From Lachnospiraceae bacterium (GTDB lineage: Bacteria > Bacillota > Clostridia > Lachnospirales > Lachnospiraceae), in assembly GCA_024685495.1 (NCBI GenBank), contig JAIKVT010000076.1, forward strand, positions 37,899 through 101,898: DNA of 64,000 nucleotides, given 5' to 3'. Below the pieces are notes generated by a model. The model made no database searches, had not been told where the DNA came from, and saw nothing but the letters and a program-made list of their open reading frames with translations. Of this stretch, positions 1 through 64,000 are shown piece after piece (within the stretch, counting starts at the first letter, position 1; every line of letters begins with the position of its first letter). The translations under genes were made by a program, and so were the position numbers.

Positions 1-857
1 GTCTTACTAAGGGAAATTACGATCTTCAGTCTCTTAATTTCTTAGAGAGCGAAAGCGTTCCCGAAAAATGCAGAATTCTTATAATTAATGCGCCGTCTAC
101 TGATTTATCAAAAGATGATGTCGCTAAGATTCAAAGTTACGCGGATGCAGGCGGCAATATAATATTTAATATTGCAAATGTTAATTCCAATGCCAGGGCT
201 GTAGTATCCATAAATGATATGCCTAATTATAAGGGATTGCTTGAAAGCTACGGCTTTACCGTAAAGAACGGTGTTGTATGTGAAGAGACAAGCGGATATT
301 ATTACAGACAAAATTATGCGCTTCTTCCTGAAGTCTTAGAGTCTGACGTATCTACAGAAATTGCCGGAAAGCAATCAGTGCTTTTATACAGTGCAACAGC
401 TGTTGATTATACTGAAAGCGAAGGCACAACAATAACACCGCTTCTTAAGACTTCGGATGACGCCTTTATTAAAGCTAATCTCGATGGTTCGCAAGGAAGC
501 AGTACGGAGAAAACTGATAACGATGAGAGCGGAAGTTTCTACCTTGGCTTAGAAGAGACAAGATCAAACGGCTCAACAATAATTCTTTACGGTTGTCAAT
601 ATCTGTTTAATGATGATATGGACAGTTATGTGTACGGACATAACTCTAAGTTGTTTACTAATACCATAACTGCTTTAGCGGATGACGGAAATAATGATGT
701 GTCTTCTGTTATAATTCCTTCTAAATCATTAAAGACAGAGTCTATAATGGTTACCGGTGCAGCACTTATAATTTACGGTGTATTATGGGGACTTCTTATA
801 CCGCTTGCTTGTTTGATAGCAGGTATTGTAATTTGGGCAATACGTAGGAAAAAGTAA
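1..857 (+). CDS. GldG-like ABC-transporter-associated protein, C-terminal part (5' end outside window)
   Basis: Frame 3 is open from the window edge (LTKGNYDLQSLNF...ILIINAPSTDLSKDDV...) into the listed 219..857 ORF. C-terminal TM helix (AALIIYGVLWGLLIPLACLIAGIVIW) followed by RRKK. Family assignment is from memory of GldG-type proteins only. Confidence 0.5.
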   Translation, partial: LTKGNYDLQSLNFLESESVPEKCRILIINAPSTDLSKDDVAKIQSYADAGGNIIFNIANVNSNARAVVSINDMPNYKGLLESYGFTVKNGVVCEETSGYYYRQNYALLPEVLESDVSTEIAGKQSVLLYSATAVDYTESEGTTITPLLKTSDDAFIKANLDGSQGSSTEKTDNDESGSFYLGLEETRSNGSTIILYGCQYLFNDDMDSYVYGHNSKLFTNTITALADDGNNDVSSVIIPSKSLKTESIMVTGAALIIYGVLWGLLIPLACLIAGIVIWAIRRKK

Positions 858-900
858 ATATATATAAACCCGCTTTAAGGGTTGATTTAAATGTGTTTTA

Positions 901-973
901 AAAGGCGCAAGAAAAGAGTGTGAAACAAAAACTATGTTTAATTCATTTTCTTGTGCCTTTTTTTTATTTTTTT
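901..973 (+). terminator. Intrinsic terminator after the GldG-like gene
   Basis: AAAGGCGCAAGAAAA (901-915) pairs with TTTTCTTGTGCCTTT (946-960). It has a large loop containing an inner AAACA/TGTTT hairpin and is followed by a long T-run. Confidence 0.6.
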
Positions 974-1118
974 ACAAAAAAACACAACATTTAGTTACCA
1001 ATTATTATTTTATATGTAAAATATGCTAGACAAGAGCAACGAAATCTAGTAATATTAAATAAATGTATGATTATGTGCTTTTATATGATACATAATAAGA
1101 ATCGGGTGGTGTTTAGTT

Positions 1119-1913
1119 TTGGATTTAGCGTCTCTAATCGGATTAGTCGGTGGTATCGGATTAATGGTGTTTGGAATCATCTCTAATGGTGGTTCTATTC
1201 CCAGTTATTTGGATTTGCCGTCTTTTATTATTACATTTGGTGGTTCGCTTATGTCCACTATGGCATCTTTTAAGCTTAAGGACTTTATTAACGGACTCAA
1301 AGGAGTCTTGCTTACGATTCAAGAGCCTAAAGTGGGTAATATTAACGATGTAATTACAACAATTATAGATATGTCTAATGTGGCGAGAAAAGAAGGATTG
1401 TTAGCTCTTGAAGAAGCCGGTGGAGATGTTGATGATGAGTTCCTTAAGAAAGGTATAATGCTTGTCGTTGACGGTACTGATCCGGAACTTGTAAGAGGTA
1501 TCTTAGAGACAGACCTTGTATCTATAGAAACTCGTCATAAGAAAGTTATCGGTGTTTGGGAAAAATGGGCTGAAATGGGTCCTGCATGGGGTATGATCGG
1601 TACTCTTATCGGACTTATTCAGATGCTTAATAACATGTCGGATGCATCAACTATCGGACCGTCAATGGCCGTTGCGTTGATTACTACATTATATGGTTCC
1701 GTAATTGCTAACTGGCTTGCAAGTCCTACAGCTGCTAAGCTTGCTGTAAATAACTCATTAGAGATTATGCTTAAAGAGATTACCGTAGAAGGTCTTCTTT
1801 CAATTCAAGCCGGTGAGAACCCTCGTGTAATTGAAGAGAAACTTAAGACATTCCTTCCTCCGAATGAAAGAGGAGCATTAGATTCTGACGAAGAGGGCGG
1901 AGGTGAAGCTTAG
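1119..1913 (+). CDS. motA: Flagellar motor stator protein MotA
   Basis: 264 aa multi-TM protein with a MotA/ExbB-type C-terminal channel region (GPAWGMIGTLIGLIQML...ALITTLYG). TTG start 7 nt after GGTGGTG. Directly followed by motB. Confidence 0.93.
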   Translation: MDLASLIGLVGGIGLMVFGIISNGGSIPSYLDLPSFIITFGGSLMSTMASFKLKDFINGLKGVLLTIQEPKVGNINDVITTIIDMSNVARKEGLLALEEAGGDVDDEFLKKGIMLVVDGTDPELVRGILETDLVSIETRHKKVIGVWEKWAEMGPAWGMIGTLIGLIQMLNNMSDASTIGPSMAVALITTLYGSVIANWLASPTAAKLAVNNSLEIMLKEITVEGLLSIQAGENPRVIEEKLKTFLPPNERGALDSDEEGGGEA

Positions 1914-2737
1914 TGGCTAAGAAGAAACAAGAAGAGCCACCGAAAGGCTCCCCGGCCTGGATGGCCACGTTTAGTGACCTTATGAATTTGCTTCTTTGCT
2001 TCTTCGTATTGCTTTTCTCAATGTCAACAGTAGATGCAGAGAAGTTTGAAATGGTTGTTGAATCATTACAGGAATCTTTTTCGGTGCTTCCTGCCGGAGG
2101 AACATCGGTTGGTGAAGGTCAGTTGATTTCTTCGGGAACACAGATGCTAGAGCAATTTGATATGTTTCTTAATGCTTCATCAGGATCTGCCGGGGAGAAT
2201 CAGAATGATCAGAAGGCACCGACAGAGCAGGAACAGACAGATCAATATGTTGCTAAAGCTACCGCTGAAAGCGAAAGCATGGCTGAACAGATAGAGCAAG
2301 CTTTGCAGGCTGCAGCTTTACAGAATATGGTAGAGACTGAGTTTAACGGTCAATATGTTAAGCTTACACTTAACGGAGCATTGCTGTTTGACTCGGGTGA
2401 AGCTACAGTCAAACCTGAAGCGACAGAAATAATTCAGAAATTAGCAACAATATTAGAATCTTATCAGAGTAATGAGATAGATATAGAAGGTCATACTGAT
2501 AATGTTCCGATGACCGGTTCCGATCAATATGAGAACAATAATGTTCTTTCTATGTATCGAGCTCTTAATGTAGCTGATATGATTAGGGGATTTTCCAATA
2601 TCCCTGCAGAGCATATTAAGTCATCCGGTAGAGGAGATTATGTACCAATTGCCGATAACTCCACTGCTGAAGGAAGAGCAAGGAACAGAAGAGTAGAGAT
2701 TAAAGTATATAATTCATATTCATCAGATGTGAATTAA
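1913..2737 (+). CDS. motB: Flagellar motor stator protein MotB (OmpA-like C-terminus)
   Basis: N-terminal TM with conserved Asp context (WMATFSDLMNLLLCFFVLLF). C-terminal OmpA-like peptidoglycan-binding motif (GHTDN...NRRVEI). GTG start overlaps the motA stop by 1 nt. Confidence 0.93.
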   Translation: MAKKKQEEPPKGSPAWMATFSDLMNLLLCFFVLLFSMSTVDAEKFEMVVESLQESFSVLPAGGTSVGEGQLISSGTQMLEQFDMFLNASSGSAGENQNDQKAPTEQEQTDQYVAKATAESESMAEQIEQALQAAALQNMVETEFNGQYVKLTLNGALLFDSGEATVKPEATEIIQKLATILESYQSNEIDIEGHTDNVPMTGSDQYENNNVLSMYRALNVADMIRGFSNIPAEHIKSSGRGDYVPIADNSTAEGRARNRRVEIKVYNSYSSDVN

Positions 2738-2766
2738 TAATAATACTAAATATGTGAGGTTTATTG

Positions 2767-3309
2767 ATGAAGAAGAGTCTATTAACGGTGATAACATTTG
2801 TACTTGTACTCATTAATCTTGGACTTACCGGAGTACTTACTTTTGTGCTTGTACCATATGTATCGTCAGCAAATAAGCTGGTATCATCTGTGGCTACTGC
2901 AATTGAATTAGAACAAAAAGCCGGAGCTGCTCAAGAACAAAGCGGCAATTCAGCAAGTACTTATCCTATCGATCAGATTGAAGTATATGATCTTAATAAA
3001 GAAGCTGATGATAAGGGGATGACAATTAACCTTAAAAAAGGAGCTGACGGCAAGGACCATTATGCAGTAATTAAGGTTAATCTTTCTATAAATAAAGAAA
3101 GTGAAGTTTATAGCAAGTATTACGAGACTCTTGATACTAAGAAGAGTTTGATTCAGACAGAGATTAACAACGTTGTATCACAATATACTGTTGATGAGAT
3201 TAGAGAAAATCAACAAGCTGTTCAAGATGAGATATTGAAGAGACTTCAGAGTATGTTTGGCGAAGACTTTATAGTTGGCGTTGGTTTCTCAAGTGCTACT
3301 TATCAATAA
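2767..3309 (+). CDS. fliL: Flagellar basal-body-associated protein FliL
   Basis: ~180 aa, single N-terminal TM, positioned between motB and fliM as in Clostridia and Bacilli. ATG at 2767 lies 7 nt after GAGG; the TTG at 2764 is an alternative start. Confidence 0.85.
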   Translation: MKKSLLTVITFVLVLINLGLTGVLTFVLVPYVSSANKLVSSVATAIELEQKAGAAQEQSGNSASTYPIDQIEVYDLNKEADDKGMTINLKKGADGKDHYAVIKVNLSINKESEVYSKYYETLDTKKSLIQTEINNVVSQYTVDEIRENQQAVQDEILKRLQSMFGEDFIVGVGFSSATYQ

Positions 3310-3329
3310 AGTAAAGGTGGTGAGAACTC

Positions 3330-4316
3330 GTGGGAGACGTATTATCTCAAAGTGAGATAGATAACCTGTTACAAGCTCTTAGTTCCGGCGAGATTGATGC
3401 CGAAGAAATGAAAAGTAGTAGTTCTGAGAAGCAGGTGAAGGATTATGATTTTGCCCGTCCTTCCAAGTTCTCAAAAGAACATCTCAGGACACTTGAAATT
3501 ATATTTGAACATTATGGACGATTACTTTCGACCAATTTACCTGTTTACCTTCGTAAGAATGTACAGGTAGAGGTTATGAACTCCGAAGCTGTTACATATA
3601 TGGAGTTTTCAAATGCGTTATCGAATCCTGTACTTCTCGGAATTGTAGATTTCTCTCCGTTGGAAGGCAGTATCATAATGGAGATGGCTTCTAAGCTTGG
3701 ATATGCTATAGTAGATAGAATGCTTGGTGGAGAAGGAGAACCCTTAGATAAAGTAAGAGATTTCTCTGAAATTGAGCTATCTATTGTAGAAAGAATAATG
3801 ATAGCTTGTATTGAACTTCTTCGTGAGCCGTGGCAAAACGTTGTGGACGTTGTGCCAAGACTTGAGAGAATAGAGACAAATTCACAGTTTGCTCAAATCA
3901 TTTCTCCGTCGGAAATGATTGCAATCGTTACAGTTAATATAAAAATTGGAGAAGTCGAAGGCTTGATGAATGTCTGTCTTCCTTATATTACATTAGAGCC
4001 GGTAATGGATAAGTTGAATACTAAGTTCTGGTATTCTAATATGCAAGAGAGAGAAGACTTTGAATATAAAGACAATATTGAAGCTTTGATTTCTAAGGCG
4101 ACCATACCTGTTAAAGCGGTGCTTGGTAATAATGCCATATCAGTCGGTGATTTTGGGGCACTTCAGGTTGGTGATATAATTCGATTGGACAAGAAAGTCG
4201 ACAATGAGCTTGATATATATGTTGGAGATATGAAGAAGTTTACAGCTTTACCGGGATCTTCCGGTAATAGTTATGCGGTTCGTATTACAACTGTTATTAG
4301 GGAGGAAGAAGAATGA
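3330..4316 (+). CDS. fliM: Flagellar motor switch protein FliM
   Basis: N-terminal CheY-P binding motif LSQSEIDNLL. 328 aa with a SpoA-like C-terminus. GTG start after AAGGTGGTGAG. Confidence 0.95.
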   Translation: MGDVLSQSEIDNLLQALSSGEIDAEEMKSSSSEKQVKDYDFARPSKFSKEHLRTLEIIFEHYGRLLSTNLPVYLRKNVQVEVMNSEAVTYMEFSNALSNPVLLGIVDFSPLEGSIIMEMASKLGYAIVDRMLGGEGEPLDKVRDFSEIELSIVERIMIACIELLREPWQNVVDVVPRLERIETNSQFAQIISPSEMIAIVTVNIKIGEVEGLMNVCLPYITLEPVMDKLNTKFWYSNMQEREDFEYKDNIEALISKATIPVKAVLGNNAISVGDFGALQVGDIIRLDKKVDNELDIYVGDMKKFTALPGSSGNSYAVRITTVIREEEE

Positions 4317-5485
4317 GTGACGTTCTATCAGAAGAAGAAATTGCTGCTTTATTCGCTCAAAGTGCAGCGGAAGACGGAGACGGTGGTGGCGATTCTTCCG
4401 GTTCAGGTGGCGGCGCCGGCTCGATTGGCGAACAGTTAACTGAAGAAGAAATTGATACAATTAAAGAAATCGCCAATATTAGTATGGGAAGTGCGGCTAC
4501 AACGCTTTTCTCGCTTGTTAACAATAAGGTAGATATTTCAATACCGGATCCGAGTCTTGCGACATGGTCAGATATTGTTGATGAATATGAGAAGCCCTGT
4601 GTTTTAATTAAGATTTCATATACCAAAGGTCTTAATGGTAGTAATATCTTAGTATTATCAGAGCATGATGTTAAGGTTATCACGGATCTTATGATGGGCG
4701 GAGATGGTACTAACTTAGATGGTGAGCTTGGAGAGATTCATCTTAGTGCTATCAGTGAAGCGATGAACCAGATGATGGGATCTAGTGCTACATCACTTTC
4801 TCAGATGTTGGATATGATGGTGGATATCAGCCCGCCTTCATCAGATTTAATAGATTTACATGAGTCGGGAGACGGAAGTGAGATAGATGCTTTCTTAAAA
4901 GAGACATTTGTCAAAATTTCATTTAAATTACAAATCGGTGATTTGGTTGACAGTTTCCTGATGCAGTTATACCCGGTACCTCTTGTTAAGGAAATGGTAT
5001 CATTAGTCAGAGGTAATATGGAGTCAGATTCAGATTCGACTGTGAACGATGCGTCTGCTTCAAGTGAACCGGAACCTGCACCGGCTCCCGCACCGGCACC
5101 GGAGCCTGCTCCGGCACCTGCGCCGGCTCCACAAGCGGCACCGCCACCTCAGGCGGCACCTATGCAGATGGCACCGCCGCCGCAGCAACAGGTCAATGTT
5201 CAACCTGCTCAATTCCAACCTTTTGCAGGAACATATCCTACGGCTTTACAGCCTGAGAATATCGATTTGATTATGGATGTTCCATTAGAGGTTACCGTTG
5301 AACTGGGACGAACGCATAAGTCGATTCAAGAAATTCTTGATTTTGCACCCGGTACTATCTTAGAACTTAACAAGATTGCCGGTGAGCCTATAGATGTGTT
5401 AGTTAATGGCAAGTATGTTGCTAAAGGAGAAGTTGTAGTTATTGAAGAATCCTTTGGTATTCGAATTACTGAAATTATGAAATAA
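4313..5485 (+). CDS. fliY: Flagellar motor switch phosphatase FliY (CheC-like domains + FliN C-terminal domain)
   Basis: N-terminal LSEEEIAALF peptide and CheC-like repeats. C-terminal FliN/SpoA domain (VELGRT...ILELNKIAGEPIDVLVNGK). ATGA overlap with the fliM stop. Confidence 0.93.
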   Translation: MSDVLSEEEIAALFAQSAAEDGDGGGDSSGSGGGAGSIGEQLTEEEIDTIKEIANISMGSAATTLFSLVNNKVDISIPDPSLATWSDIVDEYEKPCVLIKISYTKGLNGSNILVLSEHDVKVITDLMMGGDGTNLDGELGEIHLSAISEAMNQMMGSSATSLSQMLDMMVDISPPSSDLIDLHESGDGSEIDAFLKETFVKISFKLQIGDLVDSFLMQLYPVPLVKEMVSLVRGNMESDSDSTVNDASASSEPEPAPAPAPAPEPAPAPAPAPQAAPPPQAAPMQMAPPPQQQVNVQPAQFQPFAGTYPTALQPENIDLIMDVPLEVTVELGRTHKSIQEILDFAPGTILELNKIAGEPIDVLVNGKYVAKGEVVVIEESFGIRITEIMK

Positions 5486-5503
5486 TTTTAAGGAGAGTAG
5501 AAA

Positions 5504-5866
5504 ATGGCAAAAAATATTTTAATTTGTGATGACGCTGCATTTATGAGGATGATGATTAAAGATATTCTCACAAAGAACGGTTACAACGTAGTCGGTGAAG
5601 CGGAAAACGGACTTAAAGCTATTGATGCTTATCAGGAACATAATCCGGACCTTGTTCTTATGGACATTACGATGCCTGAAATGGATGGAATTGATGCATT
5701 AAAAGGTATCAGAGAGAAAGATCCTAACGCTTGCGTAATTATGTGTTCTGCTATGGGTCAGCAGGCTATGGTTATCGAAGCCATTCAATCGGGAGCAAAG
5801 GATTTTATTGTTAAACCTTTCCAAGCAGAGCGTGTTTTAGAAGCTGTTAAGAAGGTTATCGGATAG
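5504..5866 (+). CDS. cheY: Chemotaxis response regulator CheY
   Basis: 120-aa stand-alone receiver with N-terminal acidic pair (ICDDAAFM), phospho-Asp context LVLMDITMPEMDG and FIVKPF. RBS AAGGAG. Confidence 0.96.
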   Translation: MAKNILICDDAAFMRMMIKDILTKNGYNVVGEAENGLKAIDAYQEHNPDLVLMDITMPEMDGIDALKGIREKDPNACVIMCSAMGQQAMVIEAIQSGAKDFIVKPFQAERVLEAVKKVIG

Positions 5867-5874
5867 GAGCTTAG

Positions 5875-6240
5875 ATGATTTCAACAGGCCAGAGCTTCTT
5901 TCAGTTAATCATTGTACTTTTATGCTTTGTCGGTGTACTTGTACTGGCATATTTTACGACTAGATGGCTGGCTAATTATCAAAAAGGGCGTTCTTTTAAT
6001 AAGAATCTTAAGATAATTGAGACTATTAAGCTTTCCCCCGATAAATACGTTCAGATAGTAGCTTGCGGCAAAGAGCGTTATCTTATACTTGGATTAAGTA
6101 AAAATGAAGTTACAATGCTTGGCGAAATGACGGCTGATGAATTAATTGAAGTAGATACAATTATTTCTGATGACAATGAGCCGGGCAATGTTACTACGAC
6201 ATTCAGTCAGATTATTGACAAAATGAAATCCAAGAAATAG
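5875..6240 (+). CDS. fliO: Flagellar export apparatus protein FliO/FliZ
   Basis: 121 aa with a single N-terminal TM, located between cheY and fliP. Called on size, topology and position only. Confidence 0.75.
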   Translation: MISTGQSFFQLIIVLLCFVGVLVLAYFTTRWLANYQKGRSFNKNLKIIETIKLSPDKYVQIVACGKERYLILGLSKNEVTMLGEMTADELIEVDTIISDDNEPGNVTTTFSQIIDKMKSKK

Positions 6241-6256
6241 GGAATAGTGTACTAAA

Positions 6257-7078
6257 ATGAGTAAGTGGAAGAAAATATATTTTATTGCAAGTATTATTTG
6301 CTTGGCACTTGCAATTAGTATAGGCTGTGCTTTTTTCTTTACAGATACAGCTTACGCAACTGAATATGGGGCGACGTCTAATGCGCCTAATGCGAGTAAC
6401 CAAAGGACATCTACCGGAACAGGATTTAATCTTTCGTTTAACGGAGATACGGGTTCATTATCATCTACGGTAGAGATACTTATAATTCTTACGGTAATTG
6501 CGTTAGCACCTTCAATTCTTGTAATGCTTACCAGTTTTACAAGAATTATTGTTGTATTACACTTTACGAGGACAGCGCTTGGTACGCAAACTTCTCCGCC
6601 CAATCAGGTTATGATTGGTTTGGCGCTTTTTATTACTTTGTTTATAATGTGGCCTACCTTTTCGACTATATATACGGATGCTATTCAACCGTTCGATAGT
6701 GGGCAGATAACACAAGACGAGGCGTTAGAGAAGGCTGAAAAACCTTTACGTGATTTCATGTACGGGCAGACTCAGACTAAGGATCTTGATATGTTTTGTG
6801 AAATATCCAATACGACATATGAAGATTATGATGATATACCTTTTACTGTTCTTGTACCCAGTTTTATTCTAAGTGAACTTAGAACAGCATTTATTATAGG
6901 CTTTTTAATTTATATACCATTCATTGTTATAGATATGGTTGTATCTTCGGTGCTTATGTCTATGGGTATGATGATGTTGCCGCCGACTACCATATCGTTA
7001 CCGTTTAAGATTTTACTTTTTATTTTAGCTGATGGATGGAATCTTGTTATAGGTAGTCTTATTAAGACATTCTATTAG
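6257..7078 (+). CDS. fliP: Flagellar type III export protein FliP
   Basis: 273 aa with signal-like N-terminus and conserved FliP core (LTSFTRIIVVL...ALGTQ..PPNQV...FLIYIPFIVIDMVVSSVLMSMGMMMLPP). Confidence 0.96.
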   Translation: MSKWKKIYFIASIICLALAISIGCAFFFTDTAYATEYGATSNAPNASNQRTSTGTGFNLSFNGDTGSLSSTVEILIILTVIALAPSILVMLTSFTRIIVVLHFTRTALGTQTSPPNQVMIGLALFITLFIMWPTFSTIYTDAIQPFDSGQITQDEALEKAEKPLRDFMYGQTQTKDLDMFCEISNTTYEDYDDIPFTVLVPSFILSELRTAFIIGFLIYIPFIVIDMVVSSVLMSMGMMMLPPTTISLPFKILLFILADGWNLVIGSLIKTFY

Positions 7079-7149
7079 CTGTGAAGTGATTATTATTTTA
7101 TATCATGATTTGTGACAGTTTATTAATTCTTTGAGTTAGAGGTAATATT

Positions 7150-7419
7150 ATGACAGAAGGACAGGTTCTAGATATTGTTAGAGATGCTTTATACAATGTA
7201 ATAATTTGTTCGGCGCCTATACTTCTTATTTCGTTAGTTGTCGGACTTGTTATCAGTATTTTCCAGACGGTTACATCTATTCAAGAGCAGACACTTACCT
7301 TTGTGCCAAAGATTATAAGTGTATTTGTGGGAATAATTGTATTTGGTTCATGGATTGCCAATAATATTACAGGATTTATGACTAATCTCTGGTCGAATTT
7401 CAGCTTATATTTAGGCTAA
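7150..7419 (+). CDS. fliQ: Flagellar type III export protein FliQ
   Basis: 89 aa, two TM helices, QTVTSIQEQTLTFVPK motif, located between fliP and fliR. Confidence 0.95.
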   Translation: MTEGQVLDIVRDALYNVIICSAPILLISLVVGLVISIFQTVTSIQEQTLTFVPKIISVFVGIIVFGSWIANNITGFMTNLWSNFSLYLG

Positions 7420-7423
7420 GCTT

Positions 7424-8212
7424 ATGATTAATACAACATTTGAATTAAATTCTATAGAATATTTTCTGCTTATATTGACCAGAATATCAACGTTTGTATA
7501 TGTTGCTCCTTTTTTTGGACAACGTAATGTTCCGGGTCGTATAAAAGTGGGACTTTCAGTGTTTGTGGCGATACTTGTGTATTTTGGAGTATCACCTACT
7601 ATGCAAACATATTCAACTACACTCGGATATGGTTTTTTGGTTTTGATTGAGGGAATTACAGGCTTGCTAATTGGTTTTATGGCAAATATTTGTAATTCCA
7701 TTATTACTTTTGCGGGAACTATGATAGATATGCACGTTGGCTTATCTATGGCACAAGAGTATAACCCGACACTTCAAAGTCAGGTTACAGTATCCGGTGA
7801 GCTTTATTATTATTTTATAATGATGCTCCTTATTGTTACTAATATGCATCAATATATATTGAGGGCATTAATAGATTCGTTTTCAGTTATTAATTTGGGC
7901 GGTGCAAATTTTAATCCTGATACTATGCTTACACAGATGATTGCATTTATAACGGATTTATTTATTATCGCTTTTAGAATAACACTGCCGATCTTTGCTT
8001 GTGTAATGATTCTTAACTGTATTTTAGGTATTATGGCCAAAGTTGCCCCGCAGATGAATATGTTTGCGGTTGGTATTCAGATTAAAGTATTAGTTGGATT
8101 TTCAGTAATGTTTCTTACAATATTTTTACTTCCGGATATGGCAGACTTCATATTTAAAGAGATTAAGAACATGGTAACACTTACAATTAATAATATTACT
8201 CCTACAACATAA
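7424..8212 (+). CDS. fliR: Flagellar type III export protein FliR
   Basis: 262-aa polytopic membrane protein in the canonical fliPQR-flhB order. Confidence 0.93.
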   Translation: MINTTFELNSIEYFLLILTRISTFVYVAPFFGQRNVPGRIKVGLSVFVAILVYFGVSPTMQTYSTTLGYGFLVLIEGITGLLIGFMANICNSIITFAGTMIDMHVGLSMAQEYNPTLQSQVTVSGELYYYFIMMLLIVTNMHQYILRALIDSFSVINLGGANFNPDTMLTQMIAFITDLFIIAFRITLPIFACVMILNCILGIMAKVAPQMNMFAVGIQIKVLVGFSVMFLTIFLLPDMADFIFKEIKNMVTLTINNITPTT

Positions 8213-8227
8213 AAAGGGTGATAAGAA

Positions 8228-9355
8228 TTGGATGAGAGACTGATTTTACAATATAATTTACAGTTTTTTGCCAAAGATGGAGACGGCGGAGAGAAAACTG
8301 AACCCGCCACTGCCAAAAAGCTAGAAAAAGCAAGAGAAGAAGGACAGGTAACTAAATCGCAAGAACTTGGTAACGCAGCAAGTCTTGTGGCGCTTTTTAT
8401 AGCACTTAGAGTATTTATATCATTTGTCGGTGAAAGAATGGTGGGTAGTTTTACCAGAATATTTAATGCTATTCCGGATGTTGTTGCTACCGACAGAAAA
8501 GGATTATCTACTACGACTGTAAGCAGTGTGATATTAGATAGTATTTTACAGATACTTATTATGTGTGCCCCTTTTTTTATAATTGGTGTTGTTGTTGCAT
8601 TTATTGTTACTGTTGTACAGGTTAAATTAAAAGTAACGCTTAAGCCGTTGATGCCTAAGTTTTCTAAATTTAACCCTGTGAATGGATTTAAAAGAATTTT
8701 TTCCACACAATCTATTTTCAATTTGCTTTTATCGATTGTTAAAATAATTCTTATTTTCTATATCGCTTACATGTCAATTAAAGATCATGCGAATGAATTG
8801 TTTATTCTATATGATTTATCACTTTGGCAGGCAATTGGACTTATAGGTGACATTATTATTGATACCGGTCTAAGAATTGCACTTGTATATATAATTGTCG
8901 GTATTGCAGATTATATCTTCCAAAGACATAAGTTTAACGAAGATATGAAAATGACTAAAAAAGAAATAAAAGATGAATATAAGGATGCTGAAGGAGATCC
9001 TCAGATTAAAGGACAGCAACGACAACGTATGCGAGAAGCGTCTATGCGTCGTATGATGCAGGATGTACCTAAAGCTGATGTAGTTATCACTAACCCGACA
9101 CATGTTGCTGTAGCATTAACATATAATGTGGGAGAGTCAGGAGCTCCCGTAGTTATCGCTAAAGGAATTGATTTTCTTGCAGAAAGAATTAAAGAAGTTG
9201 CAAGAGATAATGATATATTAGTAAAAGAAGATGTGTACTTAGCCAGAAGCTTATATGCGGCTTGTGATATAGGTCAGGAGATTCCGCCTGAATTATATGA
9301 GGCTGTTGCAGTAATTCTTGCTGAAATTAACAGATTTAATCCTAATTTAAGATAG
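8228..9355 (+). CDS. flhB: Flagellar type III export switch protein FlhB
   Basis: N-terminal GEKTEPATAKKLEKAREEGQV and the autocleavage motif NPTH (VVITNPTHVAVAL). TTG start after AAGGGTGA. Confidence 0.96.
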   Translation: MDERLILQYNLQFFAKDGDGGEKTEPATAKKLEKAREEGQVTKSQELGNAASLVALFIALRVFISFVGERMVGSFTRIFNAIPDVVATDRKGLSTTTVSSVILDSILQILIMCAPFFIIGVVVAFIVTVVQVKLKVTLKPLMPKFSKFNPVNGFKRIFSTQSIFNLLLSIVKIILIFYIAYMSIKDHANELFILYDLSLWQAIGLIGDIIIDTGLRIALVYIIVGIADYIFQRHKFNEDMKMTKKEIKDEYKDAEGDPQIKGQQRQRMREASMRRMMQDVPKADVVITNPTHVAVALTYNVGESGAPVVIAKGIDFLAERIKEVARDNDILVKEDVYLARSLYAACDIGQEIPPELYEAVAVILAEINRFNPNLR

Positions 9356-9401
9356 ATTTGTACATTGATTTATAGAAGTTTTATGAAAGGAGGAAAGACT
9401 T

Positions 9402-11465
9402 ATGGGCGGTTTTGCTGTAAAGAGATCCGATATAGCTGTTGCGGCTTATTTGCTTGCGGCTGTTATATTTTTCATAATCCCTATTCCTTCGTTCTTACTT
9501 GATATAATGTTAGCGATTAATATATCAATAGCATTAATAATTCTTCTTAACGTACTTTTTGTAAAGGAAGTTTTGGATTTATCTTTCTTCCCAACGTTAT
9601 TACTTTTTACGACTATTTTTCGTATTTCACTTAACGTATCATCTACAAGACTGATTTTAACAACCGGTTCTCCCGGTAACGTTGTCGAGACATTCGGTTC
9701 GTTCGTCGGTGGTGGTAATCTTGTCATCGGTGCTATCGTATTTATCGTTTTGATTATTATCCAGTTTATGGTTATCAATAAAGGTTCCGAGCGTGTGGCT
9801 GAAGTATCAGCAAGATTTACGCTTGATGCTATGCCCGGTAAACAGATGGCTATCGATGCCGATCTTAATACAGGAGCCATAACAGAACAGGAAGCTAAAG
9901 AAAGACGTGAGAAGATTCAAGCTGAGTCAAGCTTCTTTGGTTCTATGGACGGTGCTACTAAGTATGTAAAGGGAGATGCCACAGCAGGTCTTATCATTAC
10001 ATTTATCAACTTTATCGGCGGTACGGTAATGGGTGTTGTTAGTGGTGGGCTTGATTTTGCTGCTTCTATTCAGCAGTATGGTGTGCTTACAATCGGTGAC
10101 GGACTTACTGCTCAGATTCCGTCTCTTCTTATTTCTCTTTCAACAGGTATTCTTGTAACAAAAGGTGCTAAAGAAAACGAAGAGTTTTCAGAGACGCTTA
10201 TTCAGCAGCTGTTTGGATTACCTAAGGTGTTGTTTATAGTTGGTGGAGTGCTTATTGGTCTTGGTATTGTTACACCTCTTAATGTATTCTTGTTTGGAGG
10301 TTTTGGTGCAGCATTTATTGTTGCAGGCTTTTCTATGCAAAGGACTATCGGCCAGGAGACTATCGAAGAAGAAGTCGCGCAGGAAGAATCCGAAGCAGAG
10401 GAGATACGTAAACCGGAGAATGTCGTCTCCTTACTTTCTGTTGATCCGATTGAGTTAGAGTTTGGATATGGTATTATTCCGCTTGCCGATGTTAATCAGG
10501 GCGGTGATTTGTTGGATCGTGTAGTTATGATACGAAGGCAAATTGCATTAGAACTCGGTACAGTTGTGCCGATTATAAGATTACGTGATAATATTCAACT
10601 TAATCCGAGTCAATATATAATTAAGATAAAAGGTATTCAGATAACTGAGGGCGAGATAATGTTTGATCATTATATGGCTATGAATCCCGGATATATCGAA
10701 GAAGAAATTGCCGGTATTCCTACTACGGAACCGTCATTTGGACTGCCTGCTTTGTGGATTACTGAGAGCCAACGAGAGATGGCGGAAAGTTTAGGATATA
10801 CGGTTGTTGATCCGCCTTCAATTATTGCCACACATTTAACAGAGGTAATAAGAAGTCATATTGCTGAATTACTTACAAGGCAAGATGTATCTAACCTTAT
10901 TGATAATCTTAAAGAGACTAATCCTGCAGTTGTGGATGAGCTTACACCTAAGCTTATGGGGCTTGGTGATATTCAAAAGGTATTACAAAACCTTCTTGCA
11001 GAGGGTATATCTATAAGAGATTTGTTGTCTATATTTGAAGTTTTAGCAGATAAAGCAAGTACTACAGCTGATACGGATGTTCTCACAGAATATGTACGAC
11101 AGGGGATGAAAGCTGCTATTTCAGGTAAATATTTTGTTCCTAATGAGAAGACTGATGTCGTGACATTAGATCCGAAAGTAGAACAGGAGATTATGGGTTC
11201 TATTAAGCAGACCGAACAGGGTGCATATCTCACTTTAGACCCTGAGCGAATCAGAAAGATTATGGATTCGACAGAAGCTGAGATTAAGAAATTAGAAGAC
11301 TTAGGAAAGATGCCTATCGTTGTATGCTCTCCGATTGTCAGAATGTATTATAAAAAGATGACTGAAGAATACTTCAAAGATTTAATAGTAGTATCCTTTA
11401 GTGAAATAGAATCAAATGTTGAATTGCAGTCAGTAGGGATGGTGACCTTAAACAATGACAATTAA
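9402..11465 (+). CDS. flhA: Flagellar type III export gate protein FlhA
   Basis: 687 aa with an FHIPEP-type N-terminal membrane domain (FPTLLLFTTIFRISLNVSSTRLIL) and a large cytoplasmic C-domain. Strong RBS AAGGAGGA. Confidence 0.97.
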   Translation: MGGFAVKRSDIAVAAYLLAAVIFFIIPIPSFLLDIMLAINISIALIILLNVLFVKEVLDLSFFPTLLLFTTIFRISLNVSSTRLILTTGSPGNVVETFGSFVGGGNLVIGAIVFIVLIIIQFMVINKGSERVAEVSARFTLDAMPGKQMAIDADLNTGAITEQEAKERREKIQAESSFFGSMDGATKYVKGDATAGLIITFINFIGGTVMGVVSGGLDFAASIQQYGVLTIGDGLTAQIPSLLISLSTGILVTKGAKENEEFSETLIQQLFGLPKVLFIVGGVLIGLGIVTPLNVFLFGGFGAAFIVAGFSMQRTIGQETIEEEVAQEESEAEEIRKPENVVSLLSVDPIELEFGYGIIPLADVNQGGDLLDRVVMIRRQIALELGTVVPIIRLRDNIQLNPSQYIIKIKGIQITEGEIMFDHYMAMNPGYIEEEIAGIPTTEPSFGLPALWITESQREMAESLGYTVVDPPSIIATHLTEVIRSHIAELLTRQDVSNLIDNLKETNPAVVDELTPKLMGLGDIQKVLQNLLAEGISIRDLLSIFEVLADKASTTADTDVLTEYVRQGMKAAISGKYFVPNEKTDVVTLDPKVEQEIMGSIKQTEQGAYLTLDPERIRKIMDSTEAEIKKLEDLGKMPIVVCSPIVRMYYKKMTEEYFKDLIVVSFSEIESNVELQSVGMVTLNNDN

Positions 11466-12864
11466 GAAATACCAAGGCAAAACTAAAGAAGAAGCGATTG
11501 CATTAGCCAAGAATGAATTGGGTAAAGATGCTGAAATTATGAATGTCGAAGAGAAAAAATCCGGTGGTTTTTTGGGACTTGGCAAAAAGGTTGTTTATGA
11601 AATAACAGCTATGGTCGACAGAGATATTGATGAGCCGGTTAATATGGCTGCATCTGTCGATAATAAAGATTCGGATAAATCATCTGTATCGAATTCTTCG
11701 ACATATGGTCGTTTTTCGGCAGTTGCAGATCAGGATATCAAAGTGTCATATGATAAAAAAGAAGATAAGCAGGAGTTAGAAGAGACTAAAAGACAATTTG
11801 CTGAGTTAAGTAAAATTTTTAGAGACAACGAGAATCAAACTCAAAGTGCAAATGATTTAAGTGGAAATAATATCTCGTCTAATTCCGGTGTTGTATCTGA
11901 TAATTCTAATACAACACAAGCCGGTAATGACGCATTTAACGACATTACATATTCAAATAATATACCCAGAACATCTAATGCTTCTAACAACAGAGGGAAA
12001 GAATCTGTTGTGGTTTCTTTTGTCAGCAATGATGATAATAATCATCCTGAAGTGACAGTAGAGAAAAATAATAATCATAGATTTGTTAAGACATTGTACA
12101 ATACACTGTTAGATAATGATGTTGATGAGAAATATATTAATCAACTTCTTTTTGATATGGAAAAGGTCTTAAAGAATGGTAAAAATGTCAATTACCTTAT
12201 TTCAAATGTGTATCAGAAGATGATTCTTAAATTAGGACAACCGTCTACTATAAGTATGGCAAAAAAAGGTCCTAAGGTTGTATTTTTTATCGGTTCTACT
12301 GGTGTAGGTAAAACAACGACTATTGCCAAGCTTGCATCTGAATACAAAATGGAACAAAAAAAAGAAGTTGCATTTGTTACTATAGATACATATAGACTTA
12401 AGGCTACAGATCAATTAGGCGAATATGCATCTATTATGAAGATTCCCATGTCGGTTATATATGAACCGGGTGAATTGAGTGAAAAAGTTGACAGATTATC
12501 GGGTTATGATCTTATATTGGTAGATACTTCAGGATTTTCACATAAAAATAACGAGATGAGAGAAAATGTCGTTAAATTGATTAATGAATTAGATGAAAAA
12601 TATGAAAAAGAAGTATATCTTGTACTTTCCTCAACGACAAAATATAAAGACTTAAAAGAAATTATAGATTCTTATAAAGAATTTACTGAGTTTAAAATGA
12701 TTTTTACCAAATTAGATGAGACGACTAATCTTGGTAATATTCTTAATTGCAGATTGTATTCGGGAAGTAGTTTATCTTATGTTACTAACGGTCAAAATGT
12801 ACCTAACGATATTGAAGTCTTAGATACTCAGAAGCTCGTGAAACAGTTACTAGGAGGCGATTAA
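11455..12864 (+). CDS. flhF: Flagellar SRP-type GTPase FlhF (with long low-complexity N-terminal extension)
   Basis: G-domain motifs GSTGVGKTTT, DTSG and TKLDE. The start overlaps the flhA end by 11 nt. The N-terminal ~250 aa are Ser/Asn/Asp-rich. Confidence 0.94.
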   Translation: MTIKKYQGKTKEEAIALAKNELGKDAEIMNVEEKKSGGFLGLGKKVVYEITAMVDRDIDEPVNMAASVDNKDSDKSSVSNSSTYGRFSAVADQDIKVSYDKKEDKQELEETKRQFAELSKIFRDNENQTQSANDLSGNNISSNSGVVSDNSNTTQAGNDAFNDITYSNNIPRTSNASNNRGKESVVVSFVSNDDNNHPEVTVEKNNNHRFVKTLYNTLLDNDVDEKYINQLLFDMEKVLKNGKNVNYLISNVYQKMILKLGQPSTISMAKKGPKVVFFIGSTGVGKTTTIAKLASEYKMEQKKEVAFVTIDTYRLKATDQLGEYASIMKIPMSVIYEPGELSEKVDRLSGYDLILVDTSGFSHKNNEMRENVVKLINELDEKYEKEVYLVLSSTTKYKDLKEIIDSYKEFTEFKMIFTKLDETTNLGNILNCRLYSGSSLSYVTNGQNVPNDIEVLDTQKLVKQLLGGD

Positions 12865-13728
12865 ATGGATCAGGCTGAACAGCTTCGCAATATTGTTAAG
12901 CTTCAAGATCAAAGAAATATTTCCAACGCCAAAGTAATAACTATTACGAGTGGAAAAGGTGGCGTTGGTAAATCCAATATGGCAGTTAATTTGGCTGTTC
13001 ATTTTAGGAATAAAGGAAAGCGTGTTATAATATTTGATGCCGATTTTGGTCTGGCAAATGTTGAGGTGATGTTTGGGACTGTTCCTAAATATAATCTTTC
13101 TAAGGTGCTAGACGGCGAGATGCGAATTGAAGATATAATTACTAAGGGACCGATGGATATAGGATTTATATCCGGTGGCTCAGGAATTGTCGGACTTAAT
13201 AATCTTAATAAATCTCAGGTTGATTATTTAATATCTAATTTATCACGACTTAATGAATTGACAGATATTTTAATTATAGATACGGGAGCAGGGGTCTCGG
13301 ATAACGTATTGGAGTTTGTATTATCATCGCCTGAGGTAATACTTGTGACAACGCCCGAACCCAGTTCTCTTACGGATTCGTATTCACTTGTTAAGGCGCT
13401 TTATAAAAGTCCTGAATTTATAAAAAACGGCACAAATGTCAGACTCGTAGCTAATAAAGTAAATTCTAAATATGAAGCTGATGCCGTATATGATAAAATA
13501 AAGACAGTGACCGGTAAATTCTTGGGTGGAGATATTAAATATTTGGGTATGATTCCACAAGATTCTGCGTTAGAGAAGGCGGTTAGAAGTCAGAAGATTG
13601 TATCTATAGTAAATCCTAATGCGAAATCATCTAAAGCGTTTTCAGAAATAGCCGGTGACCTTTTAGATGATAAGGTTAGTTATAAATGGGGTATTGCACA
13701 GCTTTTTAATAGTTTTATTCATAGATGA
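12865..13728 (+). CDS. flhG: MinD/ParA-type ATPase FlhG (YlxH)
   Basis: Deviant Walker A SGKGGVGKSN. Immediately downstream of flhF. Confidence 0.93.
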   Translation: MDQAEQLRNIVKLQDQRNISNAKVITITSGKGGVGKSNMAVNLAVHFRNKGKRVIIFDADFGLANVEVMFGTVPKYNLSKVLDGEMRIEDIITKGPMDIGFISGGSGIVGLNNLNKSQVDYLISNLSRLNELTDILIIDTGAGVSDNVLEFVLSSPEVILVTTPEPSSLTDSYSLVKALYKSPEFIKNGTNVRLVANKVNSKYEADAVYDKIKTVTGKFLGGDIKYLGMIPQDSALEKAVRSQKIVSIVNPNAKSSKAFSEIAGDLLDDKVSYKWGIAQLFNSFIHR

Positions 13729-13751
13729 TGCATATATAGGCGGGGGAATAT

Positions 13752-14489
13752 ATGAGCAATAAAGAAATTTTACCTGGAAACAGAGTAGACCTTAGGCTAT
13801 TACAAGATGTTAACAGAGAAGAGAAGTCCGGAGGCAGTTCCGGTACATACATGACCTCTGTTTTTGATATTGACGGTGATAAGTATATTTTACATTTACC
13901 GACTCAGGGGGGTAAGATATTACTTCTTCCATTAAATGTCAGGTACGAATTTGTATTTACAACAAATAACGGATTATATAAAGCAGAAGGAACTGTTACT
14001 GAAAGGTTTAAAAAAGATAATTTTTATCTTATGAAAGGTGAACTTACAAGTGATATTGTTAAGTTCCAAAGAAGAGAGTTTTATCGTATGGAGTGTTCTA
14101 TCCCTGTATTGTTTTTGTCTTTGGAAGATGACGAGGGTGAAGCAGAAAAAATGGCCGAGGTAAAGGAAATGATTAAAGATCCTTCAAGGCCTGTTGCTAT
14201 AAGAGGACTCGGTACAATACTGGATATTTCCGGAGGTGGTGTAAGGTTCATTTCTGAGAAAGATTTAGAAGAATATAATTATATATTTGTGCATTTTGAG
14301 GTTCTATTAAATAATAAAAAGACAAATTTGGAAATTGTAGCGAAAATTCTTGCTAAAGAATATAATCCTGATAATAGAAAATACGTATATAGAACGAAGT
14401 TTCTTTTTAAAGACACAAAGATGCAGGAGAGAATTATCAGATATATTTTCGAAGAAGAGAGAAGAAACAGACATAAAAAAATCAATTAA
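13752..14489 (+). CDS. PilZ-domain (YcgR-like) c-di-GMP-binding flagellar brake candidate
   Basis: RxxxR motif (QRREFYR) and D/NxSxxG motif (DISGGGVRF) at PilZ spacing. Located inside the fla/che operon. Confidence 0.8.
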   Translation: MSNKEILPGNRVDLRLLQDVNREEKSGGSSGTYMTSVFDIDGDKYILHLPTQGGKILLLPLNVRYEFVFTTNNGLYKAEGTVTERFKKDNFYLMKGELTSDIVKFQRREFYRMECSIPVLFLSLEDDEGEAEKMAEVKEMIKDPSRPVAIRGLGTILDISGGGVRFISEKDLEEYNYIFVHFEVLLNNKKTNLEIVAKILAKEYNPDNRKYVYRTKFLFKDTKMQERIIRYIFEEERRNRHKKIN

Positions 14490-14624
14490 ATATTTATAAT
14501 TGTAAAAAAATTGCAAAAAACTACAGTTTTATGCGATTTTTTTGCGTTTTAGATGACTATGCACTATTGAGAAGTATATATAATGCTATAATTTTATCAT
14601 CTAACTTTAATAGGAGATAGTGTT

Positions 14625-15215
14625 ATGGATAAATCCGGTAAATATGGCATTGTTGCAATTGCATGTTCTACCGGAGGCCCACAGGCTTTACATAAATTAT
14701 TGCCTATGTTGCCGGAGCGCTTGGGGGTTCCTATTGTTGTATTACAGCATATGCCGGCGGGATTTACCAAGACTCTTGCAACCAGGGTAAATGATATAAG
14801 TGCTTTAACCGTTAAAGAAGCTGAAAATGGTGAATTGTTACTTCCCGATACTGTTTATATTGCGCAAGGTGGTAAACATTTTGAAGTCAAGGGTAAGGCA
14901 GGCAAATTGTATGCTAATGTTTATAAAGGGCCACCGGTTAATAATTTAAGACCTAATGCTGATGTAATGTTTGAATCATTAATTGATGTAAATGTTAAAT
15001 CAATAATATGTGTAGTGCTTACGGGTATGGGTTCAGACGGGACTAAAGGAATTGCACTTTTAAAAGAAAAAAAAGATGTTTTTTGTATAACTCAAAATGA
15101 AGAGAGCTGTGTTGTATATGGCATGCCAAGAGCTGTAGAATTAAGCGGCTTGTCAGATGCATCGGTTCCTTTGTATAAAATAGCAGAAACTATATCTAAT
15201 AAAATAGGGGGATAA
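14625..15215 (+). CDS. cheB: Chemotaxis methylesterase CheB, catalytic domain only (no receiver domain)
   Basis: 196 aa with Ser (ACSTGGPQAL), His (LQHMPAGFT) and Asp (TGMGSDG) catalytic contexts. No N-terminal REC domain. Confidence 0.9.
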   Translation: MDKSGKYGIVAIACSTGGPQALHKLLPMLPERLGVPIVVLQHMPAGFTKTLATRVNDISALTVKEAENGELLLPDTVYIAQGGKHFEVKGKAGKLYANVYKGPPVNNLRPNADVMFESLIDVNVKSIICVVLTGMGSDGTKGIALLKEKKDVFCITQNEESCVVYGMPRAVELSGLSDASVPLYKIAETISNKIGG

Positions 15216-15220
15216 ATAAT

Positions 15221-17347
15221 ATGGATATAAGTCAATATCTCGATATTTTCATCGACGAAACAGCAGAGCATATTCAGAGTTTGAGCGATAATATTATGGC
15301 ACTCGAACAAGAGCCTGAGGATGCAGATACTATTAATGAAATTTTTAGAGCTGCTCACTCGCTTAAAGGTATGGCAGGTACCATGGGCTTTAAGAAGATG
15401 CAACATCTTACACATGATATGGAAAATGTATTCCAAGAGATAAGAAATGGCAATGTTAAGGTTAATTCCAACATGATTGACATTTTATTTGAATGTCTTA
15501 GTGCTGTTGAAGAGTATCTTGAAACTGTAAAATCCACATCAGATGAAGGCTCTAACGAGAATGAAGTATTAATTAAGAAATTAAATGATTATCTTGTTCA
15601 GGCAGAAGGTGGAGAAGTTTCTTCTGATGATGCAGGTGAAGGTGAATCTGCAGAAGAGGCTAAAGAAGAAAAACCTGCTGATGATGGTGCTGCGTCAGAT
15701 GCGCCTTTTAAATCTATTGAACTTGATGAAGCTCAAAAGACTAAAGTTACTGAAGCTGCTGAGTCAGGACTCAAGTTATATGGCTGTACAGTGTTTATTC
15801 AAAGTGATTGCTTGCTTAAGGCTGCAAGAGCATTCCTTGTATTTAAAGCAATTGAAGACTTTGGCGAGATATTAGTATTTAACCCCAGTTCACAAGATAT
15901 TGAAGATGAGAGATTTGATCTTCATTTCAGTTTGATTATAGGAACACAGTCTGAGTTTGAACCAATTAAGACTGCTATATGTGCCGTATCAGAGATTGAT
16001 AAAGTGGAATATGATACTATTACTCCTGATATGTATATTCCTGAAGATGAACTTCCTAAAGAAGAGGAAGCGAAAAAAGTTCCTGCTGCAGCTGCTCCTA
16101 AAGCAGCCAAGAAAGCAAAGAACAAAGATAATGGCGGCGGTGCAAAACAGGCTAAGAAAGCAAGCAATAAGCCTGTTACGGCAAGAACTGTTCGTGTAGA
16201 TATTGAGAAGCTTGATGCTTTAATGAATCAGGTATCAGAGCTTATCATTGCAAAGAACTCACTTGTTTCTATCAGCACAAGTGAAGGTGGAAGTAATAAT
16301 TCGGGATTTGAAAGCCAGGGCTTCCATGAGCAGATTGAATACTTAGAGAGAATTACAACTAACTTACATGAATCGGTTATGAAGGTTAGGATGGTTCCTA
16401 TTGAGACTACAGTTAATAAGTTCCCTCGTATGATTCGTGATTTGTCTCGTAAGCTTGACAAGCCTATGACACTTGTAATGTCCGGTGAGGAGACAGAGTT
16501 AGATAGAACTGTTGTGGATCAAATTGGCGATCCTTTACAACATTTACTTCGTAACTCAGCCGATCATGGTATTGAAGATGCCGAGACTCGTGCACAAAGA
16601 GGTAAGCCTGATGAAGGTAAGATTGAACTTCATGCTTATCAGGAAGGTAATAACGTAATTATCGTTGTTCAAGACGATGGTGGCGGAATTGATACAGAAA
16701 ATGTTAAGAGAAAGGCTATTGAAAGAGGTCTCGTTACTGAAGATGCTGCTGAAGATCTTACAGATAAAGAGATAATTGATTTCTTATTTATGCCTAGTTT
16801 CTCTATGGCTAAACAAATTACTGATATCTCAGGAAGAGGTGTTGGACTTGATGTTGTTAAGTCTAATATTGAAGCCTTGGGTGGAGATGTTGAAGTTAAG
16901 AGTGATTTCGGACATGGTTCTAAATTTACGGTAAGACTTCCATTAACTCTTGCTATTATTCAAGCATTAATGGTTGAAGTTCGTGATGAGAAATATGCTA
17001 TTGCATTAGGCTCTATTCAGAATATCGAGAATATTACCGTATCAGATATCAAGTATGTACAGGCCAAGGAAGTTATTCATCTTAGAGGTCTTGTTATTCC
17101 TATTATTAGACTTGATAAACTTTTAGATTCTGTTCCAAAGGAACAGGAAGATCACAATTTGACTGTAGTTGTCGTTAAGAAGGGTGACAATTATGCCGGA
17201 CTGGTCGTTGATAATTTAATAGGACAACAGGAAATAGTTATTAAATCTCTTGGTAAGACTATTGATAATAATAAGATTATTAATGGTGCTACAATTCTTG
17301 GTGACGGTGAAGTTGCATTAATTATTGATGTTAATGCTTTAGTATAA
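15221..17347 (+). CDS. cheA: Chemotaxis histidine kinase CheA
   Basis: Hpt His box (AAHSLKGMAG) and HATPase motifs (DDGGGID, GRGVGLDVV). C-terminal CheW-like domain. Confidence 0.97.
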   Translation: MDISQYLDIFIDETAEHIQSLSDNIMALEQEPEDADTINEIFRAAHSLKGMAGTMGFKKMQHLTHDMENVFQEIRNGNVKVNSNMIDILFECLSAVEEYLETVKSTSDEGSNENEVLIKKLNDYLVQAEGGEVSSDDAGEGESAEEAKEEKPADDGAASDAPFKSIELDEAQKTKVTEAAESGLKLYGCTVFIQSDCLLKAARAFLVFKAIEDFGEILVFNPSSQDIEDERFDLHFSLIIGTQSEFEPIKTAICAVSEIDKVEYDTITPDMYIPEDELPKEEEAKKVPAAAAPKAAKKAKNKDNGGGAKQAKKASNKPVTARTVRVDIEKLDALMNQVSELIIAKNSLVSISTSEGGSNNSGFESQGFHEQIEYLERITTNLHESVMKVRMVPIETTVNKFPRMIRDLSRKLDKPMTLVMSGEETELDRTVVDQIGDPLQHLLRNSADHGIEDAETRAQRGKPDEGKIELHAYQEGNNVIIVVQDDGGGIDTENVKRKAIERGLVTEDAAEDLTDKEIIDFLFMPSFSMAKQITDISGRGVGLDVVKSNIEALGGDVEVKSDFGHGSKFTVRLPLTLAIIQALMVEVRDEKYAIALGSIQNIENITVSDIKYVQAKEVIHLRGLVIPIIRLDKLLDSVPKEQEDHNLTVVVVKKGDNYAGLVVDNLIGQQEIVIKSLGKTIDNNKIINGATILGDGEVALIIDVNALV

Positions 17348-17362
17348 ATTGGAGGTTTAATT

Positions 17363-17833
17363 ATGGCTGGTAATCAAATGGAAATTATCGATCAGGAGAA
17401 AGTGCAATATATTGTTGTAAAATTAGGTAGTGAGCAGTACGGACTAAATATTTCATTTGTAGATAATATTGTTCGTATGCAGAAGATCACAAGAGTGCCT
17501 AAAGCGCCACATCATTATGTTGGAGTTATAAATCTTAGAGGTGAAATTGTTCCCGTAATGAGTGTAAGACGTAAAATGGGTCTTGAGGATGATGAATATA
17601 CTAATAGAACACGTATTATCATTCTTAAATTAGAAGTACAAGGACTTATAGGTGTTATTGTGGATGAGGTTAAAGAGGTTATTAACCTTGGCGAAGACGA
17701 TATTGATAGAAATGTTCAAAACGCTAATAATAGAGCGGATGCCAACTTTATTAACGGCATTGGTAAAGATGGAGAAGAGCTTATATCTATTTTCGAAATC
17801 ACATCTATTGTTGATGCGGTTGAGACTGTATAG
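17363..17833 (+). CDS. cheW: Chemotaxis coupling protein CheW
   Basis: 156 aa CheW-like domain (GVINLRGEIVPV...IGVIVDEV) located after cheA. Confidence 0.95.
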   Translation: MAGNQMEIIDQEKVQYIVVKLGSEQYGLNISFVDNIVRMQKITRVPKAPHHYVGVINLRGEIVPVMSVRRKMGLEDDEYTNRTRIIILKLEVQGLIGVIVDEVKEVINLGEDDIDRNVQNANNRADANFINGIGKDGEELISIFEITSIVDAVETV

Positions 17834-17848
17834 TGATTGGAGATATAT

Positions 17849-18469
17849 ATGGCAAAACTTAGTTTTGAAGAAGTCAACGAATTATATCTTGATGTATTAA
17901 AAGAAATTGGAAATATCGGAGCGGGTAATGCTACGACAGCTATTGCTAACATGCTTAATCTTCGAATTAATATGCATGTACCTAAAGTAGAATTATTACC
18001 TGTTGAAAAAATTGGTTCATCAATCGGTTCTGAAGATGAAATTATTGTAGGTATAATGTTAGGAGTTGAACATGATATTGAAGGTTCTATGATGTTCCTT
18101 ATGGATATGGCTTCTGCACATTTGCTTGTTAACAGATTAATGATGAGGCCATCGGATTATGATGCTGATTTTGATGAAATGGATTTATCTGCAATCAAAG
18201 AAATTGGTAATATTATAGCCGGTTCTTATCTGTCAGCGTTGTCAAGTCTTACTAATATGGTTATTATGCCTACTGTGCCTTATGTTGCGGTCGATATGGC
18301 GGCATCAATATTAAGTGTACCCGCAATACAGTTTGGTATGATGGGAGATAATGCACTTATGATTAAGACTGAATTTGATGATGAAGTTGCTATTAACGGA
18401 TACTTTATCCTTATGCCGGAAGAAGATTCTTATAATAAGATTTTGAGTGCGCTAGGTATGGCGGTTTAG
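17849..18469 (+). CDS. cheC: CheY-P phosphatase CheC
   Basis: Duplicated CheC motifs (EIGNIGAGNATTA and EIGNIIAGSYLSAL). ATG at 17849 is 6 nt after GGAGA, so the TTG at 17837 in the ORF track is less likely. Confidence 0.92.
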   Translation: MAKLSFEEVNELYLDVLKEIGNIGAGNATTAIANMLNLRINMHVPKVELLPVEKIGSSIGSEDEIIVGIMLGVEHDIEGSMMFLMDMASAHLLVNRLMMRPSDYDADFDEMDLSAIKEIGNIIAGSYLSALSSLTNMVIMPTVPYVAVDMAASILSVPAIQFGMMGDNALMIKTEFDDEVAINGYFILMPEEDSYNKILSALGMAV

Positions 18470-18477
18470 GAGTTTAT

Positions 18478-18966
18478 ATGGGGCAAACAATTAAAGTCGG
18501 AATGGCAGACTTGAACATCTGTAGAGCGCCTGACAGCCTTACGACTATTGGGCTCGGATCTTGCGTTGGAATTGCATTATACGACCCCGCTTTGAAGGTT
18601 GCAGGTTTGGCACATATTATGTTGCCGGATAGTACACAGATTAAAAATAATTCTGTTATTGCAAAATTTGCTGATACAGGCATTTTAAAATTATATAACG
18701 ATATGGTTAAAGCCGGTTCTAATAAGTATCGTATGGTTGCGAAGATTGCTGGTGGGGCTAAGATGTTCGAACTTAAATCAGCCGCTGCTTCCAGTATAAA
18801 TATAGGAGATCGCAATGTTCAGGCCAGTAAAGCGATGCTTAAAAAACTTGGCATTCCTATTATTGCTGAAGATACAGGCCTTAATTACGGTAGAACCGTT
18901 ATATTGGATGGTGAGACGGGGGATTATATCATCCGAGCTGTGGGTAAGGAGCCTAAAACAATTTAA
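18478..18966 (+). CDS. cheD: Chemoreceptor glutamine deamidase CheD
   Basis: 162 aa with the CheD signature (GLGSCVGIALYD...GLAHIMLP). Follows cheC. Confidence 0.94.
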   Translation: MGQTIKVGMADLNICRAPDSLTTIGLGSCVGIALYDPALKVAGLAHIMLPDSTQIKNNSVIAKFADTGILKLYNDMVKAGSNKYRMVAKIAGGAKMFELKSAAASSINIGDRNVQASKAMLKKLGIPIIAEDTGLNYGRTVILDGETGDYIIRAVGKEPKTI

Positions 18967-19006
18967 GTTGAACAGATAATAGGAACGTTTGACTTTGGAG
19001 ATTTTT

Positions 19007-19312
19007 ATGAAGAGAAAAGGGATTCCTTTAATTATTACATTAGTTGCATGTCTTATCACTTGTGTTGTTTCAATTGTACAGAGAGTTGAATTTAGTACAT
19101 TTTTCATTAGATTCTTAGTGGTTCTGTTAATATTTGGAATAATTAGTATAGTAGTTGCTATCATAATTGATAAGAATTTTAAAGAAGAGGATCCTGAGGA
19201 AGGAGATAATGAATCTTCCGAAGAAATTAGTGGTGATAATGATGAGATTTCCACTAATATGGGTGATGGACAATTTTTAGATGAAGATGATGAAGATGAC
19301 GAAGATTTTTGA
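19007..19312 (+). CDS. Hypothetical two-TM membrane protein with poly-acidic C-terminal tail
   Basis: ATG at 19007 is 5 nt after TTGGAGA. Two hydrophobic helices are followed by EEDPEEGDNESSEE...DEDDEDDEDF. No family recognised. Confidence 0.7.
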   Translation: MKRKGIPLIITLVACLITCVVSIVQRVEFSTFFIRFLVVLLIFGIISIVVAIIIDKNFKEEDPEEGDNESSEEISGDNDEISTNMGDGQFLDEDDEDDEDF

Positions 19313-19330
19313 TACGGAGGCTTTTAATAG

Positions 19331-20095
19331 ATGAAAGCTGTGGATAAAGATAAGCTTTGGAAATCTTATTCAGAGAATCGTTCACAGGATATAAGAGAAA
19401 AACTTATTGTTGAGTATGCGCCATTAGTTAAAGTGGTGGCTGGAAGACTCAGTATGCATCTTGGTAATACAGTTGAGTTTGATGACTTGGTAGGTTATGG
19501 AGTCTTTGGTTTAATAGATGCAATAGACAAATTTGATACGGGTAAAGATGTTAAGTTTGAAACTTATGCCAGCGTCAGAATAAGAGGGGCGATTCTTGAT
19601 CAAATCCGTAAAATGGATTGGATTCCAAGAACAGTACGACAAAAACAAAAGAAAATTGATGAAGCTACAAAGGCTGTAGAGAATAAAACCGGTAAAGTCG
19701 CAACAAACAAACAAATCGCTGCTGAACTAAATATTACTCCTAAAGAGTTGTTAGAATGGCAGTCCTTACTTAAGACTACCAATGTTGTTTCGCTTAATGA
19801 ATATGTGGAACAGGGCGCAGAACCTGCAATGGATGCAAGACGTAATTCACATTTCCAACAGCCTGAGACAGCAATTTCAAAGCAGGAGCTTAAAAAAGTT
19901 TTAGCCGAAGCTCTTGAACAATTGACAGATAAAGAAAAAAAAGTCATTTTGTTATATTATTACGAAGAAATGACATTAAAAGAAATAAGTGCAACGCTTG
20001 AAGTATCCGAGTCCAGAATATCACAGTTACATACCAGAGCACTTAATAAAATGAGAAGTAAAATGGGAGATTATATGGAGGTTTTTGCCGGATAG
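19331..20095 (+). CDS. fliA: Flagellar sigma-28 factor FliA/SigD
   Basis: 254 aa sigma-70 family protein with regions 2-4 (YAPLVKVVAGRL, DLVGYGVFGLIDAIDKFD, MTLKEISATLEVSESRISQLHTRAL). Located at the end of the che block. Confidence 0.95.
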   Translation: MKAVDKDKLWKSYSENRSQDIREKLIVEYAPLVKVVAGRLSMHLGNTVEFDDLVGYGVFGLIDAIDKFDTGKDVKFETYASVRIRGAILDQIRKMDWIPRTVRQKQKKIDEATKAVENKTGKVATNKQIAAELNITPKELLEWQSLLKTTNVVSLNEYVEQGAEPAMDARRNSHFQQPETAISKQELKKVLAEALEQLTDKEKKVILLYYYEEMTLKEISATLEVSESRISQLHTRALNKMRSKMGDYMEVFAG

Positions 20096-20162
20096 TAATC
20101 TACATCATCCCATTAGGTAGTTAAAACTTTATATTTGAATCAGGATTTAGGAGAGTATACCT

Positions 20163-21767
20163 ATGAATCAAGAGAACGGATATATACAAGTTGAATACAG
20201 AGATGATAATGAGGCGTTTGTTCTTTATTATCCGCCAACCGGTAGCGGTGAAAAACCCGCTTATAAAGAGTGCGCGGAATATTTAAAAAGCAAAGGCTTT
20301 GAGAATTTTAATAATCAGGAACTTCGTCAATTATTGACCGGTAACGACAAGGGTGAGATGTCACTTGGTGTTGGTGATGGCATAGAATTTAGCGAAAGTC
20401 TTAATTATACGATTTCGCTCGATAAGATGAAGGTTGTATGCAGGTTCTATCCGCCTTCAAAAAATGGTAATGTACTTAATGTACAGGATATTTTAGGAGA
20501 GCTTGCCAAGAAAAATGTTAAATACGGAATAAATCAGGAGCTTATTCTGGAATTTATGAATAACAGAGTCTATTTTACGGACATGGTGATTGCTGAAGGT
20601 GTTAATCCTGTTCATGGAATAGATGATAAGATTGAATATTTCTTTAATACTAATCCGTCATTAAAGCCAAAGCATAATGAAGACGGATCGGTAGATTATC
20701 ATGATTTAGGTAATATTTGTCAGGTTAAAGAAGGGGATTTACTTGCCCGGCTTCACAAAGGTGATAAAGGCTCTAACGGTAAAGATGTTACCGGCAAAGA
20801 TATACCTTGCAGAACTATCAAGACTCTTCGTCTTGAACCCGGTAAAAATATGACCATGAATGAAGATATGACAGAATTGTATTCTGATGTTACAGGCCAT
20901 GTATCTTTGGTTAATGACAAGGTATTTGTATCGGACGTATATGAGGTTCCGGGAGATGTCGACAATTCTGTCGGTAATATCGAATATAATGGAAATGTGC
21001 ATATCCAAGGAAGTGTCAGAGGTGGTTTTCAGGTTATAGCTAAGGGAGATATCGTAATAGACGGTGTTGTAGAAGACGCCCTTATTCAGTCTGATGAAGG
21101 TCAGATTATTGTTAAATGTGGTATCCATGGAATGAAGAAAGGCCTTCTCGATGCCGGTGGCAACATTGTAACTAAATTTATAGAGAATGCAAGTGTATTC
21201 TCAGGTGGTTATGTTGAAGCCGGTACAATTACACAATCTGATGTATCAGCTTCTGATGACATTATTGTTTCTGAGAAAAAAGGTGTTATTACAGGTGGTG
21301 TAATCAGAGCAGGTGGCATGGTAGATGCTCAAACTATCGGTAATACAATGGGCACTGTGACGAAGATTGAAGTAGGTATGGCTCCCGATAAAAAAGAGCG
21401 TTACGTTCAATTACAAAGAGAAATTACAGTTATCAGTCAGAATATTAATAAATTAAAACCTATAATAAAGACATATAATAAATATATTACCGAAGGCAAG
21501 CAATTAGATCAGAAGAACGCGATGTATCTTCAAAAGTTAGCAGGAGAGCTTACTAAGAATACAAAATTACTTGAAGAAAATCAGAATGAGTTTAATGAAC
21601 TTCATCATGAACTTATTACTTCAAGACATGCGAAGATTAAAGTTAATAAGGATGTTTATCCCGGAGTTAGCATTACAATTTCCGATGTTAGTTTCCAGGT
21701 TAAAGATAAACGAAGTTTTTGCCAGTTTGAAAAGAAAGATGGAGAAGTTTATGTAACTAATCTTTAG
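20163..21767 (+). CDS. FapA-family (DUF342) protein
   Basis: 534 aa with a beta-helix-like repetitive core (GNVHIQGSVRGGFQVIAKGDIVIDGVVEDALI...) and a C-terminal coiled coil. This architecture is typical of DUF342/FapA proteins next to fliA. Confidence 0.75.
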   Translation: MNQENGYIQVEYRDDNEAFVLYYPPTGSGEKPAYKECAEYLKSKGFENFNNQELRQLLTGNDKGEMSLGVGDGIEFSESLNYTISLDKMKVVCRFYPPSKNGNVLNVQDILGELAKKNVKYGINQELILEFMNNRVYFTDMVIAEGVNPVHGIDDKIEYFFNTNPSLKPKHNEDGSVDYHDLGNICQVKEGDLLARLHKGDKGSNGKDVTGKDIPCRTIKTLRLEPGKNMTMNEDMTELYSDVTGHVSLVNDKVFVSDVYEVPGDVDNSVGNIEYNGNVHIQGSVRGGFQVIAKGDIVIDGVVEDALIQSDEGQIIVKCGIHGMKKGLLDAGGNIVTKFIENASVFSGGYVEAGTITQSDVSASDDIIVSEKKGVITGGVIRAGGMVDAQTIGNTMGTVTKIEVGMAPDKKERYVQLQREITVISQNINKLKPIIKTYNKYITEGKQLDQKNAMYLQKLAGELTKNTKLLEENQNEFNELHHELITSRHAKIKVNKDVYPGVSITISDVSFQVKDKRSFCQFEKKDGEVYVTNL

Positions 21768-21818
21768 TAACTGACGCTTCTTAAAGCCTTTCTTACATTG
21801 GGATAAGGAGGTGGGTTT

Positions 21819-22136
21819 ATGTCACTTAGTCCAATTAATTTTAACGGTATGATTCAAAATACGGCTGAGGTTGGTAATATCAAAGCCCAAGAGGACGCTC
21901 GGCCTGAAGTTAATCAATCTAATATGCAGGCGGTTTTTAATCAGGAAGAGGAACATGAGAGCCGTTCTGTTAATCAATTAGAGGAAAAGACGAATCAATA
22001 TGATCTTGGTGACGGCAAGGGTAACGGCGGCTATCAAGGCGGTAAAAAGAAAAAGAAAAAAAGAGAAGAAGAGAAGAAATCTGACGGTGTAGTTAAGAAA
22101 AAAGACGGACATGTTTCTTTCGATATGTCTGTATAA
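21819..22136 (+). CDS. Hypothetical small charged protein (105 aa)
   Basis: Very strong RBS (TAAGGAGGTG, 5 nt before the ATG). Polar sequence with no TM and a Lys-rich block (GGKKKKKKREEEKK). No family recognised. Confidence 0.65.
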   Translation: MSLSPINFNGMIQNTAEVGNIKAQEDARPEVNQSNMQAVFNQEEEHESRSVNQLEEKTNQYDLGDGKGNGGYQGGKKKKKKREEEKKSDGVVKKKDGHVSFDMSV

Positions 22137-22182
22137 CTTGTAGTCGATTTTGGTAATTATTAAAGTATAATAAGGAGATATT

Positions 22183-23091
22183 ATGGCAGGTCTTGAAATA
22201 GGACTGGTTGTAGTTGGTATATTGATATTTGTAGGCAGCTTCTTTGTGACTGAGAAGCTGTCTTCTTCTGATATGCAAAATATTACAAGAATCAGTGAAG
22301 ATGAAGTTAAAAATATTGTTGCAAAACAAATCGCTAAATCTGATGAAGTAATTGACGAGAGATTACATGAAAAATTAGATGATGCAGTAAATGATTTTGC
22401 GATAAGAACTGATGATGAATATGTGGCTAAGATGAATCAGATGAATGAGTATTCTGAGAAGGTTTTAGAAACTATGGAAAAAACAAATAATGAAATTGTG
22501 TTTATTCATAGTATGCTTAACGACAAACAGGAAACAGTTACTGAGCTAACATCTAAACTTGATATTACAAAGTCGCAGCTTCTCCAATTAAAAAGTGATG
22601 TGGATGAGCGCATTAAAGAATTAGAAGAACAATATGAAGAGAATATAAAACTTAAAAAAGAGCAGGAATTTGTGACGGGTATCGGAGCTGAACAAGTTGA
22701 AAGTGAAACTGTCAAATCTTTTGAAGATGAATTGATAGACAGAATTAATGATGAAGATTCTGATGCACCTGACGGATTTAAAGAAGTCCTTAAAGCATCA
22801 TCTATAATAGAGAGTGAAGAAGAACACAGACTTGATGAAATGCTAGAGGGTAGTGATAAAGAAAATGATTCAAGCGAAAGCAATATAACAGAAAGTAATG
22901 TATCACAAAACAATTTATCTGATAGTAATTTGTCTGAAAACAACTTAAGAAAAAGTAACAGATTAAATATGTCAGCAACTGAATCGGAAATAATTAAATT
23001 ATATAAAGAAGGCTACAGTGAAATTGAAATCGCTAAAAGATATGGAAAAGGAATTGGCGAGATTAAATTAATTCTTGGCTTATACAATTAA
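22183..23091 (+). CDS. Hypothetical membrane-anchored coiled-coil protein with C-terminal HTH-like module
   Basis: N-terminal TM (GLVVVGILIFVGSFFV) and a long acidic coiled coil. The C-terminus SESEIIKLYKEGYSEIEIAKRYGKGIGEIKLILGLYN resembles a sigma region-4-like HTH. RBS AAGGAG. Confidence 0.75.
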   Translation: MAGLEIGLVVVGILIFVGSFFVTEKLSSSDMQNITRISEDEVKNIVAKQIAKSDEVIDERLHEKLDDAVNDFAIRTDDEYVAKMNQMNEYSEKVLETMEKTNNEIVFIHSMLNDKQETVTELTSKLDITKSQLLQLKSDVDERIKELEEQYEENIKLKKEQEFVTGIGAEQVESETVKSFEDELIDRINDEDSDAPDGFKEVLKASSIIESEEEHRLDEMLEGSDKENDSSESNITESNVSQNNLSDSNLSENNLRKSNRLNMSATESEIIKLYKEGYSEIEIAKRYGKGIGEIKLILGLYN

Positions 23092-23132
23092 TTATGGGCT
23101 TATATAATTAATTCTTGGCTTATATAATTAAT
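23068..23132 (+). repeat. 3.2 tandem copies of a 20-nt unit spanning the stop codon
   Basis: TTAATTCTTGGCTTATACAA / TTAATTATGGGCTTATATAA / TTAATTCTTGGCTTATATAA / TTAAT. The stop TAA at 23089-23091 lies at the unit 1/2 junction. Confidence 0.95.
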
Positions 23133-23181
23133 AAAAGAATCATTATCAGTTCAAAAGTTATATGATATTAAGAGGATAAAT

Positions 23182-23715
23182 ATGAAATTAAAGTATTATA
23201 TGCGTGGCATTGGAATAGGAGTTTTGGTTACAACAATAATTCTTGTTGTTGCATTCGCATTTTCAGATAAAAATATAACAGATCAGGAAGTGATTGCAAG
23301 GGCAAAAAAATTAGGAATGGTTGAAACTAATACAACTGCTAATAACTCGACTAATACAACGGCTGATTCTTCTAATAACGATACTGAAGCAACCGGTAAT
23401 CAGACAATACCGGGTGCTACTAATCCTATGCCTGATTCTACGGCTAATACGCTAAAAAATTCAACATCAGCGGCTCAAACGAGTGGAGATACTGTTGAAT
23501 TTACGATTAATACAGGTGAGAGTTCGAGACTTGTTGTCGAGAGGTTGGCTGAAATGGGTATTATAAGTGATGCTTACACATTTAACAAATATGTTAATGA
23601 AAAGGGCATCGATGGAAGTCTGCAGCCCGGAACATTTAAGATTAAGAAGGGAATTAGTGAAGAAGAGTTGTCAAATCTTCTGATAACTAAGCAGCAATTT
23701 AGAGAAAGTGTATAA
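23182..23715 (+). CDS. Hypothetical membrane-anchored protein; C-terminal part resembles the N-terminal YceG/MltG-type domain
   Basis: N-terminal TM, Thr/Asn-rich linker, then GDTVEFTINTGESSRLVVERLAEMGIISDAYTFNKYV...LQPGTFKIKKG. The similarity call is from memory and is weak. Confidence 0.6.
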   Translation: MKLKYYMRGIGIGVLVTTIILVVAFAFSDKNITDQEVIARAKKLGMVETNTTANNSTNTTADSSNNDTEATGNQTIPGATNPMPDSTANTLKNSTSAAQTSGDTVEFTINTGESSRLVVERLAEMGIISDAYTFNKYVNEKGIDGSLQPGTFKIKKGISEEELSNLLITKQQFRESV

Positions 23716-23720
23716 AATCC

Positions 23721-23749
23721 TTGTCATTAATTGTACATTGTGCTAAAAT
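23721..23749 (+). promoter_or_regulatory. Sigma-A-type promoter for rpsB-tsf
   Basis: TTGTCA (23721-23726), 17-nt spacer, extended -10 TGcTAAAAT (23741-23749). Confidence 0.6.
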
Positions 23750-23858
23750 GTTCAAGGCTTTTAAATAAACACACATAATGATTAGGAATATGGTGTTGTT
23801 AATGCAATTAATTCCTAAATTGATTTATGTGGAAGAATTAACCATGGAGGTAAAGAAA

Positions 23859-24599
23859 ATGAGTGTTATTTCAATGAAACAATTGTTAGAAGCGGGTGTT
23901 CACTTTGGACATCAGACAAGAAGATGGAACCCTAAGATGGCTCCTTATATCTTCACAGAGAGAAACGGTATCCATATTATTGACTTACAGAAGACTGTAG
24001 GTATGGTTGATGATGCGTATAATGCCGTATTTGACATTACATCACAGGGTGGTCGTATTCTTTTTGTAGGTACTAAGAAGCAGGCTCAGGATACTATTAA
24101 GACTGAAGCTGAAAGATGTGGAATGTATTATGTAAATGAGAGATGGCTTGGAGGTATGCTTACTAACTTTAAGACAATTCAAAGCAGAATCGACAGACTT
24201 AAAGCTATCGAGAAGATGGAAGAGGACGGTACATTTGATGTTCTCCCTAAGAAAGAAGTTATGTCTCTTCGCAAAGAGATGGAAAAGCTTACAAGAAACC
24301 TTGGCGGAATAAAGGATATGGGACGTGTGCCTGATGCTATTGTAGTAGTAGATCCTAAGAAAGAAAGAATTTGTATCGAAGAGGCTCATACACTTGGTAT
24401 TCCTCTTATCGGTATTGCTGATACTAACTGTGATCCTGATGATTTAGAGTTTATTATACCTGGTAATGATGATGCTATTCGTGCAGTTAAGCTTATTATT
24501 TCTAAGATGGCTGATGCTGTTATCGAGGCTAATCAGGGTCTTATGGATTCAGGTAATAACGAAGAAGCTGCAGACGATGCAGAAGGTTCTGAAGAGTAA
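23859..24599 (+). CDS. rpsB: 30S ribosomal protein S2
   Basis: [30 protein letters not shown] at 23859 is preceded by GGAGG. The ORF-track start at 23778 is an upstream in-frame extension. Confidence 0.97.
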
Positions 24600-24640
24600 T
24601 TATATAAATAATAGATTGATATAAATTGGAGGATAATATT

Positions 24641-25720
24641 ATGGCTATCACAACAGCTATGGTTAAAGAACTGCGTGAGAAGACAGGCGCAGGTATGATG
24701 GATTGTAAGAAAGCATTAAATGAAGTTGCAGGAGATATGAAGGCTGCAGTTGAAGCTCTTCAGAAGAAGGGTGTAGCTAAGGCTGCTAAGAAGGCAACAC
24801 GTATTGCTGCAGAAGGAATCACAAGAGTTGCTGTAACAAAAGGTAATGCTTGTGTAGTTGAAGTAAATTCTGAAACAGATTTTGTTGCTAAAAATGAAAT
24901 ATTTAGAGATTTTGTTCAGGAAGTTGCAGATAAAGCTCTTGCATCAGACCTTCAAGGTGGAGTTAACGGTGAAGATGTTGACACTCTTTTAGAAGAGACA
25001 GGCCTTAAGGATGAATTGATTGACAAGACTGCTACAATCGGTGAGAAATTATCAGTAAGAAGATTTGCCAAAGTAAACGGTGATATGGTTGTATGCTATA
25101 TTCACGGTGGTGGACGTATTGGTGTTCTTGTTGCTGCTTCAGGTGAGAGAAATGATGCTAACAAAGAAGCTCTTAACAATGTTGCAATGCAGATTGCAGC
25201 TATGAATCCTGAGTATATTTCACAGTCTGATCTTACAGATGAAGAGAAAGCTAAGCAGGAAGAAATCGTTAAGGAAAGTGCTCTTAACGATCCGTTCTCA
25301 CTTCCTAAACCAATTTTATCAGAGCTTATTAATAAGGCTCTTGAAGAGCGCTGGAGTGAAGAAGATAAGGCTATCTATGAAGAGAAGAAGTCTAAGATGA
25401 ATTTCCTTCCTAATTTCTTATCTGATGATGCAAAAAATGCGCTTGCAGAGATTTCAATGAATGCAAAAGAGAAGATTTATGAGAACAAGATTTTCTCAGG
25501 TCTTGTAAATGGTCGTGTTAATAAGAGATATAAAGAGATGTGTCTATACGATCAGGTATATGTAAGAGCCGAGGATGGTAAGCAGACAGTTTCTCAGTAT
25601 TTAGCTTCAGTTGACGAGAACCTTAAGGTTACTGATATGGTTCGTTTTGAAGTTGGCGAAGGTATTGAGAAAAAAGAAGAAGATTTTGCCGCTGAAGTAG
25701 CTGCACAGATGAATTCATAA
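24641..25720 (+). CDS. tsf: Elongation factor Ts (with ~65-aa internal insertion)
   Basis: MAITTAMVKELREKTGAGMMDCKKAL (UBA-like N-terminus) and a TS core. ATG at 24641 follows GGAGG. Confidence 0.96.
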   Translation: MAITTAMVKELREKTGAGMMDCKKALNEVAGDMKAAVEALQKKGVAKAAKKATRIAAEGITRVAVTKGNACVVEVNSETDFVAKNEIFRDFVQEVADKALASDLQGGVNGEDVDTLLEETGLKDELIDKTATIGEKLSVRRFAKVNGDMVVCYIHGGGRIGVLVAASGERNDANKEALNNVAMQIAAMNPEYISQSDLTDEEKAKQEEIVKESALNDPFSLPKPILSELINKALEERWSEEDKAIYEEKKSKMNFLPNFLSDDAKNALAEISMNAKEKIYENKIFSGLVNGRVNKRYKEMCLYDQVYVRAEDGKQTVSQYLASVDENLKVTDMVRFEVGEGIEKKEEDFAAEVAAQMNS

Positions 25721-25759
25721 TCATCGGTTTTCTTAAAAAAGATATTAATTAATTATAAA

Positions 25760-25816
25760 GGTGCATGTTTTCTGTTGACCCAAATTATGGGTATAACAGA
25801 CAGCCTGCACTTTTTT
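25760..25816 (+). terminator. Intrinsic terminator after tsf
   Basis: Long interrupted hairpin (GGTGCATGTTTTCTGTT ... AACAGACAGCCTGCAC) with an inner ACCCA/TGGGT stem, followed by TTTTTT. Confidence 0.7.
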
Positions 25817-25830
25817 AAAGGAAAATATTT

Positions 25831-26736
25831 ATGAGTCAGGATAAGAAAGATAATAATCTTAAAGACACAAGAGATAAAAGAAAACGTGTTGAAAGAATAA
25901 AAAATGGAATTATTATTGCAATATTCGTGTCAATTATTGTCTCATTAATTGCTATTATTGGTTTAATCATTTCAATTGTAAATATGATTGGACTAAGTAG
26001 CAGAATTGAAGATTTAGAAAAAACTCAAGTTAATAATACTCAACCTGCTTCAACTGCTAAGCAGGAAAATAATACAGATACATCTAATATTATTCAACCT
26101 GATAGTGGTGAAGTGCCTTCTGTATATCTTACATTTGATGATGGGCCAAGCACTAATACGGAGTCAATTCTTAATACATTGGCTAAATATAACGTTAAAG
26201 CAACATTTTTCCTTGTCGCAAAAGAAGATGATGCTTCTAAAGATTTAATTAAGAGAATGTCCAATGAAGGTCATTCTATAGGAGTGCATTCTTACTCTAA
26301 CAAATACTCCGAAATTTATTCATCTATTGATTCATTTAAAAATGATGTAGATTCAATGAGAAGTTATCTTGAATCCATAATTGGTTATAAGCCAACTTTA
26401 TACAGATTCCCGGGCGGAAGTGGCAATAAAGTTACTAATGTAGACATCAAAGAATGTATATCATATTTGGATTCTTTAGATATGAAATATTTTGATTGGA
26501 ATGTTTCTAGTGGTGATGCAGCAAGTAATGCATATACAAGTGATGAATTAGTTGAAAATGTTATGAAGGATGTGGTAAAATACAAGACATCGGTAGTTCT
26601 TTTGCACGATGCAGATAATAAAGGAACTACAGCCGAAGCATTGCCTTCTCTTATTGAGGCTTTGCAAGCGGCAAATGTCAATCTTTTGCCAATAACTGAT
26701 GCTACACCGTTAGTACAACATGTTAAGGCAAAATAA
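25831..26736 (+). CDS. Membrane-anchored polysaccharide deacetylase (NodB homology domain)
   Basis: N-terminal TM and the TFDDGPS motif (YLTFDDGPSTNT), with downstream His-containing motifs (GHSIGVHSYS). Confidence 0.85.
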   Translation: MSQDKKDNNLKDTRDKRKRVERIKNGIIIAIFVSIIVSLIAIIGLIISIVNMIGLSSRIEDLEKTQVNNTQPASTAKQENNTDTSNIIQPDSGEVPSVYLTFDDGPSTNTESILNTLAKYNVKATFFLVAKEDDASKDLIKRMSNEGHSIGVHSYSNKYSEIYSSIDSFKNDVDSMRSYLESIIGYKPTLYRFPGGSGNKVTNVDIKECISYLDSLDMKYFDWNVSSGDAASNAYTSDELVENVMKDVVKYKTSVVLLHDADNKGTTAEALPSLIEALQAANVNLLPITDATPLVQHVKAK

Positions 26737-26758
26737 ATAGTTATCGGAGGGATGTAAA

Positions 26759-27688
26759 ATGGGATTTTTTAAGGATTTTAAGGACGATTTTTCAGATGCG
26801 GTTAATGAACTTGTCCCGGATGAAGGCAGTAATAATTCGACAGAATATGATGAACCTACAGATATGAATGATTCTCTTGATGAGGCAATTGACGTTGATG
26901 ATGAATTATCAAAATTAGACGGCTTGTTTGAGCAGGTATCTAAGAAAGTAGAAAATAACGAGACTTTTGCTCCTACTACAGATGATAGTTCATCCACTGC
27001 TGATGAAGAAAAGGCAGACACGAAAGAAGATAAGGCTGAAAAGAAGAATAACATTTTCGACAAGAAAAAATCTAAGAAGAAGGATAAAGATAAGGATAAA
27101 GTGAAAGAGAAGGAGAGTGAGAAGATGGATTCATTTAAGACTTATATACCGGAAGACATTGATGTTACACCACAACCAGCAAGTACACCAAGTACAAGTA
27201 GTACAATCAGTCCAACTATTACAGCTGACGTAGGAGCAGTTAGTGATGAGAATGCTGTTATTACTAAGGGCATGACAATTAACGGAAGTCTTGAGTCTAC
27301 AGGTTCAATCAACATTGAAGGTACTATTAACGGTGATATTACATGTAACGGTAAGCTCGTTATTACCGGATATGTAGAAGGTAACAGTAATTCTGCAGAG
27401 TTCTTTGCTGATGCAGCTAAAGTTAACGGTGAAGTTAATACAACAGGAACAGCAAAGGTTGGTGTTGGTTCAGTAGTTAAAGGTAATATCGTTGCAACAT
27501 CTGCTGTTATCGCCGGTGCTGTAAAGGGTGATATTGATGTACAAGGACCTGTTGTTGTCGATACATCTGCAGTTGTTGTTGGTAATATTAAATCACGTTC
27601 TGTACAGATTAACAATGGTGCCGTAATTGAAGGTTTCTGTTCACAGACATATGCAGAAGTTGATGTTGAGGACGTATTTGGATCATGA
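26759..27688 (+). CDS. Bactofilin-domain protein with long acidic N-terminal region
   Basis: The C-terminal ~130 aa are a beta-helical repeat typical of bactofilins (ITKGMTINGSLESTGSINIEGTINGDITCNGKLVITGYVEGN...GNIVATSAVIAGAVKGDIDVQGPVVVD). The stop overlaps the pyrH start (ATGA). Confidence 0.75.
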   Translation: MGFFKDFKDDFSDAVNELVPDEGSNNSTEYDEPTDMNDSLDEAIDVDDELSKLDGLFEQVSKKVENNETFAPTTDDSSSTADEEKADTKEDKAEKKNNIFDKKKSKKKDKDKDKVKEKESEKMDSFKTYIPEDIDVTPQPASTPSTSSTISPTITADVGAVSDENAVITKGMTINGSLESTGSINIEGTINGDITCNGKLVITGYVEGNSNSAEFFADAAKVNGEVNTTGTAKVGVGSVVKGNIVATSAVIAGAVKGDIDVQGPVVVDTSAVVVGNIKSRSVQINNGAVIEGFCSQTYAEVDVEDVFGS

Positions 27689-28380
27689 AAAGAGTCTTAC
27701 TAAAGCTTAGCGGAGAAGCCTTAGCCGGTGACAAAAAGATGGGCTTTGATGAGGAAACCTGTATTAAGGTTGCTAATCAAGTTAAAGAGATAGTTAAAGC
27801 CGGTGTTGAAGTTGGAATCGTTATAGGCGGTGGAAATTTCTGGAGAGGCAGACAGAATAATACAATTGATAGAACTAAAGCCGATCAGATAGGAATGCTC
27901 GCAACTGTTATGAATTGTATATATGTATCTGAGATATTCAGATATGTAGGTATGGATACGCTTGTTATGACTCAGTTTGCTTGTGGTGATTGTTCGGTAA
28001 TGTTTTCTAAAGATGAGGCTACGGCTGCTTTATCACAAGGTAAAGTTGTATTCTTTGCCGGAGGCACCGGTCATCCGTATTTTTCAACAGATACGGCGAC
28101 TGTTTTAAGAGCTGTTGAAATCGAAGCCGAATGTATTTTGCTTGCGAAGTCTATTGACGGTGTATATGATTCGGATCCGGCAGTTAATCCGAATGCTAAG
28201 CGATATGATTCAATTACAATACGCGAGGTTATAGATAACAGATTAGGTGTTGTAGATTTGACGGCATCTATTATGTGCTTAGAGAATAAGATGCCTATGT
28301 ATGTGTTTGCGCTTAATGAAGAGAGCAGCATAAGTAAGGCCATTTCCGGCAAATTTAACGGAACGGTTGTAAGCGTGTAA
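27685..28380 (+). CDS. pyrH: UMP kinase
   Basis: KRVLLKLSGEAL...GGGNFWRG...GGTGHPYFSTDTA motifs. Confidence 0.96.
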   Translation: MKRVLLKLSGEALAGDKKMGFDEETCIKVANQVKEIVKAGVEVGIVIGGGNFWRGRQNNTIDRTKADQIGMLATVMNCIYVSEIFRYVGMDTLVMTQFACGDCSVMFSKDEATAALSQGKVVFFAGGTGHPYFSTDTATVLRAVEIEAECILLAKSIDGVYDSDPAVNPNAKRYDSITIREVIDNRLGVVDLTASIMCLENKMPMYVFALNEESSISKAISGKFNGTVVSV

Positions 28381-28459
28381 TATAAGATATATTATTTTAT
28401 TTTTTATAAATTTAATATTAAGATATATTAGATTTTGATTTTTCAGGGGGATATGACAT

Positions 28460-29014
28460 ATGGATGAGAGACTTAGTAAATACGAAGATAAAATGCAAAA
28501 GTCACTTAACAATTTATTTTCTGAATATAATTCAATACGTGCGGGAAGAGCTAATCCTCATGTGTTAGATAATGTTCAGGTAGATTATTATGGTACACCT
28601 ACTCCGATTAATCAGGTTGCTAACGTGTCAGTTCCTGAAGCGAGATTAATTCTTATTCAACCCTGGGAACCCTCTATGGTAAAAGAGATAGAAAGAGCAA
28701 TTAATACTTCTGATATAGGAATTAATCCTACTAATGATGGTAAAGCGATAAGACTTGTCTTTCCGGAACTTACTGAGGAACGTCGTAAAGAACTTGCTAA
28801 AGATGTCAAAAAGAAAGGTGAGAATACGAAGGTAGCCATTAGAAATATCAGAAGAGATGCTAATGATTCGTTCAAGAAGTTATCTAAGCAAGATGACGTG
28901 TCTGAAGATGATATTAAAGAGCTTGAAGAAGAAGTGCAAAAGCTTACTGATAAATATATCAAGAAAGTGGATAGTGCAGCTTCAGACAAAACAGATGAAA
29001 TTCTTACAGTATAG
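28460..29014 (+). CDS. frr: Ribosome recycling factor
   Basis: 184 aa with typical RRF sequence (RAGRANPHVLDNVQVDYYGTPTPINQVANVSVPEARLILIQPWE). Confidence 0.97.
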   Translation: MDERLSKYEDKMQKSLNNLFSEYNSIRAGRANPHVLDNVQVDYYGTPTPINQVANVSVPEARLILIQPWEPSMVKEIERAINTSDIGINPTNDGKAIRLVFPELTEERRKELAKDVKKKGENTKVAIRNIRRDANDSFKKLSKQDDVSEDDIKELEEEVQKLTDKYIKKVDSAASDKTDEILTV

Positions 29015-29019
29015 AAAAT

Positions 29020-29058
29020 AAAAAGACACTGTCATTTGAATCGGTGTCTTTTTTTCTT
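29020..29058 (+). terminator. Intrinsic terminator after frr
   Basis: AAAAGACAC / GTGTCTTTT stem with a 14-nt loop, followed by a T-run. Confidence 0.75.
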
Positions 29059-29089
29059 TAATTGATATTTTTCATAAGGAGATAATTCT

Positions 29090-29785
29090 ATGGTGCCTAA
29101 ACATATTGCAATTATAATGGACGGTAACGGCAGATGGGCTAAAGCCAAAGGCCTCCCGAGAACTGTTGGACATATTAAGGGAGCTAAAAATATTGAGACT
29201 ATTGCCAGGGCCGCTAAAAAATTGGGAGTAAAATATCTTACTGTATACGCATTTTCTACCGAAAATTGGTCTAGACCTGAAGATGAAGTAAGTAAACTTA
29301 TGGAGCTTCTCATTGAATATCTTAATAAGGCATATAAGAATGCTGAAAAGAATCAAATGAGAGTAAGAGTTATTGGTCAACGTGAAAGATTAGAAAAAAG
29401 AATTAAAGATCGAATCGAAGAAGTAGAAGAAGTGACGGCAGGATATGACGAAATATTCTTACAGGTTGCCTTTAATTATGGTAGTCGTGATGAGATAGTA
29501 AGAGCGACAAGAAAAATAACTCAAGATGTCAAAGAAGGTAAGTTAGATTCGGCAGATATCACAGAAGAGACATTTGGCTCATATCTCGATACAAAGGATA
29601 TTCCTGATCCGGATTTACTTATAAGAACAAGCGGTGAAGAAAGAATATCTAATTATTTATTATGGCAACTTGCGTATAGTGAGTTCTATTTTACTAAGAC
29701 TCCCTGGCCTGATTTTTCGCCTAAGGAACTAGAAGCCGCAATTGATGAGTTTAATAATCGTAACAGAAGATTTGGAAATGTGTAA
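29090..29785 (+). CDS. uppS: Undecaprenyl-diphosphate synthase (isoprenyl transferase)
   Basis: HIAIIMDGNGRWA...YAFSTENW...RTSGE.RISN(F/Y)LLWQ motifs. Confidence 0.96.
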   Translation: MVPKHIAIIMDGNGRWAKAKGLPRTVGHIKGAKNIETIARAAKKLGVKYLTVYAFSTENWSRPEDEVSKLMELLIEYLNKAYKNAEKNQMRVRVIGQRERLEKRIKDRIEEVEEVTAGYDEIFLQVAFNYGSRDEIVRATRKITQDVKEGKLDSADITEETFGSYLDTKDIPDPDLLIRTSGEERISNYLLWQLAYSEFYFTKTPWPDFSPKELEAAIDEFNNRNRRFGNV

Positions 29786-29830
29786 TCAAACGATAGTCTA
29801 TGATTTTGTTTGAGTGATGAAGGAGATAAA

Positions 29831-30664
29831 ATGGCAGACAAAAAATCAGATAAAAAATCCGGATTTATTACAAGACTTATTTCAGGAATTGTTCTTGTTA
29901 TAATTTTACTTGTTGTTATTATACTTGGAGGACCTGTACTGCTAGTGTCAATGGGTATAGTTTCCATTATCGGAATGTGGGAATTATATAAGGTTTTTAA
30001 TGTACATAATAAACCTGCAGGAATAATCGGATATTTGTTTTGTGCAATATTTTATGCTAATTTACAATTCGGCTTTATGCGTGAAACATACCTTATATTC
30101 GTAATTTTCCTTATTATTGAACTTGCAATATTTGTATTTTCATATCCTAATTATAAAACAGAACAAATAATGGCTGTATTTTTTGGATTATTTTATGTAG
30201 CTGTCATGATATCATTTATATATCAGACAAGATTGCTTCCTAATAACGGAGCTTATGTAGTATGGCTTATTTTCTGTTGTTCATGGGGAGCTGACACTTG
30301 TGCTTATTGTGTGGGAATGTTGTTTGGTAAACATAAGATGTCGCCTAAATTAAGCCCTAAGAAATCTGTTGAAGGAGCTATAGGTGGTATAGTCGGAGCC
30401 GCACTAATTGCAGCGATATATCTTATTATTGTAAGAAATCTTATGGGAATTGTATGGCTAGATATAGTTATATTATCTGCTATTGTTGCTGTAGGTGCAT
30501 TTATATCAATTATTGGTGATTTGGCAGCTTCAGCAATTAAGAGGTTTTATGATATTAAAGATTACGGTAAATTAATACCGGGTCATGGAGGGATTTTAGA
30601 CCGTTTTGATTCAGTTATAATAACAGCTCCAATTATTTATATTTTGTCATTTTATTTTGTCTAG
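29831..30664 (+). CDS. cdsA: Phosphatidate cytidylyltransferase
   Basis: Polytopic membrane protein with the C-terminal CdsA signature (SAIKR..DIKDYGKLIPGHGGILDRFDS). ATG at 29831 follows AAGGAG. Confidence 0.93.
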   Translation: MADKKSDKKSGFITRLISGIVLVIILLVVIILGGPVLLVSMGIVSIIGMWELYKVFNVHNKPAGIIGYLFCAIFYANLQFGFMRETYLIFVIFLIIELAIFVFSYPNYKTEQIMAVFFGLFYVAVMISFIYQTRLLPNNGAYVVWLIFCCSWGADTCAYCVGMLFGKHKMSPKLSPKKSVEGAIGGIVGAALIAAIYLIIVRNLMGIVWLDIVILSAIVAVGAFISIIGDLAASAIKRFYDIKDYGKLIPGHGGILDRFDSVIITAPIIYILSFYFV

Positions 30665-30692
30665 GTATTATTAATACCATATGGAGGTTAAA

Positions 30693-31820
30693 ATGAGAAA
30701 AATAGCACTTCTTGGTTCAACCGGCTCAATTGGTACACAGACATTATCAATCGCAAGAGAGAAAAAAGATCTTCAGATTGTTGCCATGTCGTGCGGTTCT
30801 AATATTGATTTATTTGAAAAACAAATTAGAGAGTTTAATCCGTCTGTTGTATCAGTTTCAGATGAGAATAAAGCAAAAGAACTTCAAGATAGAATAAGCG
30901 ATTTATCTACAGAAGTATTGTCCGGAATGGATGGTCTTATAGCTGTAGCGACTTGTAATGAAGCTACAATTGTTGTTACTGCAATAGTTGGTATGCTTGG
31001 TATAAGACCGACTATAGCGGCTATTAACGCCGGTAAAGATATTGCTTTAGCTAATAAAGAGACACTTGTAACTGCTGGACATATTATAATGCCTCTTGCA
31101 AAGAGTAAGAACATTTCAATACTTCCTGTTGACTCGGAACATTCTGCAATTTTTCAATCATTACAGGGTAATGATGATAATAGAATACATAAGATTTTAC
31201 TTACTGCAAGTGGTGGTCCGTTTAGAGGATTTAAAGGTGAACAACTTCAAAATGTTACATTAGAAGATGCACTAAAGCATCCTAATTGGAGTATGGGGCG
31301 CAAAATAACTGTTGATTCTGCGAGCATGGTTAATAAAGGCTTAGAAGTAATTGAAGCAAAATGGCTCTTTGATGTTGAGTATAATCAGATTGAAGTATAT
31401 GTTCATCCACAATCTATTCTTCATTCAGCTGTAGAATATGAAGATGGTGCTGTGATTGGACAAATGGGAGTTCCCGATATGCGACTTCCCATTCAATATG
31501 CTTTGTATTATCCGAAAAGACTTAATATGTCAGGTGAGCGTCTTGATTTATTTAAAGTATCAAATCTTACTTTTGAAAAGCCTGATTTAAATGTGTTTAA
31601 AGGCCTTGGATTTGCATATGAAGCTATCAAAAGAGGCGGTAATATGCCTACAATATTTAATGCCGCAAATGAGAAAGCAGTTGCGCTGTTTTTAGATAAA
31701 AAGATTTCATTTATTGATATATACAGACAAATTGAAAATGCGATGAATAAGATTGATTTTATTGCTGATCCTGATTTGGATGAAATACTTCAAACAGAAC
31801 AGGATGTATATAAGTTATAG
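30693..31820 (+). CDS. dxr: 1-deoxy-D-xylulose-5-phosphate reductoisomerase
   Basis: KIALLGSTGSIGTQTL NADPH-binding N-terminus and LANKE...DSEHSAIFQ motifs. ATG at 30693 follows GGAGG. Confidence 0.96.
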   Translation: MRKIALLGSTGSIGTQTLSIAREKKDLQIVAMSCGSNIDLFEKQIREFNPSVVSVSDENKAKELQDRISDLSTEVLSGMDGLIAVATCNEATIVVTAIVGMLGIRPTIAAINAGKDIALANKETLVTAGHIIMPLAKSKNISILPVDSEHSAIFQSLQGNDDNRIHKILLTASGGPFRGFKGEQLQNVTLEDALKHPNWSMGRKITVDSASMVNKGLEVIEAKWLFDVEYNQIEVYVHPQSILHSAVEYEDGAVIGQMGVPDMRLPIQYALYYPKRLNMSGERLDLFKVSNLTFEKPDLNVFKGLGFAYEAIKRGGNMPTIFNAANEKAVALFLDKKISFIDIYRQIENAMNKIDFIADPDLDEILQTEQDVYKL

Positions 31821-31846
31821 AACAGGCTGTATATAAGTTATAGAAC
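31796..31846 (+). repeat. 2.2 tandem copies of a 23-nt unit spanning the dxr stop codon
   Basis: AGAACAGGATGTATATAAGTTAT / AGAACAGGCTGTATATAAGTTAT / AGAAC. The dxr TAG (31818-31820) straddles the unit junction. Confidence 0.95.
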
Positions 31847-31856
31847 GGAGTTTTGA

Positions 31857-32897
31857 ATGCTTAAAATTATTATTGCAATTTTAATATTTAGTTTTATAGT
31901 GGTCTTTCATGAACTGGGACATTTTTTCGTTGCAAAAAGATGTAATGTTAAAGTTAATGAGTTTTGGCTTGGTATGGGTCCCAATCTGTTTTCGTTTACT
32001 AAAGGTGAGACGAAGTATTGCCTTAAATTACTGCCATTTGGTGGTGCTTGTGTAATGGAAGGTGAAGACGAAGAGAGTGATGATGAAAGAGCATTTAACA
32101 AAAAACCATTATGGCAAAGAGCATTAATTGTTGCGGCAGGACCATTTAGCAATTTTATTCTTGCTGCAATATTATGTGTTATAGTGGTTGTTGCTATGGG
32201 AATTGATAAACCGGTTGTTTATTATTTGACGGAAGGTGGAAGTGGCCAGGAAGCCGGCTTACAAGTCGGTGATGAAGTGACTAAGATGGGCAGTTATAAT
32301 ATTAATTTTGCACATGAGGTTTCTCCATATATATTCTTTCACTCAGATGAAGATATTGAAGTTAAATTTTTAAGAAACGGCGAAGAACACACAACCATTG
32401 TGACTCCGAAGTACAATGAAGAAAAAGGTCGTTATATGATAGGCGTTACATGGAATCCGAATCGAATTGACGGCAATTTCTTCGAAGATATATATTATGG
32501 AATGTGTCAGATGAAATACTATATATATTCGACATTTAAGAGTTTATCGGCGCTTATAACGGGACAGGTGTCATTTAAAGAAATGTCCGGACCTGTTGGT
32601 ATTGTTAAAATTATCGGAGATACATACGATCAATCCAAATCCTCAGGTGCATTATATATTGTCATGAATCTTCTTAATCTGTCGGGACTTTTATCTGCAA
32701 ACCTGTTTGTTATGAACTTACTTCCGATTCCGGCACTTGACGGTGGACGACTTTTGTTATTCTTATTTGAAGGAATCAGAGGTAAGAAGTTAAATGAAAA
32801 GATTGAAGGCAGGATACATTTAGTTGGATTTGTATTACTTATGGGAATTATGGTCGTTGTAATGTACAACGATATTGTTAAAATATTTGTTAATTAA
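31857..32897 (+). CDS. rseP: RIP zinc metalloprotease RseP/RasP
   Basis: HELGHF motif in the first TM, a PDZ-like middle region, and C-terminal NLLPIPALDGG. Confidence 0.95.
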   Translation: MLKIIIAILIFSFIVVFHELGHFFVAKRCNVKVNEFWLGMGPNLFSFTKGETKYCLKLLPFGGACVMEGEDEESDDERAFNKKPLWQRALIVAAGPFSNFILAAILCVIVVVAMGIDKPVVYYLTEGGSGQEAGLQVGDEVTKMGSYNINFAHEVSPYIFFHSDEDIEVKFLRNGEEHTTIVTPKYNEEKGRYMIGVTWNPNRIDGNFFEDIYYGMCQMKYYIYSTFKSLSALITGQVSFKEMSGPVGIVKIIGDTYDQSKSSGALYIVMNLLNLSGLLSANLFVMNLLPIPALDGGRLLLFLFEGIRGKKLNEKIEGRIHLVGFVLLMGIMVVVMYNDIVKIFVN

Positions 32898-32999
32898 ATA
32901 AATTTGCTATAAATCACTCCACGCTCATATTAAAAATCGCTTAGGAGTTTTTATGGCAAATAATTCAATTATTAAATAATTACTGATGGAGGCGGCTAA

Positions 33000-34055
33000 A
33001 TGGGTAGAGACAATACTAAGGTTATAAAAATTGGTGATAGAGTTATCGGCGGCGGTAATCCCGTACTTATCCAGTCAATGACTAATACTAAGACTAATGA
33101 TGTAGAAGCTACGGTAGCACAAGTTAATTCATTAGCTGCTTGTGGTTGCGATATTATAAGATGCGCTGTTCCTGACATGGATGCTGCAAAGGCTCTGTCA
33201 GAGATAAAAAAAAGAATTGATATACCTTTAGTTGCGGATATACATTTTGATTACAGACTTGCAATAGCCGCTATGGAAAATGGCGCTGATAAGATAAGAA
33301 TAAATCCCGGCAACATAGGTTCTAAAGACAGAATTAAGGCTGTAATAGATGTTGCAAAAGAAAGGAATATTCCTATCAGAGTTGGAGTTAATTCCGGTTC
33401 ATTGGAAAAGGATATAGTTGCAAAATATGGAGGCGTTACAGCTGAAGGTATTGTAGAATCTGCAATTGATAAAGTAAGAATCATTGAAGACATGGGATAT
33501 GATAACTTAGTTGTAAGTATCAAATCTTCAGATGTATTAATGTGTGTTAAAGCGCATGAATTAATATCTAAAGAAATTGATTATCCGCTTCATGTTGGTA
33601 TTACTGAATCAGGAACTATAATATCCGGTAATATCAAATCATCTATCGGCTTGTCTTTAATTCTTAATCAGGGAATCGGTGATACCATAAGGGTATCCCT
33701 TACAGGTGATCCTTTAGAAGAAGTGAAATCTGCCAAATTAATCCTTAAGACACTTGGCCTTAGAAAAGGCGGTGTTGAAATAGTATCTTGTCCTACCTGT
33801 GGCAGAACTCAGATTGATCTTATTTCATTGGCAAATCAAGTTGAAAATATGGTCGCAGATATACCTCTTGATATTAAAGTTGCTGTTATGGGTTGTGTGG
33901 TTAACGGACCCGGTGAAGCAAAAGAAGCAGATATAGGAATTGCCGGAGGAATTAACGAAGGCCTTATTATCAAAAAAGGGGAAATAATTAAGAAGGTTCC
34001 TGAAGATCAGCTTATTAATGAACTTCGAAATGAATTACAAAATTGGGGTAAATAG
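33000..34055 (+). CDS. ispG: 4-hydroxy-3-methylbut-2-enyl-diphosphate synthase
   Basis: IQSMTNT, RINPGNIG and CPTCGRT Fe-S Cys motifs. 351 aa. Confidence 0.96.
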   Translation: MGRDNTKVIKIGDRVIGGGNPVLIQSMTNTKTNDVEATVAQVNSLAACGCDIIRCAVPDMDAAKALSEIKKRIDIPLVADIHFDYRLAIAAMENGADKIRINPGNIGSKDRIKAVIDVAKERNIPIRVGVNSGSLEKDIVAKYGGVTAEGIVESAIDKVRIIEDMGYDNLVVSIKSSDVLMCVKAHELISKEIDYPLHVGITESGTIISGNIKSSIGLSLILNQGIGDTIRVSLTGDPLEEVKSAKLILKTLGLRKGGVEIVSCPTCGRTQIDLISLANQVENMVADIPLDIKVAVMGCVVNGPGEAKEADIGIAGGINEGLIIKKGEIIKKVPEDQLINELRNELQNWGK

Positions 34056-37000
34056 ATGGAGAAATTATTCTTTGAAGCTTTTCCAAAATTAGATTTAGAT
34101 GAAGATTTATGTAACGTTTTAAACGATACTAAAGTCACAAAGGTAAGCACTAACAGATCGAGAGATGCTGTAAGTGTTTATCTTTATTGTCATACTTTAA
34201 TTCCTAAGAGAAGAATTAGAAAATTAGAAAAAGAAATTAAGTCACAGGTTTTTTATCTTGATGACCTTAATGTAAATATAATTGAAAAATTTGACTTATC
34301 TTCACAATATAGTGTTGAGTCTTTTTTTGAAGAGTATAAAGACAGTATATATCATGAACTTAATGAATACAGCAGTCTTTTATTTGCAATAATTAAAAGA
34401 GCTGATTTTGTATTTGAAGATGATAATGTGACAATTATATTAGAAGATAATGAATATACAAAAGAAAGAGAAGAGGAAATACTTCATATTTTTAGCAAGA
34501 TATTTTGTGAAAGAGCAGGCTTAAATGCTGTTATAGACTTTGATTACAAAGAAGTTAAAGGTACTGATTATCAAAAGAAAAATGATTTATATGTAAAAAA
34601 CAGAGTTGATAATATAATAGATAATCTCGAAGCTTTAGAAGAAAAAGAACGTGAAGCCGAAGAAGAAAAGAATGAGAAAAACAATAAAGAGTTTAAAAAT
34701 CAAAAGAGAACTTACGGCTTAATTAAATCTTCTAATAAAGACGTTATATTTGGTAAAGAATTTGATGATGATGCAAAGGATATAATTAATCTTAACGTCG
34801 CTGATTGTGGTGAAGATGTTGTTATTAGTGGTGAGATTTTTAATATAGAGTATAGAGCCATTAGAGATGACAGAAATGTTGTAACTGTATCAATTTATGA
34901 TCAAACTGATTCTATAGATATTAAATTTTTCATTCGAAATGATTTGCTAGATGAATTTAACGGTCATTTCAAAAAAGGTGTTGGAATAAAAGTAAAAGGA
35001 CTTTTAGATTACGATAAATTTACAAACGAGATTGATATATACAGAGTACATGGCGTAATGAAATCACCTGTGGCACATGTTACCAGGATGGATAATGCAA
35101 TTGAGAAGAGAGTTGAACTTCATTGTCATACAAAGTCCAGTGAAATGGATGGTGTTTCTTCTGCTGCTGATTTGTATAAAAAAGCAAAAGAATGGGGACA
35201 TAAAGCGCTTGCGTTAACAGATCACGGTGTTGTACAGGCATTTACTGAAAAGGCGCTAGGTAAGTCAGGAGCATTTAACGATCCTGATTTTAAAATAATA
35301 CTCGGCTGTGAAGCTTATATTGTCGATGATTATAAGACGATTGTAACTAATCCTAAAGGCCAGGATATTAATACTTCGTATGTTGTATTTGATATAGAGA
35401 CCACGGGACTTAATGCACAAAAAGATAAGATAATAGAAATTGGTGCCGTTAAAGTTAAGGATAATGAGATTGTTGATAAGTTTTCTACATTCGTAAATCC
35501 AAAAAGGCCGATTCCATATGAGATTTATCAGTTAACTTCAATTAGTGATGAAGATGTAATTGATGCACCGACAATTGAAGAAGCATTGCCGGAATTTCTG
35601 GACTTTTGTGAAGGATGTGTTATGGTTGCACATAATGCAGAATTTGATATGGGATTTATTCAGGCAAAAGCTCTTGAACTTAATTTGCCTTGGGATAAAA
35701 CCGGTATAGATACTTTAGGACTTGCGAGATATTTGATTGCTGATATAGTTAAATATACTTTAGATGCAGTTGCTAAAAAATTAAAAATTGATTTAGGCCA
35801 TCATCACAGAGCGGTTGATGATGCACTTTGTACCACTAAGATTTTTATTCACTTTATGAAAGATCTCATAGATATGGATATTCATAATGTTGATGAGATA
35901 AATGTCAAGTGTGAACAGGATGATAATACAATAAGTAAACTCAATTCATACCATTGTATTATTTTAGCCAAAAATGATATTGGAAGAATTAATTTATACA
36001 GACTGGTTTCTGAGTCACATTTACGATTTTACAGACGTCGTCCTAAGATGCCTAAGAGTCTTATTAATGAATACAGGGAAGGCTTAATTATAGGTTCGGC
36101 TTGTGAAGCGGGAGAACTTTATCGTGCGCTTTTAGACGGCAGAAGTGATGATGAGATAGCTCGCATTGTACAATTCTATGATTATCTTGAGATACAACCT
36201 GTTGGAAACAATATGTTTATGATTGACAATCCTAAAATTGCTGTATCATCCGTAGAAGATATTCAAGATATTAATAAAAGAATTGTCAAATTAGGTGAAC
36301 AGTTCAATAAACCCGTATGTGCCACATGTGATGTACATTTTCTTAATCCTGCAGACGAAGTATATCGACGTATTATTATGGCCGGTAAAGGCTTTGACGA
36401 TGCTGATAATCAGGCGCCGTTATATCTGCATACAACAGATGAAATGCTCGATGAATTTTCATATCTTGGATATGATAAAGCAAAAGAAGTTGTTATAGAA
36501 TCAACTAATCTTATTGCTGATATGTGTGATAAGATTAAACCTACAAGACCGGATAAATGTCCGCCTGTTATTAAAGACTCTGACTCTAATCTAAGAGAAA
36601 TTTGCATGAATAAAGCTCATGAAATGTATGGAGATAAGTTGCCGCCTATCGTTGAAGAGAGATTAGAGAGAGAATTAAAATCAATTATAGATAACGGATA
36701 TGCCGTTATGTATATCATTGCGCAAAAACTTGTGTGGAAATCAGTTGAGGACGGATACCTTGTAGGCTCTCGTGGCTCCGTTGGTTCATCATTTGCAGCT
36801 ACTATGGCAGGTATTACGGAAGTTAATCCTTTAAGTGCGCATTATTTATGCCCTAATTGTCATTATGTGGATTTTGATTCTGACGAAGTATTACAATTTA
36901 AGGGCAGAGCCGGATGTGATATGCCGGATAAGGTATGTCCTAATTGTGGAACACCTCTCAATAAGGAAGGCTTTGATATTCCGTTTGAAACATTCCTTGG

Positions 37001-38477
37001 CTTTAAAGGTGATAAAGAGCCTGATATTGATCTGAATTTTTCAAGTGATTATCAATCTAAAGCTCATAAATATGCTGAAGTAATATTTGGTGAGGGACAG
37101 ACATATAAAGCTGGTACTATTGGCGGTCTTAAAGAAAAGACGGCATTTGGATATATTAAAAAATATTATGAAGAACATGGTGTCACTAAGAGAAAATGTG
37201 AGATTAACAGATTGGTTGATGGATGTATCGGAGTAAGGAGAACTACCGGTCAGCATCCCGGCGGTATTATTGTACTTCCTAAGGGTGAAAATATATATTC
37301 ATTTACACCTATTCAGCATCCTGCAAATGATGCTAAGAGTGGTATTATAACGACACATTTTGATTATCACAGTATTGACTCTAATCTGTTAAAACTTGAT
37401 ATGCTCGGCCATGATGATCCTAATATGATTCGTATGCTCGAAGATATCACGGGAATTGATGCGACAAAGATACCGTTAGATGATGAAAAAGTTATGTCCT
37501 TATTTAAGGACACATCTTCGCTTGAAGTTAAACCTGAAGAGTTGTGGGGTAATTGCGATTTGGGAACACTCGGAGTTCCTGAGTTTGGTACATCATTTGC
37601 TATGGATATGCTTCGTGATGCTAAGCCTAAAGAATTCTCGGATCTTGTCAGAATATCAGGGCTTTCACATGGTACGGATGTGTGGATTGGTAATGCTCAG
37701 GATCTTATCTTGAGTGGTAAGGCTACAATATCAACTGCTATATGTACCAGAGATGATATTATGACTTACCTTATATCTAAGGGATTACCGTCTGAAGAAG
37801 CATTTACCATAATGGAAAATGTAAGAAAGGGAAAAGTCGCTGCCGATGTAAATTCAGAGAAATGGCTTAAATGGAAACAGGATATGCTAGATCATGACGT
37901 GCCCGATTGGTACATCGAATCATGCGAGAAGATTAAGTATATGTTCCCTAAAGCACATGCCGTGGCTTACGTTATGATGGCATGGAGAATTGCGTATTGT
38001 AAGATTAATTATCCGCTTGCTTATTATACGGCATATTTTTCGATTAGAGCGAAAGCTTTTAACTATGAACTTATGTGTATGGGCAAATCACAAGTCGAAG
38101 CTAATCTTAAAGAGTTCGATGACAAGGAATTTCTTTCAGATAAAGAGAAAAATGAGTACAGCGATATGCTTCTTGTTCAGGAAATGTATGCACGTGGATA
38201 TGATTTCCTTCCGCTGGATTTATATAAATCTGATTCGAGATACTTTAAGGTTGAAGACGGTAAAATAAGACCACCGTTTATTGCGGTTGACGGAATGGGT
38301 GAAGCTGCTGCCGATTCTCTTATGATTGCGGCCGCCGAGAGCGAATTCATATCAAAAGACGACTTGAGAAATAGAGGCGGCTTATCTAAGACAGTAGTAG
38401 AGACCTTAGACAGACTCGGAATAACAAAGAATCTTCCGCAGTCTGATCAGTTCTCGTTATTTGATATGATAAGTTAG
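34056..38477 (+). CDS. polC: DNA polymerase III PolC-type alpha subunit
   Basis: 1473 aa with PHP (ELHCHTKSSEMDG) and an inserted DnaQ-like exonuclease (VVFDIETTGL, HNAEFDMGF, HRAVDDA). Also a Zn-finger (CPNCHY...CPNCG) and the polymerase core. Confidence 0.98.
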   Translation: MEKLFFEAFPKLDLDEDLCNVLNDTKVTKVSTNRSRDAVSVYLYCHTLIPKRRIRKLEKEIKSQVFYLDDLNVNIIEKFDLSSQYSVESFFEEYKDSIYHELNEYSSLLFAIIKRADFVFEDDNVTIILEDNEYTKEREEEILHIFSKIFCERAGLNAVIDFDYKEVKGTDYQKKNDLYVKNRVDNIIDNLEALEEKEREAEEEKNEKNNKEFKNQKRTYGLIKSSNKDVIFGKEFDDDAKDIINLNVADCGEDVVISGEIFNIEYRAIRDDRNVVTVSIYDQTDSIDIKFFIRNDLLDEFNGHFKKGVGIKVKGLLDYDKFTNEIDIYRVHGVMKSPVAHVTRMDNAIEKRVELHCHTKSSEMDGVSSAADLYKKAKEWGHKALALTDHGVVQAFTEKALGKSGAFNDPDFKIILGCEAYIVDDYKTIVTNPKGQDINTSYVVFDIETTGLNAQKDKIIEIGAVKVKDNEIVDKFSTFVNPKRPIPYEIYQLTSISDEDVIDAPTIEEALPEFLDFCEGCVMVAHNAEFDMGFIQAKALELNLPWDKTGIDTLGLARYLIADIVKYTLDAVAKKLKIDLGHHHRAVDDALCTTKIFIHFMKDLIDMDIHNVDEINVKCEQDDNTISKLNSYHCIILAKNDIGRINLYRLVSESHLRFYRRRPKMPKSLINEYREGLIIGSACEAGELYRALLDGRSDDEIARIVQFYDYLEIQPVGNNMFMIDNPKIAVSSVEDIQDINKRIVKLGEQFNKPVCATCDVHFLNPADEVYRRIIMAGKGFDDADNQAPLYLHTTDEMLDEFSYLGYDKAKEVVIESTNLIADMCDKIKPTRPDKCPPVIKDSDSNLREICMNKAHEMYGDKLPPIVEERLERELKSIIDNGYAVMYIIAQKLVWKSVEDGYLVGSRGSVGSSFAATMAGITEVNPLSAHYLCPNCHYVDFDSDEVLQFKGRAGCDMPDKVCPNCGTPLNKEGFDIPFETFLGFKGDKEPDIDLNFSSDYQSKAHKYAEVIFGEGQTYKAGTIGGLKEKTAFGYIKKYYEEHGVTKRKCEINRLVDGCIGVRRTTGQHPGGIIVLPKGENIYSFTPIQHPANDAKSGIITTHFDYHSIDSNLLKLDMLGHDDPNMIRMLEDITGIDATKIPLDDEKVMSLFKDTSSLEVKPEELWGNCDLGTLGVPEFGTSFAMDMLRDAKPKEFSDLVRISGLSHGTDVWIGNAQDLILSGKATISTAICTRDDIMTYLISKGLPSEEAFTIMENVRKGKVAADVNSEKWLKWKQDMLDHDVPDWYIESCEKIKYMFPKAHAVAYVMMAWRIAYCKINYPLAYYTAYFSIRAKAFNYELMCMGKSQVEANLKEFDDKEFLSDKEKNEYSDMLLVQEMYARGYDFLPLDLYKSDSRYFKVEDGKIRPPFIAVDGMGEAAADSLMIAAAESEFISKDDLRNRGGLSKTVVETLDRLGITKNLPQSDQFSLFDMIS

Positions 38478-38539
38478 CACATATAATTAGTTAGCGCATA
38501 TAATTAGTTAGCACATATAATTAGTTAGCAAACTTAATT
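38472..38539 (+). repeat. Four tandem copies (last diverged) of a 17-nt unit spanning the polC stop codon
   Basis: AGTTAGCACATATAATT / AGTTAGCGCATATAATT / AGTTAGCACATATAATT / AGTTAGCAAACTTAATT. The polC TAG (38475-38477) lies in unit 1. Confidence 0.95.
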
Positions 38540-38578
38540 TGATAAATTAGAAGTATAATATCTCTGAAAGGTTTAGAC

Positions 38579-39850
38579 ATGAATATTGATAAATTATTGT
38601 TATATAAAGTTGATGAGAATTCGACATTATACAGATTTGCGGCTTTAATTGAAAAAGCTAAAAATCATGAAGTGGATTCAAAAGAATGCTACGACCTATT
38701 GTCAAAGCTGATTAATTTTGGTTTAGAGCATGGGTTTTATGATAATCTGTGGCATTGTTATATAACTTACATCATGGTATATAACGAGAATTCTTACAGT
38801 ATGAACTGTGAGATGAAGGGCATGGGTAAAGGCACGCTTGAATCAATCGCAGATCATGATTTTGAGATTTTAAAAGAATTATTTGATTTTGATATCAATG
38901 ATTTTGGAATTGACATGGATATGGATTCCATACTTGAGTTTTCTAATGATAATTTGAAAGGCAGAGTATTTAACAAAAGAATCAGTGATAATATTTGCGA
39001 GTTATCAAATAATTTGGAGAAATGTGACAGTGTAGCAGAGTTTAAAGATCAGGTTGTAGATTTTTATAAGCGTTTCGGTGTTGGAATTTTAGGACTTCAT
39101 AAAGCATTCAGATTAAGTGATGATGGTGAAATTACGCCGATTACGGGAATTGCACATGTGTCTTTAGATGACTTGTGCGGATACGAGAACCAGAAGAAAA
39201 AATTAATGGATAATACCAATGCTTTTGTTGCAGGCAGAAAGGCTAATAATTGTCTTTTATACGGTGATGCCGGTACCGGTAAATCAACAAGTATTAAGGC
39301 TATCGCCAATATGTATTATGATAAAGGCGTTCGCATTATAGAAATCTATAAGCATCAATTTAAGTATATTAATAAAATCATTTCCAAAATAAAAAACAGA
39401 AACTATTATTTTATTTTGTATATGGATGATTTATCATTTGAAGAATTTGAAATAGAATATAAATATCTCAAAGCTGTTATTGAAGGCGGTCTTGAGAAAA
39501 AACCATCTAACATATTAATTTATGCAACATCTAACAGGCGTCATCTTATAAGAGAAAGCTTCAAGGACAATACTGAAGTTAACGATCTTCATAAGAGTGA
39601 TACTAAGCAGGAGAAACTTTCGCTTGCAGACAGATTTGGTGTAACAATTTATTATGGTGCACCGACACCTAAAGAGTTTAAGCAAATCGTGTTGGCATTA
39701 AGAGACAATAATAATATAGATATGGATGATGATGAAATCTTACTTGAAGCGAACAAATGGGAATTACATCATAATGGCTTGTCCGGAAGAACGGCGCAGC
39801 AATTCATAGATTATTTGCTTGGATTTAATGATTTAAACGAAAGGAATTAA
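38579..39850 (+). CDS. P-loop ATPase (DUF815-like AAA+ family)
   Basis: Walker A GDAGTGKST and Walker B-like YFILYMDDLSF. The ~420-aa architecture matches DUF815-type ATP-binding proteins from memory. Confidence 0.65.
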   Translation: MNIDKLLLYKVDENSTLYRFAALIEKAKNHEVDSKECYDLLSKLINFGLEHGFYDNLWHCYITYIMVYNENSYSMNCEMKGMGKGTLESIADHDFEILKELFDFDINDFGIDMDMDSILEFSNDNLKGRVFNKRISDNICELSNNLEKCDSVAEFKDQVVDFYKRFGVGILGLHKAFRLSDDGEITPITGIAHVSLDDLCGYENQKKKLMDNTNAFVAGRKANNCLLYGDAGTGKSTSIKAIANMYYDKGVRIIEIYKHQFKYINKIISKIKNRNYYFILYMDDLSFEEFEIEYKYLKAVIEGGLEKKPSNILIYATSNRRHLIRESFKDNTEVNDLHKSDTKQEKLSLADRFGVTIYYGAPTPKEFKQIVLALRDNNNIDMDDDEILLEANKWELHHNGLSGRTAQQFIDYLLGFNDLNERN

Positions 39851-39851
39851 A

Positions 39852-40667
39852 ATGAGTACCGATAGAAAGATATTATTTACGGATTTAGACGAGACACTTC
39901 TTACAACCGATAAAAAGATTTGTTCTGAAAATGTTAAAGCAATAAGGAAGATGGTTGAAGCCGGACATATATTTGCAATTAATACGGGCAGACCTTATAA
40001 CGCTGCGGCTAAATTAACAAAAGATTTAAACTTAGGAAAGAATTGCTATATACTTTCTTTTCATGGTACTAATGTCTATGATTGTTATCAGAATAAAGTT
40101 ATTAATGCTAATTATTTGCATACAGAAAAAGCAATAAAAATTCTAAAAGATATTGATAAAGAGGGCATTCATTCACAGACATTTACATTTGATGGTATAT
40201 ATACTACATGTGATGATGACATTATGGTTGAGTATAATAAATATACATTTGAACCTGTTAACTTTGTCAATGATTATGATGAAATAAAAGAAAAGAAGCT
40301 ATATAAGGTTATGGCAATTGATTTTAATGACCATGACAGATTAGATGCTTTTCAAAATAAATATATAGATGAGACACAAACTGATTTTAATACATTTTTC
40401 TCTTGCCCTGAGTATCTTGAATATACTTTAAAAGGTGCTGATAAGGGAGATGGTGTAAAATTCTTGGCAGGTCACCTTGGTATATCAATTGATAATACCG
40501 TGGCAGTAGGGGACGAGGGCAATGATATGCCTATGATTAAAGCTGCCGGAGTTGGTGTATGTATGAATAACGGATTTTTTAAAGTAAAAGATATAGCGGA
40601 CTATGTTACAGAGAATGATAATAATAACGGAGGAATTGCTGAAGTTATACACAAATTCATACTTTAA
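39852..40667 (+). CDS. Cof-type HAD-IIB phosphatase
   Basis: Motif I FTDLDETLL and motif IV GDEGNDMPM. 271 aa. Confidence 0.88.
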   Translation: MSTDRKILFTDLDETLLTTDKKICSENVKAIRKMVEAGHIFAINTGRPYNAAAKLTKDLNLGKNCYILSFHGTNVYDCYQNKVINANYLHTEKAIKILKDIDKEGIHSQTFTFDGIYTTCDDDIMVEYNKYTFEPVNFVNDYDEIKEKKLYKVMAIDFNDHDRLDAFQNKYIDETQTDFNTFFSCPEYLEYTLKGADKGDGVKFLAGHLGISIDNTVAVGDEGNDMPMIKAAGVGVCMNNGFFKVKDIADYVTENDNNNGGIAEVIHKFIL

Positions 40668-40731
40668 CAACTAAATAGTCCACAAAATGTGTGCAATTTT
40701 AGAAAAACACACAATATATTGTGGATAAGTG

Positions 40732-40760
40732 TTGACAACATATTAGAAAGATGTTAGTAT
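40732..40760 (+). promoter_or_regulatory. Near-consensus sigma-A promoter of the orphan RNA unit
   Basis: TTGACA (40732-40737), 17-nt spacer, extended -10 TGtTAGTAT (40752-40760). Confidence 0.7.
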
Positions 40761-40766
40761 GATAGT

Positions 40767-41113
40767 GAGCAACGGATTTGCTCGGGAACTTATTCAATTT
40801 AATATGCACCAAGGAGGGGATCAATATGGTTGAGATGAATTTCCGTGTATCAGAAATTTTTCACAGCTCCGATTCTGATGATTCCCGAAGACATGCTGTC
40901 GATAACCGTAAACCTCTTCAGCGGGACAGTTCGTCAGAATTCGGAAGCATATTCAAAGCTGCTTGTGACGAGGTTAACTCCCAAGCAAGTAACACACACC
41001 AAAATAGGGGTTATGTCCCTAAAGTCAGTGCATCGTGGCAACCGACTGTACTGATTAAGTAGAATTAAGTTTCGACTATGGAAAGGATCGCTTAAGCGGT
41101 CCTTTTCTATTTG
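40767..41113 (+). ncRNA. Candidate ~345-nt structured ncRNA of unassigned class (possibly dual-function; contains a 78-codon ORF 40826-41062)
   Basis: Own promoter and strong terminator. Locally elevated G+C with two overlapping open frames. Several nested long-range complementarities that bring the 5' and 3' ends together. No hallmark motifs of RNase P, tmRNA, SRP or 6S. Confidence 0.5.
41080..41113 (+). terminator. Intrinsic terminator of the orphan RNA unit
   Basis: 12-bp stem GGAAAGGATCGC / GCGGTCCTTTTC with loop TTAA, followed by TATTT. Confidence 0.8.
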
Positions 41114-41177
41114 GTAAATGTTGTGCTATATGTATTGACTATGGTATTATTGATTAGAAGTTATATATAATATTTTT

Positions 41178-41879
41178 ATGGGGAAGGGTATGAAGTATAT
41201 AAAGACTGGTAAGTTTATTGTTTCTTGTCTGATAATTTTAAGTATCGGACTTCTTTTATGTTCTTGTAGTAAAAAATCTAATACGCCTGATTATAATCTC
41301 GAATATAATATGAATAAGTTTAGTAAAGTTGATACAAACTATATCAGAAATACCGGCTTATTTATCAAGAACTTTGAAATAACAATCCCTGCTACAGTAA
41401 AAGATTTGCCTATTAATTCTACAGGAGAGTATTATTTTCAATTTGATAAAGAAGATTTTTTTACAAATGATACGAAAATAAAGCCATATCAGGAATTTTT
41501 CTTTAGCGGCAATGCCTCGATTGATTTATCATCATTAGATAAGCTTGGAACATATTATGCTTACAACAATACTGATAAAGATAATCCGGCCAAATTCTGT
41601 GTAGTCTACGCCGTTAGTATCAATACAAGACATTTATATGATGACAGATTCATTATTATAGGTGAAGACAGAATAATTAATATGAATCATTATGAAGAAA
41701 TCTGTGATATTTTTAAGAAAAATGTTGCTAATAAAGATTTATATATTGAGAATATATCGCGTAATAATACAATATATTCTGTATATGAATATCAGGATAT
41801 TTTATACGAAGTAGCTAAAGTTGATGATCAAACAACTATTACTATGAGAGTTGATAAAGATATATCCGATTGGAAGTAG
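41178..41879 (+). CDS. Hypothetical lipoprotein
   Basis: Signal peptide with a lipobox-like LLLCSC, then an Asn/Tyr-rich soluble domain. The start may be the ATG at 41190 (MKYIKTGKF). No family recognised. Confidence 0.7.
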   Translation: MGKGMKYIKTGKFIVSCLIILSIGLLLCSCSKKSNTPDYNLEYNMNKFSKVDTNYIRNTGLFIKNFEITIPATVKDLPINSTGEYYFQFDKEDFFTNDTKIKPYQEFFFSGNASIDLSSLDKLGTYYAYNNTDKDNPAKFCVVYAVSINTRHLYDDRFIIIGEDRIINMNHYEEICDIFKKNVANKDLYIENISRNNTIYSVYEYQDILYEVAKVDDQTTITMRVDKDISDWK

Positions 41880-41958
41880 ATGTACGCAAAGCACTTTAAT
41901 TACCGGCAAATTAAAAAAGGCAATAATTTGCTGAATGTAATTTCCTGGCAATAATTTG

Positions 41959-42124
41959 TTGACAATATATATCAGATTATGATATATTACAGTAGTTGTA
42001 AAACAAAGAAGAGTATCCACTCTCACCTAAGCGCATTCAGGCGACTTAGTGTTAATATTTCAAAACAATTATTTTTGTGTTGATTTAAGTGGATGATCTT
42101 TTTTCGTCCACTTGTTTTATTTTA
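41959..42124 (+). promoter_or_regulatory. infC operon promoter plus candidate L20-type ribosomal leader/attenuator
   Basis: TTGACA (41959-41964) and extended -10 TGaTATATT (41980-41988). The ~130-nt leader ends in terminator hairpin AAGTGGA/TCCACTT (42087-42113) plus a T-run just before the infC RBS. This layout matches the Firmicutes L20 leader upstream of infC-rpmI-rplT. Confidence 0.6.
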
Positions 42125-42139
42125 TGGAGGTACGGAGTC

Positions 42140-42646
42140 ATTAGTAATATACAAATCAATGAACAAATCAGAGACAAAGAGGTTCGTCTTATTAACGAAG
42201 ATGGCGAAATGATTGGTATTATGTCTTCAAGAGAAGCAATGAGGCTTGCTGATGAAGCAAATCTTGATCTTGTTAAGATTTCTCCTAAGGCTAAACCGCC
42301 CGTATGTAAAATTATTGATTACGGAAAATATCGTTATGAGATGTCTCGCAAAGAAAAAGAAGCTAAGAAGAAACAGAAGACATTTGAGATTAAAGAGATA
42401 AGAATGTCTCCGAATATTGAGGCTAATGATCTGAATACTAAAATGAATGCGGCAAGAAAATTCATAGCCAAAGGTAACAAAGTTAAAGTTACACTTAGAT
42501 TCCGTGGACGTGAGATGGCACACATACAGGAGAGCAAACATATCTTATATGATTTTGCTGAAAATATGTCTGATGTTGCCGTTGTGGAGAAAGAACCAAA
42601 GCAAGAAGGAAGAACATTAAGTCTGGTTCTTGCAGAAAAGAAATAG
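42140..42646 (+). CDS. infC: Translation initiation factor IF-3 (non-canonical ATT start)
   Basis: [52 protein letters not shown] at 42140 lies 9 nt after GGAGG (42126-42130). The GTG at 42089 lies inside the attenuator hairpin. Confidence 0.9.
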
Positions 42647-42657
42647 GAGGAAAGAAA

Positions 42658-42855
42658 ATGCCAAAAATTAAGACAAATAGAGCAGCTGCAAAGCGCTTTA
42701 AAAAAACAGGAACAGGAAAGCTTAAGAGAAATAAGGCTTACAAGTCTCACATTTTAACAAAGAAGACTACTAAGAGAAAAAGAAATCTTCGTAAGTCAGC
42801 TATTATTGATGCTTCAAATGAAAAGAATATGAAGAAAGTATTACCATATCTGTAA
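42658..42855 (+). CDS. rpmI: 50S ribosomal protein L35
   Basis: [24 protein letters not shown]. 65 aa. Confidence 0.97.
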
Positions 42856-42923
42856 GATTTTTGACAGATATATTGAAGGCAATAATGATTATTTGGTAAT
42901 ACTTATTTAAGGAGGATATTAAA

Positions 42924-43280
42924 ATGGCTAGAGTTAAAGGCGGAATGAACGCCAAAAGTAAACATAATAAAGTACTTAAGATGGCAAAAGGCTACAGAGG
43001 AGCAAGATCTAAGCAATATCGTGTTGCAAAGCAATCTGTTATGAGAGCATTAGCATCATCTTATGCAGGACGTAAGCAGAGAAAACGTCAGATGAGACAG
43101 CTTTGGATCGCAAGAATTAATGCTGCTGCAAGAATGAACGGTCTTAGCTATTCTAAGTTTATGTACGGTCTTAAGCTTGCAGATGTTACAATGAATCGTA
43201 AGATGTTAGCTGAGATGGCTGTTAACGATGCTGAAGGCTTTGCATCACTTGTTGAACTCGCAAAATCTAAGATTGCATAA
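42924..43280 (+). CDS. rplT: 50S ribosomal protein L20
   Basis: [29 protein letters not shown]. 118 aa. Confidence 0.97.
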
Positions 43281-43334
43281 TTTTAATCTTAGACAGAAGG
43301 TTTATAGACACATAATAATGATAGGAGGGGTTTT

Positions 43335-44351
43335 ATGGCAGTATTAGTTACAGGTGGAACAGGTTATATCGGAAGTCATACGGTAGTCGAATTACAAAAT
43401 GCCGGATATGATGTTGTGGTTTTAGATAATTTATCTAATTCCAGTCCTAAGTCTTTAGACAGAGTTAAAGCTATAACCGGTAAAGATGTTACTTTCTATG
43501 AAGGTGATATCAGAGACAGAAAGATTTTAGAGAAAATCTTTGATAATGAATCTATTGATTCATGTATACATTTTGCCGGATTAAAAGCTGTCGGAGAATC
43601 CGTTGAAAAGCCCTGGGAATACTATGACAATAACATCACAGGAACACTCACATTAGTTGATGAGATGAGAAAACATAATGTTAAAAATATTATTTTCTCA
43701 AGTTCTGCAACAGTTTATGGTGATCCTGCTGAGATTCCCATTACAGAAAATTGCCCTAAGGGTCAATGTACCAATCCATATGGTTGGACTAAATCTATGT
43801 TAGAGCAGATTTTATCTGATATGTATAAGGCTGATAATGAATGGAATGTAGTTTTACTTCGTTACTTTAATCCTATCGGAGCACATAAATCGGGTACTAT
43901 GGGTGAAAATCCTAACGGAATCCCTAATAATCTTATGCCATACATTACTCAGGTTGCTGTTGGTAAGAGAGAAGAGCTAGGTGTATTTGGAAATGATTAT
44001 GACACACCTGACGGTACCGGTGTCAGAGATTATATTCATGTAGTTGATTTGGCAGACGGACATGTTAAAGCTCTTAAGAAGATAGAAGAGAATGCAGGCC
44101 TTTGCATCTATAATCTCGGAACGGGAACAGGTTATTCTGTACTTGATATCGTTAAGAACTTTGAAGAAGCTAACGATCTTAAGATTCCTTATTCTATTAA
44201 GCCACGTCGTGCCGGCGATATTGCAACATGTTATGCAGATCCGGCTAAAGCTAAAGCTGAACTTGGATGGGAAGCTAAGAATGGCATTAAAGAAATGTGT
44301 GCAGATTCTTGGAGATGGCAAAAAAATAACCCAAATGGTTATGATGATTAG
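43335..44351 (+). CDS. galE: UDP-glucose 4-epimerase
   Basis: [11 protein letters not shown] Rossmann motif and the SDR catalytic YGWTK (YxxxK). 338 aa. Confidence 0.93.
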
Positions 44352-44369
44352 TCTTTAGTTAAAAAACAC

Positions 44370-44398
44370 TTGCAATTCGAATCATTTTAGTATATTAT
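44370..44398 (+). promoter_or_regulatory. Sigma-A-type promoter for the stand-alone tRNA
   Basis: TTGCAA (44370-44375), 17-nt spacer, TATTAT (44393-44398). Confidence 0.55.
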
Positions 44399-44461
44399 AC
44401 TATTTGTTGTGACAATAATGATTATTGTTACAGTTAAGTAATCTTTTATGATTACAGCCAT

Positions 44462-44533
44462 GGTTCGTTGGTCAAGTGGTTAAGACGCTGCCCTCTCACG
44501 GCAGAATCAGGGGTTCGACTCCCCTACGAACTG
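44462..44533 (+). tRNA. tRNA-Glu (anticodon CUC)
   Basis: Cloverleaf read by eye. Acceptor GGTTCGT/ACGAACT with G1-U72. D arm GTC-AAGTGGTTAA-GAC. Anticodon stem CTGCC/GGCAG with loop CT-CTC-AC. T arm AGGGG-TTCGACT-CCCCT. CCA not encoded. Confidence 0.85.
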
Positions 44534-44555
44534 TTTACATAAAGAATTACTTGAT

Positions 44556-44588
44556 GAAGAGCAAGGTTACTTGCTCTTCATTATTTAT
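44556..44588 (+). terminator. Intrinsic terminator after tRNA-Glu
   Basis: GAAGAGCAAG / CTTGCTCTTC 10-bp stem with loop GTTA, followed by ATTATTTAT. Confidence 0.75.
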
Positions 44589-44651
44589 GTAAAAAGAATA
44601 TTTTTTATTGATAATTGTTTAAATGAACATTTTAATTATTAAGGGAAATGT

Positions 44652-45116
44652 ATGTCAAAAAGAGAGAACTATGAAAAGAAAACAGAAGAATTAATACTTC
44701 CTATTCTCGATGAAATGGGATTCGAGTTGGTTGATATTGAATATGTTAAGGAAGGGCAAGACTATTTTCTGAGAGCATATATCGATAAACCGGGTGGTAT
44801 TACAATTGATGATTGTGTAGATGTATCGCGTAAGATGAACGAACTTTTAGATGAACATGATTATATAGATGATCAATATATATTTGAGGTCAGTTCACCG
44901 GGTCTAGACAGACCACTGAAAAAAGATAAAGATTTTGAACGTAATCTAGGTAAAATGATTGAAGTTCACACATTTAAAAAGATAAATAATGAAAAAAATT
45001 TTGTGGGCGAACTTGTTTCATATGATGACAATTCATTTACCGTTAACATAGATGAAGAAGAAATGGTGTTTAATAAGAAAGAAGTTTCATTAGTAAAATT
45101 ATATTTTGAATTTTAA
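44652..45116 (+). CDS. rimP: Ribosome maturation factor RimP
   Basis: 154 aa (FELVDIEYVKEG...YFLRAYIDKPGGITIDDC...EVSSPGLDRPL), located upstream of nusA. Confidence 0.94.
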   Translation: MSKRENYEKKTEELILPILDEMGFELVDIEYVKEGQDYFLRAYIDKPGGITIDDCVDVSRKMNELLDEHDYIDDQYIFEVSSPGLDRPLKKDKDFERNLGKMIEVHTFKKINNEKNFVGELVSYDDNSFTVNIDEEEMVFNKKEVSLVKLYFEF

Positions 45117-45135
45117 AATTTTCTAGGAGGGAATT

Positions 45136-46404
45136 ATGGACGTTAAAGTTTTAATTGAAGCTTTAGAAGGATTAGAAGAAAAGGGTATTACTAAAGATGT
45201 TGTTTTTGATGCAATGGAAGAAGCTCTTTTAAATGCATGTAAACAGCATTACGGTGCTAAAGAGAATTTTACTGTTTTTATTGATAGAGATAAAATAGAA
45301 TGCCGTATTATTCAATCTCGAGAAGTTGTTGAGGAAGTTGATAATCCTGTAAGCCAAATATCGTTACAGGATGCTCAGTTAATTGATAAGGTTTTTAAAG
45401 TTGGAGATACTGTTAATACTGAAATTGACACAAAAGATTTTAGCAGAATTGCTGCAACTATCGCAAAGGGTACGATTACACAGAAGCTTCGTGAAGTAGA
45501 GAAGCAAAATATTTATAACGAATTCAGTGAGCTTAACAAGACTGTTGTTACAGGAATTGTTCAAAGGTTCTCTAATAGAAATATTTGTATAGATCTTGGT
45601 AAAGTTGATGCATTTTTATCTGAGAAAGAGCAGGTTAAAGGTGAGCATTACAGACAGTCTGATAGAATTAAAGTATTTATCGTTAAGGTAGATAATAACA
45701 ATAAGGGCGTTAAGGTTAGCGTATCGAGAACACATCCTGACCTTGTAAAAGGTTTGTTTAGTGAAGAGGTTTCCGAGATAAAAGACGGAATTGTTGAAAT
45801 TAAGAATGTTGCAAGAGAGCCGGGTAGCAGAACTAAGATTAGTGTTTATTCTGCTGATGAAAATGTTGATCCCGTCGGTGCTTGCGTAGGTGTTAACGGA
45901 ACTCGTGTTAATGCCATTGTTGATGAATTAAACGGTGAGAAAATAGATATTATAAATTGGAGCGAGAATCCCGCACAATTAATTGAAAACGCGTTAAGTC
46001 CTGCAAAAGTTATTGGTGTTATAGCTGATGAAGACGAAAAGACAGCTCAGGTAATTGTGCCTGATTATCAATTGTCACTTGCTATCGGTAAATCAGGTCA
46101 GAATGCAAGACTTGCAGCAAGACTTACAAATTATAAGATAGATATAAAGAGTGAGACACAAGCTCGTGAGTCCGGAGAGTTTGATGAATACTTCGGCGAA
46201 GATGATTATTACTATGATGATGAATATTATGGTGATGATGAAGGCTATTATGAAGAAGATTATGATGAAGAGTATTTAGAAGACGCAGATGATTCTATAT
46301 ATAATGAAGAAACAGAGTCTGAAGAATATGATGATACATCTGAAGAGGTTTCTCCTATAGAAGAAGATTCTTCTGAAGATGAAGGAACAAAGGATGATGA
46401 ATAA
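45136..46404 (+). CDS. nusA: Transcription termination/antitermination factor NusA (acidic Tyr-rich C-terminal tail)
   Basis: S1 and two KH domains (GACVGVNGTRV..., LAIGKSGQNARLAARLT). C-terminal ~75 aa D/E/Y-rich tail. Confidence 0.96.
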   Translation: MDVKVLIEALEGLEEKGITKDVVFDAMEEALLNACKQHYGAKENFTVFIDRDKIECRIIQSREVVEEVDNPVSQISLQDAQLIDKVFKVGDTVNTEIDTKDFSRIAATIAKGTITQKLREVEKQNIYNEFSELNKTVVTGIVQRFSNRNICIDLGKVDAFLSEKEQVKGEHYRQSDRIKVFIVKVDNNNKGVKVSVSRTHPDLVKGLFSEEVSEIKDGIVEIKNVAREPGSRTKISVYSADENVDPVGACVGVNGTRVNAIVDELNGEKIDIINWSENPAQLIENALSPAKVIGVIADEDEKTAQVIVPDYQLSLAIGKSGQNARLAARLTNYKIDIKSETQARESGEFDEYFGEDDYYYDDEYYGDDEGYYEEDYDEEYLEDADDSIYNEETESEEYDDTSEEVSPIEEDSSEDEGTKDDE

Positions 46405-46420
46405 AGGATGATGAATAAAG
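46389..46420 (+). repeat. 2.3 tandem copies of a 14-nt unit spanning the nusA stop and the ylxQ start
   Basis: AAAGGATGATGAAT / AAAGGATGATGAAT / AAAG. Copy 1 holds the nusA ...KDDE-stop. Copy 2 supplies the AAAGGA RBS-like stretch and the ATGATG start of the next gene. Confidence 0.95.
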
Positions 46421-46716
46421 CATTGTCTATGATTGGCTTAGCTTCTAAAGCAAGATGTCTTGTAAGTGGAGAGTTTGCTGTTGAAAGAGCAGTTAAGTCG
46501 CATAAAGCTTTTCTTGTTATTGTTGCAAATGATGCATCAGATAATACAAGAAAAAAATTTGAAGATATGTGTAGATATTATAAAGTCCCAATAATATTTT
46601 ACAGTGATAAAGAAGAATTGGGACGGGTACTTGGGAAAGAGTATCGTGCATCAATTGCATTAACAGATGCAAACTTTGCTAAAGGAATTCAAGATAAAAT
46701 ATCTTGTGACAAATAG
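46408..46716 (+). CDS. ylxQ: L7Ae-family RNA-binding protein YlxQ
   Basis: 102 aa (LGLASKARCLVSGEFAVERAVKSHKAFLVIVANDASDNTRKK) located between nusA and infB. Confidence 0.85.
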   Translation: MMNKALSMIGLASKARCLVSGEFAVERAVKSHKAFLVIVANDASDNTRKKFEDMCRYYKVPIIFYSDKEELGRVLGKEYRASIALTDANFAKGIQDKISCDK

Positions 46717-46772
46717 ATTAATCACATATTAATACTAAGATATATCTTGGGATATAAAATGGAGGTGTACAT

Positions 46773-49463
46773 ATGGCAAAAGTCAGAGTATATGAATTGG
46801 CTAAACAGTTAGATATTGAATCTAAAGAAATAGTTGCCTTTTTGTCAAAAAAAGGCATTGAAGTCAAAAGTCAAAGTGGACTTGAAGACAATATATGTGA
46901 AGAAATAAAAAATGAGTTTAAAAAATTGACCGGTAAGGTTGCGTCTTCCGGTGTCGAGAAAGATACATATAAATCAGATGAACAAAAGAAATCTGATGAT
47001 GCAAATAAAGGGTCAAAGGAAAGCGATAAGCAACAAAATGTCGTAAAGAAACCTAAAGACGGACAAAAACCACCTGTAAAGAGAGAAGTAAGAGGTGAAA
47101 AGGCTCGTGATCCTAAAGCTGCGCCTAAAAAGAAGAAATCTGTCGTTTTTAATCTTAATAATTCAAGCAGTGGCGGAAACAGACGTCAAAGAGGCGATGG
47201 AAGAAGACCAATGCAGGGTGGACCTTCAAGAAATGAAGGTAAAAGAGGTCCTATCAGAGTAAGAGATGGTGTAGAAGCTCCATCTGTTGTAAGGGCACGT
47301 AAAGAAGCTGAAGAAGCACGAAGAAGAGAAGCGGCTAAAGCATCGGGTGCAAGTGAAAACAGAACGAAAGAAAAAGATAACAGACAAGGTAGACAAGATG
47401 CTAAATCTAACAGAACTGACAGACCTGCAAGAACTGACAGACCCGCAAGAACTGACAGACCTACAAGAACAGATAGACCTGAAAGACCTGAAAGAAGAAA
47501 TGTCTACAAGGATACACCGGCTCATAAAACAAATGAGAACTCGCAGGATGCTTCTAAATCTAATAACAGAAGAGGCGCAAAGCCAAATAAAAGAGGCGGA
47601 AGAGATAATGACAGATTAGGTAAAAAGGAAGAAAACTATCGTAATCTTGAGAAAAACGGTGGAGTAAAGCATAAAAAGCCGCAAAAGAAAGCATTTGAGA
47701 AAAGTGATGAGATTAGATCTGTTGCAATTCCAGAAAGACTTACTATTAGAGAATTCTCTGATCGTATTAAAGTGCCGGCTTCAGATATTATTAAGAAATT
47801 ATTCTTAAAGAATATTTTAGTTACCGTTAATCATGATATTGAATATGATCAGGCAGAAGAAATCGCTCTTGAGTATAATGTTATTACTGAAGTTGAAGAA
47901 AAAGTTGATGTTATTGCTGAATTATTAAAAGATGTAGAAGATGATGAAAAGACATTAAAGTCACGTCCGCCTGTTGTTTGTGTAATGGGTCACGTAGATC
48001 ATGGTAAAACTTCACTTCTTGATGCAATAAGAGATACAAAAATAACTGACAGAGAGGCAGGAGGTATTACACAGCACATCGGTGCTTATATGGTTTCTGC
48101 TAATGGTCAAAATATTACATTTTTAGATACTCCCGGTCATGAAGCATTTACTGCTATGCGTATGCGTGGAGCTAATTCTACGGATATTGCAATTCTTGTT
48201 GTTGCAGCTGATGATGGTGTAATGCCTCAGACTGTTGAAGCTATTAACCATGCCAAAGCGGCTGATATTGAAATAATAGTAGCAATTAACAAAATAGATA
48301 AACCTGGCGCTAATATCGAAAGAGTAAAACAAGAGTTATCAGAATATGAACTCATTCCTGAAGATTGGGGTGGTAATACAGTATTTTGTCCTGTATCAGC
48401 TCATACAGGTGAAGGAATTGAGAACTTACTTGAAATGATACTCTTAACGGCGGAGGTGCTTGAACTTAAAGCTAATCCTAAGAGAAATGCAAGAGGACTT
48501 GTTGTAGAGGCTAAGCTTGATAAGGGTAGAGGTACTGTTGCAACAGTTCTTGTACAAAAAGGTACGCTTAAAGTAGGAGACCCTATTGCGGCAGGTGCTT
48601 CTTACGGTAAAGTAAGAGCTATGGTTGATGAAAACGGCAAAAGATTAAAATCTGCCGGACCATCAACACCTGTAGAAATAATAGGTCTTTCGGAAGTTCC
48701 TAATGCCGGTGAAATATTTATGGCAATGGATTCTGAGAAAGATGCTCATAGTTTTGCTAACACATTTGTAACAGAGAGTAAAAATAAGATGGTTGAGGAC
48801 TCGAGAGTTAAAATGTCACTTGATGACTTATTCTCTCAGATTCAAACAGGTAATCTTAAGGAACTTAATCTTATTGTTAAAGCTGATGTTCAGGGTTCTG
48901 TTGAGGCCGTTAAGCAATCGCTTGTTAAATTAAGCAATGATGAAGTTGTTGTTAAGGTTATACATGGTGGTGTAGGTGCTATTAATGAAAGTGATGTTAT
49001 CTTAGCATCTGCAAGTAATGCCATTATTATCGGATTTAATGTCAGACCTGATGCAATGGCTAAAGAAACATCAGAGCGTGAAGGCGTTGAGATTAAGTTA
49101 TATAAGGTAATTTACAATGCTATTGAAGATGTGGAAGCTGCAATGAAAGGTATGCTTGATCCGGTATATGAAGAACAGGTTATCGGTCATGCTGAAATCA
49201 GACAGATATTTAAGTCTTCAGATGTTGGAAACATTGCAGGTTCTTATGTATTAGACGGACGTATGGAAAGAGGCTGTAAAGTTAGAATCAACCGTGGTGA
49301 TGATTTGATATTTGAAGGAGATCTCGGTTCACTTAAACGTTTCAAAGATGATGTCAAAGAAGTTAAAGCAGGTTATGAATGCGGTCTTGTATTTGACGGA
49401 TTTGATGCTATCCAAGAAGAGGATGTTGTAGAAGCATATATTATGGTAGAAGTTGCCAGATAG
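46773..49463 (+). CDS. infB: Translation initiation factor IF-2
   Basis: G-domain [17 protein letters not shown] and NKID. 896 aa with a basic, repetitive N-terminal region. Confidence 0.98.
47412..47492 (+). repeat. In-frame 18-nt tandem repeat (about 4.5 copies) in the infB N-terminal region
   Basis: AGAACTGACAGACCTGCA repeated with small variations. It encodes [27 protein letters not shown]. Confidence 0.9.
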
Positions 49464-49474
49464 GTTGGTGCTTA

Positions 49475-49840
49475 ATGAAAAAAAGAAGTATAAAAAACAC
49501 ACGAATTAATGAAGAAGTTATGCGAGAACTTTCCAATATAATAAGAAGCGATGTGAAAGATCCAAGAATTTCACCAATGACTTCTGTTGTTGCTGTAGAA
49601 GTAGCGCCCGACCTTAAGACTGCAAAAGCTTATATCAGTGTTTTAGGGAACGATGAAGATGTTGCTAAAACTATTGAAGGTTTAAAATCATCGTCCGGAT
49701 ACATCAGACATAAACTCGCACAGAATATTAATCTTAGGAACACACCGGAAATTACATATATTATGGATCAGTCCATAGAATATGGTGTGAGAATGAGTAA
49801 ACTAATTGACGAGGTTAATAAGGAGACCCGAAATGATTAA
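49475..49840 (+). CDS. rbfA: Ribosome-binding factor A
   Basis: 121 aa (RINEEVMRELSNIIRSDVKDPRI...VEVAPDLKTAKAYISV). Confidence 0.95.
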   Translation: MKKRSIKNTRINEEVMRELSNIIRSDVKDPRISPMTSVVAVEVAPDLKTAKAYISVLGNDEDVAKTIEGLKSSSGYIRHKLAQNINLRNTPEITYIMDQSIEYGVRMSKLIDEVNKETRND

Positions 49841-50855
49841 TCTTGATAATGAATTAAAAACAGTTAAAAGTGTTGCCATAGCCGGTCATGTAAGACCTGA
49901 TGGTGATTGTGTCGGTTCATGTATGGGACTTTATAATTATATAATTAATAATTATGAAGGTGTTAAAGCAGATGTATATCTTAATCCCATACCTTCAGCA
50001 TTATCAATACTTAAGAATACTGATAAAATTATTAATTATATCGGACATGATGTTATAGAATCAATTGATGATTTTCCTAAATGTATACAAGGCTCATATG
50101 TTAACAAAAATCCTTATGACTTGATGTTTGTTCTTGACTGTAGCGATGGCAAGAGATTAGGTCCTGCTTATTCACTATTTAAAAATGCTAAGAGAACAAT
50201 TTGTATTGATCATCATATGAATAATGGTCAATTTGCAGATGAGCAATATATAATACAAGATTATAGTTCTACTTGTGAACTAATATATAATATTGCAGAT
50301 TATGATAAGATTGATAAATCAGTGGCTGAATGTTTGTATACAGGAATGGTGACTGATACAGGGCTTTTCCAGTATGACTGCACTTCGGCTGATACTATGT
50401 GTGCTGCAGGTAAGTTAATGGATAAAGGAATTGATTACTCTTATCTTGTGGAGCATACATTTTTTGAAAAGACATATATTCAACAGAAGGTTCTTGGCAA
50501 AGCTTTACTTAAGTCTAATACAGTATATGATGGTAAAATAATATATTCATATATAGATTTAGATGAAATGGAAGAGTTAGGAGCAGATCCTAAAGATTTT
50601 GAAGGTATATGTGAAACTCTTCGTGAGACTAAGGGAGTATCAATTGCTTTCTTTATGTATAGGCAAAAAGATGGTTATATAAAAGGCTCGCTTAGAGGAT
50701 CTGATGATACTGATTTGTCTAAAGTTGCTTCTAATATGAATGGTGGTGGCCATAAGAAAGCTGCCGGTTTCCATCTTGATAATATTCCAATGGAAGAAGC
50801 TAAAGAGCTTGTTATTAAAGAAATAATCAAAGAATATGAAATCGGGAATAATTAA
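49833..50855 (+). CDS. nrnA: DHH/DHHA1 phosphoesterase (NrnA-like)
   Basis: DHH motifs (GHVRPDGDCVGS, ICIDHH) and DHHA1 GGGHKKAAG. ATG at 49833 follows AAGGAG. The ORF-track start at 49806 overlaps rbfA more deeply. Confidence 0.85.
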   Translation: MINLDNELKTVKSVAIAGHVRPDGDCVGSCMGLYNYIINNYEGVKADVYLNPIPSALSILKNTDKIINYIGHDVIESIDDFPKCIQGSYVNKNPYDLMFVLDCSDGKRLGPAYSLFKNAKRTICIDHHMNNGQFADEQYIIQDYSSTCELIYNIADYDKIDKSVAECLYTGMVTDTGLFQYDCTSADTMCAAGKLMDKGIDYSYLVEHTFFEKTYIQQKVLGKALLKSNTVYDGKIIYSYIDLDEMEELGADPKDFEGICETLRETKGVSIAFFMYRQKDGYIKGSLRGSDDTDLSKVASNMNGGGHKKAAGFHLDNIPMEEAKELVIKEIIKEYEIGNN

Positions 50856-51855
50856 TATATATAAGGAAAAAGGATTCACAAGCTTTGATGTGGTTGCAAA
50901 GCTTCGTGGAATTCTACATATAAAAAAGATTGGTCACACAGGAACTCTTGATCCCGAAGCGGAGGGAGTTCTTCCTATTTGTATAGGTAAAGCGACTAAG
51001 GCATGCTCAATGCTTCTTGATACTGATAAGAAATATTTGGCTACGATGCTTCTTGGTAAAGCAACAGATACTTATGATGTATATGGAAATGTTACTGAGA
51101 AAAGGGAAGTTAATACTACGCCTGAAGAAGTAGAAGCAGTGATTCAGTCTTTTATAGGTGAAATTGATCAGGTTCCACCTATGTATTCAGCAATTAAAAT
51201 TAACGGAAAAAAATTATATGAACTTGCAAGAGCAGGTAAAGTGGTCGATCGACCTTCCAGAAGAGTTACTATATATAATGAAGAAACTCATTCAATTGAT
51301 ATCCCTGAAGTACAATTTAGTGTAGAGTGTTCTAAAGGAACATATATTAGAAGTTTATGTAATGATATAGGAATTAAATTAGGATGCTTAGCATGTATGA
51401 AAGATTTAGTTCGTACTAAAGCAGGTATTTTTAAAATAGAAGATTCTCATAAATTGAGTGAGATTGAAAAATTGGTAAGTCAAGGGAAAATTGATGATGT
51501 AATAATTCCTGTTGATAAAATATTTGAACCTTGCCACAAGTGGTGCGTATTAGACGAATATAAGAAATTGTGCATTAATGGCTCAAAATTACCTTCTGAA
51601 GCATTTGTTGAATTAAAAATCAACCAAATCAACATGCCAAAAAACAACAATAACGCATCGAATTGTACTAATTACGCATCAAATTGTACTAATTACACAT
51701 CGAATGATACTAATATATGCGTGGCTTATTATGAAAATGATGTTGAGAGTAATTCTTTAAATCGTGTATATTTAGAAGACGGAACTTTTGTAGGCTTGTA
51801 CAGAAAAGATGGGGAGACATTTATCCCCGAGAAAATGTTTTATGAAAATATTTAA
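50836..51855 (+). CDS. truB: tRNA pseudouridine-55 synthase TruB (with Asn-rich repeat insertion)
   Basis: GIINIYKEKGFTSFDVV...GHTGTLDPEAEGVLPI catalytic Asp motif. 339 aa. Confidence 0.95.
   Translation: MKSGIINIYKEKGFTSFDVVAKLRGILHIKKIGHTGTLDPEAEGVLPICIGKATKACSMLLDTDKKYLATMLLGKATDTYDVYGNVTEKREVNTTPEEVEAVIQSFIGEIDQVPPMYSAIKINGKKLYELARAGKVVDRPSRRVTIYNEETHSIDIPEVQFSVECSKGTYIRSLCNDIGIKLGCLACMKDLVRTKAGIFKIEDSHKLSEIEKLVSQGKIDDVIIPVDKIFEPCHKWCVLDEYKKLCINGSKLPSEAFVELKINQINMPKNNNNASNCTNYASNCTNYTSNDTNICVAYYENDVESNSLNRVYLEDGTFVGLYRKDGETFIPEKMFYENI
51655..51717 (+). repeat. In-frame 21-nt tandem repeat (3 copies) inside truB
   Basis: GCATCGAATTGTACTAATTAC / GCATCAAATTGTACTAATTAC / ACATCGAATGATACTAATATA. 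It encodes ASNCTNY ASNCTNY TSNDTNI. Confidence 0.95.
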
Positions 51856-52780
51856 TTCTTTAGATGAATTTAATCTTAAATCCGATACGGCAATTACTAT
51901 TGGAAAATTTGACGGACTTCACAGAGGACACAAGATTTTGTGCGAAAACCTTTTCGCGATGGAGAGGGAAGGCTTATTATCACTTGCTATTTCTTTTGTA
52001 GATTCACCGACCAATGTTGTTAATGAATCTGATGAAAAGAAAATTGTTACGAATGAAGAGCGTATGGCCTTATTTAAAGACAGTGGTATAAGTGTTTTTA
52101 TTGAATGCCCTTTTGATGAAAAGCTTATGAAGACTGCTCCAAAGGATTTTATAAATCGATTGGTTGACGATCTCAATATGAAATGTCTTGTTGTAGGTAA
52201 GGATTTTCGCTTTGGATATAAGGGCTCAGGTGATGTAACCCTTTTACACAAATTATCCGAAGAATTAGGGTTTAAGCTTATTGTGATTGATAAATTACAG
52301 GAAGATAATGTCGATATTAGTTCGACCCGAATACGTGATGAGATTGCTAAAGGCCATATTTTGAAGGCGAATCAATTGATGGGGCGAAACTATTTTATCT
52401 ATGGTGAAGTAGTGTATGGAAGACAAGTCGGCAAAAAAATTGATTTTCCCACAATCAATATTAAACCCTCTAAAGATAAACTAATTCCGGCAAATGGTGT
52501 CTATATTAGCGTAGTTCAAATTGGCAGTAACATTTACCAGGGAATAACTAACGTCGGTATAAGACCTACGTTCGATGATGGCAACTCACTTAGCATAGAA
52601 ACGCATATTTTTAATTTTGATTCTAATGTATATGGCAAGGAAGTGAAAATTGTCTTTCTTAAAGAAATGCGTGGCGAGAAAAAATTTAATTCTGCTGAAG
52701 AATTGAAAGCGCAGCTTGTCAAAGACAAAAATTACGGAATAGATTTTTTTTCAAATGAACATGTCAATCTTGATATTTGA
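51842..52780 (+). CDS. ribF: Bifunctional riboflavin kinase / FMN adenylyltransferase
   Basis: GKFDGLHRGH nucleotidyltransferase motif and a C-terminal riboflavin kinase (PTINI...GVY...ETHIFNF). ATG at 51842 overlaps the truB end. Confidence 0.94.
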   Translation: MKIFNSLDEFNLKSDTAITIGKFDGLHRGHKILCENLFAMEREGLLSLAISFVDSPTNVVNESDEKKIVTNEERMALFKDSGISVFIECPFDEKLMKTAPKDFINRLVDDLNMKCLVVGKDFRFGYKGSGDVTLLHKLSEELGFKLIVIDKLQEDNVDISSTRIRDEIAKGHILKANQLMGRNYFIYGEVVYGRQVGKKIDFPTINIKPSKDKLIPANGVYISVVQIGSNIYQGITNVGIRPTFDDGNSLSIETHIFNFDSNVYGKEVKIVFLKEMRGEKKFNSAEELKAQLVKDKNYGIDFFSNEHVNLDI

Positions 52781-52785
52781 CGATG

Positions 52786-52806
52786 CAAGTAAATTACTTG
52801 TTTTTT
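52786..52806 (+). terminator. Intrinsic terminator after ribF
   Basis: CAAGTA-AAT-TACTTG hairpin followed by TTTTTT. Confidence 0.65.
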
Positions 52807-52874
52807 CGTGAAATAAATGTTGCAAAAACATTACAGTATAAATTTTTCTTTTACAAAAATATTACAAAAATGTG

Positions 52875-52903
52875 TTGACAAATAAAAAATCCCTTGATAT
52901 ATT
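52875..52903 (+). promoter_or_regulatory. Sigma-A-type promoter for the NlpC/P60 gene
   Basis: TTGACA (52875-52880), 17-nt spacer, extended -10 TGaTATATT (52895-52903). Confidence 0.65.
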
Positions 52904-52988
52904 TTTGATTACACTACTGTTTTTGTGTGTGGATTAATGGTGTGTAATTTTAATGATTTGTTGCTAAGTTGCAACATGAGGAGGAATC

Positions 52989-54065
52989 ATGAGAAAGAAT
53001 ATTGTCAGCGCAGTAGCTGTTTTTGCATGCGGATTTTTGATGGTTGCCGGTTCAATTGCGGCATATGAAAGTCAGGAAAATGAAAATTTAACCACTGCAG
53101 GAGTATTCAATTATACTTCAACTGAGTATGCGTCTTCGAGTGGTTCAAGTGGTGATGCGGGAGAAGTTAGTGTTGCAGATTCTAAAGATGCATCGTCAGA
53201 TGTTACTGTTACAGATGCTCCTGTTGTAAATACTGCAGCAAGAAATACATACGGCTATACAAACTTGGGTATGTCAAATGTTGAAGATACTCTTAATGTC
53301 AGATCTGAGGCTACGACAGATTCCGATATTGTTGGTGTTATGCCGGGTGCCGCAGCTTGCGAGATATTAGATCAGCAAGGTGATTGGTATCACATTAAAT
53401 CAGGTGAAGTTGAAGGATATTGCTTGGGAAGTTACATTGTTACAGGCGATGAGGCTTTAGATAAAGCAGATCAAACAGTTGCGAACAAAGCAACGGTTAA
53501 TTGTGATGCGCTTATCATGAGAGACGCTCCTTCTACAGAAGCGGGCGTGGTTGAAACAATTACTCAAGGTAATAAAGTTACTGTTGTTGAAGAGCTTGAT
53601 GGTTGGGTTAAAGTAGTTGATCAGAATAGCGAAGGCTATTGTTCTGCAGAATATGTAACAGTAGGCGAAGAAATTCCTACTGCCTTATCAAAAGATCAGT
53701 CTTCAAATGGTGGCTCATCACTGGTTTCTAATGCACTTCAATATGTTGGTGGAAGATATGTTTGGGGTGGAGAATCCCTTAAGAGTGGTGTTGATTGCTC
53801 AGGATTTACCATGAAGATATATGAGCAATATGGTGTTTACCTTCCTCATTCTGCTGATGCGCAGAAGAATATGGGAACTAAAGTTGCCAGCTTAGCAGAA
53901 GCACAACCCGGAGACCTTGTATTCTACGGAAGTGGCGGATATGCTAACCACGTTGGAATTTATATGGGCGACGGACAGTTAGTTCATGCTTCATCCGCTA
54001 AGACGGGAATTAAGGTTAGCAATGCTTCATATCGTACACCGATTGCTATCCGAAGATACTTATAG
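52989..54065 (+). CDS. Secreted cell-wall hydrolase: SH3b repeats + C-terminal NlpC/P60 peptidase
   Basis: Signal peptide and two SH3-like repeats (LNVRSEATTDSDIVGV...GDWYHI; LIMRDAPSTEAGVV...DGWVKV). Catalytic Cys context GVDCSGFT and His (ANHVGIYMG). Confidence 0.9.
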   Translation: MRKNIVSAVAVFACGFLMVAGSIAAYESQENENLTTAGVFNYTSTEYASSSGSSGDAGEVSVADSKDASSDVTVTDAPVVNTAARNTYGYTNLGMSNVEDTLNVRSEATTDSDIVGVMPGAAACEILDQQGDWYHIKSGEVEGYCLGSYIVTGDEALDKADQTVANKATVNCDALIMRDAPSTEAGVVETITQGNKVTVVEELDGWVKVVDQNSEGYCSAEYVTVGEEIPTALSKDQSSNGGSSLVSNALQYVGGRYVWGGESLKSGVDCSGFTMKIYEQYGVYLPHSADAQKNMGTKVASLAEAQPGDLVFYGSGGYANHVGIYMGDGQLVHASSAKTGIKVSNASYRTPIAIRRYL

Positions 54066-54140
54066 AATCTTTTGGATTTATGTATTGAAAATGTGTGGAT
54101 GATTATATAATCCATAATTTTACATGATAAAGTATATGAG

Positions 54141-54178
54141 GACTCAGGGTTTAAATAATTAAGCCTTGGGTCTTTTTT
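54141..54178 (+). terminator. Intrinsic terminator after the NlpC/P60 gene
   Basis: 14-bp stem GACTCAGGGTTTAA / TTAAGCCTTGGGTC (three G-U pairs) with loop ATAA, followed by TTTTTT. Confidence 0.75.
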
Positions 54179-54188
54179 GATATTTTTC

Positions 54189-54217
54189 TTTACATCAATT
54201 GAATTCTGTGATATTAT
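54189..54217 (+). promoter_or_regulatory. Sigma-A-type promoter for rpsO (followed by ~115-nt leader)
   Basis: TTTACA (54189-54194), 17-nt spacer, extended -10 TGaTATTAT (54209-54217). Confidence 0.6.
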
Positions 54218-54340
54218 ACTCGATGGTGCGTTAAAGTAATAATAATATTAAACAGCACAGAAATTACCTATATTCGGTTGATGGAAGACTCCGACCTTTG
54301 ACTGGATTTAGGCCATAAAATATTTAGGAGGAAATTTATT

Positions 54341-54607
54341 ATGATCACAAAAGAGAAGAAGCAGTCAATTATTAACGAATATGCTGTAAAGCCCGGCGAT
54401 ACAGGTTCTCCGGAGGTACAGGTTGCTGTACTTACAGCCAGAATACAAGAGCTTACAGAGCATCTTCAGGAAAACCCCAAGGATCATCATAGCAGAAGGG
54501 GATTGCTTAAAATGGTTGGTAAAAGACGTAATCTTTTAGGATATCTTAAAGATAAGGATATTGAGAGATACCGTTCTTTGATTGAGCGTTTAGGCTTAAG
54601 AAAGTAG
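54341..54607 (+). CDS. rpsO: 30S ribosomal protein S15
   Basis: 88 aa ([45 protein letters not shown]). Confidence 0.97.
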
Positions 54608-54618
54608 TCAATATTATT

Positions 54619-54645
54619 AGAGCGGACTTTTCCGCTCTTTTTTTC
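54619..54645 (+). terminator. Hairpin/terminator between rpsO and pnp
   Basis: AGAGCGGA-CTTT-TCCGCTCT followed by TTTTTTT. Confidence 0.8.
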
Positions 54646-54661
54646 GTAATTAAGGAGGTAC

Positions 54662-56746
54662 ATGATGAAAACTTATACAATGGAGCTCGCCGGTAGAACA
54701 CTTCGTGTTGATATCGACAGAGTTGCTAAACAGGCTAACGGTGCCGCATTTATTCAATATGCTGACACTACGGTTTTATCTACTGCAACAGCATCAGATA
54801 AACCAAGAGAAGGAATTGATTTCTTCCCTTTGAGTGTTGAATTTGAAGAAAAACAATATTCTGCAGGAAAGATTCCGGGCGGATTTAATAAGAGAGAGGG
54901 TAAGGCTTCTGAAAATGCCGTACTTACAGCACGTGTTATTGACAGACCTATGAGACCTTTGTTCCCTAAAGATTATCGTAACGATGTTACTCTTAATAAC
55001 TTAGTTCTTAGTGTTGACCCTAAGGCACGTCCTGAAATTGTTGCTATGCTTGGTACGGCTATTGCAACTTCTATTTCTGATATTCCATTTGATGGACCAT
55101 GTTCTATGACACAGATGGGTATGATTGACGGAGAATTTATTGTTAATCCATCACAGGAAGAGTGGGCAAAGGGAGATCTTAAGTTAACCGTTGCATCTAC
55201 TGCTCAGAAAGTAATCATGATTGAGGCAGGCGCTAACGAGATTAGTGAAGATAAGATGATTGAAGCTATTTACAAAGCTCATGATGTTAACTTAGAGATT
55301 ATAAAGTTCATCAATGAGATAGTTAGCGAAGTTGGTAAAGCTAAGCATTCATATACAAGCTGCGCTATTCCTGAGGAAATGTTTGACAAGATTAAAGAAA
55401 TTGTTCCTCCGGAAGAAATGGAGAAAGCAGTTTTCACTGATGAGAAGCAGAAGCGTGATGAGAACATCAGAGAAATTACAGATAAGCTTGAAGAAGAGTT
55501 TGCTGATAACGAAGAGTGGCTTGAAGTATTAGGCGAAGCTATTTATCAATATCAGAAGAAGACAGTAAGAAAGATGATTTTAAAAGATCACAAGCGTCCT
55601 GACGGAAGAAAGATTGATGAAATCAGACCTCTTGCTGCAGAAGTTGATTTAATTCCAAGAGTTCACGGTAGTGCAATGTTTACTCGTGGTCAAACACAGA
55701 TTTGCGACATTGTAACTCTTGCGCCTTTATCAGAGGCACAACGTATAGATGGTCTTGATGAAAATGTTGTAGAGAAGAGATATATGCATCATTACAATTT
55801 CCCTTCATACTCAGTTGGTGAGACAAGACCAAGCAGAGGACCGGGACGTCGTGAGATTGGACATGGAGCACTTGCGGAACGTGCACTTATTCCGGTACTT
55901 CCTTCACCGGAAGAGTTCCCGTATGCAATTCGTGCCGTATCTGAGACATTTGAGTCTAACGGTTCTACATCCATGGCATCTACATGTGCGTCATGTATGT
56001 CACTTATGGCTGCAGGTGTACCAATTAAGAAGATGGTTGCCGGAATTTCATGTGGTCTTGTAACAGGTGATACAGATGATGATTACCTTGTACTTACTGA
56101 TATTCAAGGTCTTGAAGATTTCTTCGGAGATATGGACTTTAAGGTGACGGGTACAAAAGACGGTATCACAGCAATTCAGATGGATATTAAGATTCATGGT
56201 CTTACTCGTCCTATAGTTGAAGAAGCTATAAGAAGAACAAGAGAAGCCAGATTCTTTATTATGGATAGTTGCATGAGCAAAGCTATTGCTGAGCCTAGAG
56301 CAGAAGTTAATGAATATGCTCCTAAGATTATCCAGATTGCAATCGATCCTGAGAAAATCGGTGATGTTGTCGGACAACGTGGTAAGACAATTAACGAAAT
56401 CATCGATCGTACAGGCGTTAAGATTGATATTTCCGACGAAGGAAATGTTTCTATCTGCGGTACTGACAAAGATAAGATGGCCGAAGCTAAGAAGATGATT
56501 GAGATTATTACAACTGATTTTGAAAAAGGTCAAAAATTCGAAGGAAAAGTTGTGTCTATCAAAGACTTTGGCGCATTTGTTGAATTTGCTCCGGGCAAAG
56601 AAGGTATGGTTCATATCTCTAAGATTGCTAAGGAGAGAATTAATAGAGTAGAAGATGTTCTTACACTTGGCGATAAAGTTAAGGTAGTATGCCTTGGCGA
56701 AGACAAGATGGGCAGATTAAGCTTTAGTATCAAAGATGCTAACTAA
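54662..56746 (+). CDS. pnp: Polyribonucleotide nucleotidyltransferase (PNPase)
   Basis: Two RNase PH domains, KH (VVGQRGKTINEI) and S1 (GKVVSIKDFGAFVEF). The second ATG at 54665 is equally possible. Confidence 0.98.
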   Translation: MMKTYTMELAGRTLRVDIDRVAKQANGAAFIQYADTTVLSTATASDKPREGIDFFPLSVEFEEKQYSAGKIPGGFNKREGKASENAVLTARVIDRPMRPLFPKDYRNDVTLNNLVLSVDPKARPEIVAMLGTAIATSISDIPFDGPCSMTQMGMIDGEFIVNPSQEEWAKGDLKLTVASTAQKVIMIEAGANEISEDKMIEAIYKAHDVNLEIIKFINEIVSEVGKAKHSYTSCAIPEEMFDKIKEIVPPEEMEKAVFTDEKQKRDENIREITDKLEEEFADNEEWLEVLGEAIYQYQKKTVRKMILKDHKRPDGRKIDEIRPLAAEVDLIPRVHGSAMFTRGQTQICDIVTLAPLSEAQRIDGLDENVVEKRYMHHYNFPSYSVGETRPSRGPGRREIGHGALAERALIPVLPSPEEFPYAIRAVSETFESNGSTSMASTCASCMSLMAAGVPIKKMVAGISCGLVTGDTDDDYLVLTDIQGLEDFFGDMDFKVTGTKDGITAIQMDIKIHGLTRPIVEEAIRRTREARFFIMDSCMSKAIAEPRAEVNEYAPKIIQIAIDPEKIGDVVGQRGKTINEIIDRTGVKIDISDEGNVSICGTDKDKMAEAKKMIEIITTDFEKGQKFEGKVVSIKDFGAFVEFAPGKEGMVHISKIAKERINRVEDVLTLGDKVKVVCLGEDKMGRLSFSIKDAN

Positions 56747-56889
56747 TCGATATCTCATTTAATTTTTAATAACTGACTAATAGTTTTAATGTTAGGGATT
56801 AATCAATAATAAATTTCATACAAAAATACAGATTTCATACAAATTATTGTGTAAAAATTATAAAATACACAAAATGTTGTATTTCTCTC

Positions 56890-56917
56890 TTGAAATAACA
56901 CTATATTTTGTTATAAT
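56890..56917 (+). promoter_or_regulatory. Sigma-A-type promoter for scpA-scpB
   Basis: TTGAAA (56890-56895), 16-nt spacer, extended -10 TGtTATAAT (56909-56917). Confidence 0.55.
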
Positions 56918-56947
56918 AACAAAAGTGGGATTTTAGGAGAGACTGGT

Positions 56948-57697
56948 ATGGAATTAAATTTTAAATTACAACAATTTGAAGGACCGCTTGATTTATTATT
57001 GCATTTAATCGACAAGAATAAGATTGATATATATGATATTCCTATTGTCGAGATTACTGCGCAATATATGGATTATATCAATGCGATGAGAGAAGCAGAC
57101 TTAGATATAATGAGTGAATTTCTTGTTATGGCGGCAACCCTTCTTAAAATAAAGTCCAAAATGCTTTTGCCTGCGGATGAGGCTGAAGAAGATGAAGAGG
57201 ATGATCCAAGAGCTGAGCTTGTTAAACAGCTTCTTGAGTATAAGATGTATAAGTGTATATCTTATGAACTTCGCGACAGACAACTCGATGCAGGTGCCGT
57301 TATGTTTAAGGTGCCTACAATACCTGATGAAGTCGCAAAATACGAAGAACCCATTAATCTTGAAGAAGTAATGTCTGATATAACACTTAGCAAATTGAAT
57401 TCCATTTTCAATTCCGTTATAAAAAGACAAAAAGACCGTGTGGACCCGGTTAGATCTAAATTCGGAAAGATTGAGAAGGAAGAAGTTTCGCTTGAAGACA
57501 AGATGAACTTTATGCTAAATTACGCAAAGCATAACAGAAACTTTAGTTTTAGACAGCTTTTATCGGGACAAAAGAGCAAGATGGACACTATTGTAACATT
57601 TCTTGTTATACTTGAAATGATGAAAGCCGGCCAGATTTATATCGTACAGGATAATACATTTGACGATATTAAGATTGAATCGAAAATGGTTGCTTAG
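56948..57697 (+). CDS. scpA: Segregation and condensation protein A (kleisin)
   Basis: FEGPLDLLLHLIDKNKIDIYDIPI... 249 aa. Confidence 0.95.
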   Translation: MELNFKLQQFEGPLDLLLHLIDKNKIDIYDIPIVEITAQYMDYINAMREADLDIMSEFLVMAATLLKIKSKMLLPADEAEEDEEDDPRAELVKQLLEYKMYKCISYELRDRQLDAGAVMFKVPTIPDEVAKYEEPINLEEVMSDITLSKLNSIFNSVIKRQKDRVDPVRSKFGKIEKEEVSLEDKMNFMLNYAKHNRNFSFRQLLSGQKSKMDTIVTFLVILEMMKAGQIYIVQDNTFDDIKIESKMVA

Positions 57698-57710
57698 GAG
57701 TGCTTAATCT

Positions 57711-58283
57711 ATGGAAATCAAAGAAATGGAATCTATAATTGAGGGCATCTTATTTACTATGGGCGATTCAGTAAAGCCTGAGAAGATAGCGAATGCTTTA
57801 TCTGTCGAAAAGGACGAGGTTATTTCGTGTCTTGACAATATGATGAAGCGCTATGAAGAAGATAACAGAGGTATTCGTCTTATGAAGTTAGATGATTCAT
57901 ATCAGATGTGTACTTCGCCCGAGATATATGAATATCTTATAAAAATTGCAAAACAACCTAAAAGATACGTGCTTACGGAAGTGCTTCTTGAGACACTTTC
58001 GATTATTGCATATAAACAGCCTGTTACAAAATCTGAAATAGATAAGATTAGAGGCGTTTCTTGTGGACATGCAGTTAATAAGTTGGTAGAATTTAATTTG
58101 GTGGAAGAAGTCGGAAGATTAGATGCTCCGGGAAGACCGATGTTATTTGGTACTACTGAAGATTTTCTTAGATCTTTCGGAGTTTCGTCTATCGAAGAGT
58201 TACCGCAACTTAACCAGGTTCAGATAGAAGAGTTTAAATTGCAGGCCGAAGCAGAGGCCAAGCAGGTAGCGGTTGATATATAA
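57711..58283 (+). CDS. scpB: Segregation and condensation protein B
   Basis: IIEGILFTMGDSV...LETLSIIAYKQPVTKSEIDKIRGV... 190 aa. Confidence 0.95.
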   Translation: MEIKEMESIIEGILFTMGDSVKPEKIANALSVEKDEVISCLDNMMKRYEEDNRGIRLMKLDDSYQMCTSPEIYEYLIKIAKQPKRYVLTEVLLETLSIIAYKQPVTKSEIDKIRGVSCGHAVNKLVEFNLVEEVGRLDAPGRPMLFGTTEDFLRSFGVSSIEELPQLNQVQIEEFKLQAEAEAKQVAVDI

Positions 58284-58316
58284 AATATGTCGAGAATTAA
58301 TTGACGGAGGATTACT

Positions 58317-59690
58317 ATGGAGAGTAAAGCTCGAAAAGTAATAATTGATTTGCTGGATGATAACAGCTTTGTTGAGTTTGGAGAAGCTGTCACGGCAAGA
58401 AATACTGATTTTAACGAGAAAGAGCCTAAGATAAAAAGCGACGGTGTAATAACCGGTCATGGAACAATCAATGATTCTTTGGTTTTCGTATATTCACAGG
58501 ATGTTAGCGTACTTGGCGGAACAATCGGTGAGATGCATGCCAAAAAGATAGTTGATTTATATAAGATGGCTACTAAAGTTGGTGCACCGATAATTGGCTT
58601 TATTGATTCTAACGGTGTGAGACTTTATGAATCAATGGACGCTATAGAAGCAATCGGAAGCATTATTAAATGTGCAGCCGATGCATCAGGTGCCATTTCG
58701 CAGATTCTTGCAATTACAGGGAACTGTGGCGGTGGACTTAGTGCATTAGCATCAATTAATGATTATGTTGTAATGCTTGATGATGCGCATATGTTCATTA
58801 ATTCTCCGGACACCATCGAAGGAAATTATACCGATAAGGTAGATTCTTCCGATGCCGAGTTTTCTCTTAACAGTGGAAATGTTGATGCAGTATGCAATAT
58901 TGATGAGATGCCTATACTCATTAGAAACTATATTGATATAGCACCTGCAAACAATATGGAATCCGGATATGGTGAGTTATGTGAAGATGATCTTAACAGA
59001 GGAGTTGAATTTGCCGGAACAGATGATGTTGTATCTCTTATCAAAGAGATGGCAGATTATAAAATCTTCGTTGAGATGAAGTCAGGAATTAAGAATGTTA
59101 CTACAGGATTAATCAGATTAGCTGGTCAGTCTGTGGGAGTAGTTGCAAACTGCGAACAGGATGGCAATGCTCGTCTTAATACTTTAGGCGCATATAAGAT
59201 GGCTGATTTTGTTAATTACTGTGATGCCTTTGGTATTCCTATTTTGACAATTACCAATATCGACGGTTTTGAATGTGACTTCGCTACTGAGAAGTCTATG
59301 GGAAATGCGTTATCAAAGCTTGCAATTGCATTTAGTAATGCCGATGTTCCTAAGATTAATCTTATAATCGGTAATGCATTAGGCTCAGGTTACATATTTA
59401 TGAACTCTAAGTCACTTGGTGCTGATATGGTTTATGCATATCCTGACAGTAATATGTCTCTTATGGATGAGAAGAAAGCCGCTGAAATTTTAAGTGATGA
59501 CGGAACAAATGTTAATGAACTTGCTGATTCGTATGCTAAGACTCATTGTGGAATTGATAATGCGGCAAGAAGAGGAATTGTAGATCGTATAATTAATCCG
59601 GCTGATACAAGGAAATATTTAATTGACGGATTTGAGATGTTATATTCAAAGAATAGATATACAGATATTAAAAAGCATGGTGCTAAATAA
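58317..59690 (+). CDS. Acyl-CoA carboxyltransferase (12S/MmdA-like, short and divergent)
   Basis: Two crotonase-like carboxyltransferase halves (VITGHGTIN...VFVYSQD.SVLGGT.GE; VGVVAN...FVNYCDAFGIPILT.TN.DGF). 457 aa versus about 510 expected, with altered Gly-rich motifs. Confidence 0.8.
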   Translation: MESKARKVIIDLLDDNSFVEFGEAVTARNTDFNEKEPKIKSDGVITGHGTINDSLVFVYSQDVSVLGGTIGEMHAKKIVDLYKMATKVGAPIIGFIDSNGVRLYESMDAIEAIGSIIKCAADASGAISQILAITGNCGGGLSALASINDYVVMLDDAHMFINSPDTIEGNYTDKVDSSDAEFSLNSGNVDAVCNIDEMPILIRNYIDIAPANNMESGYGELCEDDLNRGVEFAGTDDVVSLIKEMADYKIFVEMKSGIKNVTTGLIRLAGQSVGVVANCEQDGNARLNTLGAYKMADFVNYCDAFGIPILTITNIDGFECDFATEKSMGNALSKLAIAFSNADVPKINLIIGNALGSGYIFMNSKSLGADMVYAYPDSNMSLMDEKKAAEILSDDGTNVNELADSYAKTHCGIDNAARRGIVDRIINPADTRKYLIDGFEMLYSKNRYTDIKKHGAK

Positions 59691-59705
59691 TTAGTGAGGA
59701 ATAAC

Positions 59706-60470
59706 ATGAAAAAAGCTGTAAGGATAATAAGCCTTATGTGTCTGTGTGTTATTGTATTTGCTCTTTGCGGTTGTGGTTCTAATAATGACGAAGCTATTTT
59801 AGAAAATAAGAAGCAGCAAGTAGAGCAAAGCATGATGTCTTTTGTATATGATTTAGAGAAATACAGAGGGCTCAGTGATTCACAGGTTCAAGACTATATT
59901 GAAACTTTAGAAGGTTATAAAAAGAATAAAATGATAACCGAAGAACAAGCCAAGATGAATGAAGATATCATTTCGCAATGGCACGAGATTGAATCCCAGG
60001 TTGGTGAGTTCGAAAATTATGGAGAATTTGAATTTGATTCTGCCGGTAAAACATATACAGCCACTTTGAATCTCAAGTATTCTAACAGAGATGTAAAGCT
60101 CGTATATGTAATATCAAAGACTGATTTTGAAGTTACGGGTGCGAATGTGGAAATGGTTTACACATTTGGCGAAAAGATGTCTAAAGCAGGTTTAAATACA
60201 TTAACCGGTATCGGAATTGTATTCATAATGCTTATCTTAATGAGTCTTATAATATACGCATTTAATATCATTCCGTATATACAGGCTAAATATAAGAAAA
60301 GTCAGGAAGCAAAGAAGATTGAGATTACTTCTTTTGATGAAATAAAAGAAACAGATAAGGAATCAACCGACGACAGCGAATTAATTGCCGTAATTGCAGC
60401 GGCTATAGCAGCTTCACAGGGTTGTAGTACAGATGATTTTATTGTAAGAAGTATTAGAAGAAGAAAATAA
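59706..60470 (+). CDS. Lipoprotein domain fused to an OadG/MmdD-like decarboxylase small subunit
   Basis: Lipobox-like FALCGC at the N-terminus and a ~150-aa extracytoplasmic domain. Then an OadG-type TM (GIGIVFIMLILMSLIIYAF) and the conserved tail ELIAVIAAAIAAS. ATG at 59706 follows GAGGAA. Confidence 0.75.
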   Translation: MKKAVRIISLMCLCVIVFALCGCGSNNDEAILENKKQQVEQSMMSFVYDLEKYRGLSDSQVQDYIETLEGYKKNKMITEEQAKMNEDIISQWHEIESQVGEFENYGEFEFDSAGKTYTATLNLKYSNRDVKLVYVISKTDFEVTGANVEMVYTFGEKMSKAGLNTLTGIGIVFIMLILMSLIIYAFNIIPYIQAKYKKSQEAKKIEITSFDEIKETDKESTDDSELIAVIAAAIAASQGCSTDDFIVRSIRRRK

Positions 60471-60493
60471 TTCATATTCGCGGAGGTAAGCAG

Positions 60494-60847
60494 ATGAAAG
60501 AATATACAATTACTGTTAACGGAACATCTTATGATGTAAGTGTAGAAGAAAAGGGAAGCAGTGCACCAAGTGTGGCTGCAGCACCTAAGAAAGAAGCAAG
60601 TAAACCAAGTGCTCCTTTAGGTACTGAAGGTTCAATCAAGATTGAAGCCGGAGCTGCAGGTAAAGTATTTAAGATCGAAAAGCACATTGGCGAAAGTGTT
60701 AAAGCCGGTGAGAATGTTCTCATCTTAGAAGTTATGAAGATGGAGACACCTGTTGTTGCTCCTGAAGATGGTGTTGTTGCAACTTTAGAAGTTCAAGAAG
60801 GTCAGTCTATCGAAGCAGGCGCACTTCTTGCTACAATGAATAAGTAA
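60494..60847 (+). CDS. Biotin carboxyl carrier (biotinyl/lipoyl domain) subunit
   Basis: 117 aa with an Ala/Pro-rich linker and biotinylation motif EVMKMET. Confidence 0.92.
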   Translation: MKEYTITVNGTSYDVSVEEKGSSAPSVAAAPKKEASKPSAPLGTEGSIKIEAGAAGKVFKIEKHIGESVKAGENVLILEVMKMETPVVAPEDGVVATLEVQEGQSIEAGALLATMNK

Positions 60848-60867
60848 GACACAGAGAGGACAAATTA

Positions 60868-62016
60868 ATGTCATATATTTTAGATACAGTATCTAATCTA
60901 CTTCATGAGACAGCCTTTTTTAATTTGACTGTCGGTAATTTTATAATGATTCTGGTTGCATGTGTCTTTTTATATCTTGCAATTGCAAGAGGATATGAGC
61001 CACTGCTTTTAGTTCCAATCGCATTTGGTATGTTGCTCGTTAATATCTATCCTGATATTATTGCATCACCTGCTGAGACAAGTAACGGCGTTGGCGGACT
61101 TTTATATTATTTCTATGCATTAGACGAATGGTCAATTTTGCCGTCACTTATTTTCCTTGGCGTAGGAGCCATGACGGATTTCGGTCCGCTTATTGCCAAT
61201 CCTATAAGCTTCTTGTTGGGAGCTGCTGCGCAAATTGGTATTTTCATGGCGTACTTACTTGCGATATTATTGGGATTTTCAGACGAGGCTGCGGCTGCCG
61301 TATCTATTATCGGTGGTGCTGACGGTCCGACGTCAATCTTCTTGGCAGGTAAATTAGGACAGACATCACTTATGGGACCTATTGCCGTTGCGGCATACTC
61401 ATATATGTCACTTGTTCCTATTATTCAGCCACCTATTATGAAATTGTTAACAACAAAGAAAGAACGTTCTATCCATATGGAACAGCTTCGTGACGTGTCT
61501 AAGTTAGAGCGTATTCTTTTCCCTATAATTGTAACTATTGTTGTATGTCTTGTGCTTCCTACAACAGCACCGCTTGTTGGTATGTTGATGCTTGGAAATC
61601 TGTTCCGTGAAAGTGGAGTAGTAAGACAGTTAACGGAGACCGCATCTAATGCACTTATGTATATCGTAGTTATCTTACTCGGTACTTCTGTAGGAGCATC
61701 TACAAGTGCAGAAGCATTCCTTAATGTTTCAACAATTAAGATTGTAATTCTTGGTCTTGCAGCATTCGTATGTGGTACTGCCGGAGGCGTATTACTTGGC
61801 AAATTATTATGTCTTATTACGAAGGGTAAGATTAATCCGCTTATAGGATCGGCCGGAGTATCTGCCGTGCCAATGGCTGCTAGAGTTTCACAAAAAGTCG
61901 GAGCAGAAGAAGATCCCACCAATTTCTTACTTATGCATGCCATGGGACCTAATGTTGCCGGTGTAATCGGTACAGCCGTAGCGGCCGGTGTATTTATGGC
62001 TATATTTAATGTCTAA
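60868..62016 (+). CDS. Na+-translocating decarboxylase beta subunit (OadB/MmdB/GcdB family)
   Basis: 382-aa polytopic membrane protein with family-typical segments (GADGPTSIF, IGSAGVSAVPMAARV, LLMHAMGPNVAGVIG). Confidence 0.92.
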   Translation: MSYILDTVSNLLHETAFFNLTVGNFIMILVACVFLYLAIARGYEPLLLVPIAFGMLLVNIYPDIIASPAETSNGVGGLLYYFYALDEWSILPSLIFLGVGAMTDFGPLIANPISFLLGAAAQIGIFMAYLLAILLGFSDEAAAAVSIIGGADGPTSIFLAGKLGQTSLMGPIAVAAYSYMSLVPIIQPPIMKLLTTKKERSIHMEQLRDVSKLERILFPIIVTIVVCLVLPTTAPLVGMLMLGNLFRESGVVRQLTETASNALMYIVVILLGTSVGASTSAEAFLNVSTIKIVILGLAAFVCGTAGGVLLGKLLCLITKGKINPLIGSAGVSAVPMAARVSQKVGAEEDPTNFLLMHAMGPNVAGVIGTAVAAGVFMAIFNV

Positions 62017-62028
62017 TAGGAGTTAATT

Positions 62029-63435
62029 ATGAGTAAACCCGTTAAAATTACAGAAACTATACTTCGTGACGCTCATCAGTCACTTATTGCCACAAGGATG
62101 CCTACAGATGAGATGCTTCCTATTGTGGACAAAATGGATAAGATTGGATATCATGCTGTAGAGTGTTGGGGTGGTGCTACATTTGATGCATCGCTCAGAT
62201 TCCTTAAAGAAGATCCTTGGGAAAGACTTCGTAAGCTTCGTGATGGATTCAAAAACACTAAGCTTCAGATGCTTTTCCGTGGGCAGAATATTTTAGGATA
62301 CAAACCTTATGCAGATGATGTTGTAGAATATTTTGTACAGAAGTCAATTGCTAATGGTATTGATATTATAAGAATTTTCGATTGTCTTAATGATGTTCGT
62401 AATCTCCAGACTGCTGTTGACGCTTGTAATAAAGAAAAAGGTCATGCTCAAGTTGCTTTATCATATACTCTTGGAGATGCATATACATTAGATTATTGGA
62501 TGGATATGGCAAAGCGTATCGAAGATATGGGCGCTGATTCATTATGTATTAAAGATATGGCAGGTCTTTTGGTGCCGCAAAAAGCTGATGAGCTTATCAG
62601 AGCATTAAAGTCTGCTACAGATATTCCTGTTGATTTACACACTCATTACACATCAGGTGTTGCTTCAATGACTTATATGAAGGCGGTTGAAGCCGGATGT
62701 GACATAATTGATACTGCAATGAGTCCGCTTGCGCTTGGTACATCTCAACCGGCTACTGAAGTTATGGTTGAAGCGTTTAAGGGTACTGAATATGATACGG
62801 GATTAGATCAAAACAAATTAGCTGAAATTGCTGATTATTTCAGACCTTACAGAGAACAATGCTTAAAAGACGGATTGCTTAATCCTAAGGTTTTAGGTGT
62901 TAATATTAATACACTTCGTTATCAGGTTCCCGGCGGTATGCTTTCTAATTTGCTTAGCCAATTAACGGATCAGGGTAAAGAAGATAAATTCGAAGAAGTT
63001 CTTGCAGAGGTTCCAAGAGTTCGTAAAGACTTAGGTGAGCCGCCGCTAGTTACACCTTCTTCTCAGATTGTAGGTACTCAGGCAGTATTTAACGTACTTA
63101 TGGGTGAGAGATATAAGGTTGCAACTAACGAGACTAAAGATATCCTTTTAGGTAAATACGGTCAGACCGTTAAGCCTTTTAATCCTGAAATTGTTGATAA
63201 GGTTCTTGGTGAAGATAAGAAGAATGCTATTACATGCAGACCTGCTGATCTTTTAGAGCCTCAACTTGCCGGTATTGAAGAAGAGATGAAGCAATATAAG
63301 ACACAAGATGAAGATGTATTAACTTATGCTTTGTTCCCTAAAGTTGCTGAAGAATTCTTCAAATACAGAGAAGCTCAAAGGGACAAGGTCGATATGAACA
63401 AGGCCGATAAAGACAATAAGGCTTATCCTGTATAA
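62029..63435 (+). CDS. Oxaloacetate decarboxylase alpha / transcarboxylase 5S-type carboxyltransferase (no biotinyl domain)
   Basis: ITETILRDAHQSL...ECWGGATFD...IFDCLND...DMAG TIM-barrel pyruvate-carboxyltransferase motifs. 468 aa, ends without an xMKM biotin domain. Confidence 0.9.
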   Translation: MSKPVKITETILRDAHQSLIATRMPTDEMLPIVDKMDKIGYHAVECWGGATFDASLRFLKEDPWERLRKLRDGFKNTKLQMLFRGQNILGYKPYADDVVEYFVQKSIANGIDIIRIFDCLNDVRNLQTAVDACNKEKGHAQVALSYTLGDAYTLDYWMDMAKRIEDMGADSLCIKDMAGLLVPQKADELIRALKSATDIPVDLHTHYTSGVASMTYMKAVEAGCDIIDTAMSPLALGTSQPATEVMVEAFKGTEYDTGLDQNKLAEIADYFRPYREQCLKDGLLNPKVLGVNINTLRYQVPGGMLSNLLSQLTDQGKEDKFEEVLAEVPRVRKDLGEPPLVTPSSQIVGTQAVFNVLMGERYKVATNETKDILLGKYGQTVKPFNPEIVDKVLGEDKKNAITCRPADLLEPQLAGIEEEMKQYKTQDEDVLTYALFPKVAEEFFKYREAQRDKVDMNKADKDNKAYPV

Positions 63436-63454
63436 TTATTGTAAATGTTTTAAA

Positions 63455-63486
63455 ACGTCATAGTATATATAACTATGGCGTTTCTT
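63455..63486 (+). terminator. Intrinsic terminator after the decarboxylase cluster
   Basis: ACGTCATAG / CTATGGCGT stem (one G-U) with a 9-nt loop, followed by TTCTTGTT. Confidence 0.7.
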
Positions 63487-63552
63487 GTTATATTCATCAA
63501 GTTTTAATGTATGATATAATAACAAAATTCAAATTTACGTTTGAGGACATAA

Positions 63553-64000
63553 ATGAGTAAAGTTATAATCATAGGCGGTGGTGCCGCCGGAATGATGGCT
63601 GCAGTAGCGGCGCTTGATAATAGTAGTGAAGTTGTAATTTATGATGGCAACGAAAAACTCGGTAAAAAGATATATATTACCGGTAAAGGCAGGTGTAACC
63701 TAACTAATGCCTGTGATATAAGTGAATATTTTGAGAATATTATTTCAAATGATAAATTCTTGTATTCTGCTTTATATAGCTTTACCAATGATGATGTTAT
63801 TAGTTTTTTTGAGGAAAACGGCTGTCCAATTAAGGTTGAACGGGGTAATCGCGCATTTCCAAGAAGTGATAAATCATCTGATATTATTAAGACATTAGAG
63901 CGCTACATTAAAAGTAACGGCGCTAAAATTGTATTAAATACCAAAGTCAAGTCAATAATATATGAAAATAACAAAGCCAATAATGATAATGAGAAGGACG
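63553..64000 (+). CDS. HI0933/BaiN-type NAD(P)/FAD-dependent flavoprotein, N-terminal part (3' end outside window)
   Basis: ATG at 63553 (absent from the ORF track because there is no stop in the window). KVIIIGGGAAGMMAA dinucleotide-binding motif and ITGKGRCNLTN. Confidence 0.8.
   Translation, partial: MSKVIIIGGGAAGMMAAVAALDNSSEVVIYDGNEKLGKKIYITGKGRCNLTNACDISEYFENIISNDKFLYSALYSFTNDDVISFFEENGCPIKVERGNRAFPRSDKSSDIIKTLERYIKSNGAKIVLNTKVKSIIYENNKANNDNEKD

Follow-up and report, generated by a model that had tools for sequence, protein, structure and literature searches.

We analyzed a 64,000-nt stretch of DNA from a Lachnospiraceae genome (referred to here as the window), in which a unit of approximately 347 nt (about 40767-41113) lies between a HAD hydrolase gene and a lipoprotein gene and consists of a single gene with its own promoter and terminator. 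The promoter is of the sigma-A type, has 10 of 12 matches and ranked second among the promoter-like sites in a 5-kb scan; transcription would start about 7 nt past the -10 element, right at a hairpin that we call P1. The terminator stem contains 12 pairs, six of them G-C. Promoter and terminator are both conserved among relatives, as is appropriate for an independent sigma-A transcription unit, and the locus is syntenic in all relatives compared. Its usual neighbors are ppx-ppk-HAD and infC-rpmI-rplT (HAD, lipoprotein and infC genes when the surroundings were examined for class membership), with no ribonucleotide reductase (RNR) genes adjoining. When checked base by base, the promoter, the terminator and the complementary segments quoted in an initial annotation of this DNA proved to be correctly placed, and its remark that the interior is relatively rich in G+C held as well (0.44-0.45 over 40800-41099, compared to 0.25-0.40 in the flanks). 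The features of the unit and of its upstream region are listed below.

40677-40692, plus strand: candidate second NrdR-type box, AGTCCACAAAATGTGT, separated by a 16-bp linker from the main box, with four of six key positions
40709-40724, plus strand: NrdR-box-like 16-bp palindrome, ACACAATATATTGTGG, ending 7 nt upstream of the -35 element (about -58 to -43)
40720-40728, minus strand: perfect DnaA-box 9-mer, TTATCCACA, overlapping the right half of the palindrome
40732-40760, plus strand: sigma-A-type promoter (TTGACA, 17 nt, TGtTAGTAT), with conserved -35, TG and -10 and a variable spacer
40767-40783, plus strand: hairpin P1 (GAGCAA/UUGCUC) at the inferred 5' end of the transcript, probably a 5' stabilizer
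40811-40828, plus strand: strong Shine-Dalgarno sequence AAGGAGGGG(AUC), 6-nt spacer and ATG; GGAGG is invariant in 14 diverse transcripts
40826-41062, plus strand: ORF of 78 codons plus stop, with the core FRVsE ... SSDSDDS ... SEFGSIFKAACDE, recognized by codon-periodic variation and homologues
40868-40945, plus strand: P2, a long imperfect hairpin within the ORF pairing UCCGAUUCUGAUG (40868-40880) with CGUCAGAAUUCGGA (40932-40945), from folding and comparison
40961-40990, plus strand: hairpin P3, GCUUG (40961-40965) with CAAGU (40986-40990), from folds and comparison
40995-41002, plus strand: CACACCAA, invariant in 30 of 30 loci and predicted to be single-stranded
41006-41020, plus strand: P4, a small hairpin (AGGGG-UUAUG-UCCCU), from folds and covariation
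41023-41056, plus strand: P5, a hairpin of variable sequence over the C-terminal codons, from its recurrence in relatives
41080-41113, plus strand: intrinsic terminator with a 12-bp stem (41080-41107), a tetraloop and a T-rich tail; the stem is kept and the loop is variable

A terminator-like site on the minus strand (41021-41005) was discarded, being P4 read in reverse with a T-run that is not conserved.

Within the 78-codon ORF, the variable sites at the first, second and third codon positions numbered 13, 9 and 35, an approximately three-fold excess at the third position, and dN/dS was 0.21 in the ORF frame, compared to 1.26 and 1.75 in the other frames. This is the only frame open in every locus; 30 loci and approximately 67 protein clusters keep it open, and the Shine-Dalgarno sequence, the ATG and the ORF were retained in every relative, down to ~30% identity. 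Amino acid motifs are preserved with different codons (the FRV position is written TTC CGT GTA, TTT AGA GTG or TAC AGA GTC), and the indels that precede ACDELK are multiples of three. Judging from these patterns, it is very likely that the unit is protein-coding. The ORF with its good Shine-Dalgarno sequence, which the initial annotation had offered as an alternative, is thus supported by codon-periodic selection and by a family of homologues, and the headline of that annotation, a large noncoding RNA, is refuted by the kind of variation that the annotation itself had named as decisive against it. Its remark that two frames stay open because of a compositional shift was wrong, since only one frame is conserved. 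The second frame (40845-41054, 69 codons), considered as an overlapping gene, is interrupted by stops in L001, L002, L011 and L010 and, on this comparison, is an accident of the window strain.

The view that the unit is a large structured noncoding RNA of a new class, whose 78-codon ORF results incidentally from a G+C-rich composition, can draw on the lack of Rfam, Pfam or NCBIfam matches, on a significant fold energy, on nucleotide conservation that is high throughout the transcript and on the rare codons. We nevertheless regard it as extremely improbable, given that the third-position excess and the low dN/dS occur in the ORF frame only, that the ORF and its start signals survive deep divergence with motifs encoded by different codons, that stops interrupt the other open frame in relatives and that the long-range closing helices proposed for such an RNA lack covariation. 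No known RNA class was recognized, in agreement with the initial annotation: an Rfam scan of the whole window at the gathering threshold returned only a tRNA at 44462, and the best hit of a permissive scan of 40600-41250 was DUF3800-I (21.3 bits against a gathering threshold of 44.2, E = 0.91), driven by the terminator.

The conserved part of the 78-residue protein comprises approximately residues 1-58 and ends in the sole predicted helix, EFGSIFKAACDE, in which F39, F43 and A46 are invariant and C47 is nearly so. AlphaFold2, run with 61 sequences, placed one helix at residues 38-54, with a pLDDT of 60 and a pTM of 0.22, values too low for a fold search or for a statement on the protein's partner; for the remainder of the protein, disorder is predicted. 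Among 1.84 billion representatives, an HMM search found 16 family members, and a word-index search found 67 clusters, all unnamed, the few with a source label being "hypothetical protein" of Lachnospiraceae. According to these searches, the family is restricted to Lachnospiraceae and is without annotation. Pfam-A gave nothing above the cut-off for the 78-aa product (the best was FliE, 12.4 bits vs. 22.4, E = 0.18) and NCBIfam gave no match; a 94-aa extension and the 69-aa alternative frame were likewise without Pfam or NCBIfam matches, and no precomputed Pfam domains were present on the 67 homologues. The glutaredoxin gene that lies downstream in L024 and L025 was considered as an NrdH gene and rejected, as NCBIfam returned only a generic glutaredoxin below the cut-off.

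The nucleotide sequence of the ORF has changed far less than that of neighboring genes. Its synonymous divergence was 3- to 10-fold below that of the adjacent HAD gene and 4- to 6-fold below that of rplT/rpmI. In the same cross-lineage genome pairs, pS was 0.08-0.45 in the ORF vs. 0.69-0.84 in the HAD gene, and between the window and L010 it was 0.08 in the ORF, 0.46 in rplT and 0.33 in rpmI, with similar pN. The constraint spans nearly all of the ORF. The codons of the ORF are rare in neighboring genes, as the initial annotation had pointed out, and its GC3 is 0.405, compared to 0.21-0.30 in eleven neighboring genes, so codon bias cannot account for the constraint. Taken together, these comparisons suggest that the transcript is likely to be under selection as a nucleic acid in addition to its coding role. 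Recent horizontal spread or gene conversion among related rumen Lachnospiraceae would be another way to obtain low synonymous divergence, and pS values as low as 0.08-0.12, seen between genomes with saturated HAD genes, fit such an origin. We consider it very improbable, however, because conservation begins and ends at functional boundaries, with the 17-nt promoter spacer, the terminator loop and the flanks (the downstream flank included) unrelated in the same pairs, because the locus is syntenic everywhere and because nucleotide motifs persist in two reading frames among members with just 30-40% protein identity.

The 347-nt transcript folds with an energy of -109 kcal/mol (z = -4.57 relative to dinucleotide shuffles), and full-transcript z values ranged from -1.0 to -7.3. 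With P1 and the terminator removed, the core retained a mean z of approximately -2.2, compared to -0.86 for 26 control slices of neighboring genes. Hairpins P1 to P5 recurred in independently folded relatives. Using a structure that was derived from the same sequences on which its pairing was tested, we found 81% of cells paired vs. 75% in shuffles (reached by none of 500 shuffles) and changes on both sides in fourteen pairs (reached by three of 500), while slid controls gave 32-52% paired.

The individual hairpins differ in what they owe to comparison. P1 was the only helix of the initial annotation to gain covariation support: all six of its pairs show changes on both sides, and relatives have counterparts of different sequence in the same place (GAUACA, AAAGUAUU, GAGAUA, GAGGUGC and GGACAA). 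For P2, all three changes within the close clade preserve pairing, the mean pair probability in independent folds of relatives was 0.35-0.55, and 80% of cells were paired, with both-side changes in five of 11 pairs; its register is not the same in every clade, and pairs are disrupted by some synonymous changes. When the deep family was aligned by codon with protein guidance, RNAalifold recovered nothing but a 5-bp helix (CCGA/UCGG), so the support for P2 is as a hairpin that recurs and not as one fixed set of pairs. P3 had a mean pair probability of 0.83 in 14 independent folds and 100% of its cells paired; at the third pair, the window clade has U-A and all ten others have C-G, a single compensatory class that may reflect one event. 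P4 changes from GGGG/CCCC to GAGG/CCUC in L014 and survives a 1-nt deletion in L003. P5 is present as a hairpin of 8-14 bp, 1-4 nt past P4, in 13 of 14 diverse transcripts (mean z of -2.56), although its sequence identity is approximately 0.29, and in type B members it falls in the 3' UTR.

Other pairings fared less well. The nested helices that were proposed to close the 5' and 3' ends showed no both-side changes in 12 relatives, with AUGCAC/GUGCAU paired in 68% of cells, and by this comparison their conservation stops at the closest relatives. In UCGGGAA/UUCCCGA, eight of 12 sequences disrupt the first pair, and GGGACA/UGUCCC and AACCUC/GAGGUU showed no compensatory change. Several of these helices are disrupted in relatives, and neither the closing helices nor the latter two pairings reappeared when distant members were folded independently. 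We also rejected a pairing between the 5' UTR and the coding region (AAUAUGC/GCAUAUU) that was suggested by RNAalifold on the close clade, as the changes in L024, L029 and L030 were, by eye, uncompensated.

The invariant 8-mer CACACCAA was unpaired in 10 of 14 independent MFE folds, including that of the window. In type A proteins, it reads T-H-Q, and in type B proteins, it reads H-T-K, two reading frames that result from 1-nt deletions at two separate sites. Between types A and B, the identity of the 3' motif was 0.72, vs. 0.43 for the N-terminal codons. The comparison shows that the 3' module (P3, CACACCAA, P4, P5 and the terminator) has been kept irrespective of reading frame. Conservation and structure beyond the coding function, which mark a dual-function RNA, were thus both found, and the dual-function small RNA suggested in the initial annotation stands at the level of constraint (synonymous conservation, a frame-independent 3' motif and compensatory hairpins), its regulatory activity being putative.

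These features could also belong to an ordinary mRNA for a small protein, with a conserved structure that works solely in cis: P1 and the strong Shine-Dalgarno sequence would stabilize the 5' end, and P2 to P5 with the terminator would protect the mRNA from nucleases or tune its translation; CACACCAA would then be where an RNase or a translational regulator acts on this mRNA, and the RNA would have no role on other genes. All of the conserved elements do lie inside one mRNA with a real ORF, and P1, at the inferred +1, stands next to a near-perfect anti-Shine-Dalgarno match, an arrangement typical of Firmicutes stabilizers. Complementary sites for CACACCAA were not enriched in the 64-kb window (eight vs. 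10.8 expected), and a covariance model of the 3' module found no further copies in the window or the loci. On the other hand, protection from nucleases would not call for anything as specific as an invariant single-stranded 8-mer that has outlasted two frame shifts, with hairpins on either side and a terminator close behind, and synonymous constraint extends over nearly all of the ORF. We treat a purely cis-acting role as a lesser but real possibility.

Upstream of the promoter, the palindrome ACACAATATATTGTGG resembles the operator of the repressor NrdR. The NrdR box has been described as a 16-bp sequence with conserved C4, A6, A8, T9, T11 and G13, and published sites consist of two boxes with a 15-16 bp linker (PMC13584703); NrdR operators of RNR operons are also covered elsewhere (PMC12051234). 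ACACAATATATTGTGG has all six key positions, and all eight positions between C4 and G13 are A/T, where at least 63% is called for; it is one mismatch from acaCwAtATaTwGtgt and is the top position-weight-matrix match of the window (24.9 bits vs. ~13 for the best in shuffles). A palindrome with all six key positions was found in the same place, always 7 nt upstream of the -35 element, in 14 of 14 diverse loci. Because six-of-six matches are expected approximately 46 times per 64 kb by chance (our own calculation from base composition), the case for an operator rests on the full-length match and on positional conservation. The candidate second box AGTCCACAAAATGTGT is weak, lacking T9 and T11, and the corresponding downstream position has two of six key positions; L003, L021, L022 and L026 have boxes with five or six of the six at +/-31-32 bp. 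A canonical two-box NrdR-like site also lies in the region upstream of scpA (56830-56915) in the same window, which indicates that nrd genes are not the only ones in this genome to use the motif.

The likeness to NrdR operators of RNR operons extends to the 16-bp partial palindrome, the A/T stretch between C4 and G13, the promoter-proximal position and, in some relatives, the tandem boxes at 31-32 bp. Unlike in those operons, the controlled gene encodes an unrelated small protein, so that the palindrome does not lie in an RNR promoter; the strong box of this putative site is located upstream of the -35 element and not over the core promoter, and its partner is degenerate. Of the ORFs scanned in the window, none was identified as nrdR, and our literature search found no NrdR-controlled small RNA or small protein. 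On balance, the sequence and placement of the palindrome incline us slightly toward NrdR-type control of this gene.

The right half of the palindrome is overlapped by the DnaA box TTATCCACA, and we considered whether the palindrome is instead bound by DnaA or by another dimeric regulator, with the gene following replication initiation or another signal. This perfect box is shared by 11 of 14 close loci and also by L022 and L023, L005-L013 have extra boxes upstream, and the single strong NrdR-like box upstream of the -35 element, with no canonical partner in the window and no RNR gene nearby, also agrees with such a factor. However, the DnaA box is absent from L014, L020, L021, L027 and L028, whereas each of the 14 diverse loci keeps the palindrome with its six NrdR key positions; the window shows no enrichment of DnaA-box matches (26 vs. 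21.8 expected), four relatives carry canonical tandem boxes, and the scpA site points to wider use of the NrdR motif. Control by DnaA or another factor therefore seems unlikely to us.

Our preferred reading, in which we have moderate confidence as a whole, is that the unit is a monocistronic gene under NrdR-type control that encodes a 78-residue cytoplasmic small protein on an RNA-constrained mRNA. The palindrome abutting the -35 element would serve as an NrdR operator, through which abundant dATP would keep the gene repressed and a falling deoxynucleotide supply would turn it on. P1 and the very strong Shine-Dalgarno sequence would stabilize the mRNA. In a layout like that of SgrS/SgrT, the 5' two-thirds would encode the protein and the 3' third would be a recognition module for a trans-acting partner, RNA or protein, that either regulates the mRNA or is regulated by it. 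That the RNA acts as a trans-acting riboregulator is a tentative proposal, drawn by analogy, and on present evidence rather unlikely. The fullest version, an NrdR-controlled dual-function RNA in which a disordered protein with a Cys-bearing helix and the 3' module together couple dNTP status to another process such as replication, chromosome segregation or translation, is quite doubtful.

Several known systems resemble the unit in part. Like SgrS/SgrT, SR1/SR1P of Bacillus subtilis, RNAIII/hld, AzuCR and VcdRP, it is short and independently transcribed and terminated, and it combines a conserved small ORF with sequence and structure conserved beyond coding (dual-function RNAs are treated in the reviews PMC12612679 and PMC12310071). 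As in SgrS, the ORF is 5' and the candidate RNA module is 3', just before the terminator. It differs from these RNAs in having no sequence or structural homology to them (Rfam was negative) and in its longer ORF, 78 codons where fewer than 50 are usual, which runs through the candidate RNA module; trans activity is putative here. Known Firmicutes 5' stabilizers include the aprE and ermC leaders and the cryIIIA STAB-SD. The unit shares with them a hairpin at the inferred very 5' end and an extended Shine-Dalgarno sequence (AAGGAGGGGAUC, relative to the anti-Shine-Dalgarno), the hairpin being conserved in structure and not in sequence; the stabilization here is putative and the transcription start predicted. 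Sda of B. subtilis is reportedly a small checkpoint protein whose promoter has DnaA boxes. It parallels the unit as a small, independently transcribed protein gene with sites for replication-linked regulators in its promoter; the unit differs in showing no sequence similarity to Sda, in a DnaA box that is not conserved across the family and in its Lachnospiraceae host.

What appeared to be an orphan noncoding RNA is thus read as a family-wide small-protein gene, annotated only as a domainless "hypothetical", and comparison makes it a clear case of a bacterial transcript selected jointly at the protein and RNA levels. To our knowledge, few such dual-constraint transcripts are known, with essentially none from gut or rumen Clostridia. 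The unit is small and self-contained and its predicted elements are sharp, which makes each claim directly testable. The usual description of NrdR confines it to ribonucleotide reductase genes. Should the operator assignment hold, the NrdR regulon would gain a non-RNR member, and likewise scpAB in the same window; if both prove true, the supposedly RNR-specific NrdR would run a wider, replication-linked regulon in Lachnospiraceae.

The initial annotation had read this unit as a large structured non-coding RNA or a dual-function sRNA, with the ORF as a coding alternative. Its description of the sequence, promoter and terminator included, was borne out by a sequence check and a consensus scan, which placed the following elements on the forward strand:

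40732–40760, promoter, TTGACA-17-TAGTAT with TG upstream
40767–41113, 347-nt transcript, its start at about 40767 being our inference
40826–41062, 78-codon ORF
41080–41107, terminator with a 12-bp stem, from the same scan as the promoter

The transcript has a fold energy of −109 kcal/mol (z = −4.57). The reported G+C enrichment was also present (0.44–0.45 across 40800–41099 vs. 0.25–0.40 around it), all seven pairs of complementary segments were found where they had been placed, and an Rfam search of the unit matched no family, in agreement with the claim that it fits no known RNA class. Given these signals, the G+C content, the segment pairs, the fold z-score and the lack of an Rfam match, we conclude that the observation is real and exceeds chance.

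The ORF has ten close homologues, and we fetched thirteen syntenic loci from metagenome-assembled genomes of rumen and gut Lachnospiraceae. Nine distinct coding sequences differed at 13/9/35 sites in codon positions 1/2/3, and pooled dN/dS was 0.21 in the ORF frame vs. 1.26 and 1.75 in the alternative frames. The second open frame, earlier taken to signal a compositional artefact, contains stop codons in four relatives (L001, L002, L010, and L011). Searching 1.84 billion representative proteins exhaustively with an HMM yielded 16 family members, and a profile search of a 5.8-billion-protein collection yielded 67 clusters, all unnamed, the few with a source label being Lachnospiraceae "hypothetical protein" entries. 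The family signature is (D/E)xYF(K/R)VS ... SGSEDS ... RRKESS.EFGNIF(K/R).ACDELK ... THQ.RGY, and its motifs are spelled by different codons in different members. Conservation is thus codon-periodic, the pattern that the initial annotation had itself said would make the unit a small-protein gene; this periodicity, a dN/dS of 0.21 in one frame only and motifs kept by different codons led us to reject the non-coding RNA reading. These comparisons show, at the level of the sequence, that the unit is a real small-protein gene. AlphaFold2 (61 sequences) returned a single helix at residues 38–54 and an otherwise low-confidence chain (pLDDT 60); the protein is thus predicted to be mostly disordered, with one conserved helix and no hydrophobic segment.

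Synonymous change in this ORF is low. Across cross-lineage genome pairs, pS was 0.08–0.45 in the small ORF vs. 0.69–0.84 (saturated) in the adjacent HAD gene, and between the window and the relative L010 it was 0.08 in the small ORF, 0.46 in rplT and 0.33 in rpmI, with similar pN. Codon bias was rejected as the cause, since rare codons are used in the ORF and its GC3 (0.405) is higher than that of its neighbours (0.21–0.30). The 5′ UTR, ORF and terminator stem are conserved, and conservation ends sharply at the promoter spacer, terminator loop and downstream flank; these abrupt breaks argue against recent transfer as the source of the similarity.

Within these alignments, the most telling evidence for constraint on the nucleic acid is the division of the family's C-termini into type A (...G.THQ.RGY.P....AFIK) and type B (...QATHTK.RVMTL(S/T)*). 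Both types are encoded by one nucleotide string, TCAGGCAACACACACCAA..AGGGTTATGACCCT, which type B reads with a one-base shift owing to 1-nt deletions at two different positions. All 30 of 30 loci contain the motif CACACCAA, whose codon offset is 1 in type A and 0 in type B, and nucleotide identity between the types is 0.72 in the 41-nt 3′ segment vs. 0.43 in the N-terminal codons. A −1/−2 deletion pair in the 3′ segment of L003, the most divergent close relative, alters the peptide and keeps the hairpin. Comparison across the family thereby shows the transcript to be under selection also as a nucleic acid. At the centre of the ORF, L014, L024, and L030 have in common a 33-nt stretch, AAGGAATCATCTATTGATTTCGG(T/C)AACATATTCA, identical save for the T/C position, despite widely divergent N-terminal halves and differing C-terminal types. 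The ten sequences that fall outside the window clade all have the ACDELK codons, GCCTGTGATGAATT(A/G)AAA, two of them with 1–2 bases changed (TGT>TGC in L014 and TTA>TTG in L022).

Each of 14 diverse transcripts was folded on its own, and the folds were projected onto a sequence-only alignment. The folds converged on these elements, 5′ to 3′:

P1, 5′-terminal hairpin
P2, long imperfect hairpin within the ORF (window 40868–40880 with 40932–40945), its register varying by clade
P3, GCYUG with CARGY, mean pair probability 0.83
Stretch bearing CACACCAA between P3 and P4, unpaired in 10 of 14 folds, the window's among them
P4, GGG(G)-loop-(C)CCC
P5, hairpin whose sequence is unrelated from lineage to lineage
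Terminator, at the 3′ end

In this structure, which was derived from the very sequences tested, 81% of cells were paired, compared to 75% in column shuffles (0 of 500 reached 81%) and 32–52% in slid controls; 14 pairs had changed on both sides, a count matched in 3 of 500 shuffles. Covariation was seen at all six pairs of P1. At its third pair, P3 has U-A in the window clade and C-G in each of the ten other sequences, a difference that may represent one evolutionary event. P5 was present in 13 of 14 transcripts (mean z = −2.56) at a sequence identity of ~29%, and the core without P1 and the terminator had a mean z of about −2.2, vs. −0.86 ± 1.22 for slices of neighbouring genes (n = 26). These folding predictions show recurrent hairpins in the transcript. 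The dual-function idea is supported as to RNA-level selection; the specific closing helices proposed in the initial annotation have no compensatory changes and are in some cases broken.

Upstream of the promoter lies a 16-bp palindrome, ACACAATATATTGTGG (40709–40724), whose 3′ end is 7 nt from the −35 element. In the boxes of NrdR, a deoxynucleotide-sensing repressor, positions C4, A6, A8, T9, T11, and G13 are highly conserved (PMC13584703). The palindrome is at the same position, with six of six key positions, in 14 of 14 diverse loci with unrelated promoter spacers, and it scores 24.9 bits against a matrix built from these boxes (best in shuffled windows, ~13). These comparisons show it to be a conserved, operator-like element. 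The usual NrdR site consists of two boxes 15–16 bp apart (PMC13584703). Partner boxes with 5–6 of the six key positions occur at ±31–32 bp in L003, L021, L022, and L026; the only window candidate, 40677–40692, is degenerate (4/6). Since the window's partner is degenerate and four relatives have proper ones, we consider NrdR control through this candidate operator somewhat likely rather than proven. L003 carries four NrdR-like boxes (446–553; at 446, 477, 507, and 538, phased 31/30/31 bp), the fourth being the transcript's own 5′ hairpin (ATACAAGATATTGTAT), the DNA of which doubles as a box.

The right half of the palindrome shares bases with a perfect DnaA box, TTATCCACA (40720–40728, minus strand), which 11 of 14 close loci and L022/L023 retain and several lineages have lost. 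Several relatives have a second one in opposite orientation (TTATCCAC or TTATTCACA), ~10 nt upstream of the palindrome in L005–L013. DnaA-box matches are not enriched across the window (26 observed vs. 21.8 expected).

Three phased NrdR-box-like 16-mers (56837–56913, spacing 30 and 31 bp) lie directly upstream of scpA (56948):

ATACAAATTATTGTGT, 5 of 6 key positions
ACACAAAATGTTGTAT, 6 of 6
ACACTATATTTTGTTA, 6 of 6, separated from ACACAAAATGTTGTAT by a canonical 15-bp linker

Their presence suggests that the chromosome-segregation genes scpA-scpB may belong to the same putative regulon as the small gene. The next-best matrix match, ACACAAGATTTTGTGC (51928–51943, 17.6 bits), is at the start of the ribF ORF (51809–52780), and ATACAATATATTCTGT (41767–41782, 15.9 bits), within the lipoprotein ORF, lacks the critical G13.

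The usual gene order is ppx-ppk-HAD, small gene, L20 leader, infC-rpmI-rplT, and the infC leader directly follows the small gene in L014, L020–L023, L028, and L029. In the window, a lipoprotein-like gene is inserted 3′ of the small gene; this 233-aa ORF (41178–41879) separates it from the infC operon in the window lineage only, and Pfam and NCBIfam searches gave no match for it. The L20 leader (RF00558; 42000–42125, 48.2 bits, E = 1.1e-8) was missed by the default Rfam scan because it scores under the gathering cut-off of 58.7; it encloses the GTG given as the start of the infC ORF (42089) and a terminator-like hairpin (42086–42114). In one type B lineage, represented by L024 (3867–4109) and L025 (683–1710), the small gene is relocated away from infC and has a glutaredoxin-like gene close downstream, starting ~30 nt past the terminator, with the nucleotide pyrophosphatase gene maf intervening in L025; the glutaredoxin could not be identified as NrdH. 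As the small gene carries a promoter and terminator of its own in every case, its context says little on function.

A 9-codon upstream ORF (40804–40833; AUG CAC CAA GGA GGG GAU CAA UAU GGU UGA) has its start within the conserved AAUAUGCACC and runs across both the Shine-Dalgarno sequence and the main start. The upstream AUG is in frame in L014 and the family member P0020, where gene callers begin the protein (MHQGG...), and is missing from L021, L024, L029, and L030.

We propose that NrdR-dATP would repress the small gene, with induction once dNTPs become scarce, and that P1 and the extended Shine-Dalgarno sequence would stabilise the transcript's 5′ end. In an SgrS-like split, the 5′ two-thirds would encode the protein and the 3′ third would form an RNA recognition module. 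Action of this module in trans is a tentative suggestion; control of the small-gene mRNA only is an alternative we hold just as doubtful. The small gene would work like the dual-function RNAs SgrS/SgrT and SR1/SR1P and is homologous to none of them, and its candidate operator is similar to NrdR sites, although the controlled gene here is not a ribonucleotide reductase. It is a new, undescribed family among known kinds of element. The result sets the non-coding RNA reading right and describes a small protein present across Lachnospiraceae; it is also a clean example of a sequence constrained both in its coding and as RNA, and it suggests an extension of the NrdR regulon that can be tested.
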